A stretch of DNA of 60,812 nt, filler included. It is 6 parts of 6 records of this genome, joined end to end, with 100 filler letters (N's around TTAATTAATTAA, not from the genome) between each part and the next. Parts side by side here need not be neighbours in the genome. Positions count along the whole stretch, not along the records: positions 17,319 to 32,897 come from SRR2962707_4965; 5 more parts are not named here. One strand, 5' to 3'. A model generated the notes under the pieces. That model was not told where the DNA came from, did no database searches, and saw nothing but the letters and a program-made list of their open reading frames with translations. Positions within the stretch are counted from its first letter, which is position 1. Each line of letters starts with the position of its first letter. Made by a program: the position numbers and the translations under genes. Positions 1-60,812 of this stretch are shown here, one piece after another.

Positions 1-788
1 TCTTCGGCTTCTTCGTCGATTTCCATTTCGCTGTCGCGGATCACACGGAATGAGCCGTTTTCGATGAGCCGGAAGTCCGGGAACATTTTGTCGATGAACA
101 AAAGTACCCAATCTTCGAGTGCCAGGAAGCGGATATCCGGTCCAGGCAGTCTTACATACCGCTCAAGCTGCGATGGAATCGGCAGAAGTGCGCGTAAGTG
201 TTCATCGAAGTCCCGGTTCTCAAGTAACAGGACCAGTGAAAAGCCGAAATTCGGAATGAATGGGAAGGGATGTGCAGGGTCGACGGCAAGTGGCGTCAGG
301 ACTGGAAAAACGTGCTCCATAAACTGCTGTTCGAGCCAGACAAGATCATCTTTTGAGACTTCGTTGCGATCCAGAACGAATATATCCTTGGTGCGCAATT
401 CCTTGCGCAACTTGTCCCAGATCGCATGCTGCTGATGCATCAATGTCTGGGCTTGCTGCTGGATGGCTTCTATCTGTTGGGCAGGGGTCAGACCGTCATC
501 ACTGGCCTGTGTAACACCGGCACGAATCTGGCCCCGGATACCTGCAACGCGAACCATGAAAAATTCATCCAGGTTGGCGGCGGATATAGAAAGAAAACGT
601 AGACGTTCAAGAAGCGGATGAGCCGTGTTCTCAGCTTCTTCGAGCACCCGTGTATTGAATGAAAGCCAGGACAGTTCACGGTTCAGTAGATGTGGCTCAT
701 CTATGGGCGGATTGGCAACTTCTCGCCGTGCGTGTTCACCGTCATTCTGAGTGCTGCCAATTGTTCCAGGCGACTTTGTTTCGTCCAT
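1..788 (-). CDS. ppk1: Polyphosphate kinase 1, N-terminal part (runs off window start)
   Basis: Manual translation, not in the ORF track: MDETK...LLNRELSWLSFNTRVLEEA...ERLRFLSISAANLDEFFMVRVAG...LTPLAVDPAHPFPFIPN, canonical PPK1 motifs. Confidence 0.95.
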   Translation of the reverse strand, partial: MDETKSPGTIGSTQNDGEHARREVANPPIDEPHLLNRELSWLSFNTRVLEEAENTAHPLLERLRFLSISAANLDEFFMVRVAGIRGQIRAGVTQASDDGLTPAQQIEAIQQQAQTLMHQQHAIWDKLRKELRTKDIFVLDRNEVSKDDLVWLEQQFMEHVFPVLTPLAVDPAHPFPFIPNFGFSLVLLLENRDFDEHLRALLPIPSQLERYVRLPGPDIRFLALEDWVLLFIDKMFPDFRLIENGSFRVIRDSEMEIDEEAE

Positions 789-967
789 ACCATCAGCCAA
801 TCATCATGTGTCTATTAAGACATGATATCAGCTACCGATATCCAATGTCACTGAGTGGAATTATGACAATTATAAAACCAAAACTTTAATTGAAGCCGCA
901 TGTCCAGACTGGAGTTGAGGGCTGGGAGCGTGTTCTAATGACGTTGAAGTTTTTCGGGAGGATCATC

Positions 968-1357
968 GTGTTGAAACGGCTAGTGGCATCAGTTTTCACG
1001 ATATGTCTGCTGGTGGGGGTGGCTGGCTCAGCCCAGGCGAATATCTCACTGGCCGATTACATGGCATTACGTGCTGAAGCAAAGGCTGGCAACAAAGGCG
1101 CAGAAGCCCGCTGGCGATATTACATCATCGGCTTGATGGATGGTATTCAGGCGGTCCAGGCGCCTGCATCAGCCACCGGGACCAAGCTTCATTTTTGCAT
1201 GCCCGACTCGCTACCGATGTCGCCTAGATTTCTGGACGAGTTTATTCAGGAAGCTATTGCGCGGCTGAGTGCCAAAGGAGCGCTCAAGAACCGCATCAAA
1301 CAACCGATGGCGGTTCTTGTCGCACTCGAATTGAAGAACGCGTTCCCCTGTCAGTAA
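968..1357 (+). CDS. Secreted Rap1a/Tai-like small protein
   Basis: GTG after GGGAGGA RBS; signal peptide ending AQA; YIIGLMDG...FCMP...ALELKNAFPC pattern resembles the Rap1a family. Confidence 0.55.
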   Translation: MLKRLVASVFTICLLVGVAGSAQANISLADYMALRAEAKAGNKGAEARWRYYIIGLMDGIQAVQAPASATGTKLHFCMPDSLPMSPRFLDEFIQEAIARLSAKGALKNRIKQPMAVLVALELKNAFPCQ

Positions 1358-1362
1358 GGAAC

Positions 1363-2142
1363 CTAAAGTGTGCCTGGATAATTACCGCCATCAATCAGGC
1401 AATTCTGGCCGGTGATATACCCCGCCTGTGCAGAACATAGATAGGCACAGTATTCACCGAATTCCGCCGCATCACCCAAGCGTCCAGCGGGAATGCTTTC
1501 GGCACGCCGTTTCGCCATTTCTTCGGTTGAGACGCCTTCTTTCTCGGCATGCATTTTCAAGGTCGTTTTCAGGCGGTCCGTATAAAATGCACCCGGCAGC
1601 AACCCGTTGATGGTGACGTTGTGGCGAACCGTCTTGCGGGCCAGTCCGGCAACGAAACCGGTCAGACCGGCGCGTGCGCCATTTGAAAGGCCAAGGACTT
1701 CGATCGGCGCCTTTACTGAGCTTGAAGTGATATTGACGATTCGTCCGAAGTTTCGCTCGATCATCCCGTCAACAGTCGATTTGATCAGAAAGATCGGAGT
1801 CAGCATGTTGGCATCGACAGCCTTGATCCAGGCTTCGCGATCCCAATCGCGGAAATCGCCTGGCGGCGGGCCGCCCGCGTTGTTGACCAGGATGTCGGGA
1901 GCAGGGCAGGCCGCAAGAACGGCTGCTCGGCCTTCATCCGTCGTGATGTCGCAGGCAACCGTCTGAACGCTGCCGCCGCCGAGTGCAAGGATTTCATCTG
2001 CGGTGGCGTTCAGGGTTTCTTCTGTTCGAGCGCAGATTGTGACATCGACGCCTTCGCGCGCCAGAGACGTAGCGCAGGCTTTGCCGAGGCCTTTTGATGC
2101 CGCGCAGACGATGGCTTTCTTCCCGGCGATTCCCAGATCCAT
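1363..2142 (-). CDS. SDR family oxidoreductase
   Basis: AASKGLG, NNAGGPPPG, LSNGARAGL, GYITGQ motifs. Confidence 0.92.
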   Translation of the reverse strand: MDLGIAGKKAIVCAASKGLGKACATSLAREGVDVTICARTEETLNATADEILALGGGSVQTVACDITTDEGRAAVLAACPAPDILVNNAGGPPPGDFRDWDREAWIKAVDANMLTPIFLIKSTVDGMIERNFGRIVNITSSSVKAPIEVLGLSNGARAGLTGFVAGLARKTVRHNVTINGLLPGAFYTDRLKTTLKMHAEKEGVSTEEMAKRRAESIPAGRLGDAAEFGEYCAYLCSAQAGYITGQNCLIDGGNYPGTL

Positions 2143-2294
2143 TCGTTCCTCCTATGAAATAACCAAAAGTTTTGTCGACTTTATAATTTGAAAAAGCCCG
2201 GTCAATCAGGCGTTTCCGGCGTCATTTTATTGTCACTTGTAATTGCATGTAGTGACGCGAAAGTCGATTTACATCAACAGAGAAGGCAAAAAAT

Positions 2295-3350
2295 GTGCTG
2301 ATTGCGATCGCCACCGACGCTTGGTATCCGCAACCGAATGGCGTGGTCCGGGTCGTTGGGACTGTGCGTGACAGGCTCCTGGCCCGTGGGCATGACGTGC
2401 AGGTCATTTCTCCCGACCAATTTCGAACAGTACCTTGTCCGACATATTCAGAAATTAGACTGGCCGTTCATCCTGCGCGGAAGGTCGCCCGGTGGCTCAC
2501 TGAGCTGAAGCCAGATTGCGTGCATATCGCGACGGAAGGACCGATCGGCAGTGCCGCACGGTCATTTTGCCTGAAGAACGGCTGGCCGTTCTCGACGGCC
2601 TTTCATACCAAGTTTCCTGATTATGTTAAGGCCCGAACAGGTCTTCCACTTGATTGGCTCTACAAGGGGGCTCGCCGCTTCCATGACAGGTCGGGGGCTG
2701 TGATGATTCCGGCACCTGCGGTTTTCCGGGAACTGGAGGATCGGGGATTTAAAAACCTGAAACTGTGGTCGCACGGTGTTGATACGAATGTGTTCAAGCC
2801 GATGGCGAAGGATTACCTGGATCTCCCAAGGCCGATATTCATGTTTATCGGTCGGGTCACGGTCGACAAAAATCTGCCGGCGTTTCTTGATCTTGAGCTT
2901 CCTGGAACAAAGGTTGTCGTCGGCAGCGGCCCAGCCCGTGATCAGCTCATGAAACGGTACCCAGAAACACCGTTTTACATTGCCGAGAACGATGCCGAAC
3001 TGGCGAAATATTATAATGCGGCAGACGTATTCGTTTTCCCGTCTTTGACCGATACCTTTGGTCTGGTGATGCTTGAAGCGCTCGCCTGCGGTGTGCCGGT
3101 TGCAGCTTTTCCGGTAACGGGGCCTCTTGATGTGATCGGGGCGGATGGACCTGGTGTTCTGGACAAGGACCTTGCTAAAGCCGCGATCCAGGCACTGGAA
3201 ACCATCAATCCCGAGGCGTGCCGTGCATGGGCGCTCGAATTCTCATGGGACAGGGTTGCGGATCAGTTTCTGGCGTATCTTCAGCCGATTAAACAAGGTC
3301 CTGATGGTCAGCCTGTGAACCCAGAACTTCACGCGCAAGCGGCACCGTAA
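2295..3350 (+). CDS. GT4 family glycosyltransferase
   Basis: TDAWYPQPNGV, HIATEGPIG, DTFGLVMLEALACG. Confidence 0.92.
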   Translation: MLIAIATDAWYPQPNGVVRVVGTVRDRLLARGHDVQVISPDQFRTVPCPTYSEIRLAVHPARKVARWLTELKPDCVHIATEGPIGSAARSFCLKNGWPFSTAFHTKFPDYVKARTGLPLDWLYKGARRFHDRSGAVMIPAPAVFRELEDRGFKNLKLWSHGVDTNVFKPMAKDYLDLPRPIFMFIGRVTVDKNLPAFLDLELPGTKVVVGSGPARDQLMKRYPETPFYIAENDAELAKYYNAADVFVFPSLTDTFGLVMLEALACGVPVAAFPVTGPLDVIGADGPGVLDKDLAKAAIQALETINPEACRAWALEFSWDRVADQFLAYLQPIKQGPDGQPVNPELHAQAAP

Positions 3351-3984
3351 TCCGCCTTTTATCCTGAAGCGCCAATTCATCAGCCTGCCTAACGAAATTC
3401 TGAACGGCTTCAAAAGAGCGTTCGATCCTGGGGACGACGTATTCAAGTACAGGCTGTTCGATCGAAATTTGCCGGTCGGCAAACAGTTTGACCAGAACAG
3501 CCGTCAATAGCATGTCATCAGGGCCGGATATCTGCACAGATGGTGCAGCACGAAGTCTCGACGCAAGATCGGGAAGGACAATCCCCCAGCGTGCCGCCGG
3601 CGTGCGTGCGGTCAACAGTATCTTGCGGTCTCTCTCTCGGGCCTGATTATACAGATGAAACAAAGCTTCTTCTGCTGAAGTGTTGCCGATAAGTTTGCTG
3701 CAATCTTCAACGACGACAGCATCGCAGTCCGGGAAGACCGGTGTTGCATCATTCTTAAGAAGGTCATGGTTGATCTCGTGAGCCCGGCATTTCGTCATGA
3801 ACACCCTTGCCAGATGGGTCTTGCCGGATCCGACATCGCCGCTCAGAACCAAAGCAGGCGCCGGCCAATCCGGATACCGGTCAATCCATGCCACGGCATC
3901 GGCATTCGGGCCGGCAACGAGAAAATCGTCCTCGCCCAGCGCTGGCCTGTGCTCAAGATTGAAGGCAAGTTGCTTGGCGGTCAC
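3289..3984 (-). CDS. hdaA: DnaA regulatory inactivator HdaA (Hda)
   Basis: N-terminal clamp-binding QLAF, Walker A GSGKTHL, LPDLASRL, RIERS. Confidence 0.9.
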   Translation of the reverse strand: MTAKQLAFNLEHRPALGEDDFLVAGPNADAVAWIDRYPDWPAPALVLSGDVGSGKTHLARVFMTKCRAHEINHDLLKNDATPVFPDCDAVVVEDCSKLIGNTSAEEALFHLYNQARERDRKILLTARTPAARWGIVLPDLASRLRAAPSVQISGPDDMLLTAVLVKLFADRQISIEQPVLEYVVPRIERSFEAVQNFVRQADELALQDKRRITVPLAREVLGSQADHQDLV

Positions 3985-5063
3985 TTGTCACCCGACGATG
4001 TATCTTCTCCGCCATGGTAAAGTTCACTTTCCAGGTATTTCTCAAGCCCGAAGCGAACGAGTACGCCACTGACGGCTGCAACCGGAAGGGCGATCAGGAC
4101 CCCCGTCAATCCAAACAGCGCCCCGCCGGCCAGCATGGCAAAAATGATCCAGATCGGCGACAGTCCGACCTGGCCGCCGACCAGTTTCGGTGTAAGGAAA
4201 TAGCTTTCCAGCGTTTGCCCTATTACAAATACACCAAGGACAAGCAGTATCTGCACCCATTCCTGCTGAAATTGAGCAATTGCCATGCCCACGCCGATGA
4301 TCAGTCCGACAGCGGCGCCGATATAGGGAATGACAGCAAGGATACCGGAAGCAATGCCGATCAAAAGACCGGCCTTGAGACCGACAAGGCTGAGGCCAAC
4401 GGCATAAAAAATAGCCAGGACCAGGCAAACGCTTGCTTGCCCACGGACAAACCCCGCCAGAGTCCTGTCGATTTTTTTGACCTGTTCGCGGATCGTGTCT
4501 GCGGATTGACGAGGCAGCCAGCTGTCGACCTTGTCGACGATTTCGTCCCAGTCGCGCAACAAATAGAAGGCGACGAGCGGCGTGATTAAAATCAGCGAGA
4601 GCAGGTTCAGAATAGCGAGTCCGCCGCTCCAGATGTTGGCAATCACACCTGAAAGCCACTTGAAAACCGTGCCCGCATAGTTGCCGGCGGCTTCCTTCAG
4701 ATTGCTGACCGCTTCAGGGGAAAAATCTGCACGCAATTGCTCGAATAAAGGACCAAGAAGTATCTGTACCTGGTCGATCAATGCCGGGAGGAGCTTGATC
4801 GCAGCGGATATCTGTTTTTGCAGGGCAGGGAAAATCAGAACGACGATGCCCGTAACGGCCAGGAAGAAACCCAGAAGAATGATTGTCGTCGCGATTGACC
4901 GTGACAGGCCCATACGTTGCAGGCGGTCCGCCGCCGGATCAAAGAAATACGCAAGGGTGATGCCGACGACAAACGGCAGCAGAACATTGCTCAACAGATG
5001 AAGGATAACGCCCATACCGATCAGCGCGAGAACCCAGATAATCATTCGTTGTTCACGGCTCAC
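3981..5063 (-). CDS. AI-2E/PerM family transporter
   Basis: Multiple TM segments; LAGFVRGQ, IPYIG, LTPKLVG motifs; usual position upstream of hdaA. Confidence 0.9.
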   Translation of the reverse strand: MSREQRMIIWVLALIGMGVILHLLSNVLLPFVVGITLAYFFDPAADRLQRMGLSRSIATTIILLGFFLAVTGIVVLIFPALQKQISAAIKLLPALIDQVQILLGPLFEQLRADFSPEAVSNLKEAAGNYAGTVFKWLSGVIANIWSGGLAILNLLSLILITPLVAFYLLRDWDEIVDKVDSWLPRQSADTIREQVKKIDRTLAGFVRGQASVCLVLAIFYAVGLSLVGLKAGLLIGIASGILAVIPYIGAAVGLIIGVGMAIAQFQQEWVQILLVLGVFVIGQTLESYFLTPKLVGGQVGLSPIWIIFAMLAGGALFGLTGVLIALPVAAVSGVLVRFGLEKYLESELYHGGEDTSSGDK

Positions 5064-5631
5064 GGTTGCTTCCTTCGTTATCTGTATCGGATGGTCGCTC
5101 GAAGAGATGCGCCCTTTTGCTCCAGATGTACACGTAGGCGCCTCCCGAAACCAGTGTTGTCAGCAAGACGGCAAAACTCAATAAAGATACGACGGGGGTC
5201 GCGGGCGTTGCAAATACAGTGGGGAGCATGGCAGCAAGGACCAGAAGCAGCTGCATGGCGGTGTTTGCTTTGCTGATCAAAAGCGGTTCCATGCTTAGTT
5301 CACCCGTCAATTTGTCGAAAACCAGCGCACCGCCGACAATCAGCAGGTCCCGGGATACGACAAGAATAACGATCCAGACAGGCAGCAGATCCTGTGTGCC
5401 GAGAACGATGTAAGCCGATACAAGAAGTGTTTTGTCCGCAATCGGGTCGAGATAAGCCCCCAGCGCTGTTTCCATATTGAAATGCTTCGCCAGAATACCG
5501 TCCACGGCATCGCTAACAGTGGCAAGAAGAAACAGCCAGAATGCCGCCTCAAGCTCACCGCTAATCACCAGCCAGACGTATACCGGGACCGACAGGAGCC
5601 GGGCCATCGAAATCATGTTTGGGATATTCAT
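5053..5631 (-). CDS. CDP-alcohol phosphatidyltransferase
   Basis: NIPNMISMAR, SDAVDGILAK...GAYLDPIADK motif; start placed at MNIPN. Confidence 0.92.
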   Translation of the reverse strand: MNIPNMISMARLLSVPVYVWLVISGELEAAFWLFLLATVSDAVDGILAKHFNMETALGAYLDPIADKTLLVSAYIVLGTQDLLPVWIVILVVSRDLLIVGGALVFDKLTGELSMEPLLISKANTAMQLLLVLAAMLPTVFATPATPVVSLLSFAVLLTTLVSGGAYVYIWSKRAHLFERPSDTDNEGSNREP

Positions 5632-5651
5632 GCGCGTTGACGCGTCTGCAT

Positions 5652-6788
5652 TCAGGTTTTGGGCGGCTGGAAAACACCGATCGGCATGATGACCCATTCT
5701 CCGCTTTCCTGAAGCATGGAGAGGTTCGCCTGTTCAAGGGCGGTGATAAGCTGTTCGGCACCGCCGACGAAATGCACGTTTACGCGAACCTGATCCCGGG
5801 ACATGAGAACGATTTCTGCTTCACGGATAATGCCGACCTTCGAGAACTGATTGCGGATGGCCAGCCAGTCCTTCAGGCCGGTGATGGGGATAGTGACGGC
5901 AAGAACGCCGGTCCCGGTTTCGAAAATCAGATTGCGGCGCTTCCAGATATTTTCGATCCGCCGCACGGTTGCTTCCGTCACACGTGCCATCATGGCATCC
6001 ATCGTTTCGGCTTCGGCTTGGCTATAAGTCTGGGTCTGATATTCAACCGGAATAGGCTCGCTGGGGCGAAGAAGCGTCACTGTCATCGATTGCCTGCCTG
6101 TTGCTGGGTCGGCAATCAGGTTGTTGTGGGCAACAATCGTACCCTGGGCGGCATATCTTTCGGCGATAACGCTCAGTCGATTGATATCGCCGGCCATGGC
6201 TTCACTAACGCCAACCGTTGATATATCTGAAAGATCACCAATCGGGACGATCAGCGGGACCAGGCCTGTCGGTAAATCTCGCACGCTCCACATCTGGCGC
6301 CATGGGTTCGGCTCATCCCAGAGCACAGCACGAGCTCCGACTTCATAGACGGGCAGGACAACCATCGGTTTCGAAGGGGTTTCGGCAAATGGCACGTTAT
6401 ATGATCGCAGAAGCCCGCGGATTTCATCCGGTTTGAAGCGGTAGTTCAAACGCGCAATGTAGCGAACGCTCGATGCCTTTTCCCGGGCTACCGAGAAATC
6501 CCGGACATAAGGGGCGATATCAGCATTAGAGAATTCCGGAATCCGTTCAGCATCCTCGCTCAGCGTCAGGCGGGAAATCAGGACGTAAAAGGCACGTCTT
6601 TCTGCTTGTGCCAGAGCCTGCTGTCGGGCTTCGGCAGCGGTGGCGGCTTTGACGTCAACGCTGACATTTTTCACCTCAAAGACATCCGCACGCGCAAAAT
6701 GCGCTGGCCAGCAGACCAAGGCAGCGATAAACAGCGCTGCCAGTAATCGTCTTGTCGGGATGAAACGCATATGGGCTATAGGCACCAT
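5652..6788 (-). CDS. DUF2066-like periplasmic protein
   Basis: Signal peptide; VSVDV...AEARQQALAQAERRAF pattern; conserved context upstream of pgsA-like/AI-2E/hdaA. Confidence 0.7.
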   Translation of the reverse strand: MVPIAHMRFIPTRRLLAALFIAALVCWPAHFARADVFEVKNVSVDVKAATAAEARQQALAQAERRAFYVLISRLTLSEDAERIPEFSNADIAPYVRDFSVAREKASSVRYIARLNYRFKPDEIRGLLRSYNVPFAETPSKPMVVLPVYEVGARAVLWDEPNPWRQMWSVRDLPTGLVPLIVPIGDLSDISTVGVSEAMAGDINRLSVIAERYAAQGTIVAHNNLIADPATGRQSMTVTLLRPSEPIPVEYQTQTYSQAEAETMDAMMARVTEATVRRIENIWKRRNLIFETGTGVLAVTIPITGLKDWLAIRNQFSKVGIIREAEIVLMSRDQVRVNVHFVGGAEQLITALEQANLSMLQESGEWVIMPIGVFQPPKT

Positions 6789-6901
6789 GAAGTTCTTCTT
6801 TCTCAGCGAGGTGGCCGCTTTTTCTCCCTGATATGCCTTGTTGGCAAAGGGGACGGCGCGTAATTTAGCATACTAACGCCAAGGAGAAAGACCATTACCG
6901 A

Positions 6902-7001
6902 NNNNNNNNNNNNNNNNNNNNNNNNNNNNNNNNNNNNNNNNNNNNTTAATTAATTAANNNNNNNNNNNNNNNNNNNNNNNNNNNNNNNNNNNNNNNNNNN
7001 N
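6902..7001. other. Artificial contig spacer
   Basis: N run with TTAATTAATTAA linker. Confidence 0.99.
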
Positions 7002-7096
7002 ACGCCTTCGGCGTCTCCCTCCCTCTCCCCCTAGGGGAGAGGGGAAGAAGGGTGTCGCCTGCTCCCTCTCCCCGTCGGGGAGAGGGAAGGGTGAGG
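7002..7096. repeat. Two REP-like palindromes CCCTCTCCCC-n-GGGGAGAGGG
   Basis: 7021-7043 and 7063-7087 (latter followed by AGGGTGAGG); small hairpin ACGCC-TTC-GGCGT at 7002-7014. Confidence 0.9.
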
Positions 7097-7534
7097 CGCC
7101 TTTTCGAGTTCGAGGAGGATCATCTCGAGCACGCCATCCGTGTTCGCGAGCACATCGGGATTCCAGAAACGGATGACGCGGTAGCCGCGCAGTTCGAGAA
7201 AGCGCGTACGGCGTTCATCTGCAGGATTGTCCGCATGCTGACCACCATCGAGTTCGACGATCAGCTTTCGTTCGATGCAGACGAAATCGGCGATATAAAG
7301 TCCGACCGGAAACTGCCGCCGGAACTTGAAACCACCAAGGGCGCGATTGCGCAGGCGCTGCCAGAGGCGGAATTCGGCGTCCGTTGCTGGGACGCGCAGT
7401 TGGCGGGCGAAGGGAATGTTCTGGCGCTTCAATTTGTGGCTCCCCCTCACCCTTCCCACCTGCGGTGGGCCCCTTCCCTCTCCCCGTAGGGGAGAGGGAG
7501 ACTGTGCCGCCATTCTTCTTCTGCTACACAGCAA
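7031..7534 (-). CDS. DUF559 (Vsr-like) endonuclease; true start uncertain, probably nearer 7450
   Basis: ARQLR...TDAEFRLWQRLR...KFRRQFPVG.YIADF...VELDGGQH...GYRVIRFWN. Confidence 0.9.
   Translation of the reverse strand: MLCSRRRMAAQSPSPLRGEGRGPPQVGRVRGSHKLKRQNIPFARQLRVPATDAEFRLWQRLRNRALGGFKFRRQFPVGLYIADFVCIERKLIVELDGGQHADNPADERRTRFLELRGYRVIRFWNPDVLANTDGVLEMILLELEKAPHPSLSPTGRGSRRHPSSPLP
7443..7499. repeat. REP-like element: CCTCACCC + hairpin + CCCTCTCCCC-GTA-GGGGAGAGGG
   Basis: Inverted counterpart of the 7063-7096 unit. Confidence 0.9.
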
Positions 7535-7535
7535 C

Positions 7536-8282
7536 TCACGCCAACGTCAAAATCACCGGGCCGTTCTTTGTCGCGACGAGGGAGTGTTCGTATTGGACGG
7601 TGGGGGCGGAGGGGTCGGCGAGGAGGGTCCAGCCGTCGCCCGACTCCGCTGCAAAGTCGCCGCCCATCGAGAGGAAGGGTTCGATGGTGAAGACGAGGCC
7701 TTCCGCGATCACCCGGCGGTCTGACGGGTCGCGCCAGGTGGAGAGGCCTTCGGGTTCTTCATGCAATGAGCGGCCGACGCCGTGGCTTGCGAGATTGCGG
7801 ATCAATGTGTAGCCGCCCTTGTCGGCGAAGCGTTCGATGCTGTCGCCGATGGCGTTGAGACGGCCGCCCGCCTTCACCGCGCGGATGCCTTCCCACATGG
7901 CGCGCTTGCCATCGCGGCAGAGACGCGCGAGCTCCGGGCGGACCGGCGGCACGGTGAAGCTCGCGCCGGTGTCGCCGAAGAAGCCGGCCTTCTCCGCCGA
8001 CACATCTATGTTGACGAGATCGCCGGGGCGGATGATCCGGTCGCCGGGAATGCCATGCGCGATTTCCTCGTTGACGCTGATGCAGGTTGCGCCCGGAAAG
8101 TCGTAGGCGAGTTCCGGCGCGGAGCGCGCGCCTTCGCGCTCCAGCATCGCGCGGCCCATATCGTCGAGCTCACGCGTCGTCATGCCGGGCTCGAGCGCGG
8201 CCCCCATGGCGCCGAGCACCTGCGCGACGATGCGGCCGATGGCGCGGAGGCCTTCCAGTTCTTCTTCCGATGTGACGGTCAT
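7536..8282 (-). CDS. map: Methionine aminopeptidase type I
   Basis: CISVNEEIAHGIP, VNIDVS, GDT, SHGVG.SLHEEP, TIEP, QYEHS; ATGA overlap with upstream GNAT. Confidence 0.95.
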   Translation of the reverse strand: MTVTSEEELEGLRAIGRIVAQVLGAMGAALEPGMTTRELDDMGRAMLEREGARSAPELAYDFPGATCISVNEEIAHGIPGDRIIRPGDLVNIDVSAEKAGFFGDTGASFTVPPVRPELARLCRDGKRAMWEGIRAVKAGGRLNAIGDSIERFADKGGYTLIRNLASHGVGRSLHEEPEGLSTWRDPSDRRVIAEGLVFTIEPFLSMGGDFAAESGDGWTLLADPSAPTVQYEHSLVATKNGPVILTLA

Positions 8283-8794
8283 GGAGCCGAGCCTATCCGG
8301 AAACGGAGGATCGGGCCATTCCACTCCGCCGTCTCGATATCCAGTTCCTCGAAACCGGAAACCAGCGGATGCCCGGCGGCGGCGTTTCGCCAGAACGGCA
8401 GCGCGCCCGCATTCGACCGCATGACGGCGGCCTCCCAGAGACCGGGACGAGAAGTGAAGATCGCATGCGCGGCGGCGGTGCCCGCACCGCCGCGCCGGTA
8501 TCTCCGCGCGATGAAGAACTCCGCCATGTTCCAGTCGGCGGGGAGCCCGCTATGCGTGGCCTTGTTCAGGAGCGCGAAGCCCGCGAGACGGCCGCCGGCG
8601 CGAATGATGAGCGGCTCGCGTCCCGCCTCATGCCAATAGCTGTGGAGCCAGGGATAGGCGAAACGGCCATCGTCGCCGAGCTCACCGCCCTCCCCCGTCC
8701 AGTGGTCGGTGAAGTCGTGGATGTAGAGCTGCATCAGATTCGCGATGACGGGTTTTTCTTCCCGGCTCGCAGGCGTGACGGTGATTTCGGTCAT
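8279..8794 (-). CDS. GNAT family N-acetyltransferase
   Basis: EFFIARRYRRGGAG acetyl-CoA motif; N.GALPFW. Confidence 0.88.
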   Translation of the reverse strand: MTEITVTPASREEKPVIANLMQLYIHDFTDHWTGEGGELGDDGRFAYPWLHSYWHEAGREPLIIRAGGRLAGFALLNKATHSGLPADWNMAEFFIARRYRRGGAGTAAAHAIFTSRPGLWEAAVMRSNAGALPFWRNAAAGHPLVSGFEELDIETAEWNGPILRFRIGSAP

Positions 8795-8845
8795 GAGAGG
8801 GAATGTAACGCGGGAGAACGGCAAAGGCGCACCTTACTTCGTGAT

Positions 8846-8948
8846 CGTCATTGCGAGCCCCCGAAGGGGCGCGGCAATCCAGAGCGGCAGGCACGGAACG
8901 AGCCGCCCCTGGATTGCTTCGCCGGGCTTCGCCCTTCTCGCAATGACG
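8846..8948. repeat. CGTC-tagged palindromic repeat (RPE/REPIN-like)
   Basis: CGTCATTGCGAG (8846-8857) pairs with CTCGCAATGACG (8937-8948); inner GCAATCCAG/CTGGATTGC; side hairpins. Confidence 0.88.
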
Positions 8949-9349
8949 GAAGAAGGGAGAGGGAGAGGTCCGCCGCTGGAGCGCGGCGCACTTGTGACCT
9001 CGGAAAATGCGGATTCATTTCGGAACCGTTGCCGGAAAAGCGCGCCGGGAGCGGCGGGGCCGGAAGATTACAAAAAGGGCATTTTCGGCGGCGGACGCCG
9101 CAACACACCTCCAACTTGCCCGATTCTTTTGCAGCGCACCGCAAACCACCCGGTGAACCGCCTCGATCGCAGGCTGTCTCCCTCTTTCCGCCCGCCCCAT
9201 CCCCGTTTAAAATTTTTGACGGTTCCACGACGGGCTGCGGCCACCTCGCTTGCGCTCGCCGAAAAACCAAGGAACACTGACGATCTCTCGGCCGCTCGAC
9301 CTCACGGCAAGGGCGGGGCACTGACATCTCAAGATGGAGGACGACATCC

Positions 9350-10441
9350 ATGAACCGCAAAAGAGGCATGGCCGGACTACTGGGCGCGGTATCGCGACGG
9401 AAGTTCATGACGGGAGCGGCCGCTGTAGGCCTCAGCATCACTGCGATGCCGAAGTTCGCTTCCGCCGCCGAGGAGAAGAAGCTCAATTTCTATAACTGGG
9501 ATACCTATATCGGCGAAACGACGCTGGACGACTTCAAGGAAGCGACCGGCATCGAGGTGAAGATGGACCTCTTCGCCGACAACTCGGAACTTTTCGCGAA
9601 GCTCCGCGGCGGCAATCCCGGCTACGACGTGATCGTGCCGTCGAACGACTGGATTCCGCGCATGGTCGCCGGCGACATGCTGCAGGAACTCGATCACTCG
9701 AAGATCCCCAACATCGCGAACATCTTTCCGCGCTTCATGGACGAGCCGTTCGATCCCGGCCGCAAATATTCGCTTCCCTATATGTGGGGTTCGATCGGCA
9801 TCGGCTACCGCAAGTCGGCCTTCGATACGCCGCCGGACAGCTGGAAGGTGCTCTACGACAGCGACGAACATGCCGGCAAGATCGCGCTGCTTTCCGACTG
9901 CGGCACAATGATCGGCTGTGCACTGAAATATCTCGGCTATTCCGTGAACTCGACCGACAAGGCCGAAAACGAAGCGGCGGCCGAGCTGATCATCAAGCAG
10001 AAGAAGAACATCAAGTCCTTCGCCGAAGATAACGGCCAGGACCTGCTGGCGTCGGGTGAAGTCGACGTTACGATGGAATACAGCGGCGACATCGCACAGC
10101 TCATGACCGAAGACGACGACATCGACTACATCGTGCCGAAAGAAGGCGGCATCCTTTGGGAAGACACGCTCGCGATCCCCAAAGGCGCACCGCATCCGGA
10201 AAATGCGCATGCTTTCATCAACTACATCCATGCGCCCGAACCCAACCAGCTCATCACGGACTACATCCAGTTCGCGACGCCGAACAAGGCTGGTTTCGAT
10301 CTGATGTCGGAAGAGTATCAGACCAGCGCGGTCACCTTCCCGCCGGAAGAGGTCGTGAAAGCCTCCGAAACGGCCGCCTATCTCGGCGAGGACGTGGTTC
10401 AGATGCGCGAGGAGCTCTGCACCAAGATCAACGCCGCATAG
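9350..10441 (+). CDS. Polyamine ABC transporter substrate-binding protein (PotD/PotF family) with Tat signal
   Basis: SRRKFM twin-arginine motif; LNFYNWDTYI, YDVIVPS, PYMWGSIGIGY, PKEG. Confidence 0.93.
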   Translation: MNRKRGMAGLLGAVSRRKFMTGAAAVGLSITAMPKFASAAEEKKLNFYNWDTYIGETTLDDFKEATGIEVKMDLFADNSELFAKLRGGNPGYDVIVPSNDWIPRMVAGDMLQELDHSKIPNIANIFPRFMDEPFDPGRKYSLPYMWGSIGIGYRKSAFDTPPDSWKVLYDSDEHAGKIALLSDCGTMIGCALKYLGYSVNSTDKAENEAAAELIIKQKKNIKSFAEDNGQDLLASGEVDVTMEYSGDIAQLMTEDDDIDYIVPKEGGILWEDTLAIPKGAPHPENAHAFINYIHAPEPNQLITDYIQFATPNKAGFDLMSEEYQTSAVTFPPEEVVKASETAAYLGEDVVQMREELCTKINAA

Positions 10442-10449
10442 CGAAAACC

Positions 10450-10478
10450 GGGCGGGCATGAAAATGCCCGCCCTTTTT
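10450..10478 (+). terminator. Intrinsic terminator-like hairpin after the binding-protein gene
   Basis: GGGCGGGCAT-GAAA-ATGCCCGCCC followed by TTTTT. Confidence 0.8.
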
Positions 10479-10611
10479 CTTTCCCCGCCGCTGTGTTTTT
10501 CTTGCGGGCGGTGAAAGAAAAAGGGCGATCCGGGGGAAATGGGGGACAGGACCTCCGGACCGGCCTCAACTGTCGCGTATCCCAGTCTGTTGCCCTGCGG
10601 GGGGCTTGCTC

Positions 10612-11529
10612 ATGGAAAACTGGAAGAGATCGGCGCGGGCTTTTTTCTCGGCCTTCACACCGCCGACGTTCTGGCTCGTCACATTCTTCGTCATTCCGCT
10701 GTCGCTGATCTGGCTCTACAGCTTCAGCACCAAGACCGGCGTGACCGACATCACGCTGGACTGGAACCTGCGCCAGTACGCCCGCGCGCTGGAGCCGCTC
10801 TATCTCGGCATCTTCTGGAAATCGATCCTGATGGCGGCGGCGACGACGGCGATCTGCCTTGTGGTCGCCTTCCCGGTCGCCATCGCCATCGTGTTTGCAA
10901 AGCCCACCATGCGGATGTGGCTGCTGCTGCTCGTCATCCTGCCGTTCTGGACGAACCTCCTGATCCGCACCTATGCGTTGATCGCGGTGCTGCGCACCAA
11001 TGGCTTCATCAATAACGGCCTCGAATGGATCGTGGTGAACGCCGACTGGGCGCTCTCGCTGGTCGGGCTCGGCGACAACACGATCATCGGTCCCTTCGAG
11101 CCCCTGCAGCTTCTCTACAACAACACGGCGGTCGTGTTCGGCCTCGTCTATGTGAGCCTGCCCTTCATGGTACTGCCGCTTTATGCGGCGCTCGACCGGC
11201 TCGACCGCTCCTATCTGGAAGCGAGCCTCGACCTCGGCGCGGGACATACCCGGACTTTCTTTTCCATCGTCGTGCCGCTGGCGCTGCCCGGCATCGCATC
11301 CGGCATCGTCATCACCTTCATCCCGGCGATGGGCTCCTATCTCACGCCTGACCTTCTCGGCGGCACCGACAGCCAGATGATCGCCAACGTGATCGCGAGC
11401 CAGTTCAAGCAGGCGAACAACTGGCCCTTCGGCGCGGCGCTGAGCTTCCTTCTGATGTATGCGACCTTCTTCGCGCTGGCGGTTCGCGCCGTGCTGATGA
11501 GGAAGGAAGGCCGGGGAGACGTAAGATGA
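10612..11529 (+). CDS. Polyamine ABC permease, PotB/PotH family
   Basis: LPFWTNLLIRTYA, LPFMVLPLY, EASLDLGA (EAA loop). Confidence 0.93.
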   Translation: MENWKRSARAFFSAFTPPTFWLVTFFVIPLSLIWLYSFSTKTGVTDITLDWNLRQYARALEPLYLGIFWKSILMAAATTAICLVVAFPVAIAIVFAKPTMRMWLLLLVILPFWTNLLIRTYALIAVLRTNGFINNGLEWIVVNADWALSLVGLGDNTIIGPFEPLQLLYNNTAVVFGLVYVSLPFMVLPLYAALDRLDRSYLEASLDLGAGHTRTFFSIVVPLALPGIASGIVITFIPAMGSYLTPDLLGGTDSQMIANVIASQFKQANNWPFGAALSFLLMYATFFALAVRAVLMRKEGRGDVR

Positions 11530-11539
11530 GAGACGCAAG

Positions 11540-12394
11540 ATGAGCATCTTCAGCCGCAACCCCGACCCCATGGGCCCGCTCGACTATTCGCGCCGCCTGT
11601 CGCTCCGCATCACCGTCGCTGTGACGCTGTTCTTCCTCTATGCGCCGATCATCGGCCTCATCGTTTTCAGCTTTAACGACAGCCGCCGCAACGTCGTCTG
11701 GCGCGGCTTCACGACCGACTATTATGTCAAGCTCTTCAACAACGATGCGCTGATGCTCGCCTTCGGCAACTCGCTGACCATCGCCGTCTTCACGACGATG
11801 TTCTCGACCGTGCTCGGCGCGCTGACAGCTTACGTGCTGTGGCGCTACCGCTTTCCGGGCAAGGCCGTCTATGAGGGCGGCATGGCGCTGCCCATCGTGA
11901 TCCCCGAAATCTGCATGGGTGTCGCGATGATGGTGTTCTTCGCGCGGGTCGGCTGGCCGAGCGGCATGATGTGGCCGTTCAATCTGTCTGCCATCACCAT
12001 CGCGCATATCGCCTTCTCGTTCCCCTTCGCCGCCATCGTGATCCGGGCGCGGCTCGAAAGTTTCAACCCGGAGCTCGCCGAGTGCGCGCGCGACCTCGGC
12101 GCGAGCGAGTTCCGCGTCTTCCGCGACGTGGTGGTGCCGCACATGAAGCCCGGCCTGATCGCGGGCGCGCTGCTCGCCTTCACGCTCTCGCTCGACGACT
12201 TCGTCATTACGTTCTTCACGTCGGGCCCAGACACCGTGACCTTCCCGGTAAAGATCTATTCCATGGTTCGCTTCTCGGTGACGCCGGAAGTGAACGCTGC
12301 CTCCACCGTGCTGATCCTGCTGACGCTCGTCGTCACGGCTTTCGCGCTCAGGATGCAGAACAGAAACAACATGCTCGGTTCCTCCGCGCACTGA
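11540..12394 (+). CDS. Polyamine ABC permease, PotC/PotI family
   Basis: FLYAPI, ECARDLGA, FTLSLDDFVI, PEVNA. Confidence 0.93.
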   Translation: MSIFSRNPDPMGPLDYSRRLSLRITVAVTLFFLYAPIIGLIVFSFNDSRRNVVWRGFTTDYYVKLFNNDALMLAFGNSLTIAVFTTMFSTVLGALTAYVLWRYRFPGKAVYEGGMALPIVIPEICMGVAMMVFFARVGWPSGMMWPFNLSAITIAHIAFSFPFAAIVIRARLESFNPELAECARDLGASEFRVFRDVVVPHMKPGLIAGALLAFTLSLDDFVITFFTSGPDTVTFPVKIYSMVRFSVTPEVNAASTVLILLTLVVTAFALRMQNRNNMLGSSAH

Positions 12395-12420
12395 ACCGCC
12401 AACGAGCTTCGGACAAGCCC

Positions 12421-13524
12421 ATGACCGACATGCATAAGACCGACGAACCCATTATCAAGATCGAGAACGTCAGCAAGATTTTCGGCGGCACCGTAAAGGC
12501 GGTCGACAATGTGAACCTGGAGGTCCAACGCGGCGAGTTCTTCGCGCTGCTGGGCCCGTCGGGTTGCGGCAAGACCACGCTGCTCCGCATGCTGGCGGGC
12601 TTCGAGGTGCCGACACACGGTCAGGTCATCATCGACGGGCAGGACATGTCGAAGGTCGCGCCGAACAAGCGCCCCATCAACATGGTGTTTCAGTCCTATG
12701 CCGTCTTTCCGCACATGTCGGTCGAGCAGAACGTCGCCTATGGCCTCAAGATGGACCGGCGTCCGGGCAAGGAAATCAAGGAGCGCGTGGCCGAAGCGCT
12801 CGACCTCGTGAAACTCGGTCATCTAGGCAAACGCATGCCCGATGAAATGTCGGGCGGCCAACGCCAGCGCGTCGCGCTCGCCCGCGCGCTTGTGAAGCGC
12901 CCGTCCGTGTTGCTGCTCGACGAACCCTTGTCCGCGCTCGACGCGAAGCTGCGCGAGGCGATGCAGCTCGAACTGGTGCGCCTGCAAAAGACGGTCGGCA
13001 TCACCTTCGTGATCGTGACGCATGACCAGTCGGAAGCCCTGTCGATGGCGAACCGCATCGCGGTGATGAACGCAGGCACGGTGCAGCAGGTCGCGCCGCC
13101 GACGACGCTCTACGAAGCGCCCGCGAACCGCTTCGTCGCCGACTTCATCGGCAAGATCAACATGATCGAGGGCGACGCCGTGGCGGCGGGCGCAGGCGAT
13201 GTCAAGGTGACGGCGCCGGCCATCGGCGAGGTGACGCTGGCAGGCACGGAAACCGGCAAGGTCGCACTCGCGGTCAGGCCGGAAAAGATTTTCGTCGCCG
13301 ACAACGAACCGACGGACCCCGCCCTGATCAAGGTCAAGGGCAAGGTCGGCGAAGTGGCTTACTTCGGCAGCTACTCGAACGTCTTCTTCGACATCGGGCT
13401 GCCCCAGCCGCTGCAGGCGGACATTTCCAACGTGACCACGGATGTGGAGGAAATCACCTTCACGGCCGGCGAGGAATACTGGGTCTACTGGCGCAAATCC
13501 GACACGCTGGTGCTGGGCGGCTGA
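12421..13524 (+). CDS. Polyamine ABC ATPase, PotA/PotG family
   Basis: GPSGCGKT, MSGGQRQR, LLDEP, VTHDQ; start at MTDMH. Confidence 0.94.
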   Translation: MTDMHKTDEPIIKIENVSKIFGGTVKAVDNVNLEVQRGEFFALLGPSGCGKTTLLRMLAGFEVPTHGQVIIDGQDMSKVAPNKRPINMVFQSYAVFPHMSVEQNVAYGLKMDRRPGKEIKERVAEALDLVKLGHLGKRMPDEMSGGQRQRVALARALVKRPSVLLLDEPLSALDAKLREAMQLELVRLQKTVGITFVIVTHDQSEALSMANRIAVMNAGTVQQVAPPTTLYEAPANRFVADFIGKINMIEGDAVAAGAGDVKVTAPAIGEVTLAGTETGKVALAVRPEKIFVADNEPTDPALIKVKGKVGEVAYFGSYSNVFFDIGLPQPLQADISNVTTDVEEITFTAGEEYWVYWRKSDTLVLGG

Positions 13525-13527
13525 GGC

Positions 13528-14256
13528 CTAGACCTCGTCTTCTTCGGTCGGGAGCTCGCCGCTCGCGCTGACTTTCTCGACGTCGCGCACGATGCGGTCG
13601 ATCAGCATGAGCGGCACCATTTCGCTCAAGGTGCGGATGCCGTCGACGGCGAGTTTCGCGGCGGCGGGCTGGTCGAGCTTGTCGCCGAGGCGCGAGTAGA
13701 AGCCGACGACGGCGCGGCGCGCGAGCAACTCGATCATCTGCGGATAGATTTCATAGCTCTCGACCGTGTAGCCGATATCGGGCGTGAAACCGTCGGCCCG
13801 GGTCTTCGCGATGATTTCCATGATCCGGACATTGCGCTGGTTGAGCCACTCGCCGCCGTCACGCTCGTCGATATGGATAAGGCCGATTCCGGCGAAGCGG
13901 CGGATGTCCGCGATCCCGAGGCCCGTGTCCTTCGCAACTTCGGCAATCTTCTTCGGCGACAGCGCGCGTCCATCGGCAAGGAGCGGGCCCATCGCGACCT
14001 CAAGACCGATCAACGCCTCGAAGCCCCCCGCAGGCTCACCCGTTTCGGAGGTGACAATGGTCTTGATGACAGAAAGCGGCAGATGCCGTTCGTGCTGCAA
14101 CCTGCGAATGAGATCGATCCGCTTCACATGTTCGCGGCCGTATGTCGCGACATTGCGCTTCGGGCGCACCGGCTCCGGCAGCAGCCCCTCCCGGATGTAG
14201 TAGCGGATGGTCTCGCGCCCGATCCCGGTCGCAGCCTCCAGTTCCTTCATCTTCAT
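13528..14256 (-). CDS. MerR family transcriptional regulator
   Basis: MKMKELEAATGIGRETIRYYIREGLL HTH. Confidence 0.9.
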   Translation of the reverse strand: MKMKELEAATGIGRETIRYYIREGLLPEPVRPKRNVATYGREHVKRIDLIRRLQHERHLPLSVIKTIVTSETGEPAGGFEALIGLEVAMGPLLADGRALSPKKIAEVAKDTGLGIADIRRFAGIGLIHIDERDGGEWLNQRNVRIMEIIAKTRADGFTPDIGYTVESYEIYPQMIELLARRAVVGFYSRLGDKLDQPAAAKLAVDGIRTLSEMVPLMLIDRIVRDVEKVSASGELPTEEDEV

Positions 14257-14331
14257 GCGCTTGGTTTCTTTTTTGTGGCCTCGTTCCCGTCCCTGCCATA
14301 GCGGCTGAACCGGAGTCTAGCAGAGTCGCAT

Positions 14332-14362
14332 AAAAAAGGGGCGGGGTGCGAACACCCCGCCC
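14332..14362 (-). terminator. Intrinsic terminator after thiolase
   Basis: GGGCGGGGTG-CGAA-CACCCCGCCC stem with A6 on its left (U tract on minus strand). Confidence 0.8.
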
Positions 14363-14388
14363 GGCACCGCCTGAAAGCGGATTTTACC

Positions 14389-15561
14389 TTAGAGCCGTTC
14401 AACGATGGTGACGTTGGCGAGACCGCCGCCTTCGCACATCGTCTGGAGGCCATAGCGCTTGTTCTTCGACTTCAGCGCATTGACGAGGGTCGTCATGAGC
14501 TTGGTGCCGGAAGCGCCGAGCGGATGGCCGAGCGCGATGGCGCCGCCATGGACGTTGAGACGGTCGGGATCCGCGCCGAGCTGCTGCAGCCAGGCGAGCG
14601 GCACGGAGGCGAAGGCCTCGTTCACTTCATAGAGGTCGATATCGTCGATCTTCATGCCGGCCTTCTTCAGCGCCTTTTCGGTGCCGGGAAGGGGGGCCTC
14701 CAGCATGATGACTGGATCGCCGCCCACCACCGTCATGTGATGGATGCGGGCAAGCGGCTCGACGCCCAGCGCCTTGAGGCCCTTCTCATTGACAATCATC
14801 ACGCCGGACGCACCGTCGCAAATCTGCGATGAGGAGGCGGCCGTGATGGCGCCGCCTTCGACCAGGAGCTTCACGCCTTTGATCGACTCGAGATTGGCAT
14901 CGAAACGAATGCCCTCGTCGACCTTGTGGGTTTCCGTCGAGCCGTCCTCAAGGGTGACTTCGAGCGGGACGATTTCATTGTCGAACAGGCCGCCCTGTGT
15001 CGCCTTGATCGCCTTCTCGTGGCTGTTATAGGCGAACTCGTCGAGCTGCTCCTTCTTGAGACCGTACTTCTTCGCCATCATCTCGGCGCCCGCGAACTGG
15101 CTGAACTGGATGTTCGGATAACGCTCTTCGATGTTCGGGCTCTTGTAGATGCCGAACCCGTTCTTGAAGGGGAGCGAAATCGGCATGCCCATCGGCACAC
15201 GGGTCATGCTCTCGATGCCCGCCGCGACGACGACATCCATCGCGCCCGACATAACGGCCTGCGCGCCGAAATGAAGCGCCTGCTGCGAGGAACCGCACTG
15301 ACGGTCGACCGAAGTGGCCGGCACGCTTTCCGGCAGACCGGAGGCGAGCACCGCGTTGCGCGCGATGTTCATGCCCTGCTCGCCCGCCTGGTCGACACAG
15401 CCGACGATGACGTCTTCGATCAGGGCCGGGTCTGCGCCCGTGCGCTTCACGAGATCGTCGATCACCTTGCCGCCGAGATCGGCGGGGTGCCAGTCCTTCA
15501 GTCTGCCGCCCTTGCGGCCACCCGCTGTGCGGGCGGTGGCGACGATATAGGCTTCCGCCAT
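14389..15561 (-). CDS. Acetyl-CoA C-acyltransferase (thiolase)
   Basis: RQCGSS, NEAF, GHPLGASG, CEGGG. Confidence 0.95.
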   Translation of the reverse strand: MAEAYIVATARTAGGRKGGRLKDWHPADLGGKVIDDLVKRTGADPALIEDVIVGCVDQAGEQGMNIARNAVLASGLPESVPATSVDRQCGSSQQALHFGAQAVMSGAMDVVVAAGIESMTRVPMGMPISLPFKNGFGIYKSPNIEERYPNIQFSQFAGAEMMAKKYGLKKEQLDEFAYNSHEKAIKATQGGLFDNEIVPLEVTLEDGSTETHKVDEGIRFDANLESIKGVKLLVEGGAITAASSSQICDGASGVMIVNEKGLKALGVEPLARIHHMTVVGGDPVIMLEAPLPGTEKALKKAGMKIDDIDLYEVNEAFASVPLAWLQQLGADPDRLNVHGGAIALGHPLGASGTKLMTTLVNALKSKNKRYGLQTMCEGGGLANVTIVERL

Positions 15562-15905
15562 GATCAAATCTCCCTGGTTTGCCGTGCGGGCCCGGTGAAA
15601 GAAACCGGCCGCCCGCTTGCGATGCGATGCTGATGTTTATGTATATACACGGTGGGATTCAAACAACCATCCCGCCGCGCTATTGGCGCACATCTTCTAC
15701 ATGACGCACGGCTTGTCCAGCCGGAAACACCCTCTTGCCAGCCGCCGAAACTCCGCTCAATGTTACAAGAAAGCCTTGCGCCACAACAATTTAGCGGTTT
15801 ACGCAACGTCACGGCGACATTGCCCGAAGGCGGGGCTGATCGAAATCTGACCGGGCCGCGCACAAAACGATCAAAGTCCGGGGGACCGGCGGAGGAGGAC
15901 GGAAA

Positions 15906-17162
15906 ATGGCCGACAAAAGTATCGACAATGCGATCGTCGATCCCAAGACCTATGCGAGTGTCGACGGCTTCCACGAACTGTTCAAAAAGCTGCGCGCCGA
16001 AGAGCCCGTGCGCTGGACGGAGCCGGAGGGCTTTCGTCCTTTCTGGACCGTCGCCAAGCATGCCGACATCATGGAAGTGGAACGCCAGAACGACAAATTC
16101 CTGAACGATCCGCGCCTGACGCTCCAGACCATCGAAACAGAGGAACAGGTCAGGCAGTTCACCGGCGGCAACGACAAACTGATCCGCTCGCTGGTCGACA
16201 TGGACAACCCCGACCACCGCAACTATCGGGGCCTCACGCAAGCCTGGTTCATGCCGCCGAATCTGAAGGCGATTTCGGCCCGCGTGGACGCGCTCGCCGA
16301 GAAATATATCGACCGGCTGGAATCCAAGGGCGGCGAATGCGACTTCGTGTCGGACGTCGCGGTCTGGTATCCGCTGCGCGTCATCATGACGGTGCTGGGC
16401 GTGCCGGAAGAAGACGAGCCGATCATGCTGAAGCTGACGCAGGAACTGTTCGGCGCGACCGATCCCGACATGAAGCGCGACGAAGCGACCGTGACCGTGA
16501 ACACGGTGACGGAGTTCTTCAACTACTTCACGGCGATCACCGAAGACCGGCGCAAGAACCCGAAGGACGATGTGGCCAGCGTGATCGCCAATGCGACCAT
16601 CAACGGCGAGCCGATCGGCCATGTCGAAGCAATGGGCTACTACATCATCGTCGCGACGGCGGGCCACGACACGACAAGCTCGACGGCGGCCGGCGGATTG
16701 CTCGCGCTGATGCAGAACCCCGACCAGTTCGCGAAGCTGAAGGCCGACCCGGACAAGCTGCTGCCCGGCGCCATCGATGAAATGATCCGCTGGACAACGC
16801 CGGTGAAGCACTTCTTCCGCACCGCCGCCGAGGACTACGAACTGCGCGGCCAGAAGATCAAGAAGGGCGACAATCTGCTGATGTGCTACTGGTCGGCGAA
16901 CCGCGACGAAGATGTCTTCGACGATCCCTATGCGTTCAACATCGAACGCTCGCCGAACAAGCATCTCGCCTTCGGCTATGGCGCACATCTCTGCCTCGGC
17001 CAGCACCTTGCGAAAATGGAAATCCGCTCGCTCTACAAGGAACTGCTGGCACGGCTCGACCACATCGAACTGGCGGGCGACCCGGCCTGGGTCGAGGCGA
17101 GCTTCGTGAGCGGATTGAAGCGGCTGCCCGTGCGCTACTCGATGAAGCGCAAGGCGGCTTGA
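15906..17162 (+). CDS. Cytochrome P450, CYP108-like
   Basis: I-helix ATAGHDTT, EMIR, HLAFGYGAHLCLG; subfamily is an inference. Confidence 0.93.
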   Translation: MADKSIDNAIVDPKTYASVDGFHELFKKLRAEEPVRWTEPEGFRPFWTVAKHADIMEVERQNDKFLNDPRLTLQTIETEEQVRQFTGGNDKLIRSLVDMDNPDHRNYRGLTQAWFMPPNLKAISARVDALAEKYIDRLESKGGECDFVSDVAVWYPLRVIMTVLGVPEEDEPIMLKLTQELFGATDPDMKRDEATVTVNTVTEFFNYFTAITEDRRKNPKDDVASVIANATINGEPIGHVEAMGYYIIVATAGHDTTSSTAAGGLLALMQNPDQFAKLKADPDKLLPGAIDEMIRWTTPVKHFFRTAAEDYELRGQKIKKGDNLLMCYWSANRDEDVFDDPYAFNIERSPNKHLAFGYGAHLCLGQHLAKMEIRSLYKELLARLDHIELAGDPAWVEASFVSGLKRLPVRYSMKRKAA

Positions 17163-17190
17163 GGGAGCGGGTTCTCAAATCCCCCCTGTT

Positions 17191-17218
17191 CGTCATGACC
17201 CGCTTTATGCGGGTCATC
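17191..17218. repeat. CGTC-tagged palindromic repeat, truncated by contig end
   Basis: CGTC tag then ATGACCCGC-TTTAT-GCGGGTCAT. Confidence 0.75.
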
Positions 17219-17318
17219 NNNNNNNNNNNNNNNNNNNNNNNNNNNNNNNNNNNNNNNNNNNNTTAATTAATTAANNNNNNNNNNNNNNNNNNNNNNNNNN
17301 NNNNNNNNNNNNNNNNNN
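17219..17318. other. Artificial contig spacer
   Basis: N run with TTAATTAATTAA linker. Confidence 0.99.
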
Positions 17319-18197
17319 AACGAGCCGCGCGGCGGCGTCTTCCGTCACGTCAATCTGCTCGTGCCGCCCAAGGACCCAAGGGCGGCGATGGGCTGGATCA
17401 TCATGGAGCCCATCCACACCCCGCCCATGTCGGGCTCGAACTCTATATGTGTCTCGACCGTGCTTCTCGATACCGGCATCATCGAGATGAAAGAACCCGA
17501 AACCCGCTTCACGCTTGAAGCGCCGGGCGGATTGGTCGATGTGGTCGCCACCTGCAAGGACGGCAAGGCTGTTTCGATCCGCGTTACCAACCACCCCAGC
17601 TTCGCCCAGCGGCTAGACGCAACGATTGAAGTCGAGGGCTTGGGGACGCTGACCGTCGATACCGCTTATGGCGGCGACAGCTTCGTGCTTGTCGATGCGA
17701 AGTCGGTCGGCTTCTCTCTCAGCCCCGACGAGGCGAAAGACCTCGCAGCGGCCGGTATGAAGATAACGCGCGCAGCGACCGAACAATTGGGCTTTTCCCA
17801 CCCCACCAATCCCGACTGGTCCCACATCTCGTTTTGCCAGTTCACCGCCCCAATCGAAGTCAGGGACGGCATCAAAACGGGCCGCAACACAGTCGCCATT
17901 GAACCGGGCAAGCTTGATCGCTCGCCGACCGGCACCGGCTGTTCGGCACGCATGGCCGTGCTTCATGCCAGGGGCCAACTTGCCGTGGGGGAAGATTTCG
18001 CCGGTATCTCGATTATCGGTAGCCAGTTCAACTGCCGGATAGAGAGCACAACCGACCTTTCTGGCACTCCCGCCATTATCCCCTCGATTTCGGGGCGCGG
18101 CTGGGTCACTGAAACCAAGCAATTGATGCTCGATCCGTCCGATCCCTGGCCCGGTGGTTATCGTGTCGGCGACACCTGGCCGGCCCGGAGCACGTAA
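17319..18197 (+). CDS. Proline racemase family protein, probable trans-3-hydroxy-L-proline dehydratase (5' truncated)
   Basis: EPRGG; MSGSN and DRSPTGTG (Ser/Thr instead of Cys/Cys catalytic pair). Confidence 0.88.
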
Positions 18198-19207
18198 TGG
18201 CCCAGTCCCATATTACTTTCGCAGACCTGGTGGCGCTCCTTGAGGCGATTTTTGTTCGTTTCGGGACAAGCAGGCAAACCGCCGCCATCCTCGCCGACAA
18301 TTGCGCACGGTGCGAACGCGACGGCGCGAAAAGCCACGGCATCTTCAGAATGAAAGGTTATACCGACAGCCTCGCCACAGGCTGGGTGGACGGTACGGCC
18401 GAACCTGTTCTCGAAGACGCAGCGGCAGGCTTCCTGCGCGCCGACGCGCAAAATGGCTTTGCTCAACCCGCGCTGGCGCTGGCCCGCGATCTGCTCATCG
18501 AAAAGACCCGCACCAACGGCATCGCCCTGCTGGCCATCCGCAATTCCCACCATCTGAGCGCCCTCTGGCCCGACCTCGAGCCTTTCGCAGAGCAGGGTCT
18601 TATCGCGCTTTCCACGGTCAATTCCTTTGCCTGCACTGTACCGCATGGCGGGCAGAGCGCGGTCTTTGGCACTAACCCCATCGCCTTTGCTGCGCCGACC
18701 CGTTCCGGTGAACCCATCGTTTTCGACATGGCGACATCGTCGATGGCAAATGGCGATGTCCAGATCGCTGCCAGCCAGGGTCGCCAACTGCCTCCCGGTT
18801 CAGGCGTGGATCGCAACGGCAATCCGACCACCGACCCAAACGAAATTCTCAACGGCGGCGCTCTCCTCCCGTTCGGAGACCACAAAGGCTCGTCCATCTC
18901 GATGATGATCGAGCTCTTGTCAGCCGCTCTTACCGGGGGAAACTACTCGTTCGAGTTTGACTGGTCCGGCCACCCCGGCGCCGCGACGCCGCACACCGGC
19001 CAGTTGATCATCCTGATTAACGCCGCACTCGCCGGAGCAGCGCCTTTCGGCGTCCGCACCGAGGCCCTGATCAGCGAGATGATGTCCGCGGGCGTTACGC
19101 GCTTTCCGGGCCAGCATCGGTTTGCAAGGCGCAAAGCATCAGATGCCCAAGGCATTCCACTTACGACCGATGAGCTGAACTGGCTCGAAGCGCTGGCGGC
19201 GGATTGA
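18197..19207 (+). CDS. Ldh_2 family oxidoreductase, DpkA-like pyrroline-2-carboxylate reductase
   Basis: SHGIFRM, NSHHLSALW, GTNPIAF, DMATS, HKGS; coupled to racemase-family gene. Confidence 0.88.
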   Translation: MAQSHITFADLVALLEAIFVRFGTSRQTAAILADNCARCERDGAKSHGIFRMKGYTDSLATGWVDGTAEPVLEDAAAGFLRADAQNGFAQPALALARDLLIEKTRTNGIALLAIRNSHHLSALWPDLEPFAEQGLIALSTVNSFACTVPHGGQSAVFGTNPIAFAAPTRSGEPIVFDMATSSMANGDVQIAASQGRQLPPGSGVDRNGNPTTDPNEILNGGALLPFGDHKGSSISMMIELLSAALTGGNYSFEFDWSGHPGAATPHTGQLIILINAALAGAAPFGVRTEALISEMMSAGVTRFPGQHRFARRKASDAQGIPLTTDELNWLEALAAD

Positions 19208-19211
19208 GACA

Positions 19212-19979
19212 CTAAACCTTGATCCACACGGGGGCGTGGTCGCTGGCGCCGTCTTTGCCGCGCACTGACTTGTCGACACCTGCGGACTTGAGTTTGCCGA
19301 TGAGAGGGTGGCTCAGAAGGAGGTGGTCGAGGCGAAGGCCGGCGTTGCGGGGCCAGCGGTTTCGCATGTAGTCCCAGAACGTATAGACGGTCTCCTCGCC
19401 GAACTTCTGGCGGATGGCGTCCGACCAGCCTTGCGCGACAAGGCGCCTGAACAGGTCCCGGGCCTCCGGTGTCACAAGCGCGTTGTCCTTGTAGGATGTC
19501 GTTTCGTACATGTCGCGCGGTTCGGGTACGATGTTGTAGTCGCCTGCGAGCACCACCGGCAGGCCGGTCGCCCACAAATCCTGCGCATGGTCCAACAGGC
19601 GCTGGGTCCATTTGAGCTTGTAATCGAACTTCGGGCCGGGGCGCGGATTGCCGTTGGGCGCATAAAGGCAACCGATCAGAATGCCGTTGACGGCAGCCTC
19701 GATATAGCGGGCCTGCTTATCGCCGGCATCGCCCGGGAGTGTATCGCGGGTGAGCACCGGCTCGGCATCCCGCGCCAGGATGGCGACGCCGTTCCAGCTC
19801 GATTCTCCCTTCCAAACCGCCCCGTAGCCGGCATCTTCGAGTGCCCGGGCGGGAAACTGGCGCTGGCTGGCCTTGAGCTCCTGCAGGCAAACGACGTCCG
19901 GCGCGTTGTCGGCCAGCCAGTCCATGAGGTTGGGCAGCCGCCTGTTGATGCCGTTGATGTTGAAGGTGGCAATTTTCAC
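19212..19979 (-). CDS. xth: Exodeoxyribonuclease III / AP endonuclease
   Basis: KIATFNING, CLQELK, GDYN, RLDH, SDHAP; GTGA overlap with upstream gene. Confidence 0.94.
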   Translation of the reverse strand: MKIATFNINGINRRLPNLMDWLADNAPDVVCLQELKASQRQFPARALEDAGYGAVWKGESSWNGVAILARDAEPVLTRDTLPGDAGDKQARYIEAAVNGILIGCLYAPNGNPRPGPKFDYKLKWTQRLLDHAQDLWATGLPVVLAGDYNIVPEPRDMYETTSYKDNALVTPEARDLFRRLVAQGWSDAIRQKFGEETVYTFWDYMRNRWPRNAGLRLDHLLLSHPLIGKLKSAGVDKSVRGKDGASDHAPVWIKV

Positions 19980-20620
19980 GGGGTGAGACGGAGCGCCCAC
20001 GCTTGTGTGGCCGTGCCGATCGCCTTGAGGTGATCTGACGCCGACAGCCCGGAAATCGATTTGCGCGGCTTGAGGTCGTGATCCCCGTCTTCGAGCCAGA
20101 CGACTTCTATGGCGGGCGACAGCGTATAGCCCGAGACTTCGGCAAGGACGCCGAACGGGTCGCGCGTGCCCTGGAAAATCAGGGTCGGCGTACGGAGCTG
20201 CTCGAGATGCGCAGTGCGCAATTGTTCAGGTTTGCCGGGCGGGTGGAATGGATAGCCAAGACAAACGAGCCCGGCAATCCGGCCCGCCGCGAACAGCTCG
20301 TCGGCCACCATGCTGGCCACGCGCCCGCCCATCGACTTGCCGCCAATGATGAGCGGGCCTGACGTGGGACCCAGATCGTCGACGGCAGCCAGAAATTCGG
20401 GCATGACGCGCTCGGCGCGAGGTGGGGGCTTTCGGCCCGCCTCGGTTCGTCGGGCGGCCATATACCCAAATTCGAAACGGGCAACCCTTAGCTTTTCTTC
20501 TACAAGGGACTTGGTCACTGCAGTCATGGCGGCGGAGTCCATGGGCGCACCGGCGCCATGCGCCAGGAGAACGGTGGCACGCGCATCCTCGGGACCGTCA
20601 AACAGGAACTGGGTGGTCAT
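19976..20620 (-). CDS. Alpha/beta hydrolase (KANL3/Tex30-like)
   Basis: AHGAGA, GKSMGG, QGTRD, GDH triad; ATGA overlap with TPR gene. Confidence 0.88.
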   Translation of the reverse strand: MTTQFLFDGPEDARATVLLAHGAGAPMDSAAMTAVTKSLVEEKLRVARFEFGYMAARRTEAGRKPPPRAERVMPEFLAAVDDLGPTSGPLIIGGKSMGGRVASMVADELFAAGRIAGLVCLGYPFHPPGKPEQLRTAHLEQLRTPTLIFQGTRDPFGVLAEVSGYTLSPAIEVVWLEDGDHDLKPRKSISGLSASDHLKAIGTATQAWALRLTP

Positions 20621-21690
20621 CCGACCTGGCTCTGGGCTTGTGCAACGACGGCAAGTCCGGCACGGGCCCGCCGCGCCCAATCGGTATCGGTATCGAGTTC
20701 GAGATAGCGTCGCCAGCTGGCGGCTGCCGCCGGCAGATCGCCCATTTCGTAATCGAGCGCGGCGAGATTGTAGATGGCATCGGCATAGGCCGGATCGATT
20801 GCGATGGCCCGCGTGAGGTGATCGCGGGCAACAGTGTTCCGACCGAGCTCGCGCAATACGCCGGCGCAGTTGAACCATGATTCCACAAGGGCCGGATCGC
20901 GTTTGAGGGCGGTGGCATAGGCCAAGGCCGCACCGTTCAAGTCATCGACTTCCCGCAGGCAGTTGCCCTGGTTGAAGGGCGCAGTGGCATCGCTTGCGTC
21001 GATGGCGGCGCAATGGGCATAGAGCGTCGCCGCTTCGGCAAACAGCCCGGCGTGTTCGGCAGCTTCGGCGTGACTGAAATAGTCTTCGGCTTCATCGGTG
21101 TCGGGGGGCAGATCGAGCAGTCTCTGGCCGTCGAGTTCGGCCAGGGAGTGATCGTCCAGCGCCAGTATCCGGTCGCCCCGAGCCGCGAGGGTCAGCGCGG
21201 TGAGCGAGCCGACCGGGCCCACGGCGTGCACGGCGCGGGCGATGTCGTGCCAGCCGGCACCCGAGGCGACAAGGCCGGCATATTTTTTGGCCAGGATGAG
21301 GTCCCGAAAGGAAAACGGCTCTCTGTCGTGCTCGAAAGTGTCAAACAGCGCGAGCATGTCGAAATTGGATTCCGAGAGCCCTGACTGGTCCAGTATCGAG
21401 CGGCGGGTGAGCGGGCCGTTGGGCTGTGCAGCAAAAACGTCCATGTGCCGCATGAGCCCGTTTTCGCTGCGGACGTCGCCGATTGCGGAACGCGCAGCGG
21501 CAACGCGATCCTCGATTTCCGCCGCACCCTGCCGGGACAACAGGCTGCGGCAAAAAACGGCCATTGTGGTGCCGCGCGGCAGACCGCGGTGCATGCGGGC
21601 GCCGCGCTCGGCTACGCGGCGAGCTGCCGCGCGGAGCGGAAACGCCTTGAGCGCTCCGACGATGCCTATGCTCGTGCCACTGAGATCCAT
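20617..21690 (-). CDS. TPR protein with putative N-terminal BRCT and MerR-like HTH
   Basis: C-terminal TPRs (APFNQGNCL, SWFNCAGVL, AIYNLAAL); N-terminal domains inferred from pattern. Confidence 0.75.
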   Translation of the reverse strand: MDLSGTSIGIVGALKAFPLRAAARRVAERGARMHRGLPRGTTMAVFCRSLLSRQGAAEIEDRVAAARSAIGDVRSENGLMRHMDVFAAQPNGPLTRRSILDQSGLSESNFDMLALFDTFEHDREPFSFRDLILAKKYAGLVASGAGWHDIARAVHAVGPVGSLTALTLAARGDRILALDDHSLAELDGQRLLDLPPDTDEAEDYFSHAEAAEHAGLFAEAATLYAHCAAIDASDATAPFNQGNCLREVDDLNGAALAYATALKRDPALVESWFNCAGVLRELGRNTVARDHLTRAIAIDPAYADAIYNLAALDYEMGDLPAAAASWRRYLELDTDTDWARRARAGLAVVAQAQSQVG

Positions 21691-21696
21691 GCGGAC

Positions 21697-22614
21697 CTAT
21701 GCCTTCTTTCTCGGCGCCGCCTTGGACCTTGTTGTCTTGCTCGCCTCGAGCGCCGCCTTGAGCGAAGTTTTGGCGGGCGATTCCTTTGCGGCAGGGGCCG
21801 ACTTGCCCGCTGCTGTCTTGCCCTTGCTGCGGGCTGCGGGCTTGGCCTCGCCGAGGCTGGCTTTGAGCGCGTCCATCAGATTGATGACGTTGCCGCGATC
21901 GGGCGCAGCAGCGACGATGGGTTTGTGCCCTTTGAGCTTTTCCTTGATCATGGACATGAGGGCGACTTCGTAGCGGTCCTCATAGGCCTTGGGATCAAAC
22001 TCGGTTACCTTTTGCTCGATCAGCTTTTCAGCCAGTTCGAGCATTTCGGTTTCCGGTTCGCCGGCCGGGATATTGGAGAAATATTCAGTGGTGCCACGCA
22101 CCTCGTTGGGATTGCGCAGCGTGGTGATGAACATGCCGTTCTCACGTGCGCCGATGGTGACGATCCGCTCGCGGCTCGAAAGAACCAACCGGGCGATCGC
22201 GACACGGCCACTGCGGCGCATAGCCTCGCGCAGCACGATGAATGTCTCTTCGGCCATGGCCCCATCGGGCGCCAGGTAATAAGGCGCGTCCTGATAGAGG
22301 GCGTCGATCTCGTCTTCGTTCACGAAAGCCTCGATATTGAGGGTATGATTGGACTCGATGCGCACGGCCGCAAGATCGTCTTCGTCGATGATCACGTATT
22401 GCTTGGGCTCATACTCGTAGCCCTTGACCAGATCGCTACGCTCCACCAGCCCCAGTTCAGGATCGACCGGCTTCATGTTGATCCGGTTGTGGGTGTCCTT
22501 GTGAAGCTGATTGAAGCTGATCCTGTCCGACGTGCTTGTCGCGGGGAACATCTTTACCGCGCACGACACCAGACTCAGACGCAGGTGCCCTTTCCAACTG
22601 GCCCGTGGAGCCAT
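21697..22614 (-). CDS. ku: NHEJ protein Ku
   Basis: WKGHLRLSLVSCAV, LVKGYE, PYYLAP, YEDRY, VINLMDALKASL, basic tail. Confidence 0.96.
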   Translation of the reverse strand: MAPRASWKGHLRLSLVSCAVKMFPATSTSDRISFNQLHKDTHNRINMKPVDPELGLVERSDLVKGYEYEPKQYVIIDEDDLAAVRIESNHTLNIEAFVNEDEIDALYQDAPYYLAPDGAMAEETFIVLREAMRRSGRVAIARLVLSSRERIVTIGARENGMFITTLRNPNEVRGTTEYFSNIPAGEPETEMLELAEKLIEQKVTEFDPKAYEDRYEVALMSMIKEKLKGHKPIVAAAPDRGNVINLMDALKASLGEAKPAARSKGKTAAGKSAPAAKESPAKTSLKAALEASKTTRSKAAPRKKA

Positions 22615-22657
22615 AGTCGCCTCCTACTCGAAATACTCTTGGCACGATCTCGAATAA

Positions 22658-25087
22658 TCATGCCGGCAAATTCCGCGAGGACTCGTTAATGTCTGCCCAC
22701 GGGTCGCCGGACATCGTTAATAATCTCGGAAGCGTAGAGTAATTGAGGTCCTGCGGAGAGTCGATAGACTCCAGATCGTGCCAATAAAGGGGCGTAGAGA
22801 CGGGTAGGTGCGTGCGGGCGCGCAGCGAGTATACCGCGACGGCCGTCGCGCTGCGGGCGTTGCGATGGTAATCGATGAAGATGCGGCCCTTGCGGTTTTC
22901 CGCACCCATTACAGTGACGAAGGTGTCGCGCCCGGTCTGGGCGAGCGCCGCTGCGACGCGCGCGCTGGCGGCATGCGCCTGTTTCCAGCCCAGTTTGCGC
23001 GTGATGGGAACCACGATGTGAACCCCCTTGCCGCCCGATGTCTTGACGAACGGCACCAGGCCCATCGCCTCGAGTTCGCCGCGCAGATGCACAGCCGCGT
23101 TGACGACGTCGCGCCAGGTCACGCCCTCTCCGGGGTCGAGGTCGAATATGATGCGATCGGGGCGATCGAGATGGTCGACATGGGTGCCCCAGGCATGAAA
23201 TTCGACGGCCCCGAACTGGGCCAGCGCCAGATAGGCGCGGGTGTCACTCACGGCAATAAATGTCTGCTTTTCGCCCTCGGAATTGGCAGTTTCGACACTG
23301 GTGAGCGTTGCAGGCATGCCGGTGAAGGGATGACGCTGAAAAAAGCAATCAGCCGATTTGCCGGTGGGGCACCGGAACAGCGAAACCGGGCGCCCGAACA
23401 GGTGCGGCAGCATGAAATCGCCGATCCCGGCATAATAAACGGCGATGTCGAGCTTGGTGGGGCCGCTCCTGCCGAACAGACGGCGGGTGGGATTGGTGAC
23501 CCAGATGCCAGCCAGGTCCGCATCCGTCACAATGCGTTTGCGCGGTGCCGGCGGCTGGTGCGATAGACTGGCTTCCCGCAGCCCCTTGAACACGGCATGG
23601 CGCAGCTTACCGTCGGAGGTCATTGCGCCATACTGGATGCGTGCGGTGAGCACTGGTTTGACGGCCACGACCTCGCGGGGGGCGCCCTCGATCCTGTCGC
23701 CGCTTTCGAGCGCGCGCAGGCGGTCGAGCAGGTCGGCCATGCCTGCGGCGTCAAAGCCCGTTCCAACCTTGCCGCGATAGACCAGATCGTCGCCTACCCA
23801 TTCGGCCGCCGCTATCGCTCCGATGCCGCCGGCTTGAGGTGATGGCGTATAACCGGCGATCACGAAGTCACCGGTCTGGGGCGCCTTGACCTTGATCCAG
23901 GTGCTGGCGCGGCCGCCCGTGTACGCGCTGTCCGCCCGCTTGGACACGATGCCCTCGAGGCCGAGATCAGTCGCTTTCTCGAACAGGGCCTCGCCGTCCT
24001 TGGCCACATGATCGCTGTATTGGAGGGCCGGGCTCGCGCCCGTCAGCAACTGTTCGAGCAGCGCCTTGCGGTCGTTGAGCGCCACGCTGCGCAGGTCCCA
24101 GCCGTCAAGATAGAGCACATCGAAAGCATAAAAGACGAGATTGCCGGGGCGCCCGTCGGCAAGGGCCGCTTGCAAGAGACCGAACCGGCTGACCCCGGCG
24201 TCGTCGAGCACGACGATTTCGCCATCGATCACCGCATTGTGGCAGGGGAGCGCCGAGAGCATTTCGGGCAGATCGCCATAGCGCCGCGTCCAATCGAGCC
24301 CACCGCGCGTCGCTATCCGGGTGTTGCCCGCCTCGATATAGGCAAGGCTGCGATAGCCGTCGAATTTGATTTCGTGCAGCCAGTGCGCCGTCCTGGTGCT
24401 TTGTGGCGGCGCAGCGGCGGCTGTTGCCAATTGCAGCGAGAGCTTTTGCGGCATCGCCGCTTGAAGTGCGCCCTTGAGTTTGCCGGGCTTGAGGGTGCGG
24501 CGGCGTTTCGGGGCAGCGGGTGGCGGCAGCAGGCCTTCGATGCGGCGGCCCGACTTAACGCTTTCGGGGCGCTCGGTCAGGATGTCGCCCTCGGTGTCCA
24601 TGGACTGGTCATGCTCCTTGAAGAGCAGCCAGTTCGTCTTGTCCTTGTCCTCGGGGCGGCCCTTAAGCCGCGTGAGCATCCACCCGCCGTTGAGTTTTTG
24701 CCCTGCGAGGCGGAACTTGAAGGCGCCCTTGGCGATGTCAGTTTCGGGATCGCCCATCGGTGCCCAGGTTCCCGTATCCCAGACGATCATGGGTCCGCCG
24801 CCGTATTCCCCGGCGGGGATCAAACCCTCGAAGTCGATATAATCGATGGGGTGGTCTTCGGTCGCGACTGCGAGCCTCTTGTCTGCAGGGTTGAGCGAGG
24901 GCCCCTTGGGAACAGCCCAACTCTTGAGCACACCATTGAGTTCGAGCCGGAGATCGTAATGATCGGCCGTGGCATGATGCTTGTGAACGACGAAGCGAAA
25001 CGTGTCCTGCCCCTCTGCGCCGAACGGCTCACCGGTCCGCGAAAAATCGCGTTTCTTTCTGTAACGGTCGAGCTTATCCGGTGCCAT
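22658..25087 (-). CDS. ligD: DNA ligase D (phosphoesterase-ligase-polymerase)
   Basis: HYDLRLE (PE), EIKFDGYR and EGIVSK (ligase), FDLDPG and KTSGGKGVH (primase-polymerase). Confidence 0.96.
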   Translation of the reverse strand: MAPDKLDRYRKKRDFSRTGEPFGAEGQDTFRFVVHKHHATADHYDLRLELNGVLKSWAVPKGPSLNPADKRLAVATEDHPIDYIDFEGLIPAGEYGGGPMIVWDTGTWAPMGDPETDIAKGAFKFRLAGQKLNGGWMLTRLKGRPEDKDKTNWLLFKEHDQSMDTEGDILTERPESVKSGRRIEGLLPPPAAPKRRRTLKPGKLKGALQAAMPQKLSLQLATAAAAPPQSTRTAHWLHEIKFDGYRSLAYIEAGNTRIATRGGLDWTRRYGDLPEMLSALPCHNAVIDGEIVVLDDAGVSRFGLLQAALADGRPGNLVFYAFDVLYLDGWDLRSVALNDRKALLEQLLTGASPALQYSDHVAKDGEALFEKATDLGLEGIVSKRADSAYTGGRASTWIKVKAPQTGDFVIAGYTPSPQAGGIGAIAAAEWVGDDLVYRGKVGTGFDAAGMADLLDRLRALESGDRIEGAPREVVAVKPVLTARIQYGAMTSDGKLRHAVFKGLREASLSHQPPAPRKRIVTDADLAGIWVTNPTRRLFGRSGPTKLDIAVYYAGIGDFMLPHLFGRPVSLFRCPTGKSADCFFQRHPFTGMPATLTSVETANSEGEKQTFIAVSDTRAYLALAQFGAVEFHAWGTHVDHLDRPDRIIFDLDPGEGVTWRDVVNAAVHLRGELEAMGLVPFVKTSGGKGVHIVVPITRKLGWKQAHAASARVAAALAQTGRDTFVTVMGAENRKGRIFIDYHRNARSATAVAVYSLRARTHLPVSTPLYWHDLESIDSPQDLNYSTLPRLLTMSGDPWADINESSRNLPA

Positions 25088-25226
25088 GCACAATAAACGC
25101 AGAAAGTCGGAACTGACTCCAGTGTCAGCATTGCGGATACTTTTTCAATCAGTTTCACGGCCTCAGGTGTCCGCCAGGGCGCCGCAGATGATGTTGAAGG
25201 ACGGCAGCGGGCTGTACTGCGCGCCG

Positions 25227-26084
25227 TCACAGGCCGATCCGTATGCCGTCATGGCCTACGATAAGGGGGCCGTCCCAATGGCCCGCGACGGCATCCTGCC
25301 AGTCCTTGACGCCGTAGTCCGGATCGTCCGAGGGGATCAGGTGCGACAGGGCAAGGCGCCTGACGCCGGCCTTGGTGGCAATCCTGGCCGCGTCATGTGC
25401 GAAGGTGTGCGAGCGAAGCCAATGCGCCATGAGCTTGTCAGAACCATTGCCCACGCGCGCCATGAGTGCCGGCAGGGCGGCTTCGAGCATGGCTTCGTGG
25501 ATCAACAGATCGGCGCCCCGGGCAAAGTCTTCGAGCGCTTTGATAGGAGCGGTATCGCCGGAGAACACGACATGGGTCCGGTCGGTCCTGAACGAGAAGG
25601 CGAAACAATCGACCAGCGGCGGATGTTCGGTGCGGATCGCCGTGACCGAAACACCGCCCCGGGCCATGACCGTACCCTCGTCGAGCACGTGGATCGCGAC
25701 GAGGTTCCGCAAGTCGGGCCTGCCCTCGTCCTCGATCCGCAGGTCGATATCGGCCTTCATTGAGGCAAGGAAGCTATCCCAGTAGGCGTCGAGTCCTGCG
25801 GGGCCGTAGAGGTCCACATCGGTCTTGAGCCCGGCGGTCCAGGCGGTGTGCAGGAGCGGCCCGAGTTCGAGGTAATGATCCGAATGCATATGACTGACAA
25901 AGATCAGCGACAGATCTTTCAGTTGCATCCCCTGCCCGACAAGCCCGCGGGTCACGCCCAGACCACAATCCACCACGATCTGCTGGCCGTTGAGGCAAAG
26001 CAGGTTCGCCGTCGGCATCGACGACCCGGGCCGGATCGCAGGACCGCCCTTGGTGCCCAGAAGCGCGACATAATCTTCTGTCAT
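25227..26084 (-). CDS. MBL-fold hydrolase, RNase Z/arylsulfatase-like
   Basis: LLGTKGGP, HMHSDH, SGDT, HEA, LSHLIP. Confidence 0.88.
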   Translation of the reverse strand: MTEDYVALLGTKGGPAIRPGSSMPTANLLCLNGQQIVVDCGLGVTRGLVGQGMQLKDLSLIFVSHMHSDHYLELGPLLHTAWTAGLKTDVDLYGPAGLDAYWDSFLASMKADIDLRIEDEGRPDLRNLVAIHVLDEGTVMARGGVSVTAIRTEHPPLVDCFAFSFRTDRTHVVFSGDTAPIKALEDFARGADLLIHEAMLEAALPALMARVGNGSDKLMAHWLRSHTFAHDAARIATKAGVRRLALSHLIPSDDPDYGVKDWQDAVAGHWDGPLIVGHDGIRIGL

Positions 26085-26093
26085 GTTGCCCTC

Positions 26094-27440
26094 TCAGACG
26101 GCTGCAAAACCAGCGTCGAGCGCCGACAGGATGGTGTCTGCGTCCCGCTCGGTGAGTACAAGCGGGGGTGACAGGATAAGGTTGGGGCCGGAGATACGGA
26201 CCATGGCGCCGCTCTGATAGGCAACTTCGTGGACCGTCGTGGCGGTGATGGCGTCGATGGGCTTTCTGGTTGCGCGGTCGCTAACCATTTCGATGGCAGT
26301 CATCAGGCCGTAACCGCCTCGCACGTCGCCGATGATGTCGTATTTTTCCCGAAGTTTGAGGCAGCCCTGATAGAGCTGGGTGCCGCGCGCGGCTGCGTTC
26401 TCAACGACGTTCAGGCGCTTGGTTTCGGCGAGGCAAGCCAAGGCGGCGGCGGCGCCCACCGGGTGACCGGAATAGGTATATCCATGGCCGATCCTGGCGG
26501 CAGGGTTGTTCTCGAACACTTCGATCATCCTGTCGCCCAGCATCACGGCACCAAAGGGGAAATAGCCGTTGGTGATGGCCTTGGCCGTGCACATCATGTC
26601 TGGTTGGACGCCCCAGAGCCGCGCTCCGGACCATGCACCCGTGCGGCCATAGGCGGTGATCACCTCATCGGCGATCAGCAAGATGCCGTTGCGGTTACAT
26701 ATCTCCTGAACCATGGGGGCAAAGGACTTGTGAGGCGGGATGACGCCACCGGCCCCGAGGATCGGCTCCATGATCATGGCAGCAATGGTGTTGGTCCCCT
26801 GGAACGCGATTTCATCCTCAAGGGCGGCGGCGCAGAGTTGGGCCAGCCTCTCGGGGTTCGTCTCGTTGAACGGGTTGCGGTAAGTATAGGGCGCGGGGAT
26901 GTGATAGCAGCCGGGCAGAAGCGGCTCATAGGCATTGCGGAAGTTCGCATTGCCGTTCACCGACGCGCCGCCGATATGTGTGCCGTGATAGCCCTTCTTG
27001 AGGCTGAGGAACTTGGTGCGACCCGCTTCGCCGCGCAGCTTGTGATATTGGCGGGCGAGGCGCAGCGCAGTTTCCACGCTGTCTGACCCGCCGGATGTAA
27101 AGAATGCGCGGGATAGGCCGTCGGGCGCGAAAAACTCGCCTAGTTCATAAGATAGCTCAATCGCCACGTCGTTGCTGGTGCCACGGAATGTCGAATAATA
27201 GGGCAGCTTGTCGAGTTGAGCCGCAATCGCATCTTTGACCGGCTGACAGGAATACCCAAGGTTCACGTTCCACAGGCCCCCGACAGCGTCGACGACCGTG
27301 TGTCCGTCGATGTCGGTAATGGTGACGCCATCCGATCCGGTGATGATCCTGGGCGGCTGGTCGATACTGTCTTGCGGCGATGTCATCGGGTGCCACATCA
27401 GGCGGCCGTTGTACTCCTTGAGAAAATTTGAGTCTTTCAC
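26094..27440 (-). CDS. Class III (omega-amine) aminotransferase
   Basis: SGGSDSVE, GYHG, ADEVITAYGRTG, TAKAIT. Confidence 0.93.
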   Translation of the reverse strand: MKDSNFLKEYNGRLMWHPMTSPQDSIDQPPRIITGSDGVTITDIDGHTVVDAVGGLWNVNLGYSCQPVKDAIAAQLDKLPYYSTFRGTSNDVAIELSYELGEFFAPDGLSRAFFTSGGSDSVETALRLARQYHKLRGEAGRTKFLSLKKGYHGTHIGGASVNGNANFRNAYEPLLPGCYHIPAPYTYRNPFNETNPERLAQLCAAALEDEIAFQGTNTIAAMIMEPILGAGGVIPPHKSFAPMVQEICNRNGILLIADEVITAYGRTGAWSGARLWGVQPDMMCTAKAITNGYFPFGAVMLGDRMIEVFENNPAARIGHGYTYSGHPVGAAAALACLAETKRLNVVENAAARGTQLYQGCLKLREKYDIIGDVRGGYGLMTAIEMVSDRATRKPIDAITATTVHEVAYQSGAMVRISGPNLILSPPLVLTERDADTILSALDAGFAAV

Positions 27441-28246
27441 GATACGGTTTCCAGTGCGGGCGTTTGTGACAGAGACCTGGCCCAGGCGGCTTCGACATTG
27501 GCCGGTAGGGTGCCGCCCCAGTTGCGGGTAATTTCACGACTGGCGGCGGCCAGATTGGTCTTGATTTTGTGTTCCAGTTCCGGCGTGAAACGCGATGCCA
27601 CGCTGGCTACTGAAACGGCCCCCGCGATCAGGCCGGAATGGTCGAACACCGGCGCGGAAATGGCGTGAATTTCTGCTTCGAAGCTCTGATTGGCGCGGCC
27701 AAATCCGGTTTCCCGGATGGCGGCGATCACGGCAGCCAAATCTTCCCGCGTGACTGGGGTGGCTGACGTGAACCTCTCTAGATTTGCCGCCGCGACCTCA
27801 AAAAGGGCCTCCGGCCCAAAAGCCAATACGCAGACGCCCGAGGCGGTCGCGTGCAGCGGGAAAGTGCTGATGTCGACGATTGCGCGTGTGCCGTGCTCGG
27901 GGGATTCGCAAGAGGCCAGCGCATAGAGGGTTGAACCGGACAAGACCGTGGCATGCGCCGTTTCGCCTGTTGTCCGGGCGAGCATTGTCAGTGCGGCAAG
28001 CGCCCCTTCTTTTCGTGGCACCGTGGCTTCGCGTACCTGCGCCAGCTGCATGACGGCCGGGCCAAGGCGATAGTGTCTGGTCGCCGGATTCTGCTCAACA
28101 AAACCAGCGGCCTCAAGAGCTTGCATGTGCCGATAGGTCGTCGCCTTGTCCCGTCCTGCAAGGCGGCACAGCTGTGACAGGCCGATCTCTGGCCTGGTGG
28201 GCGAGAAGCAGGACAAGAACGCCAGCGCCTTAGTGACAGTGGACAT
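27437..28246 (-). CDS. IclR family regulator
   Basis: STVTKAL...KATTYR HTH, PLHATASG, ISAPVF; GAGGTGG RBS. Confidence 0.92.
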   Translation of the reverse strand: MSTVTKALAFLSCFSPTRPEIGLSQLCRLAGRDKATTYRHMQALEAAGFVEQNPATRHYRLGPAVMQLAQVREATVPRKEGALAALTMLARTTGETAHATVLSGSTLYALASCESPEHGTRAIVDISTFPLHATASGVCVLAFGPEALFEVAAANLERFTSATPVTREDLAAVIAAIRETGFGRANQSFEAEIHAISAPVFDHSGLIAGAVSVASVASRFTPELEHKIKTNLAAASREITRNWGGTLPANVEAAWARSLSQTPALETVS

Positions 28247-28356
28247 CGAGACCACCTCATTTCGTTGGGTTTCCAAAAAGCGTTTGACACAATATATTTA
28301 ACAAGGCAACTTTTATTTAGAAACATCGGTTCGAAATGCGATCCGTTTAAGAGGAA

Positions 28357-29850
28357 ATGGAAATGCTTGAACAAGGCAAGATCGACGCCCTCCGGGCGCA
28401 GCCTGTGCCGGCGTTCTCCCACCTGATCGACGGGCGGCATGTTGCGGCCTCCAACGGGGCCACGATGGACATCATTTCACCGATTGACGGGAAGGTCCTG
28501 ACGACAGCAGCACGGGGCACGGCGGCAGACATGGAGGCAGCGATCGCCGCGGCAAGGGCTGCGTTCGAGGATCGACGCTGGGCCGGGCAACCGCCGTCCG
28601 CCCGCAAGAAAGTCCTGATGAAATGGGCCGATCTGATCGAGGCCAACGCGCTGGAACTTGCCGTGCTCGGCGTGCGCGACAACGGGACCGAGATCGGTAT
28701 GGCGATCAAGGCGGAACCCGCCTCTGCCGCCGCGACGATCCGCTATTATGCCGAGGCGCTGGACAAGATCTACGGGGAAATCGCGCCGACCCAATCGGAC
28801 GTTCTGGGGCTGATTCACAAGGAACCCGTGGGGGTCGTGGGGGCGATCATTCCGTGGAACTTCCCGATGATGATCGGTGCGTGGAAGCTCGGTCCCGCCC
28901 TGGCGATGGGCAATTCGGTGATCTTGAAGCCTGCCGAGACGGCGTCCTTGTCCCTCATGCGGATGGCCGACCTGGCTCTCGAGGCCGGGCTGCCACCGGG
29001 CGTCCTCAACGCGGTAACGGGCGAAGGGGCAGTCGTGGGCGAAGCGATGGGCCTCTCGATGGACCTGGACGTGCTGGTATTTACCGGGTCAGGCGGCACG
29101 GGGCGACGGTTGATGGAGTATTCGGCCCGCTCGAACATGAAGCGCGTTTATCTGGAACTGGGCGGAAAATCGCCCAATATTGTTTTTGCCGACGCGCCCA
29201 ACCTGGCAGAGGCCGCCAAGGTGACTGCAGCCGGAATATTCCGCAATGCGGGCCAGGTCTGCGTCGCAGGCTCCCGGCTGCTGGTCGAGGCATCGATCCA
29301 CGACGAATTCGTCGCCGCAGTAACCAGGGCAGCCGAGGCCATGCGCGTCGGTGACCCGCTGAAGACCGACACGCAGATCGGTGCGGTGAATTCCGAGGCG
29401 CAGCTGACGCAGAATTTGAAGTTCGTTGAAACGGCACAGGCTGAAGGCGGCCAGATCGTCACCGGCGGGACGCGCATCCTGCAAGACAGCGGCGGCTGTT
29501 ACATGGCTCCAACCATCGTGACGGACGTGACGCCCGAAGCGACCCTGGCGCAAAAAGAAGTTTTTGGCCCGGTCCTTGGCGTCACTTCGTTCCGCACTGA
29601 CGACGACGCCGTGAGGATTGCCAATGCCACCGTTTACGGCCTGGCAGGCGGCGTCTGGACATCGAACCTCGGGCGCGCACACCGGATGGTCCGCGACGTA
29701 AGGACAGGTGTCATGCACGTAAACACCTATGGCGGCGCCGATGGAACCGTTCCGCTGGGTGGCGTTGGCCAGTCGGGGAACGGGGTCGACAAGTCACTGC
29801 ATGCGATCGAGAAGTACATCAACCTCAAGACCGCCTGGATCAGGCTATGA
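28357..29850 (+). CDS. Aldehyde dehydrogenase (PuuC/aryl-acetaldehyde-like)
   Basis: IPWNFP, FTGS, ELGGKSP, GQVC, EVFGP. Confidence 0.94.
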   Translation: MEMLEQGKIDALRAQPVPAFSHLIDGRHVAASNGATMDIISPIDGKVLTTAARGTAADMEAAIAAARAAFEDRRWAGQPPSARKKVLMKWADLIEANALELAVLGVRDNGTEIGMAIKAEPASAAATIRYYAEALDKIYGEIAPTQSDVLGLIHKEPVGVVGAIIPWNFPMMIGAWKLGPALAMGNSVILKPAETASLSLMRMADLALEAGLPPGVLNAVTGEGAVVGEAMGLSMDLDVLVFTGSGGTGRRLMEYSARSNMKRVYLELGGKSPNIVFADAPNLAEAAKVTAAGIFRNAGQVCVAGSRLLVEASIHDEFVAAVTRAAEAMRVGDPLKTDTQIGAVNSEAQLTQNLKFVETAQAEGGQIVTGGTRILQDSGGCYMAPTIVTDVTPEATLAQKEVFGPVLGVTSFRTDDDAVRIANATVYGLAGGVWTSNLGRAHRMVRDVRTGVMHVNTYGGADGTVPLGGVGQSGNGVDKSLHAIEKYINLKTAWIRL

Positions 29851-31079
29851 GCGCCAAGACCATACTGGTGATCGGCACCTATGACACAAAGAACGACGAG
29901 CTGAGCTTTCTCGCGGGTGTGATCCGGGATCAGGGCGGCAAGGTGCTGACGATGGACGTGTCCGTTCTGGGTGACCCGCAGCAGCCGGCCGACTATTCCA
30001 AGCATGTCGTGGCGGAGGAAGGCGGAAGTTCCATTGCCGCTGCGATCGCGTCGGGCGAAGAAAACGATGCCATGCAAATCATGGCCGCGGGGGCTTCGCG
30101 CTTGACAGCGCGGCTCTATCTCGAGGGCAAGTTCGACGGTATGATCGTGCTCGGTGGCACCATGGGCACCGATCTGGCACTGGACGTGACGACGGCTCTA
30201 CCGCTGGGCGTGCCCAAATATATCGTGTCGACCGTGGCCTATTCACCGCTGCTACCGGGCGCAAGGATGGCCGCAGATACGCAGATGATCCTGTGGGCCG
30301 GGGGGCTTTTCGGGATGAACTCGGTCTGCAAGGCGACGCTCAGCCAGGCGGCGGGCGCCGTTTTGGGCGCTGCCAAAGCCGTCATTCCACCCGATTTTGG
30401 CAAACCGCTTATCGGGATGACTTCGCTGGGAACATCGGCGCTGAAATACATGGTGACGCTGAAGCCTGCGCTGGAGGAGCGCGGCTACGAGGTCGTTGTC
30501 TTTCACGCCACAGGCATGGGCGGCCGGGCATTCGAAACCCTCGCAGCACAGGGCGCGTTTGCCTGCGTGTTCGACTTCTGCACCCAGGAGCTTGGCAATC
30601 ACATCAACGGATCAAGCGTGACGGCGGGAGAAAGCCGGTTGACGGCCGCCGGGCTCAACGCAACGCCACAGCTTGTCGCGCCGGGCTGTTACGATCTTGT
30701 CGATATCGTTGGCTGGGAGCCGGTCCCCGAGAAATGGGCAAACCATCAGAAAAGACCGCATAACCGGCTGTTGCTGAACATCATCCTGAACGCGGACGAA
30801 AGAATAGAGGTTGCGCATGCCCACGCGCAGCAACTTGCAGTTGCCAAGGGGCCCACTGCGCTGCTGCTTCCCGAGCGCGGCCTGGGCGAATGGGACAGGG
30901 AAGGCGCCGAACTGCACGACATGGCGGGGCTAACCGGGTTCCTGCACGCCCTTGAGGCCGCGTGCCCGCCGAATGTGACCCTTCACCGCGTCGATTGCCA
31001 CATCAACGACGCGGAATTTACAGACAAGGCACTGGAGATCTTCGATGGGTGGCGCGCCGATGGCCGCGTCGCGGGCTAG
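29847..31079 (+). CDS. Tm-1-like ATP-binding domain protein (UPF0261)
   Basis: GTYDTK, LPLGVPK.IVST, VFHATGMGG, HIND. Confidence 0.88.
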   Translation: MSAKTILVIGTYDTKNDELSFLAGVIRDQGGKVLTMDVSVLGDPQQPADYSKHVVAEEGGSSIAAAIASGEENDAMQIMAAGASRLTARLYLEGKFDGMIVLGGTMGTDLALDVTTALPLGVPKYIVSTVAYSPLLPGARMAADTQMILWAGGLFGMNSVCKATLSQAAGAVLGAAKAVIPPDFGKPLIGMTSLGTSALKYMVTLKPALEERGYEVVVFHATGMGGRAFETLAAQGAFACVFDFCTQELGNHINGSSVTAGESRLTAAGLNATPQLVAPGCYDLVDIVGWEPVPEKWANHQKRPHNRLLLNIILNADERIEVAHAHAQQLAVAKGPTALLLPERGLGEWDREGAELHDMAGLTGFLHALEAACPPNVTLHRVDCHINDAEFTDKALEIFDGWRADGRVAG

Positions 31080-31513
31080 TCCGTGGAGCCGGGATCGAGA
31101 AGCGCCAACAAGTCCAGCAGCGTTTCATATTTGTCTTCGCCCAGCGTGGCCTTGAACCCCTCGACGATGCGCGCCGCCTCATCCATTCGGTCGTCGATGA
31201 TCCTTTGGCCCTGGGCCGTGATTTCGATGAATTGGCGCCGCCGGTCAACGTCGTCGCGGGTCTGGGTGATCAGGCCCTTGTCGCGCAGGGTTGCCGCGAT
31301 CCGCGTGAGACTGGGAAACAGAAGGCTGGAGCGGTCGGCCAACGTCTTGGTGTCGAGCCGGCCATGTTCGGCCAATACCCGCAAGACGCGCCATTGCTGC
31401 TCGGTGATCCCCGTTTCGGCCAGCATGTCGCGGATAGGCGCCATCACACCTTCACGGGCGCGGATCAACGCGATGGGAAGCGAGCGGGTCGTGGAAGGGA
31501 GTCTGGACGTCAT
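31076..31513 (-). CDS. hpaR: Homoprotocatechuate operon repressor, MarR family
   Basis: RSLPIALIRAREGVM, TEQQWRVLR, PSLTRI; divergent from hpa genes. Confidence 0.9.
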   Translation of the reverse strand: MTSRLPSTTRSLPIALIRAREGVMAPIRDMLAETGITEQQWRVLRVLAEHGRLDTKTLADRSSLLFPSLTRIAATLRDKGLITQTRDDVDRRRQFIEITAQGQRIIDDRMDEAARIVEGFKATLGEDKYETLLDLLALLDPGSTD

Positions 31514-31584
31514 GGGGACCTCGGAAGCTTCTTGATCGGCAAGTGCACTGTGAACCCGGTCTTGACAACACAGCATTAAATTAT

Positions 31585-31611
31585 TTAACTCGTCAATAAT
31601 TAACATGTTAA
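31585..31611. promoter_or_regulatory. Candidate tandem HpaR operators
   Basis: Perfect palindrome TTAACATGTTAA (31600-31611) and variant TTAACTCGTCAA (31585-31596); TTGACA at 31562. Confidence 0.65.
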
Positions 31612-31620
31612 GGAATTGAC

Positions 31621-32010
31621 ATGCCGCACTTCCATATCGAGTATTCGGCCAACCTCGAAGGTGAGGTGGACATGGGTGCCTTGTGCCAGGCCATCCGCGC
31701 AGAGGCTGCCGAGATCGCGACCTTCCCGACAGCAGGTATTCGCGTTCGGGCGGTCTGCGTCGATCACGTCGCGATGGCCGATGGAACCCCCAGGCATGGA
31801 TTCATCGACCTGTCCATCCGCTTGCGCGAGGGCCGTCCGGATGACGTTAAAAAAGACGCCCTCACCCGTGTCTTTGCGGCACTCAAAGATTTCACGGCGC
31901 CGGCGATGCGGACCCGGTCCATCGCCCTCTCCGCAGAGATGCGGGACATCAATGCCGACCTTTCCCTGAAATTCGGGAATGTCCGCGACCATTTGGAGGA
32001 CATCGCATGA
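31621..32010 (+). CDS. hpaF: 5-carboxymethyl-2-hydroxymuconate isomerase
   Basis: Pro-1 tautomerase start MPHFHIEYSANL, GIRVRA, GR. Confidence 0.9.
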   Translation: MPHFHIEYSANLEGEVDMGALCQAIRAEAAEIATFPTAGIRVRAVCVDHVAMADGTPRHGFIDLSIRLREGRPDDVKKDALTRVFAALKDFTAPAMRTRSIALSAEMRDINADLSLKFGNVRDHLEDIA

Positions 32011-32897
32011 GCGTGCTCGACGACAATATTGCCAGCCTGAACGGCTATCTGGAGCGTTTCCGCAAGACGGGCATCCTGAACAGGATCGGCGGTGTGGACG
32101 CGGCTGGCGGAGCAGGACGGTTTCAGACGATCTCTCCAGTGGACAAGAGCATTATCTGCGACGTGGCCCACGGCACAGCAGACGATATAGATGCCGCCGC
32201 CAAAGCTGCGCACAAGGCTTTCGTCGTGTGGCGCGACATGCCTGCGCTGGAACGCAAGAAAATCCTTATCAGGGTGGCCGAAGGGATTGAGGCGCGTGCC
32301 GAGGAAATCGCACTCTGCGAATGCTGGGATACCGGCCAGGCGTACAAATTCATGTCCAAGGCCGCGTTGCGTGGCGCGGAGAACTTCCGCTATTTCGCAG
32401 ATCAGGTTGTACAGGCCCGCGACGGCCGCCACTTGAAATCCCCCACGTTAATGAACGTCACCACCCGCGTGCCGATTGGCCCGGTGGGCGTTATCACCCC
32501 GTGGAATACCCCTTTCATGCTGTCCACCTGGAAGATCGCGCCCGCGCTCGCCGCCGGGTGCACGGTGGTCCACAAGCCCGCCGAGGCATCCCCTTTGACG
32601 GCGCGCCTCTTGGTTGAGATTGCCGAGGAAGCAGGTCTGCCGCCCGGTGTGCTCAATACCGTCAACGGCTTTGGCGAAGGTGCCGGCAAAGCGCTCTGCG
32701 AGCATCCGCTCATCAAGGCAATCGCCTTCGTCGGCGAAAGCCGCACGGGAAGCCTGATCACCAAACAAGGCGCCGACACGCTCAAGCGCAACCACCTTGA
32801 GTTGGGTGGAAAGAACCCGGTTATCGTCTTTGACGACGCTGATCTGGATCGCGCGCTCGATGCGGTAATCTTTATGATTTACTCGATCAATGGCGAA
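32007..32897 (+). CDS. hpaE: 5-carboxymethyl-2-hydroxymuconate semialdehyde dehydrogenase (3' truncated)
   Basis: TPWNTPFMLSTWK, ELGGKNP, YSINGE; hpa context. Confidence 0.9.
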
Positions 32898-32997
32898 NNN
32901 NNNNNNNNNNNNNNNNNNNNNNNNNNNNNNNNNNNNNNNNNTTAATTAATTAANNNNNNNNNNNNNNNNNNNNNNNNNNNNNNNNNNNNNNNNNNNN
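32898..32997. other. Artificial contig spacer
   Basis: N run with TTAATTAATTAA linker. Confidence 0.99.
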
Positions 32998-32998
32998 G

Positions 32999-33415
32999 GA
33001 AGAAGGGTGGTATTACAAAGGCATGAAACACCGCCGCTGGGTCCGCTTCAATCGGCACGATATTCTCCAGGACAAGACGTATTGGTGGAAGGGCTGGCCA
33101 CAGGAATCAAGAATGGCCTATTATGATTTCAAAAAAACGCAGCTGAAAGAAGTAATCCCTGTTCATTACGGGGAGAAAAACGGCGAATATTGGGCCTTTC
33201 ATGAGGATGGATCCATCGCAGTAATCGGTGAGTACAAATTCAATCACAAGGTTGGACTATGGAAAGAGTACTACGATGATCGCCGATTAAAGAGAGAAGT
33301 GATGTATTCGGAAGATCCATTTGATTTCAAATTTAATCCCTACATCGTAAGGGAGTGGGATCAGAAAGGAACCCTGATATATGACAGGGCTAAATTCCTT
33401 AAGAGCCAGAATTAA
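32999..33415 (+). CDS. MORN-variant repeat (YwqK-like) protein, C-terminal part
   Basis: GEKNGEYWAFHEDG, KVGLWKEYYD repeats; open from contig start. Confidence 0.7.
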   Translation, partial: EEGWYYKGMKHRRWVRFNRHDILQDKTYWWKGWPQESRMAYYDFKKTQLKEVIPVHYGEKNGEYWAFHEDGSIAVIGEYKFNHKVGLWKEYYDDRRLKREVMYSEDPFDFKFNPYIVREWDQKGTLIYDRAKFLKSQN

Positions 33416-33870
33416 AGCGCAAGTTCCATTTGTACATTGCACCTTGAGTAAGGTGTAGGGTGACCACTGGTATCCTGAAACCCCAATTTTCTGTACAAGG
33501 CTATGGCTGGAGCTAACACTGAATTGGTTTCCAGGTAAACCATATTCGCGCCAATTTCCCTTGCTTTTTCAATGGTTGCCTCACCAAGCTTCCAACCAAT
33601 TTTCTGTCCCTGGGCCTTGGAGGACACAGCCATTTTTGCGAGCTCATAAGTACCCTCTTTTTCCATCTTGATCAAAGCACATGTTCCAACCGGTTCATCA
33701 TTCAGCAAGGCAATGAGTATGGCGCCTCCTTTGTTCAGGATGTAACCCTCAGGATCTTCCAACATTTTGCGATCGGATTCCTCTATTTCGAAATACTGGC
33801 TTATCCATTCGTAATTCAATGATTTGAAGGCTTCTGCATAAGAAGGGTTGTAATCGACAATGTTCACCAT
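33412..33870 (-). CDS. GNAT family N-acetyltransferase
   Basis: ELAKMAV...QGQKIG, LETN, ALYRKLGF. Confidence 0.92.
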   Translation of the reverse strand: MVNIVDYNPSYAEAFKSLNYEWISQYFEIEESDRKMLEDPEGYILNKGGAILIALLNDEPVGTCALIKMEKEGTYELAKMAVSSKAQGQKIGWKLGEATIEKAREIGANMVYLETNSVLAPAIALYRKLGFQDTSGHPTPYSRCNVQMELAL

Positions 33871-33872
33871 AG

Positions 33873-34871
33873 TTATTGATAGCTATAAAAAAGACTCATT
33901 ACCATGACCATCAACGCTAATGTGGCAACTTGGATTCCAATAAACCATGAAATAATCAGATAAACAGTTAGCCACCAAATAGGAAAAAGGAACAATCCAA
34001 TGGCAAACTTGAATGACGAATGAAAAACAATGTCATCAAAACGTGCCAACACTGTGCTGATGGCTAAATATGGAATTGGGTTAAAAACGCGGGCAACCCA
34101 ATGCTTCTTTCTTCTTTTCGGCTTATGTTGATCACTTGTAGGTAAAGTCCTTAACTCAGATAGATTAAGAGCAGAATGTTCTTCATTGAACACCGATCTT
34201 TTCCTGTCTTCATAGTCCGGGCCATCCTCCGGAATGGCCAATGTACCCTTCATTCCCTCCGAGATGGCCTCTCTCATCGCTATTAAGCCTTTCGCCTGGT
34301 GCTGTTGATAGCTTTTGATGTAGCCTTTCACTGAAATGGGTTTCCCGAATACAATTCTCACAGTCGAGCGGGGCTCCTGATGACTGAAGTAGTTGAGACC
34401 AACCGGTAACACCATTAATTCCTCGTCCATAGCCAACTGTGAAAGGATGGCTATCCTGGCGGCACCTTTGGTCAGCGGTCGGAGATAATGATGTTCCCCG
34501 TGATTGCCCTCGGCAAAAATCAGAACTGACTTCTTATCCTTGAATAACTGCTCACACGTCTGGAATACTCCGTCATTCAATGACAGTTTCTGGTAGCCAT
34601 CCCTAATTCGATATATAGGCATCATATGCAGCAACTTCATGATAGGTCTGCTCCACCATTTGAAAATATCAGAGCGAGCAAGAAAATGCAGAGGTATGGG
34701 AATAAATGCCCCTACCAGTAATGGATCCAGAAATGCATTTTGATGATTTGGGGTAACTAGTAGCGGGGTGTTTTTAGGGACATTTTCCAGTCCTTCAACT
34801 CTGACCCTCCTAAAATAAATCTGAAGTGTGAGCTTCATGAATATTTTGAAAGAGGCGAAGAAGGAAAACAT
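33873..34871 (-). CDS. PlsC-type glycerolipid acyltransferase
   Basis: NHQNAFLD, FLAR, FAEG motifs; start may be a few codons downstream. Confidence 0.9.
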   Translation of the reverse strand: MFSFFASFKIFMKLTLQIYFRRVRVEGLENVPKNTPLLVTPNHQNAFLDPLLVGAFIPIPLHFLARSDIFKWWSRPIMKLLHMMPIYRIRDGYQKLSLNDGVFQTCEQLFKDKKSVLIFAEGNHGEHHYLRPLTKGAARIAILSQLAMDEELMVLPVGLNYFSHQEPRSTVRIVFGKPISVKGYIKSYQQHQAKGLIAMREAISEGMKGTLAIPEDGPDYEDRKRSVFNEEHSALNLSELRTLPTSDQHKPKRRKKHWVARVFNPIPYLAISTVLARFDDIVFHSSFKFAIGLFLFPIWWLTVYLIISWFIGIQVATLALMVMVMSLFYSYQ

Positions 34872-36166
34872 TAGACCAGCTCTTCTGTATTAATCCTGGT
34901 CAACTTCACTTTGTCAATCCTGTTTTCTTCCATGGTGAAAATGGTGATGATATACGGAGGAATTTCAATCACTTCGTTTACCTCCGGGATGTCTTCATGA
35001 AACTCGAATATCAGCCCACCCAGCGTGTCATATTCACCTTCAGGAAGACCAATGTTGTATTTGTCGTTGAGGTAGTCGATCTCATGTCGAGCACTAAAAA
35101 TGTAATTGTGTTCATCCAGCTGCTGCTCCGTGAGGTATTCATCATCGTGTTCATCGCGAATCTCACCAAAAATTTCTTCGATCACGTCTTCAATACTTAC
35201 CAAGCCTGAGGTACCACCATATTCATCAACCACCAACGCCAGACTCTTGTGTTCGGTGATGAATTGAATCAGCAGCTCATTGGCAAGCATGGTTTCCGGT
35301 ACAATCAAGATTGGTGTGAGAATGGATTTGATGTCAGCAGGCTTCTTGAATAGCTCCAATGCATGACAATACCCGATGACCTCATCAATGGATTCCTTAT
35401 ATACAAGAATTTTTGAATGTCCACTTTCATCAAACAAATCACGCAACTCTGCAATGCTGTCTTTCTCATCCACCGCAACAATCTCCGTCCGAGGGATCAT
35501 GCACTCTCGAACTTTGATGGTTTTAAATTCGATAGCGTTGTTAAAAATCTTCGCATCGATTTCAGCCTCCTCCTCGTCTTTGATGTTCAGGATGTTGTTT
35601 TTGATGTAATTGTTGAGATCCGTCAGACCAAATACCGGCTTCTCATCAGAGAGCTTGTAGCCAAACAATAAGATGAAAAGCGCAGACAGCTTCACCACCA
35701 GGAAAACAACAGGAAACATGGCCAGGTACACAACTCCCATGGGGATAGCGAAGAGTCGCAGGGAAAAATCCGGATTGATCAGGAACAGGCTCTTCGGTAG
35801 AAACTCTGCGGTAATCAACACCAGCGCAGTTGATATAATCGATTGAATGACCAGAACCAATACATCTGTAATCATTGGTTCCGGAAGGAACATTTGCAAT
35901 GTTGAAAGGACCCCAGGTTCCAGCAAACCAGCCATGAAGATGCCATAAAGTACCAATGCGATGTTGTTTCCGACTAGCATAGTCGCCAAAAACTGCGATT
36001 GATTACCCGAAAAAATACCCAGAATTCTTCCGGTCCAGTTACCCTTCTTTCTCAATACCTCGATATGAAGTTTATCTCCTGAAACAAAGGCGATCTCCAT
36101 TCCAGAAAAAAAAGCCGAAAACAATAAACAGAGTAGAATTATCAAATAGGGGAGCGGATCATCCAT
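34871..36166 (-). CDS. HlyC/CorC (CNNM-CBS-CorC) hemolysin-family transporter
   Basis: SAFFSGMEIAF, EFLPK, MIPRTEI, VVDEYGGTSG, YDTLGG. Confidence 0.93.
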   Translation of the reverse strand: MDDPLPYLIILLCLLFSAFFSGMEIAFVSGDKLHIEVLRKKGNWTGRILGIFSGNQSQFLATMLVGNNIALVLYGIFMAGLLEPGVLSTLQMFLPEPMITDVLVLVIQSIISTALVLITAEFLPKSLFLINPDFSLRLFAIPMGVVYLAMFPVVFLVVKLSALFILLFGYKLSDEKPVFGLTDLNNYIKNNILNIKDEEEAEIDAKIFNNAIEFKTIKVRECMIPRTEIVAVDEKDSIAELRDLFDESGHSKILVYKESIDEVIGYCHALELFKKPADIKSILTPILIVPETMLANELLIQFITEHKSLALVVDEYGGTSGLVSIEDVIEEIFGEIRDEHDDEYLTEQQLDEHNYIFSARHEIDYLNDKYNIGLPEGEYDTLGGLIFEFHEDIPEVNEVIEIPPYIITIFTMEENRIDKVKLTRINTEELV

Positions 36167-36377
36167 TCTTTCGCTTCTTTTGAGCCTTGGGATTTTTCAC
36201 ACCGTTCGGCTGGTTTTCTTGAGTCCTTTTTTTGCGATACCCATATAAAAATAACAGCATCAGGCTAAACATAAAAATCCAATAGGACTCTGCTATGCCA
36301 ACTACGATGGCCTGATGGGTGCCAATTACAAAAAGGCAAAAAGCTAAAACAAAGAGTATGGTATCGGTTAGTTTCAT
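36159..36377 (-). CDS. Small two-TM membrane protein
   Basis: MKLTDTILF start, two hydrophobic helices, basic tail; fills the operon gap. Confidence 0.7.
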   Translation of the reverse strand: MKLTDTILFVLAFCLFVIGTHQAIVVGIAESYWIFMFSLMLLFLYGYRKKRTQENQPNGVKNPKAQKKRKNG

Positions 36378-36378
36378 G

Positions 36379-37029
36379 CTAGTTATTCTGTCCGGCTTCT
36401 CGTCTTTCCAATGGTACATCCCTTGGTGCCGGATTTTGAGGGTCATCTTCCAGACTAAACGTACCACTAGGTTTTAGAATTCGGTAGGTAGAAAAGTCCT
36501 GCTCAGCTCTTAGTCCTTCCCCGGTGTGGACTTCCCCTTCCGTTTTAATGGTCACAAATTTTTCCGTGTAATACTCTTCTTCCTTTTCATCCCAAAAAAG
36601 CTCCTCGGTATTCAGCTCATCTCCATTGTCATAGTTCTTCACAACTACATTACCCTCCGCCCGATAGAGTTTGTCTTTCTTGGTATAGTACACATAATTG
36701 GCGCGGAAGTAGGTTGTGACTTTTCCATCGTCATCAAAATACTCCACAAAAACACCTTCCGGCCACTCGGTATCCCCATTCTCAAAGTCATTCTGATGTG
36801 GGGATTCTATACGCATCACAAACTGACCGGAATCACTCAGGATCGTCTGGATGGTGTCCATGCTGGAAGTAGGCCCTTCATAGAGTGGCTGATCAATTAG
36901 CTCTTTGCGCTGATTACATGCAAATAGGATCACAGTGATCCATAAAACCAAAAAGCGACCCTGGTATACTACCAAGGTCGCATTCAATATTTTTTTGAAC
37001 CGATTCTTAATTGGCTGGTCTTCGCTCAA
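36379..37029 (-). CDS. lptC: LPS export periplasmic protein LptC (Bacteroidota type); true start likely downstream
   Basis: SDSG, GNVVV, LNTEELFWD, TGEGL beta-jellyroll pattern. Confidence 0.8.
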   Translation of the reverse strand: MSEDQPIKNRFKKILNATLVVYQGRFLVLWITVILFACNQRKELIDQPLYEGPTSSMDTIQTILSDSGQFVMRIESPHQNDFENGDTEWPEGVFVEYFDDDGKVTTYFRANYVYYTKKDKLYRAEGNVVVKNYDNGDELNTEELFWDEKEEEYYTEKFVTIKTEGEVHTGEGLRAEQDFSTYRILKPSGTFSLEDDPQNPAPRDVPLERREAGQNN

Positions 37030-38323
37030 GAGTGACGGTTGTGTTGATCCAACATCCGATTGTAATGGATTGACCTTCTTCCATTCCTGCAGTGAAAATA
37101 TCTTCTATAGAAGGAAACTGCGCCTTCGCATTGTTCATTCCGGCTGTGTTTCCGGCTCTTCGGTACTGATCATATGCAGCTATGAAAACCGCACGGTCCA
37201 TAACCTGGCTTTTCTCTTCCTTACAATCGTCAAAACTGGTCATGTACAAATCGCCAATCAACTTATATGCGTCAGAATAAGATGGATCAAAAGACAATGC
37301 TCTTCGCGCGCTGTTTCGAGCTGTAGGCTTGTCCCCTTGTCTTCTCTGAACTTGTGCGATGTTCACATACATCTCCGCTTTCTCCGTATTGTCATCAGTC
37401 AAAGAGGCAGCTTCTTTGTAGAAATCCATCGCCTTGGTGTAATCACCTTCTTTGTCATACTTGGCACCTAAAAATTTTGCTACACCATAGGTAGGTTCTT
37501 GCTCTTGAACTACTTCAGCAGCTTTAAGCGCAAGTGGTCGTTCGATACATTTTCCTTTGATCATTAAATCAAAAATTCTTTTGGCCATATTCAAATCATT
37601 GGATTGATCCAATTTTGGTCCAAATCGTTCCTCTACCATCTCGCAGCTAATCTCAATTTTAGTGGCAGCTAGAAGTCTGTCAACTGTATCAATGTATGTA
37701 ATCAGTTTTTTCCTTTCGGACTCACTTGCACCTTCTTTCTGCTTATTGAGTGTTTCAGAAACAGCTGAATAAATATCAATAACCTCATCATCAGTCAATC
37801 TCTTATAGAGATAATTCTTATAGGTCATATCCATGTAAGCAACAAGCGCTCCTTTGTTGGTTTCGTCACCATTTAGTTCAAATGCTTCTTTCAAGTAATT
37901 GAAAACATTTTCATACTGATCTTTTTCTTTTTTGTAGAAACCGTAAGAAAAAATAGCCTTACGATAAGTTATTTCTGCTTTATCCTCAGGGTAATATTTA
38001 ATCCTGGTATCATGAAGCTCGATTGCTTTATCAATGTATTCATTTTTCTTGGCTGGATTACTTTCTCTGTCAGCCAAAGCTTCATAAATATCAATTCCAT
38101 TGATATAAATGGAAGGATTCAAATCCGGTGTGTTTTCTAATAACCAGTTCAGCGGAGGTAATGCAGCTTGATAATTCTTAGCCTTTTTCGCATCCGTATA
38201 AAGTACATTCTTCTCTTTGGCAATATCTACCTGCTCGCCCCAGTTCCAGCCATTTTGCGCCAATGCGCTCATAGATATCGTTAATAAGAATGCCGTTCCG
38301 ATTATTTTAGTCAGCGTCTTCAT
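37007..38323 (-). CDS. Exported TPR protein
   Basis: Signal peptide, TPR helices, C-terminal FPSIEDIF...GCWIN. Confidence 0.8.
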   Translation of the reverse strand: MKTLTKIIGTAFLLTISMSALAQNGWNWGEQVDIAKEKNVLYTDAKKAKNYQAALPPLNWLLENTPDLNPSIYINGIDIYEALADRESNPAKKNEYIDKAIELHDTRIKYYPEDKAEITYRKAIFSYGFYKKEKDQYENVFNYLKEAFELNGDETNKGALVAYMDMTYKNYLYKRLTDDEVIDIYSAVSETLNKQKEGASESERKKLITYIDTVDRLLAATKIEISCEMVEERFGPKLDQSNDLNMAKRIFDLMIKGKCIERPLALKAAEVVQEQEPTYGVAKFLGAKYDKEGDYTKAMDFYKEAASLTDDNTEKAEMYVNIAQVQRRQGDKPTARNSARRALSFDPSYSDAYKLIGDLYMTSFDDCKEEKSQVMDRAVFIAAYDQYRRAGNTAGMNNAKAQFPSIEDIFTAGMEEGQSITIGCWINTTVTLERRPAN

Positions 38324-38336
38324 AGCATATTTTTTA

Positions 38337-38457
38337 CTAGTCATATCTTCGTTTAATGAACCACGTATCATTGATCGTTGCTCCTATAACAATCTTATAA
38401 TAGTTTTCCTTAATCAAACCATTACCAGATTCTCCAAGCTGCCCCCATTTAAAGGCT
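38337..38457 (-). CDS. C-terminus of an outer-membrane beta-barrel protein (5' truncated)
   Basis: Manual translation AFKWGQLGESGNGLIKENYYKIVIGATINDTWFIKRRYD*. Confidence 0.65.
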
Positions 38458-38557
38458 NNNNNNNNNNNNNNNNNNNNNNNNNNNNNNNNNNNNNNNNNNN
38501 NTTAATTAATTAANNNNNNNNNNNNNNNNNNNNNNNNNNNNNNNNNNNNNNNNNNNN
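38458..38557. other. Artificial contig spacer
   Basis: N run with TTAATTAATTAA linker. Confidence 0.99.
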
Positions 38558-39526
38558 TTCAGCTTCTGTTTCAGCTTCTGTTTCAGCGCAACCGTCTACA
38601 TCTTCATCTTCATCTTCATCTTCATCGTAGTTTAGGAAATCATTTAAGAAAAGTATTAGTGGATCATTTCCTCCAATTCTATCTGAAATAATTGTTCCGA
38701 GCGTATCCCATAAGACAGCTTCAATTTCTAAAGGTTCTCTAATACTTTTAAATATTTTATCTTTTGCTTCAGTATAATCGATTACATAACCATGCTCAGG
38801 GTAATCTGTAATTAGAGTGTTCATAACACCATCTTTGAGATTGCCTACATCCAACCTACCACCATAATCAGCAGCGATTCTCATTAATCTTGTAATCTGC
38901 CCTATCTTTAAAGGTTCAAGTTGCTCATAAATAGGTTTTAATAACCCGATCGTTAAGTTAGTCGCAGCATCAAGAGCTTGCTTGGTACTTAGCATCCCCC
39001 CCATACGGACGTTATTGAAATTCCTTTGAAATAAACTCGTAGACTCCTGAGCTAAAACTTGTAATGAGTACTGAGTATCTAACCCTGAATTCCTCTCATT
39101 AAACTCTTCTTTGTTGAGAACTTGAATATCCAAAGGACCAAACTCACCTGTTGGCCCCATAACAATTTCATTAGCAACAAGTGATAGTAAAGTACCTGAG
39201 CTTTTGCAATAGTCATTTACATATACGGTGACTGAATCATACAATTCGGTTAAAGCCCTCGCCATTCTATATGCCGATGAAGGTATGCCGCCATATGTAG
39301 CAATTAGAAGTAAAACCTGGCAGCTAGATTTTTTTGCATGGCACCCTCTGACAAAAACCCTATCAGCAGGACTACCGATATTACCGGAGTAAATAACCAC
39401 ATCAAAACCTTTGCTATCAAAAACCTGAGCTATTGCTTGAAGTTTTTGTGGTATTGATGGCGCGTTAGCTTCTTCTGCTTCTACTTCTGAGTCATGTAAA
39501 GCAGCTACTAAATTACCAACTTCCAT
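38558..39526 (-). CDS. SDH-family ClpP-fold serine protease with acidic tail (3' truncated)
   Basis: ATYGG, CKSSGTLL, EIVMG..GEFGPLDIQ, YPEHGYVID; tail DEDEDEDED...AETEAETEAE. Confidence 0.85.
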
Positions 39527-39839
39527 ATTAATTCTTCCTAAAAATACATCTAATAAAACTATAATAAACCCTAATGTAATTATTCATTTGCAATATATCA
39601 AGAAGTTCCACATAAATTTTCATAGAAGTATCACTTCAATATCAAGTAACATCGAGATATAAATTTTATCTATACCTAAATTCTTGTACCATTTAGAGTT
39701 CACTTTTGGAATTTTATATTCATTTACAAGTATGCTTATTGCTAAAAGCGACCAGTATTGCAATAGTACAAGCAGACAACGAAATCTAATACCTAACTAA
39801 TAACTCAGTTATCTTTGCCGGTTCATACTTCGACTTGAT

Positions 39840-39973
39840 GTGCGCATTATGTATGTTTGGCGTATTTAATCGCGCATTGTGCGCAGTTGATACGTTATAA
39901 TTCTAGACTTGCTATTTTATATCAACAACTTATTGCTGCGCAGTCTGCGCACTTAATTTAAGCCTTTGCGCAC
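39840..39973. repeat. 134-bp imperfect inverted repeat with five TGCGCA and an IHF box
   Basis: TGCGCA at 39841, 39880, 39937, 39946, 39967; TATCAACAACTTA at 39920-39932. Confidence 0.75.
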
Positions 39974-40342
39974 TTATTTATACTTTATAGCTACACCTGA
40001 AGCTTTAACTTGTTGTTGTGAAGAGCCAGTTACAGCGCCAACCATCCCGCTCTCGCTAGTGCCACCCAAAATGATAGCATCACCACCTTGTAAGCATGCG
40101 CACTTTTGCAGTTCTCTAATAGCATCTGGTGTATTGTCCGACACTATACCTCCGCCTGGTGCACTTGCCATGCAAATGCCTAGTTCTTGGTATTGTTTGT
40201 CTGTTGGTGGGGTTCTGTAGATAGTTGCACCGCAATCAGCTGGCTTTGCAGCGTGAGCTTGGCTTTCACCTGTTTTTATAAATTCGTGGCTTGCGCAAGC
40301 TGTGAGGGATAATGCCAACATTGCAATACTTAAGCGTTTCAT
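39974..40342 (-). CDS. Phage lipoprotein
   Basis: Lipobox LTAC; GGDAII...ASGVAI pattern suggests an RcsF/YbjQ-like fold. Confidence 0.8.
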   Translation of the reverse strand: MKRLSIAMLALSLTACASHEFIKTGESQAHAAKPADCGATIYRTPPTDKQYQELGICMASAPGGGIVSDNTPDAIRELQKCACLQGGDAIILGGTSESGMVGAVTGSSQQQVKASGVAIKYK

Positions 40343-40420
40343 TCTATTAGGTCCATTTTTTATGAATTAACCTAATATAGCTTACTTAATTGTTTGGTGG
40401 CAATGGTCCTTACTTTCTTA

Positions 40421-40687
40421 CTATTTAGTTTCTATTTCTTTGTCTAAGCCTTCGATGATTGATTCAATTCTTTGCCTCAATGCTGAATCGTCGCCTTCAC
40501 AGTCCAAAATGGCTTGCATTAAGTAGCAATTAACCTTGGTAAATGCAGATTTTTCTATTCGCTCTCTACTACGCATATACTGAGTGCATATCGAATCAAA
40601 CTTAGCGGCAACTTCTGGAAGTGCTCTTTCTGCGTTGTGGCTCTTTAGTATGTCAGCTATACCATATTCATCATTGGCTTTACTCAT
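40421..40687 (-). CDS. Phage hypothetical protein
   Basis: GGGAG RBS, co-oriented with the operon. Confidence 0.65.
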   Translation of the reverse strand: MSKANDEYGIADILKSHNAERALPEVAAKFDSICTQYMRSRERIEKSAFTKVNCYLMQAILDCEGDDSALRQRIESIIEGLDKEIETK

Positions 40688-40718
40688 ACAAGCTCCCACT
40701 TAAAAGTATGCCGTCCAA

Positions 40719-40898
40719 TCATAACTTTTTAAAGGTTAGCCTGGTTAAATGTGCGCTTGCTGGCTCAAAGCCATTGTATGGACCAATTGGCTCTAATGTT
40801 TCAGGGTCTTGCCAAAGGCATTCATAATAATCATACGGCCAATGGTTAGGCAGTTCTTCTTTTATTTTTTCTATTTGATCTTCGCTTGGCTTCTTCAT
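40719..40898 (-). CDS. 59-aa phage protein, possibly truncated by a premature TGA
   Basis: Not in ORF track; ATGA overlap with Q stop, GAGGT RBS; MKKPSEDQIEKIKEELPNHWPY...FKKL*. Confidence 0.6.
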   Translation of the reverse strand: MKKPSEDQIEKIKEELPNHWPYDYYECLWQDPETLEPIGPYNGFEPASAHLTRLTFKKL

Positions 40899-41455
40899 GC
40901 TACCTCACCCATCTTCTCACGAATATTTTTAAATATATCGCTTTCCCAGCCAGCTATTAGTCTTAACAGCTCTTTGGTTATTTCATCATGCGAGCTGGTA
41001 TAGCTTTTCTTATCTATACCGATAATTTTGCATCGACTACGGTTTGATACTGGCTTTCTGCCTCTGCCAAAGCATTTTATGCATATATCAGCGTTTATGT
41101 TTGTTGCTTTTTGCCCTGGCGCTAAACCGCTACCGTCACACTCGTTGCACACTGGCTGTACATACTCATAGATAGCTGACATTACAATGCCGTTGAGTGT
41201 TTCTGGCTTTACTTTAAAGCGTTTAATCTTAACGAATAACGTTATGTGCATTGTAAGTGAGCGTACAACTTTGTTTAGTCGTGTTTCTTCGCCAACATAA
41301 CAATAGTAAGCCCAATTAGTTTGGCACTGCGGTAAACCGGCTAAAGCATGCGCTGCTGTTCGCCAATCAATAACATCTTGACCACTCCCCCCGAAAGTAC
41401 CAGTTAAATTAAGTGTTTTTGTTGTTAGCTTTGCTAGTAGTTTAACTGGCTGCAT
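40895..41455 (-). CDS. Q-like late antiterminator
   Basis: CNECDGSG...CIKCFGRG zinc finger, C-terminal HTH-like segment, position after rusA. Confidence 0.7.
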   Translation of the reverse strand: MQPVKLLAKLTTKTLNLTGTFGGSGQDVIDWRTAAHALAGLPQCQTNWAYYCYVGEETRLNKVVRSLTMHITLFVKIKRFKVKPETLNGIVMSAIYEYVQPVCNECDGSGLAPGQKATNINADICIKCFGRGRKPVSNRSRCKIIGIDKKSYTSSHDEITKELLRLIAGWESDIFKNIREKMGEVA

Positions 41456-41456
41456 A

Positions 41457-41720
41457 TTATAAATCCCCCTCGATTATGAGCTCTATATCGCCAGATATAC
41501 AGTCATGCTCAACCAACACATTATCAGGTTCGTCTATAAAGCGAAGTCCTACCCTTTTAAGACTTTCTTTTATCTCGGTATATTCAAACCATTGTTCTTT
41601 CGGATCGGAATCGTCAATGTCAAACCTTAGATACACTCTACCTTTATCTGGGAGTGGTCTAATACATCCTTCAAGCTCAGTGCCTTTAACCATTTTTTTA
41701 ACTTGTTCAAATATAGGCAT
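41457..41720 (-). CDS. Phage hypothetical protein
   Basis: Tightly packed, GGGAG RBS. Confidence 0.65.
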   Translation of the reverse strand: MPIFEQVKKMVKGTELEGCIRPLPDKGRVYLRFDIDDSDPKEQWFEYTEIKESLKRVGLRFIDEPDNVLVEHDCISGDIELIIEGDL

Positions 41721-41721
41721 A

Positions 41722-41934
41722 TTATCTCACTCCCATACGCTTAAATATAGCGGTAACTTCTCTGTGTGCTGCTAGCTCTTCATCTGTTGCAAATGGCGGA
41801 ATCGTTGTTAAACAAGGCCAAGACAGGTCGAATGTTTCTAGCTGTCCTGTTTTTAAGCTTGCGACGTAACGGGCTTGTTCTGCGTTCAAAAAATGAGCTT
41901 TAAACGCTTTCCATTTACTCGGCTTATCATTCAT
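41722..41934 (-). CDS. Phage hypothetical protein
   Basis: ATGA overlap with rusA stop. Confidence 0.6.
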   Translation of the reverse strand: MNDKPSKWKAFKAHFLNAEQARYVASLKTGQLETFDLSWPCLTTIPPFATDEELAAHREVTAIFKRMGVR

Positions 41935-42311
41935 AGCTCTATTTCCTCTATGCTTAGAACTACCTTGCCGCCCTTGACTACTCCGCAATGAATCATGCGA
42001 TAGTCTTTTATCTGCGTATCATCCAAATAAACACCGGCTTTTTGCAAAGCATCGAATAGAGACTTGCATAAGTTATCTATATCTCTACGGCGATTATCTG
42101 GGACGTAGATATTTACCTCGATTTTTAAATTGCCCTGTAGCTTTTGGTTGGCCTTCTGCTCTCTCACCAACCAAAATACATGCTCTGCAAATGCCTTTCC
42201 CTTTTCACTTACTCTAGTTACTACACGGCTTTTATTTGCTGTCACTCGTTTTACTGATGATTTCCAGTAATGATTAACTGTTGGTGGGTATGGCAGTGTT
42301 AGGCTAATCAT
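41931..42311 (-). CDS. rusA: Holliday junction resolvase RusA
   Basis: LPYPPTVNHYW, PDNRRRDIDN..KSLFDAL, DDTQI. Confidence 0.93.
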   Translation of the reverse strand: MISLTLPYPPTVNHYWKSSVKRVTANKSRVVTRVSEKGKAFAEHVFWLVREQKANQKLQGNLKIEVNIYVPDNRRRDIDNLCKSLFDALQKAGVYLDDTQIKDYRMIHCGVVKGGKVVLSIEEIEL

Positions 42312-43042
42312 GCGACTTCCTTATGCTTTTCAGCTTTACTAATTCTTTCGCTGGCTACCTCAAAGTAGTTTTTATCGAGTTCAATACCTATAAAACCTCG
42401 ATTTAGCTTTTTGGCTGCAACACCTGTGGTACCGCTCCCCATGCAAAAGTCCAATACAATGTCTCCTTGCTTGGTGTAACTGCTAATAAGCCACTCCATT
42501 AAATTAACGGGCTTTTGTGTTGGGTGATAATTTCCTAGCTGCTTATCTGATGAGAAAAATTGCACGCTCCTTGGGTACCGGCTAGTCGAGCTATACTCGG
42601 TAAGGTTAAGCGCCTTGCCATAGCATTCTGAATTTACGCTTTTTCTCTTAGCTGTTTTAAGTTCATGGTCATGCGTCATTTGCGGATTAAACGCTGGCAA
42701 CTTCTTATAAAAAACCAAAATGCTTTCATGCGCTCTAAGCGGCATCTTTTTAGCGTTCAAAAATCCTGTGGCATTACCTTTCTCCCATACAAGATCATAC
42801 TTAAATAGTTTCAGGTTGCTGCAGACTAAGACGCTAGTGAAGGGCTGGGCAGCCATAAATACTATAGCGGCCCTTTCCTTTGCTACTCGACTCACTTGCT
42901 CCCACATTTTTGAAAGGTCTAAAACTGAGTCCCATTTGCACATCGTGGTACCGTAAGGTGGGTCTACTAAAATTAAATCAACGCTGTTGTCACCCAAACT
43001 CTTTAGCTCTTCAACGCATTCGCCATTTATTAGATTAATCAT
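42308..43042 (-). CDS. Orphan beta-class N6A/N4C DNA methyltransferase
   Basis: DPPY before HPTQKP and DFCMGSGTTG. Confidence 0.93.
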   Translation of the reverse strand: MINLINGECVEELKSLGDNSVDLILVDPPYGTTMCKWDSVLDLSKMWEQVSRVAKERAAIVFMAAQPFTSVLVCSNLKLFKYDLVWEKGNATGFLNAKKMPLRAHESILVFYKKLPAFNPQMTHDHELKTAKRKSVNSECYGKALNLTEYSSTSRYPRSVQFFSSDKQLGNYHPTQKPVNLMEWLISSYTKQGDIVLDFCMGSGTTGVAAKKLNRGFIGIELDKNYFEVASERISKAEKHKEVA

Positions 43043-43341
43043 TTAGCCACCTTTATTAATTCTTGCTCGAGTAAAAGCTTTTGTGTTCTTACCATGCCTT
43101 CATACGCATAGATGCGGTTATACCGCGGATCGCCAAGCGGTGTTCTGCCGTCAATTACATCGTGACAAGCTGAACATGCGTAAGTAGCGTGAATGTCATC
43201 ACACTTCTGGCCCATGCCAGCACCCTTGCCTACATGTGCAAGTATTACAGTTTCAGGGTTGTGATTGCATATGCCTGGTATTCTTACTTGGCACTGTTGG
43301 CCGCGTGCGCTGTTACGTATTTTTTTGCTAATGACTGACAT
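43039..43341 (-). CDS. DUF1364/YbcO family nuclease-like protein
   Basis: SARGQQCQVRIPGICN..PETVILAH, ACSACHD. Confidence 0.88.
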   Translation of the reverse strand: MSVISKKIRNSARGQQCQVRIPGICNHNPETVILAHVGKGAGMGQKCDDIHATYACSACHDVIDGRTPLGDPRYNRIYAYEGMVRTQKLLLEQELIKVAK

Positions 43342-43780
43342 TGTTTGCATCCCCATAAATAGCCAAGGTGTATAAATCATCTGGTTGCGGAAGAATGAGT
43401 TCTAAGTACTCCGCGCAATATTGCTCAACCCAATTTAAATATTCGCTAAACTCTTTAGTGTTGAGTTTTCTTGTTCGCTTTCGCACAATAATTGGCTCTT
43501 CGTTACCAGCCTGAATAACCTTTACGCCAAACTTTTTACGCACAAATACTTCATGAACATCTTCAGAGCTATTCTCTTGCCCAAAGTGATCGCGAAAATG
43601 ATTAGCTATCTCTTGATTCCATACCCAAAGCAATTTGTTTTGAGCTAATGAGCGTTTAGCCTTGTGCTCTTTGAACTCAATAACAACGTTTTTACCCTGC
43701 TTTAAAATATCGCGAATAGCTTTGCCCACTTGGGGCATAAAGTATTGAGCGTTAGTGGCTGTTAATACTTTTTTTGCCAT
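43328..43780 (-). CDS. ninB: NinB/Orf-like recombination protein
   Basis: KRSLAQNKLLW...TRKLNTKEFSEYLNWV. Confidence 0.78.
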   Translation of the reverse strand: MAKKVLTATNAQYFMPQVGKAIRDILKQGKNVVIEFKEHKAKRSLAQNKLLWVWNQEIANHFRDHFGQENSSEDVHEVFVRKKFGVKVIQAGNEEPIIVRKRTRKLNTKEFSEYLNWVEQYCAEYLELILPQPDDLYTLAIYGDANNVSH

Positions 43781-44085
43781 TACGCAGCCTTATCGTCATG
43801 CGCAGCTGGCTGACTAGCCTTTGCCAGTTCTTCTTTATGCGCAATCATTAGCACTTCTGCGGTTGCTGCTATTAGCGAGTCTCGCAATTCTCGCGGCAAG
43901 TTGTAGCGCTCAGTGATCACCGTCGTAGATTTAACTAACAACTCAGTCGCTTTATTAATGTTCGGTTGCTGGCCATTAGTAATAGCTTTAGCTGCATGGT
44001 TTTTAGCTGCTGATAAAAAACCATCGCTGATAAGTTCACCCGTTGGCGACAGTTGTTGCATAGTGCTTTTTTTAGTTACTGACAT
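43780..44085 (-). CDS. Phage hypothetical protein
   Basis: AGGAG RBS, stop/start overlap. Confidence 0.7.
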   Translation of the reverse strand: MSVTKKSTMQQLSPTGELISDGFLSAAKNHAAKAITNGQQPNINKATELLVKSTTVITERYNLPRELRDSLIAATAEVLMIAHKEELAKASQPAAHDDKAA

Positions 44086-44094
44086 TGTTTGCTC

Positions 44095-44520
44095 CTAAGC
44101 TGTTTTTCTAGCGTTGTTAAATGTTTTGTCAATCTCAGCATTAAGCGAATACCCCTGATTAGCTGGCACTTTGTTTGATTTAAAGTTGCCCGGATTAGCT
44201 TTAATCCTACTCATTGCTGCCGCTTGACGGTTGTGGCTGTGTACTTTGTTGCGCTGTGCGTGTTTACCTTTAGCCTGCTCTTTTTGGTCCTTGATGTACT
44301 GCGGAACACTATCAACACCATGCCCTTTAGCATGCCTTGCCATTGCGCGGTTAGCTTCTGCAACTGCAAACCACGTTTGCTTAGGGGATGGATTACTTAT
44401 CCCTTCAAGTGCTGTCGCCTTAGCTGCTTTTGCATCAACCAATGCCGCTTGATAATCGCTGCCTAATATTTCTTTTAGCGCACGAATAAACTCTTTTTGA
44501 TCTTGCTCGTATGATTTCAT
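44095..44520 (-). CDS. Phage hypothetical protein
   Basis: ATGA overlap with P. Confidence 0.7.
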   Translation of the reverse strand: MKSYEQDQKEFIRALKEILGSDYQAALVDAKAAKATALEGISNPSPKQTWFAVAEANRAMARHAKGHGVDSVPQYIKDQKEQAKGKHAQRNKVHSHNRQAAAMSRIKANPGNFKSNKVPANQGYSLNAEIDKTFNNARKTA

Positions 44521-45092
44521 CGCTCAGCTCCCGCATATTTCAAATAAGCCGGCGGTGCGTTGCATTCAATTTTTAGCGGTATCGGACTTAATTCGCCTTT
44601 GCCATAAACCTCAGCTAATTCGGTGTAACGGTTTTTAGCCATCTTCTGCCAGGCGCTATCAGCTAAGGTTGCGCGTGCTGCGGCTATTTGTTGGTTAAGC
44701 CAGTAAACTAAAGGCTCTGACCACTCTTTATCCTTTCCGTAATTGCGAATGCGCTGTTCGTTTATCTCACTCATGCACTGCTCAAGTGTTGGCATACCGC
44801 GTGCGTGCAAGCATAAAATTTTAAATTCAAGCGGGTTGGGTGCGTGACGTTCTGAAACTGATCGCAGCCGTGCCAAGTTAAGCGCTGCTCGAATTTCCTT
44901 TACTAAAAACTTCATTCCAAAAAGTTGATTCGCATATTCCTTTGCTGTCTGCTCTAAGTTCCCACGCCAGTTAAAATCACTTGCTGGGTAGTAAGCTCGC
45001 AAAGCTGGCAAAATTTCACCACCGATTAAACTTGCAAGCGATTGATCCGGGCAGCGCTGTGATTGGTTGATAGTCGATATTTGATTATTCAT
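44517..45092 (-). CDS. Lambda P-like helicase loader
   Basis: PNPLEF..LC, WSEPLVYW; directly after O. Confidence 0.75.
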   Translation of the reverse strand: MNNQISTINQSQRCPDQSLASLIGGEILPALRAYYPASDFNWRGNLEQTAKEYANQLFGMKFLVKEIRAALNLARLRSVSERHAPNPLEFKILCLHARGMPTLEQCMSEINEQRIRNYGKDKEWSEPLVYWLNQQIAAARATLADSAWQKMAKNRYTELAEVYGKGELSPIPLKIECNAPPAYLKYAGAER

Positions 45093-45988
45093 CCAACAAC
45101 CTCGTCATCATGAAGTTTGGGGATGTGAGCAACAGCAGCTTGCATTGCGGCCATTTGATCGCCAACGTTATTTGATGATGGTCTGCTGTGGCTTACTGGT
45201 GATGGTCTATCCTGCTCTCGCGATAACCAACTAACAATAAATCGTGGCATACCGCGCTGAGTTTTACGCCGTGTTGGGTTTGCGTTGCTCCACGAATACA
45301 TTTCCCGAAGTTGCTGCAAAACGTTTACTGCTGGATAAGTTTCAGACCATTCATCAATCTGGCGTTGAGTTATTTCGTAACGCTCATCTTTTTTATTCGT
45401 TGGTATCCATGCAACGGCCGGTTCAGAGCAAGGCTCTGAGCAAGAATTAACTTTAGTTAATTCCTTATCTTTAGAGTTATCTTTAAGTCTTTCTTTTGTG
45501 TGCACTGTTTCAGTACTAGTATCTGTTACCGTTTCAGTACTACTAAGTGTTACTGTTTCAGTACTGTACTGTTTTGGTTTCTTGCTAGTACTGTTTCGGT
45601 AACACTTATTAGGTTTGTGCTCTAACCATTCGCCTGTTTTTTTGTTGATTTCAAGCTCACCCTGAGTGCCGCCAGTACGAATGATCAACTTCATTTCAAT
45701 AAGCTCATTCAATACTTCACTACAGCGTGCTCTAGGCATCTTTGTAAGCTCAGATAATTGAGACCCACTAATACGATCACGCTTTTTCTGGAAGCCATAG
45801 GTCTTGCGTATAACCGCTAAAAACACCTTGTATTGCCGTTTAGTCATGTCATGACCAATCCCAGCATCTAGCAAATCGTTCGCTAAACGAGTAAAGCCAT
45901 TCTCTAAACTTGCCACAGTAATAACCTCGGCCTGTTTTGTTTGGTCCTGCTTATCAGGAAACTTGTAAACTGGAGCTAAATTAGCCAT
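45089..45988 (-). CDS. Lambda O-like replication initiator
   Basis: LENGFTRLANDLL, RKTYGFQKK.DRI, internal iterons. Confidence 0.9.
   Translation of the reverse strand: MANLAPVYKFPDKQDQTKQAEVITVASLENGFTRLANDLLDAGIGHDMTKRQYKVFLAVIRKTYGFQKKRDRISGSQLSELTKMPRARCSEVLNELIEMKLIIRTGGTQGELEINKKTGEWLEHKPNKCYRNSTSKKPKQYSTETVTLSSTETVTDTSTETVHTKERLKDNSKDKELTKVNSCSEPCSEPAVAWIPTNKKDERYEITQRQIDEWSETYPAVNVLQQLREMYSWSNANPTRRKTQRGMPRFIVSWLSREQDRPSPVSHSRPSSNNVGDQMAAMQAAVAHIPKLHDDEVVG
45504..45603. repeat. Phage origin iterons inside O
   Basis: ACYGTTTCAGTACT at 45504, 45528, 45552 (24-bp period); variant ACTGTTTCGGTAAC at 45590; AT-rich tract adjacent. Confidence 0.88.
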
Positions 45989-46113
45989 AATTACCTCGAT
46001 GAATTTAACCCGCTATCCTGCCGACCAAAGCTGATGCGGGTTTTCTTTTATCTGCGAGTTACATCAGCTTTTGCTGTAACTCGCGCCTCTTCTTGATATA
46101 GATACTTACATAA

Positions 46114-46767
46114 TTATTTTGATACCTGCTCACTCTGTGCTTTTTCTTGCTCAGCCCAAGCACGCCAAGCCCTATGGCTTAGTTCAGTGTTACGTTCACG
46201 CAACTTATTAACTTCTTTTTGCAATCTACTAGTCTCCGCATAAGCGCCTTTAAGCTTTGCATTCAACTGTTCAGCATCACCCACACGCGCAAACAACTTC
46301 ACTAAAATAAATTGCTCTCGCATTTGATCTGATTCAAACCGGTTATTGACGATCCAGTCAGCCACTTCTTTATAATTTCGATTTTCAGAAAATGGGCTAA
46401 CGATGTGCTTTACATGACCGCGCTTGTTTACATACAAAAGCCCAAATTTATCGGGCAAATCTTCTGGCTTGATCAAGCCTTCTGGACACATGTAATAACG
46501 CCAATTACCCATACCTGGTGTTTCACCGTTCCGGTGGGGCTTTTTCGCGTCAGCAATAAAGTCAGAGCGAGACACTTTTACTTCAACCACAACAGAGCCA
46601 TCATCAATATAACCAGCAGCCCTAAAGCCGATAGCATCAGGAACCTCGCCCGAATAACCAGAGCGAACCTCACTTACAGCAATGTGGCACCCATGACCAC
46701 CACCACTACTTGGACGCTTTAGCCAACGCACAGCTATATCGCATAAGTTTCTATGGTTAAGTTCCAT
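46114..46767 (-). CDS. PD-(D/E)XK-fold protein, MmcB-like
   Basis: PDAIG...VEVKVSRSDF..D, RYYMCP...LP.KFGLL. Confidence 0.7.
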   Translation of the reverse strand: MELNHRNLCDIAVRWLKRPSSGGGHGCHIAVSEVRSGYSGEVPDAIGFRAAGYIDDGSVVVEVKVSRSDFIADAKKPHRNGETPGMGNWRYYMCPEGLIKPEDLPDKFGLLYVNKRGHVKHIVSPFSENRNYKEVADWIVNNRFESDQMREQFILVKLFARVGDAEQLNAKLKGAYAETSRLQKEVNKLRERNTELSHRAWRAWAEQEKAQSEQVSK

Positions 46768-46769
46768 AC

Positions 46770-46982
46770 TCAGCGCCTAAACTGCTTTCGTTTAATTTCA
46801 TGTAGTTCAGCACAACCAATACATAAATTGGTTTTAATCGCCTTTTTACGTGCTTCGTTAATTTCATTACCACACTCAATGCAATCATCCGTTGGTTCAA
46901 CATCTTGTTGTTTTAAATTTGCTATTAAGCGTGACTCGGTTTGCTCTATTTCTAATTGAGCTATATCTGCAGGATCTGCCAT
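46770..46982 (-). CDS. TraR/DksA C4 zinc-finger protein
   Basis: MADPADIA, CIECG...RKKA...CIGC. Confidence 0.9.
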   Translation of the reverse strand: MADPADIAQLEIEQTESRLIANLKQQDVEPTDDCIECGNEINEARKKAIKTNLCIGCAELHEIKRKQFRR

Positions 46983-47509
46983 TAAGCCACCTTTAACGAT
47001 GCAGGATTAACAACAGCCGGTTCGTTAGGATCAGGTCTAACCATTTGCTCAATTTCAGCGTTAAGCTGGAGCGCTGTAGAAATAATTGAAAGAGTATTTT
47101 TTTGAATGGCATCAAAATCAGATTGCGTGATCACGCCTTTTTGTCGTGCCAGTCGGAAGGTTTTGGCAAAATCACCTATCGTTTCTTGTAGTTTGAGTAC
47201 CTGATCCGCAACTTCTTCATCCGACAAACCAACATCAGGCAAATCAATCACGGTTTTACCTAGGCTATACGCCCAAGCATTTAAAATGCGGTGATCACCG
47301 GTAACATCACCAATTGCAACAGCTTGCTGTAAATTTAGGTGATGGCTATCACAATTCTCATTTAACTTATTGATTAATATTTTTTCTCCAACACCAATTT
47401 TGCGAGCAATGTCAGATATATTGTGATCACCAACTAGGCTCGCGGCAGCAGCCATCGGGCAACGTGTGCTTGGCCGTGCATTACACGTACTATTTTTTGA
47501 TAAAAGCAT
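46982..47509 (-). CDS. CII-like regulatory protein
   Basis: LINKLN...HHLNL; position after cro. Confidence 0.75.
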   Translation of the reverse strand: MLLSKNSTCNARPSTRCPMAAAASLVGDHNISDIARKIGVGEKILINKLNENCDSHHLNLQQAVAIGDVTGDHRILNAWAYSLGKTVIDLPDVGLSDEEVADQVLKLQETIGDFAKTFRLARQKGVITQSDFDAIQKNTLSIISTALQLNAEIEQMVRPDPNEPAVVNPASLKVA

Positions 47510-47520
47510 TTATAGTTCTC

Positions 47521-47730
47521 CTATGCTGCTGATTTGGGTTGTTCGCTTTGTTCATACAAAGAGAAGTCAACTTTTAGTTTGCCTTGAGTTATTGATTCAA
47601 GTTCAAAGGCACGACCACGAGGCACAACTTCTCCCCACTGTGATATGGCACCGCGAGTTAATGGGGGCGTAAAAGCTTTAGCTAATGAGGCCTTGTTTTT
47701 AAAATGTCCAATTGCATCGAGAGTTCTCAT
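47521..47730 (-). CDS. cro: Cro-like repressor
   Basis: DAIGHF..KASLAKA...AISQWGEVVP..RAFELE.ITQGKLK. Confidence 0.88.
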   Translation of the reverse strand: MRTLDAIGHFKNKASLAKAFTPPLTRGAISQWGEVVPRGRAFELESITQGKLKVDFSLYEQSEQPKSAA

Positions 47731-47756
47731 GTTCGCTCCTTTAACCTATACATTTT

Positions 47757-47832
47757 TGTATAGTAGATTAAACAAAGAGATTGTTCAACATGAAACAACA
47801 TAAATACTTTAAAATGTATAGATAGCTAAACA
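47757..47832. promoter_or_regulatory. OR-type operators
   Basis: TGTATA-gtagat-TAAACA (47757-47774) and TGTATA-gatagc-TAAACA (47815-47832). Confidence 0.8.
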
Positions 47833-47845
47833 ATCTTGAGGCGTT

Positions 47846-48490
47846 ATGAGTTTTTCAGATAGACTAAATCAACGTATGAGTGAGATCGGAATAAAAGGAA
47901 GCGAACTTGCTAGGCAGATCGGTATAGGGAGAGCTTCCGTTAGCCATTGGAAAAATGGACAAGTAGTTCCTTCCGGTGAAAACTTACTAAAATTAGCAAA
48001 GATTTTACGATGCAATACCAGATGGCTTGCTGCTGGTGTTGGTAGCCCAACTGGAAATGTTGAGCTCGAAATAGGGCCTGATTTAAGGGGTAAAGCACCA
48101 TTAATCTCTTGGGTTCAAGCAGGTAAATGGAATGAGATAGATTTGGAAACCTTACAACAAACAACTGATACCGTATTTTATCAACATACTGCTAGCGTTA
48201 GTGATGAAGCTTTTGCACTGCGCGTTAAAGGTGACAGTATGACTAGTTTCATGGGTGGAAAGTCTATTCCTGAAGGAGCCGTTGTGATAGTTGACCCTTG
48301 TATACCTGCAGAGCATGGTAAAGTTGTAGTCGCTAGGCTTGATAGCAGTAACGAAGCGACACTAAAACAGCTTGTCATTGATGGCGGACATAAATACTTA
48401 AAACCATTTAATAACAGCTACCCTACTATGCCTATTAACGGTAACTGCACTATTATTGGTGTAGTAAAGCAAGTGATTCAAGACTTTTAA
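47846..48490 (+). CDS. cI: CI repressor, HTH plus S24 peptidase
   Basis: Xre HTH; VQAG cleavage site, GDSM serine, ATLKQL lysine. Confidence 0.95.
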   Translation: MSFSDRLNQRMSEIGIKGSELARQIGIGRASVSHWKNGQVVPSGENLLKLAKILRCNTRWLAAGVGSPTGNVELEIGPDLRGKAPLISWVQAGKWNEIDLETLQQTTDTVFYQHTASVSDEAFALRVKGDSMTSFMGGKSIPEGAVVIVDPCIPAEHGKVVVARLDSSNEATLKQLVIDGGHKYLKPFNNSYPTMPINGNCTIIGVVKQVIQDF

Positions 48491-48514
48491 ACCACTTTAC
48501 ATGGAGTAATTAAA

Positions 48515-48715
48515 ATGAGGTATAGTTTAGAACGTGGAAAACTTTCTTTAAAGATTGCAACTCTTGTAATGGCCGCACTATTAATAATTAATTACTTCTT
48601 TAATATTCCAACCTCAAAAGATGAATGTATTTTAAAGCATATTGATAAAGCACACACTGAGACATCATCTAAGTTAATTTATAAAATATGCCAAGATAAA
48701 TTTAAAAGCGAATAA
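48515..48715 (+). CDS. Small membrane-anchored protein downstream of cI
   Basis: GGAG RBS, one TM helix, two Cys, AT-rich. Confidence 0.7.
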   Translation: MRYSLERGKLSLKIATLVMAALLIINYFFNIPTSKDECILKHIDKAHTETSSKLIYKICQDKFKSE

Positions 48716-48733
48716 CCCACCTCTACAGCATTT

Positions 48734-48755
48734 AGCACCTACTAAGGTGCTTTTT
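48734..48755 (+). terminator. Terminator of the immunity transcript
   Basis: AGCACCT-ACTA-AGGTGCT-TTTT. Confidence 0.78.
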
Positions 48756-48766
48756 ACCAATTAAAA

Positions 48767-48845
48767 TGTATAACTCGCTAAACTTTTTATTTGACATCCA
48801 TGTTTAGCTAGATATACTCAATATCATTGTTTAACAAGTTATACA
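48767..48845 (+). promoter_or_regulatory. PL-like promoter with three OL-type operators
   Basis: TTGACA(48791)-16 bp-TATACT(48813); operators at 48767-48784, 48801-48818, 48828-48845. Confidence 0.82.
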
Positions 48846-48860
48846 AATTTGGTGTTGAAT

Positions 48861-49136
48861 ATGGAAGCTATATCACTTGAAGCTAAAACGCTAATCGCAG
48901 CTTTAACAATTGAGTCATTCAACTTTCGCAATAGCGTACATGTGAATGTTGTTACAACGGCAACTGATCCATCAATTTGCGTATTTATTTACGTAAGCGG
49001 TAAGTGTGAAAAATCAATAACTGTTTTTTTAACTGATACCGATGCTGTGGCTCAACTTCAAAACGCATTCGATAAAGTCCGCGAATACAAAAAGCAAGAC
49101 AAGTCGTTCGCCCCACTCATTAAGTTAGCGAGCTAA
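48861..49136 (+). CDS. Phage hypothetical protein, first PL gene
   Basis: ORF right after the promoter. Confidence 0.7.
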   Translation: MEAISLEAKTLIAALTIESFNFRNSVHVNVVTTATDPSICVFIYVSGKCEKSITVFLTDTDAVAQLQNAFDKVREYKKQDKSFAPLIKLAS

Positions 49137-49140
49137 GACG

Positions 49141-50067
49141 ATGGACGTTAAAGAAATTCAACGCCTATTAGCTGACCCTTTTGAAGAGCACGACATTGAA
49201 TGGCGTGTTCAACAAAGCGGCGTTTCTGGTCAAAGCAAACCTTGGGTAATGGTTATTCCCTACATCACTAACCGCGCTATTCAACAGCGTCTTGATGATG
49301 TTGTTGGTATTGATGGCTGGGAAAACGTTTATACAGAAGCAGCCAGCGGTAAAGGCTACTTGTGCGGCTTAAAAATTCGCTTTGGTGATGAATGGATCAC
49401 CAAGTGGGATGGCTCAGAGTATACGCAAATTGAAGCGCTTAAAGGTGCTTTGTCTGGCGCCATGAAACGCACAGCCGTTCAATGGGGCATTGGCCGCTAC
49501 TTGTACTCACTTGATACAGAGTTTGCAGTGTGTGCACCTGTAGAAAGTCGCTTTAAAGCCAACGGCGAGTTTATAAGCATACCGCTTAATAAAGGCAATA
49601 AAGGTGGCCCGCGAATGAATGCCGAATGGTTCCCGCCTACTCTACCCGACTGGGCCCAACCTTCGGCTAAATTCGACAAATACTTAGATGCTATCGAGCA
49701 AGCTACAAGCATGGAAACAATGCGCGAGCATTACAACCAAGCCTACAAGTTTGCAGCCGCGCTTAACCGCATTGATATACGCGACAAAGCGATTGAAATT
49801 AAAGATCGCAAGAAAGCAGAGCTTGAAGCGCAAGCGAATGAAAACAATTTAGCTGCAAACAAGAAATTCATCACCTGGTTAAACACGGCCATTGCGGATC
49901 GCATAACCACAGCAGAAAACGAATCAGTATTAAACCTGAACCATAAGCACTTATTGCAAGAGCTTAAGGGGCATTGCCGAGCAAACAAAGTAGATAGTAG
50001 TGACTTTGTGGCTCGCGTTAACCAAGCGCATCAAGACGCGCTAAATAAACTAAACCACGGAGTATAA
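49141..50067 (+). CDS. Rad52/Rad22-family single-strand annealing protein (Sak-like)
   Basis: PF...DIEWRV, YITNRAIQQRLDDVVG..GW, KGALSGAMKR.AVQWGIGRYLY. Confidence 0.88.
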   Translation: MDVKEIQRLLADPFEEHDIEWRVQQSGVSGQSKPWVMVIPYITNRAIQQRLDDVVGIDGWENVYTEAASGKGYLCGLKIRFGDEWITKWDGSEYTQIEALKGALSGAMKRTAVQWGIGRYLYSLDTEFAVCAPVESRFKANGEFISIPLNKGNKGGPRMNAEWFPPTLPDWAQPSAKFDKYLDAIEQATSMETMREHYNQAYKFAAALNRIDIRDKAIEIKDRKKAELEAQANENNLAANKKFITWLNTAIADRITTAENESVLNLNHKHLLQELKGHCRANKVDSSDFVARVNQAHQDALNKLNHGV

Positions 50068-50071
50068 GACT

Positions 50072-51319
50072 ATGAGCACAAGCAAAGTTTCACCAGATAA
50101 CAAAGTTGTGGCGTTGTTCAGTAATGTATTAACTGAAAAGGGCATTGAAGATCTGAGAAGTGAATTTCCAAGCGATCTAGTTTTTGACATGTCAGATGAT
50201 GCCATATTTAAAGATGCAAGAAAAAAACGCACAAGACGAAATAAGCTTATAGAAGCGATCAGCCGAGCCCGAATAGACTATTCAAACGAGCTTAAAAATT
50301 ATGCAGATGATCTGGAAAGCGATGTAACAAAAATCTTTTCAGTCGTTGTTGATCCGTTTGAAGCCGAAGATAAGCGCCGCAAAGAAGAAGCTGCACGCAT
50401 AGAAAAAGAGCGTGAAGAGTTCTTAAATAATCAGCGCGCTGAAATTTATGGCATGCGCTCTTTCATCGAACAAGGCAAAAATCAAAACTCACAATTTATT
50501 GCTGACACAATTGAAGCCGTTGATCTAATTGATACTGAGTCATTTGATAAAGAGCTAATTCACGAAGCAATCGACACTAAAAAAGACGTGCTCGAAACGC
50601 TTAATAACATGTACCAAGCCGCTAAAGCAGCCGAAGCAGTTGAAGCAGAGCGCGAGCAATTACGCATCCAGCAAGAAGCAATCGAGCAAGAGCAGCGCAA
50701 GCAAGAACAAGCGCGTGTTATTGAGCAACGTATTGATAACTTACGCCGCGATCCAATGAACTACAAAGATAGCCCAAGCAGCACTATCGCAGCGCGTATC
50801 ACTCAACTTGAAAGCTACACGCCACCTGCAAGCGACTTTGGCGACCGCGTAGACGAAGTTATCTCGCTAAAAGCTGATGTGATCGTTGAATTGCAAGACC
50901 GCTTAGAAATGGCGCAATTCAAAGAAGAAAAGCAGCAACGCCAAGCTGACGCACAAGCCGCAGTTGAAGCACAGCAGCAAGCAGGGCAAGCCGATTTAAA
51001 CGCGCAGCGCAACGCAGAACATCAAGCAATTGAAGCCGAGCAATCAAGCTCAATCCCTCTTGAACAGCAAGAGCATGAAGCATTAACCGAAGTTAACCGC
51101 ATGCTAGGACAAAACGAACCGCTATTAGGTGAGTCGTTCAAATCGCCAGTGTTTGAAAACGCAGGGCCGATGACAGGCTATCAACCACTTTCACAGTGGC
51201 CAAGCAGCCAAGACCGCGCAGAAAGCGAAGAGCTAGACCGTATCTGCGACCAACTTGATTTAGCTGAAAGCTATATCGAAGTGTTAGAGCAGCGCTTAAA
51301 CAAAGCGATAGCCGCTTAA
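50072..51319 (+). CDS. Coiled-coil phage protein (DUF1351-like N-terminus)
   Basis: E/Q/A-rich heptads within the recombination module. Confidence 0.65.
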   Translation: MSTSKVSPDNKVVALFSNVLTEKGIEDLRSEFPSDLVFDMSDDAIFKDARKKRTRRNKLIEAISRARIDYSNELKNYADDLESDVTKIFSVVVDPFEAEDKRRKEEAARIEKEREEFLNNQRAEIYGMRSFIEQGKNQNSQFIADTIEAVDLIDTESFDKELIHEAIDTKKDVLETLNNMYQAAKAAEAVEAEREQLRIQQEAIEQEQRKQEQARVIEQRIDNLRRDPMNYKDSPSSTIAARITQLESYTPPASDFGDRVDEVISLKADVIVELQDRLEMAQFKEEKQQRQADAQAAVEAQQQAGQADLNAQRNAEHQAIEAEQSSSIPLEQQEHEALTEVNRMLGQNEPLLGESFKSPVFENAGPMTGYQPLSQWPSSQDRAESEELDRICDQLDLAESYIEVLEQRLNKAIAA

Positions 51320-51370
51320 TTGCACAGCTTAATTTAACCATCACCCTATTATAAAACTAAGGCAAATACC

Positions 51371-51952
51371 ATGAAACCATTAGTAAGTTACGACACAGAA
51401 ACGACAGGCATGCCTGATTGGAAAACCCCAAGCGATGGTGAGAACCAGCCGCACATTGTTCAGCTTTCAGCAGTAAAGCATGACCCTGAAACAAAAGAGC
51501 TGATCGGTGAGCTAGATTTAATTATCAAGCCCGATGGCTGGGTTATCCCGCAAGAAACAATCGATATTCACGGCATTACTAACGAGTATGCAATCGAAGT
51601 AGGCATCCCTGAAAAAGAAGCTATCCAACAGCTTTTAGATTTTTGTGAAGGCTCTGAGCGCATTGCATACAACAGAACCTTTGACCAACGCATTGTTCGC
51701 ATCGGTTTGAAACGCTTCTTTGATGAAAAAGCACAAGAGCAGTGGGCGCAAAAAGATGACCATCATTGCTCTATGTTTCTTGCTAAAAAAGCCATGAAAG
51801 CCGGTAAAAATCCAAAACTGGTAGAGGCATATAAGCACTTCATTGGCAAAGAGCTTGAAGGTGCTCATAACGCATTAAATGATGCTAAAGCAAGTATGGC
51901 TGTTTATTTTGCCGTAACCGAGCCAAGCGAACCAGAAGAAAGCGCAGCTTAA
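51371..51952 (+). CDS. DEDDh 3'-5' exonuclease
   Basis: YDTETTG, AYN.TFD, AHNALND. Confidence 0.92.
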   Translation: MKPLVSYDTETTGMPDWKTPSDGENQPHIVQLSAVKHDPETKELIGELDLIIKPDGWVIPQETIDIHGITNEYAIEVGIPEKEAIQQLLDFCEGSERIAYNRTFDQRIVRIGLKRFFDEKAQEQWAQKDDHHCSMFLAKKAMKAGKNPKLVEAYKHFIGKELEGAHNALNDAKASMAVYFAVTEPSEPEESAA

Positions 51953-51966
51953 TTTTAACTCCGACC

Positions 51967-51997
51967 GAGCCAAGCGCCTTCGGGCGCAAGCTCTTTT
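51967..51997 (+). terminator. Hairpin with UUCG loop and U tract
   Basis: GAGC-CAA-GCGCC-TTCG-GGCGC-AA-GCTC-TTTT. Confidence 0.6.
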
Positions 51998-52010
51998 AAT
52001 CGAGGTTTAT

Positions 52011-52250
52011 ATGAGTAATTCAAGAGTTCCACAGCTACGCATGGTTGAGCACCTGAAATGCAACAACATCATAGTTGGGTTAGCAACTGTAGTAAGCACT
52101 AAAAAAAACGGCAAAGAAGGTTGGGCGTTACCAGGTGGAAAATTCACAAATAGCCGTGATAAAGCACATACCGTATGCGCAAGAATGCACTATTTAATCG
52201 ATGGTCTTGGCGGCATCAAGCCTGCAGCAAAAATTAAACAAGCAGCGTAA
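52011..52250 (+). CDS. Phage hypothetical protein
   Basis: GAGG RBS; GWALPGG. Confidence 0.72.
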   Translation: MSNSRVPQLRMVEHLKCNNIIVGLATVVSTKKNGKEGWALPGGKFTNSRDKAHTVCARMHYLIDGLGGIKPAAKIKQAA

Positions 52251-52276
52251 AAGCATCAACATTTAAGGAGTTAAAA

Positions 52277-53035
52277 ATGAGCGACAACAAAGAAGAAATA
52301 TTCACACCAACAATTGACCCAAGCAGCGCAACAGTACAAGAAATGTTTGGCCGCATTCTTAACGAAAAAATTCAAGCCGGTGCGCTTGAAATAGCAATAA
52401 GCAAAAAGGTCGATTCTCTTATCGAAGATACCGCTAATGATGTTTTCCGCAGCTATAGCGATTTAGGTAAAGCCCTAAAAGAAAAAATGACCAAGGCAAT
52501 TATGCCGCAAATTGAAAGTTTGGATGATTTGCCAACTTATCACGACTTTGTTTTAAACCGCTTAAAAACTGCGGCGCAAGGCTTCTACGACTCACGTTTG
52601 ATCGAAGTGCTTGATAAAGAATTTGCAGAAATATTAGCCGAAGTTCCAGAAAAAATAACGCTTTCTTACATTGTCAATTCGCTGCTTGAAGAAGCGCAAG
52701 AAGATAATGAATGCGAGGGCGAAATAACGCTGATTATAGACGAGGATAATTACTCCAGCGGTGGTCGTTGGTTATCAGTCTACATAGACAAAGAAGCAGA
52801 CCAGGACAAGCATAGCTGTGACTTTGACTTGCACTTAAGCAAAGACAAAGAAACGGGAAATTACGACATTTTAGGCATTCGGGTAGGTGGCAAAAAGTCT
52901 GGCGAGTCATTGGCTATGGGCCGCTTATATAGCATGGAAAAAATACTTTTCAATGTGTACGCAATGAAAGGTCAGATAGAGCTAGATCATGGGCTTGATG
53001 CTGACGACTACGAAACCGCATGGTGCCACGACTAA
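52277..53035 (+). CDS. Acidic phage hypothetical protein
   Basis: AAGGAG RBS, 252 aa. Confidence 0.78.
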   Translation: MSDNKEEIFTPTIDPSSATVQEMFGRILNEKIQAGALEIAISKKVDSLIEDTANDVFRSYSDLGKALKEKMTKAIMPQIESLDDLPTYHDFVLNRLKTAAQGFYDSRLIEVLDKEFAEILAEVPEKITLSYIVNSLLEEAQEDNECEGEITLIIDEDNYSSGGRWLSVYIDKEADQDKHSCDFDLHLSKDKETGNYDILGIRVGGKKSGESLAMGRLYSMEKILFNVYAMKGQIELDHGLDADDYETAWCHD

Positions 53036-53185
53036 TGTTACACGATTACATGGCAATCAAAGGCAACAGCTCAAGCGCTATTGCAAAGCAGCAGCGCCGA
53101 GACTTTTTAAAGATGGTTACTACCTCACTGTTAAGAATATTAGTAGTAGCCACCGTAATTTTATTAACAGTTAAGTAGGTATCAC

Positions 53186-53476
53186 ATGAGCGATGAATGC
53201 AATTGTTTCTCAGAAACATTAGACCGCGTTAAAGACCATTTAATAGAGCAAGGCAAAATACCTGAAGGCGCTATTGATATTGATTTCAGTTGGCAAGGGC
53301 AAACATACATGCTTTCAGGCGGTCAATACGCACCAGTAAATCCTAAAGTAGAGGTTAAATTTAGAGCAGCAAAAAAAGGCGGAGGGCATGCGAAAAACTT
53401 GACTAAAAACGAAATATCTATTGCTGCATCACATTGTTGTTACTGCGGACGCAAATATAAAAGAAACGAAGAGTAA
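53186..53476 (+). CDS. Cys-rich phage protein
   Basis: CNC...CCYCG, AGGT RBS. Confidence 0.72.
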   Translation: MSDECNCFSETLDRVKDHLIEQGKIPEGAIDIDFSWQGQTYMLSGGQYAPVNPKVEVKFRAAKKGGGHAKNLTKNEISIAASHCCYCGRKYKRNEE

Positions 53477-53489
53477 AAGGGGCATCGAT

Positions 53490-53870
53490 ATGTTTTGTGT
53501 ATTTGGCGTAAGTAAAAAGAAATGTAAAGCCGCTGCTGAAAAGAAGGTAAATGCTTTGCGCGGTGCGCTTGCGCCAAAAACGCAAAAACAGCACGAAAAG
53601 ATGGTTGCCACTTTAACCGAAGAGCTATTCCTAAAAGCAAAACCAACCGCTATAAGCGCTGAATTATCAACACCTAGTTTAGTCGAGGATTTTATAGCTC
53701 TCGCAAAAAAAACAGGCGATATGAGGGCGTTGCAAGGTATGCGCCGAGTACATAAAACGGATAGCAAAGGCACACCGCAATATCAAAAACGAACTAAAAA
53801 GCCAGTATTTGAATGGGTGGTTCTTGAGGCGAATTTTTCTCAAGAATTAATCAATGAAGAAATATTTTAA
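53490..53870 (+). CDS. Basic phage hypothetical protein
   Basis: AGGGG RBS before MFCVF. Confidence 0.65.
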   Translation: MFCVFGVSKKKCKAAAEKKVNALRGALAPKTQKQHEKMVATLTEELFLKAKPTAISAELSTPSLVEDFIALAKKTGDMRALQGMRRVHKTDSKGTPQYQKRTKKPVFEWVVLEANFSQELINEEIF

Positions 53871-53880
53871 AGGTAACACT

Positions 53881-55017
53881 ATGTTTTTCTCAAATTTAGT
53901 AATTTACAAATTCAAGCAACAAGCTGAGTTTAACAAAGAAGAGTTTAACACTGCATTAGAGCAAGATTCATTTCGCCATTGCGGACAGCAAGAGCTATCA
54001 ACCTTTGGTTGGTCCAAGCCGTTCGGAAAGCATGGCGAGTCACTAGCTCATTTTTCTAACCGTAGAATTTTAGTTTGCGCAAAGCGTGAAGAGAAAATTT
54101 TACCTGCGTCAGTTATCAACGAAATGGTAGCCGACAAAGTAGAGCGAATTGAGCTTGAAGAAAACCGCCCAGTAAGAAAAAAAGAGCGTGACGAGTTAAA
54201 AGAAAATGTACTGCATACACTACTGCCGCAAGCGTTTACCAAATCAAACTTGCAATACGCATTCATTGATATGGATAGCGGTTTACTAGTAGTCAACAGC
54301 TCAAGCTTTAATAAAGCAGAAGAATTAGCCGCCCTACTTCGCAAATCCCTTGGCACATTGCCAATTATCCCCGCGTTTGGTGAGTATGATTTAGATGTTT
54401 TTCTAACTGATTGGCTAACTAATTTCAGCACACCAGAAGGATTTGCTATTGGCTTTGACGCAGAAATGCAAGAAGCAGACGACAGCGGCGCTATAGCAAA
54501 GTTAAAAGGCCATGACTTGCATGGTGATGAAGTTAAAACGCACCTAGAACAAGGCAAGCGAGTCACTAAGCTTGCACTCAACTGGAATGAACGCATTAAG
54601 TTCAACCTTCAAAATGATGGTGCCATCAAACAGGTTATTTACTCCGACACAATCAAAGAAGAAAACGCCGACATACCTAAAGAAGATATGCCAATCAAAC
54701 TTGATGCCGATTTTTGTTTAGTAGCTGGTGAAATAGTTCAAATGATCACCGAGCTTACAAATAACGGCTTGGTTAATTGTGAACAGGACGATGGTAACAA
54801 GTCATTACTTACCAAATATAAAGATAGTAACGACGAGCTATATCAAGAAGTAAAAGCGTTTGTTTTAGATACTGGTCACGCATCAGTCTCGCGCATTCAG
54901 CGCAAATTTAGAATTGGCTATAACAGAGCAGCCCGCTTAGTCGAGCAGCTTGAAGCTAACGGACTTGTAACCGCGCCAGGTCACAACGGTGAACGTGAAG
55001 TTACACCATTTAATTAA
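53881..55017 (+). CDS. rdgC: RdgC with C-terminal FtsK gamma domain
   Basis: FSNLVIY, EEKILPASVI, LLPQAF, LRKSLGTLP, DADF; then ASVSRIQRKFRIGYNRAARLVEQLE. Confidence 0.92.
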   Translation: MFFSNLVIYKFKQQAEFNKEEFNTALEQDSFRHCGQQELSTFGWSKPFGKHGESLAHFSNRRILVCAKREEKILPASVINEMVADKVERIELEENRPVRKKERDELKENVLHTLLPQAFTKSNLQYAFIDMDSGLLVVNSSSFNKAEELAALLRKSLGTLPIIPAFGEYDLDVFLTDWLTNFSTPEGFAIGFDAEMQEADDSGAIAKLKGHDLHGDEVKTHLEQGKRVTKLALNWNERIKFNLQNDGAIKQVIYSDTIKEENADIPKEDMPIKLDADFCLVAGEIVQMITELTNNGLVNCEQDDGNKSLLTKYKDSNDELYQEVKAFVLDTGHASVSRIQRKFRIGYNRAARLVEQLEANGLVTAPGHNGEREVTPFN

Positions 55018-55030
55018 GTAAGGGTTAATC

Positions 55031-55282
55031 ATGGGCAAAGGTATTAATAAAGCAATTCTTATTGGCAATTTGGGCGATGATCCAACTGTTCGCTACATGC
55101 CTAACGGTAACGCAGTAGCTAACGTAACACTCGCTACAAGCGAAAGCTACAAAGATAAAAACACAGGTCAAATGGTAGATAAAACCGAGTGGCATAAAGT
55201 TATTTTCTTTGGAAAGGTGGCCGAAGTTGTGGGCGAATACTGCCGCAAGGGCTCACAAATTTACGTTGAAGGTAAATTACAA
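55031..55282 (+). CDS. ssb: Single-stranded DNA-binding protein (3' truncated)
   Basis: [33 protein letters not shown]. Confidence 0.96.
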
Positions 55283-55382
55283 NNNNNNNNNNNNNNNNNN
55301 NNNNNNNNNNNNNNNNNNNNNNNNNNTTAATTAATTAANNNNNNNNNNNNNNNNNNNNNNNNNNNNNNNNNNNNNNNNNNNN
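55283..55382. other. Artificial contig spacer
   Basis: N run with TTAATTAATTAA linker. Confidence 0.99.
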
Positions 55383-55384
55383 TC

Positions 55385-55411
55385 CCTCACTCACTCACTC
55401 ACTCACACACT
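55385..55411. repeat. (CTCA)n microsatellite at contig end
   Basis: ctcactcactcactcactcacacact. Confidence 0.75.
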
Positions 55412-55624
55412 CCTGCTGTGTTCGAATTGCGGCTCACCTTGCAATGTTCTGATTGACAATCAAGTGATGTGCGTAGCCCACAGAGCTGTTGAACCTTGCT
55501 GGACGGAATTCCACGGATTGCCGACGCTTTCACAGCAGAGTCAATCGACAATGGAATTCAGACGAAACTGGCACGTGCCAGCCATGCAATAGAGGTGAAA
55601 GAAAGTAAGCATTGAACAACATGG

Positions 55625-58600
55625 TCAGGGCTTTGTAACTGCAACTGCCAGGCATTGGTCGATGTCTTTTCCACCAAGCAAGTCTTCACGACCCAGCAGT
55701 CGCGCTGCATCGTCAGGACTTGTTTGACCAGGTGCGTGGCAAATTTTCGCCAAGGCCTCCCGCAACACTTGTGGCCCTGCAGGGTGGCGACCCAGTTCCC
55801 GCATTAATGGTACTGCAACCTTTCCAAGGCACCCAGGCAGTACGCGCCACGGAAGCAAGCGTGAGATCTGAGTGGGGACAGTATTTATTACCACAGTTTT
55901 GATTTCAAGACGACGTTGACAAGCGTCAACAGTTGTGTCTCAGCGTACCATCTGTTTGAGTTGGGAAGACTCTCTAAGTGGGCGGTGCCGGAGAAAAAAG
56001 TACACGAACGCATGAATCCAGTCCTTGTGATCACGTAGAATAGTATCGAGGCAGGCGCGGTTTTCAATCAAATTGGCTAGCACGTAGAGAGCTTCCTTTG
56101 CCACATTGGGGTGGACCTCGAACGGTAGCTTGCGATGGCCGAAAAAGGTGACCTAGAGTTTCGCAAGAGGCAAAACAATGGATGGGCAGAATTTCCCCTC
56201 CCCACGTCTCATGCCGAGGCATTGAGGCTACCCCTCGCGCAGGAGTTCATGAACACACATACATACATACAACCTCACAACGACGAAAAAAAAAAAAAAA
56301 AATGAGTGACGAACATGAGGCAGCACTTCTTCAGAATGCTCCGTTTCAGCTTTTTGGACGAGCACTTTCATGGCGATTGGCACAATGCCACTCTCCATGG
56401 TCGCAACAATCTGTGGCGGTGTCCCAGCTGCAAAATTTGACATAATCCAAAATATTTCTTTGACTAAAGCCTTTTTGTTGTATATTGCGGGATGTCCCAA
56501 ACAGCGCAGGAGCAACTCAATGAACCCTTTGTCCACAAGAACTTGCACTGTGCAGCCATCGGTGCACGCAGCAATATTGCCAATCGCTCGCACAATAGGT
56601 GTGATGAGTTTTATGTCAGCAGGCGGCAAAACGGGCATCTCCTCAACCACCTACAGTCCCGCAGCAAAAAAAATATCTTCGTTCTCCAAAATTGGCAACC
56701 GGGGTGACAGCAACAACCAAAAAAGTCAAACTGAACGTACAGTATCAGCCTCAGGCAAAACGTTCTCAGCCAAGACTTGTCGAAAGTGATCAAGGCACGA
56801 AACCACAATCTGAGGGCACATGTTGAATACGTGTTGGACCATGGAGCCTTCCTAAGATCAACAGTGTCAACGCACGGCGAAAAAATATCACTTTGTCGCA
56901 CACTTTCGGGCATTGCACGCACAAACGCAGAGCTGCTGTGGCAAAAGTGCCACCGAAAAAACTGGCTGAGCACCATGCCAGCCTGCACATTTCCCAACCC
57001 ACCTATCCCCCCACACACAGAAAATCTGAAACGTACCAGTGTTTTCTTATTCTGCGACCGACAGCGTTCTTGGCACAGTAGGAAGGTGCGAAAAATGCCC
57101 TTGCAAGACCCGTGGAAAAAATATTTTTGCAAGCTGTTGTACGTTTGGTCAGCAACAGAATAGTACCTGCAGCACGAAGCCATCAAGCAACAAAAACCGA
57201 ATTCCTTCGATCAACAGCCCATCAACGAGAATACAGAGCGGGCACCAGCAACGATCGCCAGCAACAATCGCCCTATTGACACGGAATGATCGGTGACGCA
57301 CGGGCGCACAGGGTTTCCACGAAAGCCCAGGACTGCTTCATTAAGGCCTCCAGACCGGCGTCGTAGCCCGGCGTATGGCGTTGGATTCAGCAACCCACGA
57401 ATGTTTTCAACCTCCGAATTCGTCGTTATGTAAGAAGCCATCCAATACCTACGGTCGTTTCCCACATCCATCGCCAGCAGCCCAATACATCAACTTGCAC
57501 TGCAACGGTTCTGAAGACAACCATCACCCAGTGGGTTTTGGCTGGAGCTTGTAGGAGGACAAGGAACAAGAAAAAAAAAAGAAAGGTAAAAAAACTCACG
57601 TGTCAATACGCGTTTCCGTGTCGGTTGAAGCGCATAAAATTGGAAGCAAACTGCATAAAGGATGGGTGCGTGCCAGCGGGGCATTCTTTCATGCACAATC
57701 GCAACATGAACACCCATGAAAAAGGCAGAGGCACCACAGGGCGTCACACATTTCGTTTTTAGACACATCGAAAGGCAACATTTCCCCGCAATCCTACTCT
57801 TTACACGGAAACCGCGCCACAACAACAAATGGCCAACAAAGGCTTGTAAAGCATGCATGCTCTGATCCGAACTCCGTACCCTTCCGCGGCAAAAGTTTGA
57901 AAACACCCAGGCAAGCTGGCGACAAAGCTGCGGGGATGCATGATTGGCATCAAATATATCCATCAGCAAAAGGTGAACGCCTGCTCCGAGGAACATGTCG
58001 CGGTACACGGGACCATCTCCCACAATATTTCCCACCAACCACGCGATTTGTTCAACAACCTAAATGTCAGAGTCCAGGAGCACACGGATGAGAACTTGAA
58101 CATTCCATGCAGACAAATTTCGCGCAATCACCAGAGCAATTTCGTGACATCCACATACGTCCACATCCGAGTCCAGCAAAGGTGTCAACACTCTCGCAAA
58201 CGTTGCGGGCGTGTTGAGTTTTGTGATTTGATCGGTAGTCCCACTCGCTATGTTGGTGAGCACCCATGCTGACTCAAACCGAATTTTGGGGTGCGCGTGG
58301 TATAGAAGGTCGCATAACACGCGAATGGAAAGCGGGTCCGAGATGGCGTCCAAAAAGCTGCGACCACAACACAAAAAAAGTTCAAGCGCACACCCGAGTC
58401 CATTGCAGCACAGAGAGAGTGACAGGCAAGCAAGAAGTATGAAAACGTACGGATTCGCAACGACTGACGATGAGCGCCGGAGTAGCACTAAAAAGACCAA
58501 TTGAATATTGTCCAACATGCTTTGGTCCTGCGGAAGAAAAAAGTTTGTCGTCACTGTCTTATGGAAGAAGACCAAGTCTTGTGTCGAAGGTGCGCCGACC

Positions 58601-59109
58601 GTGATTGCATTCGCAGGATCGTTCTGAGCCGAGAAAGTTGTGTCCAAATCCGCTGCTGCCTGATGAAAGTAACGTGGTGTTGCCAAAATACGGCGGCAGG
58701 TTTGCACTCGCTCCTGTGTCCACTTCAGTGGCGAAAACTTGCGCTGGTAACTTTCCCCAATGAATCTGCAAATACGCCGAATTATCAGGGTATCGGATAT
58801 CCGCTCATCAACGTCCTGCATCGGCTTTGTCCCTGCTGTTGCATCTTCGTTCTCCGACCCACACTCAGAAGCTTCTTGCTGCCCAGCTCCAGAATCCTCT
58901 GCGCAGGGTGGAGCGTCTTCGGCATACATCACATGTGGTGCATGAGATGAGTCGTCAAGGTGCAGAGACGCCAATTGAAGTTCTAATTCGGCCGACGGCA
59001 ATGGAGGAGGAGAAGCAAAACTTGCATCCTGCACAACGCCTGGCGTGTCTAAAAGCACCGCCAGGTTTAGCACCCCTGGCGGGTTTGAGCAGTCGCGCCA
59101 CCAAATCAC
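55625..59109 (-). CDS. Eukaryotic spliced importin-alpha-like ARM protein (5' end unresolved)
   Basis: ARM motifs SAWVLTNIASG, IAWLVGNIVGD, LAWVFSNFCRG, DT-YWMASY, VRAIGNI, KEIFWIMSNFAAG, KEALYVLANL. Inferred frame-consistent GT-AG introns: 58358-58450, 58060-58158, 57686-57879, 57449-57599, 56651-56740, 56153-56314, 55868-55948. Structure at 56852-57400 unresolved. Confidence 0.85.
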
Positions 59110-59257
59110 AGAACTGACGTCGCAGTGCGTGAGTGCATGGGGACTTGGCCTGGCATGAGCAGATTGCCAGACACATCCGCCAAATCAGCGCCGAAGACTG
59201 ATTGATGTCACTTGAGACAAGTAAGTCGACCAAGAATCGCAAAAAAAATACGCCTAC

Positions 59258-60793
59258 CGTTCTTTGATTGCGACAGGTGCAGCCTCCGAGGCAACTGCTT
59301 GCTCGTCATTTTGCACGTCAAGAAAGCTGCGAAACGCAGCCCGCAAATACTCCACATACTCCCGCAGGTGATCGTAAGTCGGCACTGGGTCGGTGCCCTT
59401 CAATTGCGAGAGGTGGTGCGTCTTCATCCAACGTCAAGCGGAAAATAACAAGCCAACCATCACAGGGGCAACAGCACATCGCGCGAAGCGCCATGGTAAC
59501 CAGCCCATTTGGCCGGTAAGAGGCATGTGCAGCCACAATGCAACAGTTGTCAAACAAGCACGCATGGCAACAAAACAGTGGTCGCGGAGACACAACACAT
59601 GCGGCAACCAAGACACTTGAGACCGTACCATTTCGAGCATCATTTTCGACCGATCAGGAGTTTTCTCGAACATCAACCCATTGCTCGCCAAGAGCGCGGA
59701 TACGGCCTTCACAGCAAACGGCCGCAGCATTTCTTTCCATTGTGACCAACTCATCGCAGCATCCAAATCAGTTTCTTGCTCCCGAGGCACGTTGACCGTT
59801 GCGAAAACCACGCTACCACAGTGCAATCGACCCCTGTGTTGTGTTCAGCGTGGAAATTCCAGGTTCACACAAAAGCAAAAAACATTAAAAACAAATAGAG
59901 AGAACACCAAGCGACACAAAGCAAGGGCAAAGTCCACGACTGTCGGCACAAAGCCACTGCTCGCAACTCATGCCACGCTCACACGCACAATCATGTCGCA
60001 GTCACATGCTCACACAGATGTGCACAACATGCGCAACAATTCGCACGCACTTTTTATCTGAAGTCTTGTGGAGGTGAGAGAACACCGCAGCCGGGAGCAC
60101 TGCAGCGCGACCCTCAGACACCGTAACGGGTATCTTTTGTGCAATCGGAGGTTCAGAACTCGAGCCCATTGAACGGACGCGGCCGGCCAGGATCGGAGGT
60201 GTCCACGTGGAAACAATGCCCAAAAGGGCGCGGCCCAGGTCGGCAATGTGTTTGTCATCACAGCTCTGAGGGTCGTCGACTACGCTTGGCTGCGGCGCGG
60301 GGCCCGTGCGAGAGAAGAAGTCCGTCACGTCCGCCATGGTGCTCGACAGTTGAAGCACGACGATGATCTTCACCGACACGACCTCGAGATCTGTCCCCAC
60401 GTGCTCGACCGGATTATACGAGAAGTTCACTGTCTCAACAAGCGCGTGGATGCTCTTCGAAGTGTGGCCCAAGAACTTCTGCAGAAGCACCCGGATCAAC
60501 GCCACCTCTGCAGCGGAGCAGCGGAACGTGGACGTGAATGCGGTGGGCGCGGCGTCGGCCTGTGAACGCCCTTCGCACTGAATTCGCGACGCCTTCCAGG
60601 CAGTGACCAGTTTCTGCATCTCTTGCACCGGCGAATCTGGCTCGAAACCTCCATCCACATTGCGCGTGTGTGGTGCTGGGGCCTGACCCTGCCGCTTGTC
60701 TGAAGGATCGCAGCGACTCATCTCGACCCGCTCGTTGAGACCAACCACGAGGGAGCGAGAGCGGACTGCGTCCGAAAAGGAGGAACGGAACAA
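59258..60793 (-). CDS. Further probable exons, either the N-terminus of the ARM gene or a separate gene
   Basis: Long open frames on the same strand with GT donors (e.g. GTAGGC near 59257); no domain recognised. Confidence 0.4.
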
Positions 60794-60812
60794 CAGAGAA
60801 GAGGGAGAGCAG

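Follow-up and report, generated by a model that had tools for sequence, protein, structure and literature searches.

On its minus strand, the locus that we analysed in a soil bacterium carries a known NHEJ system with three added genes, one of which encodes a protein with an unannotated BRCT domain. The five open reading frames encode LigD, Ku, a 357-residue TPR protein, an alpha/beta hydrolase and Xth (Table 1). The textbook picture of bacterial NHEJ is a two-protein system, and to our knowledge little is settled about its accessory factors or about how dirty ends are cleaned other than by LigD's own domains. We put at about even the chance that the five genes are a single extended NHEJ unit, conserved and translationally coupled, in which the BRCT-TPR protein (the adaptor) couples a 3'-end cleaner and a serine hydrolase to Ku and LigD, a reading built entirely from genomic and structural inference.

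The first two genes are canonical. LigD scored 652 bits on NCBIfam TIGR02776 (cut-off 373), with the phosphoesterase, ligase and polymerase domains all present, and Ku scored 280 bits on TIGR02772 (cut-off 150); with a Ku gene next to a gene for a multidomain LigD, the locus has the arrangement that defines bacterial NHEJ. Direct reading of the sequence confirmed the preliminary description of five co-oriented genes with a 6-bp gap after ku and ATGA/GTGA couplings further on. The ligD stop and the ku start are separated by 43 bp. The ku stop codon (TAG, 21699-21697) is followed by 6 bases and then by the ATG of the TPR gene at 21690. The TGA of this gene (20619-20617) overlaps the hydrolase ATG (20620-20618) in an ATGA, and the hydrolase TGA (19978-19976) overlaps the xth GTG (19979-19977) in a GTGA. 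Searches of all five proteins with the PADLOC defence-system models returned no family at an E value of 1e-3 or better.

Table 1. Genes and protein regions of the locus, with positions counted along the window, that is, the whole stretch of 60,812 nucleotides that was analysed.
Feature	Position	Strand	Description
ligD	22658-25087	-	809 aa; 3'-phosphoesterase, ATP-dependent ligase and primase-polymerase domains; Pfam LigD_N, DNA_ligase_A_M/C, LigD_Prim-Pol
ku	21697-22614	-	305 aa; Pfam Ku, E 4.7e-43
BRCT-wHTH-TPR gene	20617-21690	-	357 aa; Pfam TPR matches
BRCT domain, residues 1-88	21427-21690	-	LigA/RFC1 type; profile against PDB, PF00533 in relatives, AF2 topology
MerR-like winged helix-turn-helix fold, residues 96-156	21223-21405	-	AF2 model, Foldseek, Atlas
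Small beta-strand subdomain, residues 157-197	21100-21222	-	Three strands in model
TPR domain, residues 198-357, plus stop codon	20617-21099	-	Nine helices; Pfam TPR_2, TPR_11 and others
Alpha/beta hydrolase	19976-20620	-	214 aa; Pfam Abhydrolase_11, PF20408
xth	19212-19979	-	255 aa; exodeoxyribonuclease III family, TIGR00633

The BRCT domain and the two downstream enzymes

We searched the PDB with a family profile of the N-terminal part of the BRCT-TPR protein (36 sequences, residues 1-195) and recovered the BRCT domains of E. coli LigA (2owo, E 2.6e-7), human RFC1 (2ebu, E 5.2e-6; a second RFC1 match at 4.6e-5) and Thermus LigA (1l7b, E 2.4e-5); apart from the LigA and RFC1 BRCTs, nothing matched the N-terminal domain significantly by sequence. 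Pfam BRCT gave no match when the protein of this locus was searched alone, and PF00533 was found in 13 of the 36 N-terminal relatives (best E 1.6e-7) and exceeded its gathering score in 4 of 30 distant full-length relatives. In the AF2 model (pLDDT 80-93), strands at residues 7-11, 32-35, 43-46 and 73-75 and helices at 19-28, (49-53) 56-69 and 76-82 make up the four-stranded sheet and three helices of a BRCT domain in the order b1-a1-b2-b3-a2-b4-a3. Family profile, Pfam matches and topology together bear out the earlier suggestion that the N-terminus of the TPR protein follows the LigA-type BRCT pattern. As in LigA and RFC1, whose BRCT domains work on DNA, the domain is single and basic (net charge +6, pI 11.5); the available passages on Rfc1 place its BRCT next to a 5' DNA site. 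The adaptor differs from both: it is not an enzyme, its BRCT comes first in the chain and is followed by a winged helix and TPRs, and across the family Val, Ile or Leu takes the place of the Thr/Ser that precedes the conserved Gly. In phosphate-binding BRCTs the b1-a1 loop carries Ser/Thr-Gly and a2 opens with Thr/Ser-x-Lys (review PMC10386641). This canonical pocket is not kept in the adaptor, which has Val11-Gly12 (Ile/Leu/Val-Gly in its relatives); a differently built phosphate pocket is conceivable. Gly12, Arg20, Arg39 and Thr41 do not vary among 64 sequences.

Both enzyme assignments of the preliminary description, a serine hydrolase and an ExoIII, held. The hydrolase scored 236 bits on PF20408 (cut-off 27), and its nucleophile elbow GKSMG (G94-K-S96-M-G98) is invariant together with D154 and H181 in 74 of 74 orthologues; judged by sequence, it is a serine hydrolase of the Abhydrolase_11 family with an intact Ser-Asp-His triad. 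Neither an NCBIfam model nor a close solved structure was found for it. Xth scored 221 bits on TIGR00633 (cut-off 99), and N7, E34, D147, N149, D218, D247 and H248, which from the ExoIII and APE1 literature we take to be catalytic, are invariant in 66 of 66 sequences. Among solved structures, NExo of Neisseria meningitidis (2jc4/6fk4) is closest to Xth and aligns with it over the full length (E 4.4e-52), the catalytic residues being kept. According to the available passages on NExo, this ExoIII-family enzyme is a specialist that takes 3'-phosphate and other blocks off 3' ends, and its His167 at the abasic-sugar pocket blocks the AP-endonuclease activity that Ser or Gly in this place confers (PMC3300015, PMC6294502). 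Xth does not have the His of NExo-type 3'-end specialists but Leu168, invariant in 66 of 66 sequences and bulky like His167, unlike the AP-conferring Ser or Gly.

Linkage of the block to ku and ligD

The order ligD-ku-BRCT/TPR-hydrolase-xth was kept on one strand in about 74 of 80 species of one order, the Hyphomicrobiales (Pelagibacterium, Devosia, Sinorhizobium/Ensifer, Pararhizobium, Mesorhizobium and MAGs); most of the loci are from Devosia, so the 80 loci do not represent as many independent events. The gene directly upstream of the BRCT-TPR gene was ku in all 79 loci with upstream sequence, at a median distance of 6 bp. The hydrolase gene came next in 79 of 80 loci and xth after it in 74 of 80, four of the six misses being contig ends. 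Exceptions are L003, without xth despite downstream sequence, L031, without hydrolase and xth although downstream sequence is again present, and L057, without a LigD match though the DNA is there. Because gaps of 10 bp or less recur over the 80 species' loci (Ku to TPR, 63/79; TPR to hydrolase, 62/79; hydrolase to xth, 59/74), the tight packing exceeds chance. A conserved linkage to ku and ligD, proposed earlier as a co-occurrence check, is strongly supported by these counts. Among 72,556 plasmids, 665 had a Ku relative, 87 a Ku at least 60% identical to this one and 87 the BRCT-TPR gene, the last set coming entirely from Sinorhizobium, Ensifer or Pararhizobium; the two sets of 87 were compared by count, not row by row, and one record, NZ_CP021828.1, was inspected for adjacency.

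The ligD2-ku2 locus of Sinorhizobium meliloti is orthologous, with ligD, ku, the TPR gene, the alpha/beta hydrolase gene and xth in a row on a 1.66-Mb megaplasmid. In the available parts of the study that describes it, ku2 is SMb20686 and ligD2 is SMb20685 (supplement), and Ku2/LigD2 form the principal NHEJ pathway characterised in this species (Dupuy, Sauviac and Bruand, Nucleic Acids Res 2019, PMC6379672). NHEJ is treated there as Ku plus LigD; Fig. S1 shows SMb20687 and SMb20688, which the available text neither names nor studies, and the passages and supplement that were available make no mention of TPR/tetratricopeptide, xth or hydrolase (PMC6379672). No paper that we found names the three extra genes of the block. 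In the same passages, ectopic ku2 or ligD2 brought plasmid joining back to near wild-type (PMC6379672), so the joining of clean restriction-cut ends may not require the genes downstream. That ku2 and ligD2 alone suffice for this joining would also suit the strongest alternative to the extended unit, in which the three downstream genes are a separate single-strand-break or base-excision end-cleaning module, comparable to XRCC1 with APE1, that only sits beside ku and shares its regulation under stress, without acting with Ku and LigD at double-strand breaks. So would two kinships: the adaptor BRCT is closest to its counterparts in LigA and RFC1, whose work is at nicks and gaps, and Xth is closest to NExo, a base-excision enzyme. 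We nonetheless consider such a module unlikely, at perhaps one chance in a handful, since a strict tie to one Ku paralogue is unexpected for general nick repair: the BRCT-TPR gene never strayed from ku in the loci that could be scored, and on plasmids, by comparison of counts, it occurs only with this Ku subtype.

The winged-helix, beta and TPR regions of the adaptor

The model of residues 86-197 (pLDDT 90.6, pTM 0.83) has the element order of a winged helix-turn-helix, a1-a2, wing, a3-a4. The MerR-type winged HTH of the preliminary description is supported only at the level of the fold, with MerR-family proteins heading the Foldseek list (Rv1828, TnrA, GlnR, RacA, CvkR, MerR and CbpM) at E values of 0.44-7.5 and probabilities of 0.5-0.8, none of the 81 matches reaching 1e-3; Atlas MerR_1 clusters at 0.78-0.79 serve as leads only. 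The best structural neighbours of residues 96-156 were TnrA, GlnR, RacA and the MerR-like, protein-binding CbpM (TM on target 0.59-0.63, rmsd 2.6-4.8 Å over 60-75 columns), with E values that are not significant. The MerR_1 and MerR profiles matched 3 (best E 0.023) and 1 (0.081) of the 36 N-terminal members, none above cut-off, and did not match the protein of this locus. What did not stand is a standard MerR regulator. The region is net acidic (-2 over residues 96-156, -3 in the wing; family mean -0.9) and does not present the basic DNA-binding face expected of MerR regulators, Asp117 and Glu120 are invariant in the would-be recognition helix, and three beta strands follow helix 4 in the model in place of the long C-terminal coiled-coil dimerisation helix. 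Even against minimal MerR-type proteins, the adaptor differs in its acidic surface, in the absence of this helix and in having no Pfam MerR match above cut-off. DNA binding by the winged-helix domain is therefore doubtful.

These features also weigh against the adaptor being a transcription factor that, like other HTH-TPR regulators, combines an HTH with a TPR sensor and controls the ku operon, for example in stress induction, an unlikely possibility to which we give slightly less weight than to a separate repair module. It would accommodate the MerR-like fold and the stress-induced promoter that S. meliloti ku2 has of its own, as described in the available passages (PMC6379672). An imperfect palindrome, TGACACTGGAGTCA, lies upstream of ligD, with TGACGCTGGCGTCA at the same place in L002, but it is not conserved in the other 8 of 10 aligned upstream regions, and a promoter-like site looked for upstream of ligD was not found. 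The stop/start overlaps with the two enzyme genes suggest production in step with them rather than a low-copy regulator.

The beta subdomain that follows had no known-family match, either by profile against the PDB or by Pfam on its relatives. It ends in the most conserved motif of the BRCT-TPR family, ELDGQ, in which G188 and Q189 are invariant even at 25-30% identity (two family alignments). The remainder is a TPR domain of tandem 34-residue helix pairs: Pfam TPR_2 and TPR_11 exceeded their cut-offs, with repeats confined to residues ~197-345, helices occupy residues 198-356 of the model, and Foldseek matched OGT and consensus-TPR structures (E 1e-9). The domain is strongly acidic (net charge -13, pI 4.5). 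Ku has a core of net charge -9 (residues 1-254) and a Lys/Arg-rich C-terminal tail of +11 (residues 255-305; family mean +9.4).

A proposed extended NHEJ system

The order and close spacing of the block hold across at least three families, even where the BRCT-TPR proteins are no more than 48-53% identical. The flanking genes of this locus recur only in L001, from the same organism, and in one other locus each, and the S. meliloti flanks differ again; with flanks replaced and the block kept, the block travels as a unit. All 80 loci come from Hyphomicrobiales or MAGs, mostly Devosia, as they would if unrelated neighbours shared a strand by descent in one bacterial order with no functional link, but such persistence amid changing flanks makes this explanation highly improbable.

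In the extended unit that we propose, the basic BRCT of the adaptor would sit on DNA at a break or nick, like the LigA and Rfc1 BRCT regions, and its acidic TPR and winged-helix parts would hold protein partners, for which the basic Ku C-terminal tail and the two co-translated enzymes are candidates. Cleaning of 3' ends by Xth could then be coupled to joining by Ku and LigD, as could the removal by the hydrolase of some ester- or amide-linked end adduct. The targets may be 'dirty' breaks caused by desiccation, oxidation or radiation. Weighing against the proposal are the altered phosphate pocket of the BRCT, the near wild-type plasmid joining with ectopic ku2 or ligD2, the exceptional loci L003, L031 and L057, and the predominance of Devosia among the loci. 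More tentatively, the locus could encode the first prokaryotic BRCT-scaffolded end-joining machine, dedicated to one Ku/LigD subtype, in which the BRCT reads broken or nicked DNA, the acidic TPR clamps the Ku tail, and a NExo-like cleaner and a hydrolase acting on protein, peptide or ester adducts are delivered, as a bacterial counterpart of XRCC1/PNKP/APE1/TDP-type processing; we regard this fuller version as possible though less likely than not. If true, BRCT-based scaffolding of end joining would not be a eukaryotic invention, and a bacterial Abhydrolase_11 hydrolase would gain its first function. Across many species the three added genes go strictly with one Ku/LigD subtype. In S. meliloti, a harmless model with ready deletion and end-joining assays, NHEJ runs mainly through the orthologous locus, and the proposal is therefore testable at once.

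In animals and plants, BRCT domains organise the repair of breaks. In placing the gene of a BRCT protein alongside those of Ku, an end-joining ligase and end-cleaning enzymes, the locus may resemble XRCC1, LigIV-XRCC4 and Pol lambda/mu, with the adaptor in a scaffold-like role. The homology that we could show ends at the BRCT fold, and the comparison, drawn from general background and the available sources on the eukaryotic scaffolds, is one of analogy, not membership.

The ku-linked five-gene block

Inspection of the window bore out the coordinates, the gap and both overlaps that the preliminary description had assigned to five co-oriented genes. Five consecutive ORFs fill 19212-25087 of the minus strand, with 43 bp separating ligD from ku. 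As read directly in the sequence, six bases separate the ku stop from the start of the gene for the BRCT-TPR protein (357 aa), whose stop overlaps the hydrolase start; the hydrolase stop overlaps the start of xth in the same manner. We infer co-transcription of the five genes. The proposed limits of the block also hold, for the genes on both sides are metabolic. The upstream flank encodes a metallo-beta-lactamase-fold protein, an aminotransferase and an IclR regulator, and on the other side genes for a proline racemase and an Ldh_2 dehydrogenase run convergently to xth. The latter two family members overlap by one base, terminate 4 bases from the xth end on the opposite strand, and are probably a hydroxyproline-type catabolic pair without relation to the repair block.

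Coordinates of the block and of other features (window positions unless stated otherwise)
Feature	Position	Strand	Detail
ligD	22658-25087	-	
ku	21697-22614	-	stop TAG 21699-21697
BRCT-TPR gene	20617-21690	-	start ATG at 21690; stop TGA 20619-20617
hydrolase gene	19976-20620	-	start ATG 20620-20618; stop TGA 19978-19976
xth	19212-19979	-	start GTG 19979-19977
proline-racemase/Ldh_2 pair	17361-19207	+	overlap at 18197
palindrome upstream of ligD	25114-25127	-	TGACACTGGAGTCA
ELDGQ(R)LL stretch	21100-21135	-	residues 185-197
EcfG/RpoE2-type box	29743		GGAAC-N15-18-CGTT
aldehyde-dehydrogenase ORF	32007-32945	+	
G+C break	32750-33050		
second LigD/Ku pair	465-4040 of locus L003	opposite	

Scans of the window for sigma-70 promoters and terminators were uninformative, and the EcfG/RpoE2-type box occurs once, at chance level, and nowhere near the block. 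Across 10 loci, the regions upstream of ligD align poorly (37% mean column identity). Some 25 bases before the start of ligD there is an imperfect palindrome, with a perfect palindrome, TGACGCTGGCGTCA, at the aligned place in the Pelagibacterium xiamenense locus (L002) and none seen in the other 8 of the 10 aligned loci; a possible reading is an operator confined to the closest relatives. Elsewhere in the window, G+C drops abruptly from ~0.58-0.65 to ~0.32-0.35 within 300 bases and then stays near 0.40-0.44 to ~56 kb. The break falls where an aldehyde-dehydrogenase ORF ends, one that spans only positions 7-267 of the 461 in its profile, and points to either inserted foreign DNA or a chimeric assembly join.

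A genome scan with one genome per species recovered 313 relatives, and the counts of loci that follow rest on the best 80 of these. Co-occurrence with ku and ligD, which the preliminary description had proposed as a check, held: ku lies directly upstream of the BRCT-TPR gene in all 79 loci with upstream DNA, and LigD precedes in 76, three loci being cut and one (L057) giving no match despite the DNA being present. The hydrolase gene comes next in 79 of the 80 loci (it is missing from L031), and xth follows in 74, four loci being cut at contig ends and two (L003 and L031) lacking it despite the DNA being present. Median gaps are 6 bp from ku to the BRCT-TPR gene, 1 bp from there to the hydrolase gene and -4 bp from the hydrolase gene to xth. 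The loci span Pelagibacterium, many Devosia, Sinorhizobium/Ensifer, Pararhizobium and Mesorhizobium, with identities down to 48%; because they are mostly Devosia, the 80 loci are not independent observations. Apart from L001 (same organism, 99% identity), which shares them, the genes that flank the block in the window each turn up in a single further locus, and the flanks in S. meliloti differ again. The five genes are, in sum, a real and conserved unit.

Plasmids carry a Ku relative in 665 records and a Ku with at least 60% identity to the window's in only 87. The BRCT-TPR gene is likewise present in 87 records, all from Sinorhizobium, Ensifer or Pararhizobium; the two sets of 87 were counted separately rather than matched row by row, with adjacency of the two genes checked in one record. 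The conserved linkage and the plasmid counts thus tie the accessory genes to one Ku/LigD subtype. In L003, from one MAG, another LigD/Ku pair lies 2.5 kb from the block and has diverged from that of the window (37% identity). This pair has no BRCT-TPR gene of its own, which fits accessory genes that belong to one Ku subtype only. Four proteins of the representative library (P0124, P0141, P0153 and P0172), in which the C-terminal part of Ku is followed by an Arg/Ala/Gly-rich stretch and then by the BRCT-TPR protein, were considered as Rosetta-stone evidence and rejected, as they appear to reflect reading-frame errors at the short ku-BRCT gap, in assemblies prone to error, rather than true fusions.

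Domains of the BRCT-TPR protein

Pfam and NCBIfam detect only TPRs in this protein (residues ~197-345), and the public name is ‘tetratricopeptide repeat protein’, just as the preliminary description had supposed for similar clusters. The N-terminal 195 residues are conserved to the same degree as the rest and define a family that comprises 111 representative clusters (E 1e-3 or better). Searched alone, they matched nothing in Pfam or NCBIfam outside the TPRs, and a single-sequence search of the PDB returned only Cullin-5 (E 0.2). The profile of 36 aligned N-terminal halves matched the BRCT domains of E. coli LigA (2owo residues 597-670, E 2.6e-7), human RFC1 (2ebu, 5.2e-6; 2k6g, 4.6e-5) and Thermus LigA (1l7b, 2.4e-5; 1dgs, 1.2e-3). 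Pfam BRCT matches 13 of the 36 members (best E 1.6e-7), the window's own protein not among them, and in 30 distant full-length relatives it exceeds the gathering score in 4 and gives E < 0.1 in 11. The AF2 model of residues 7-82 has the strand and helix order of a BRCT. The BRCT call, made earlier from a residue pattern and as LigA type, was therefore right, and the domain is missing from public annotation. It is strongly basic (+6, pI 11.5; family mean +7.4) and carries Val-Gly where canonical phospho-binding BRCTs have Ser/Thr-Gly, a motif that is not kept. A search with P0173, a relative from a distant branch (25-35% identity), gave 218 proteins, and a profile search for longer architectures found just 6, all of one kind.

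Foldseek with the full-length model returned TPR proteins only, and we therefore folded residues 86-197 separately. The model (49-sequence alignment) is confident (pLDDT 90.6, pTM 0.83) and consists of a pair of helices and, after a loop, two or three further helices followed by three strands. Against the PDB it had 81 Foldseek matches at E 10 or better and none at E 1e-3 or better, with probabilities up to 0.80; the top list is almost entirely MerR-family (Rv1828, TnrA, GlnR, RacA, CvkR, MerR, Listeria MerR and CbpM), and TM on target is 0.59-0.63 for minimal members. In an Atlas feature search three MerR_1 clusters came up with scores of 0.78-0.79, only lead-level by the tool's own calibration, and Pfam HTH matches among the 36 members are weak and scattered (HTH_IclR 4, MerR_1 3, MerR 1, HTH_38 1, MarR_2 1). 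The modeled region thus likely adopts a MerR-like winged-helix fold. The MerR-type HTH proposed earlier stands as a fold resemblance only and fails as membership of the regulator family, since no coiled-coil helix follows, the region is acidic (net -2, wing -3), and the would-be recognition helix has two invariant acidic residues, Asp117 and Glu120. The structural neighbor CbpM was solved in complex with the CbpA J-domain rather than DNA (3ucs). The strand subdomain ends in ELDGQ, with Gly188 and Gln189 among the very few columns invariant down to 25-30% identity. No other stretch of the family is as conserved as ELDGQ(R)LL, which matched no known family or motif.

Enzymes of the block and possible roles

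LigD has all three domains (Pfam LigD_N, ligase and LigD_Prim-Pol; TIGR02776, 652 bits, cut-off 373) and Ku is canonical (TIGR02772, 280 bits, cut-off 150). The hydrolase (214 aa) belongs to Abhydrolase_11 (PF20408, 236 bits). All of the 74 orthologues compared keep the GKSMG elbow, Asp154 and His181, and searches found no NCBIfam model match and no close solved structure. The xth product is an ExoIII-family enzyme (TIGR00633, 221 bits). Judged by sequence, the catalytic residues of the block's enzymes are intact. The nearest solved relative of Xth is NExo of Neisseria meningitidis (E 4.4e-52), which is reported (PMC3300015) to act as a 3'-phosphatase, to remove 3' lesions and to lack AP-endonuclease activity, with specificity set by His167. 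Leu168, invariant in 66 of 66 sequences, takes the place of that histidine. A role in cleaning 3' ends is thus plausible for Xth.

We rank first, at about an even chance, an accessory adaptor of NHEJ through which end cleaning would be coupled to Ku and LigD. The Ku core has a net charge of -9 and its C-terminal tail (255-305) one of +11 (family mean +9.4); because this complements the very acidic TPR domain (-13, pI 4.5), the tail may be a ligand of the TPR domain. A complex prediction with two Ku copies and the BRCT-TPR protein, run without alignments or controls, scored 0.21 and 0.02 (mark 0.34) and is neutral on binding. We regard as unlikely a stand-alone module for cleaning ends at nicks or in BER that would merely share its location with ku; the NExo-like Xth would suit it, the strict linkage to ku less so. 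Somewhat less probable still is a transcription regulator, a role that the MerR-like resemblance recalls and the acidic wing disfavors. A chance neighborhood is very improbable given the conserved order. PADLOC returned no matches for anti-phage defence.

The S. meliloti locus and known NHEJ

The 1.66-Mb megaplasmid of S. meliloti carries ligD, Ku, the TPR protein, an alpha/beta hydrolase and xth in that order. According to Dupuy et al. (PMC6379672), ligD2 (SMb20685) and ku2 (SMb20686) form the main NHEJ pathway, ku2 is driven by a separate stress-induced promoter, and the deletions are complemented by ku2 or ligD2 placed ectopically; Fig. S1 draws SMb20687, the gene after ku2, and SMb20688 unnamed. 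In the full-text literature searched, which lies outside subscription journals, the three genes and a bacterial BRCT-TPR protein are nowhere described, and no mention of the S. meliloti locus tags was found; the searched passages of a BRCT review (PMC10386641) mention no TPR, MerR or bacterial NHEJ BRCT. Compared with textbook Ku and LigD, the block would represent a variant of bacterial NHEJ with a BRCT domain absent from public annotation.
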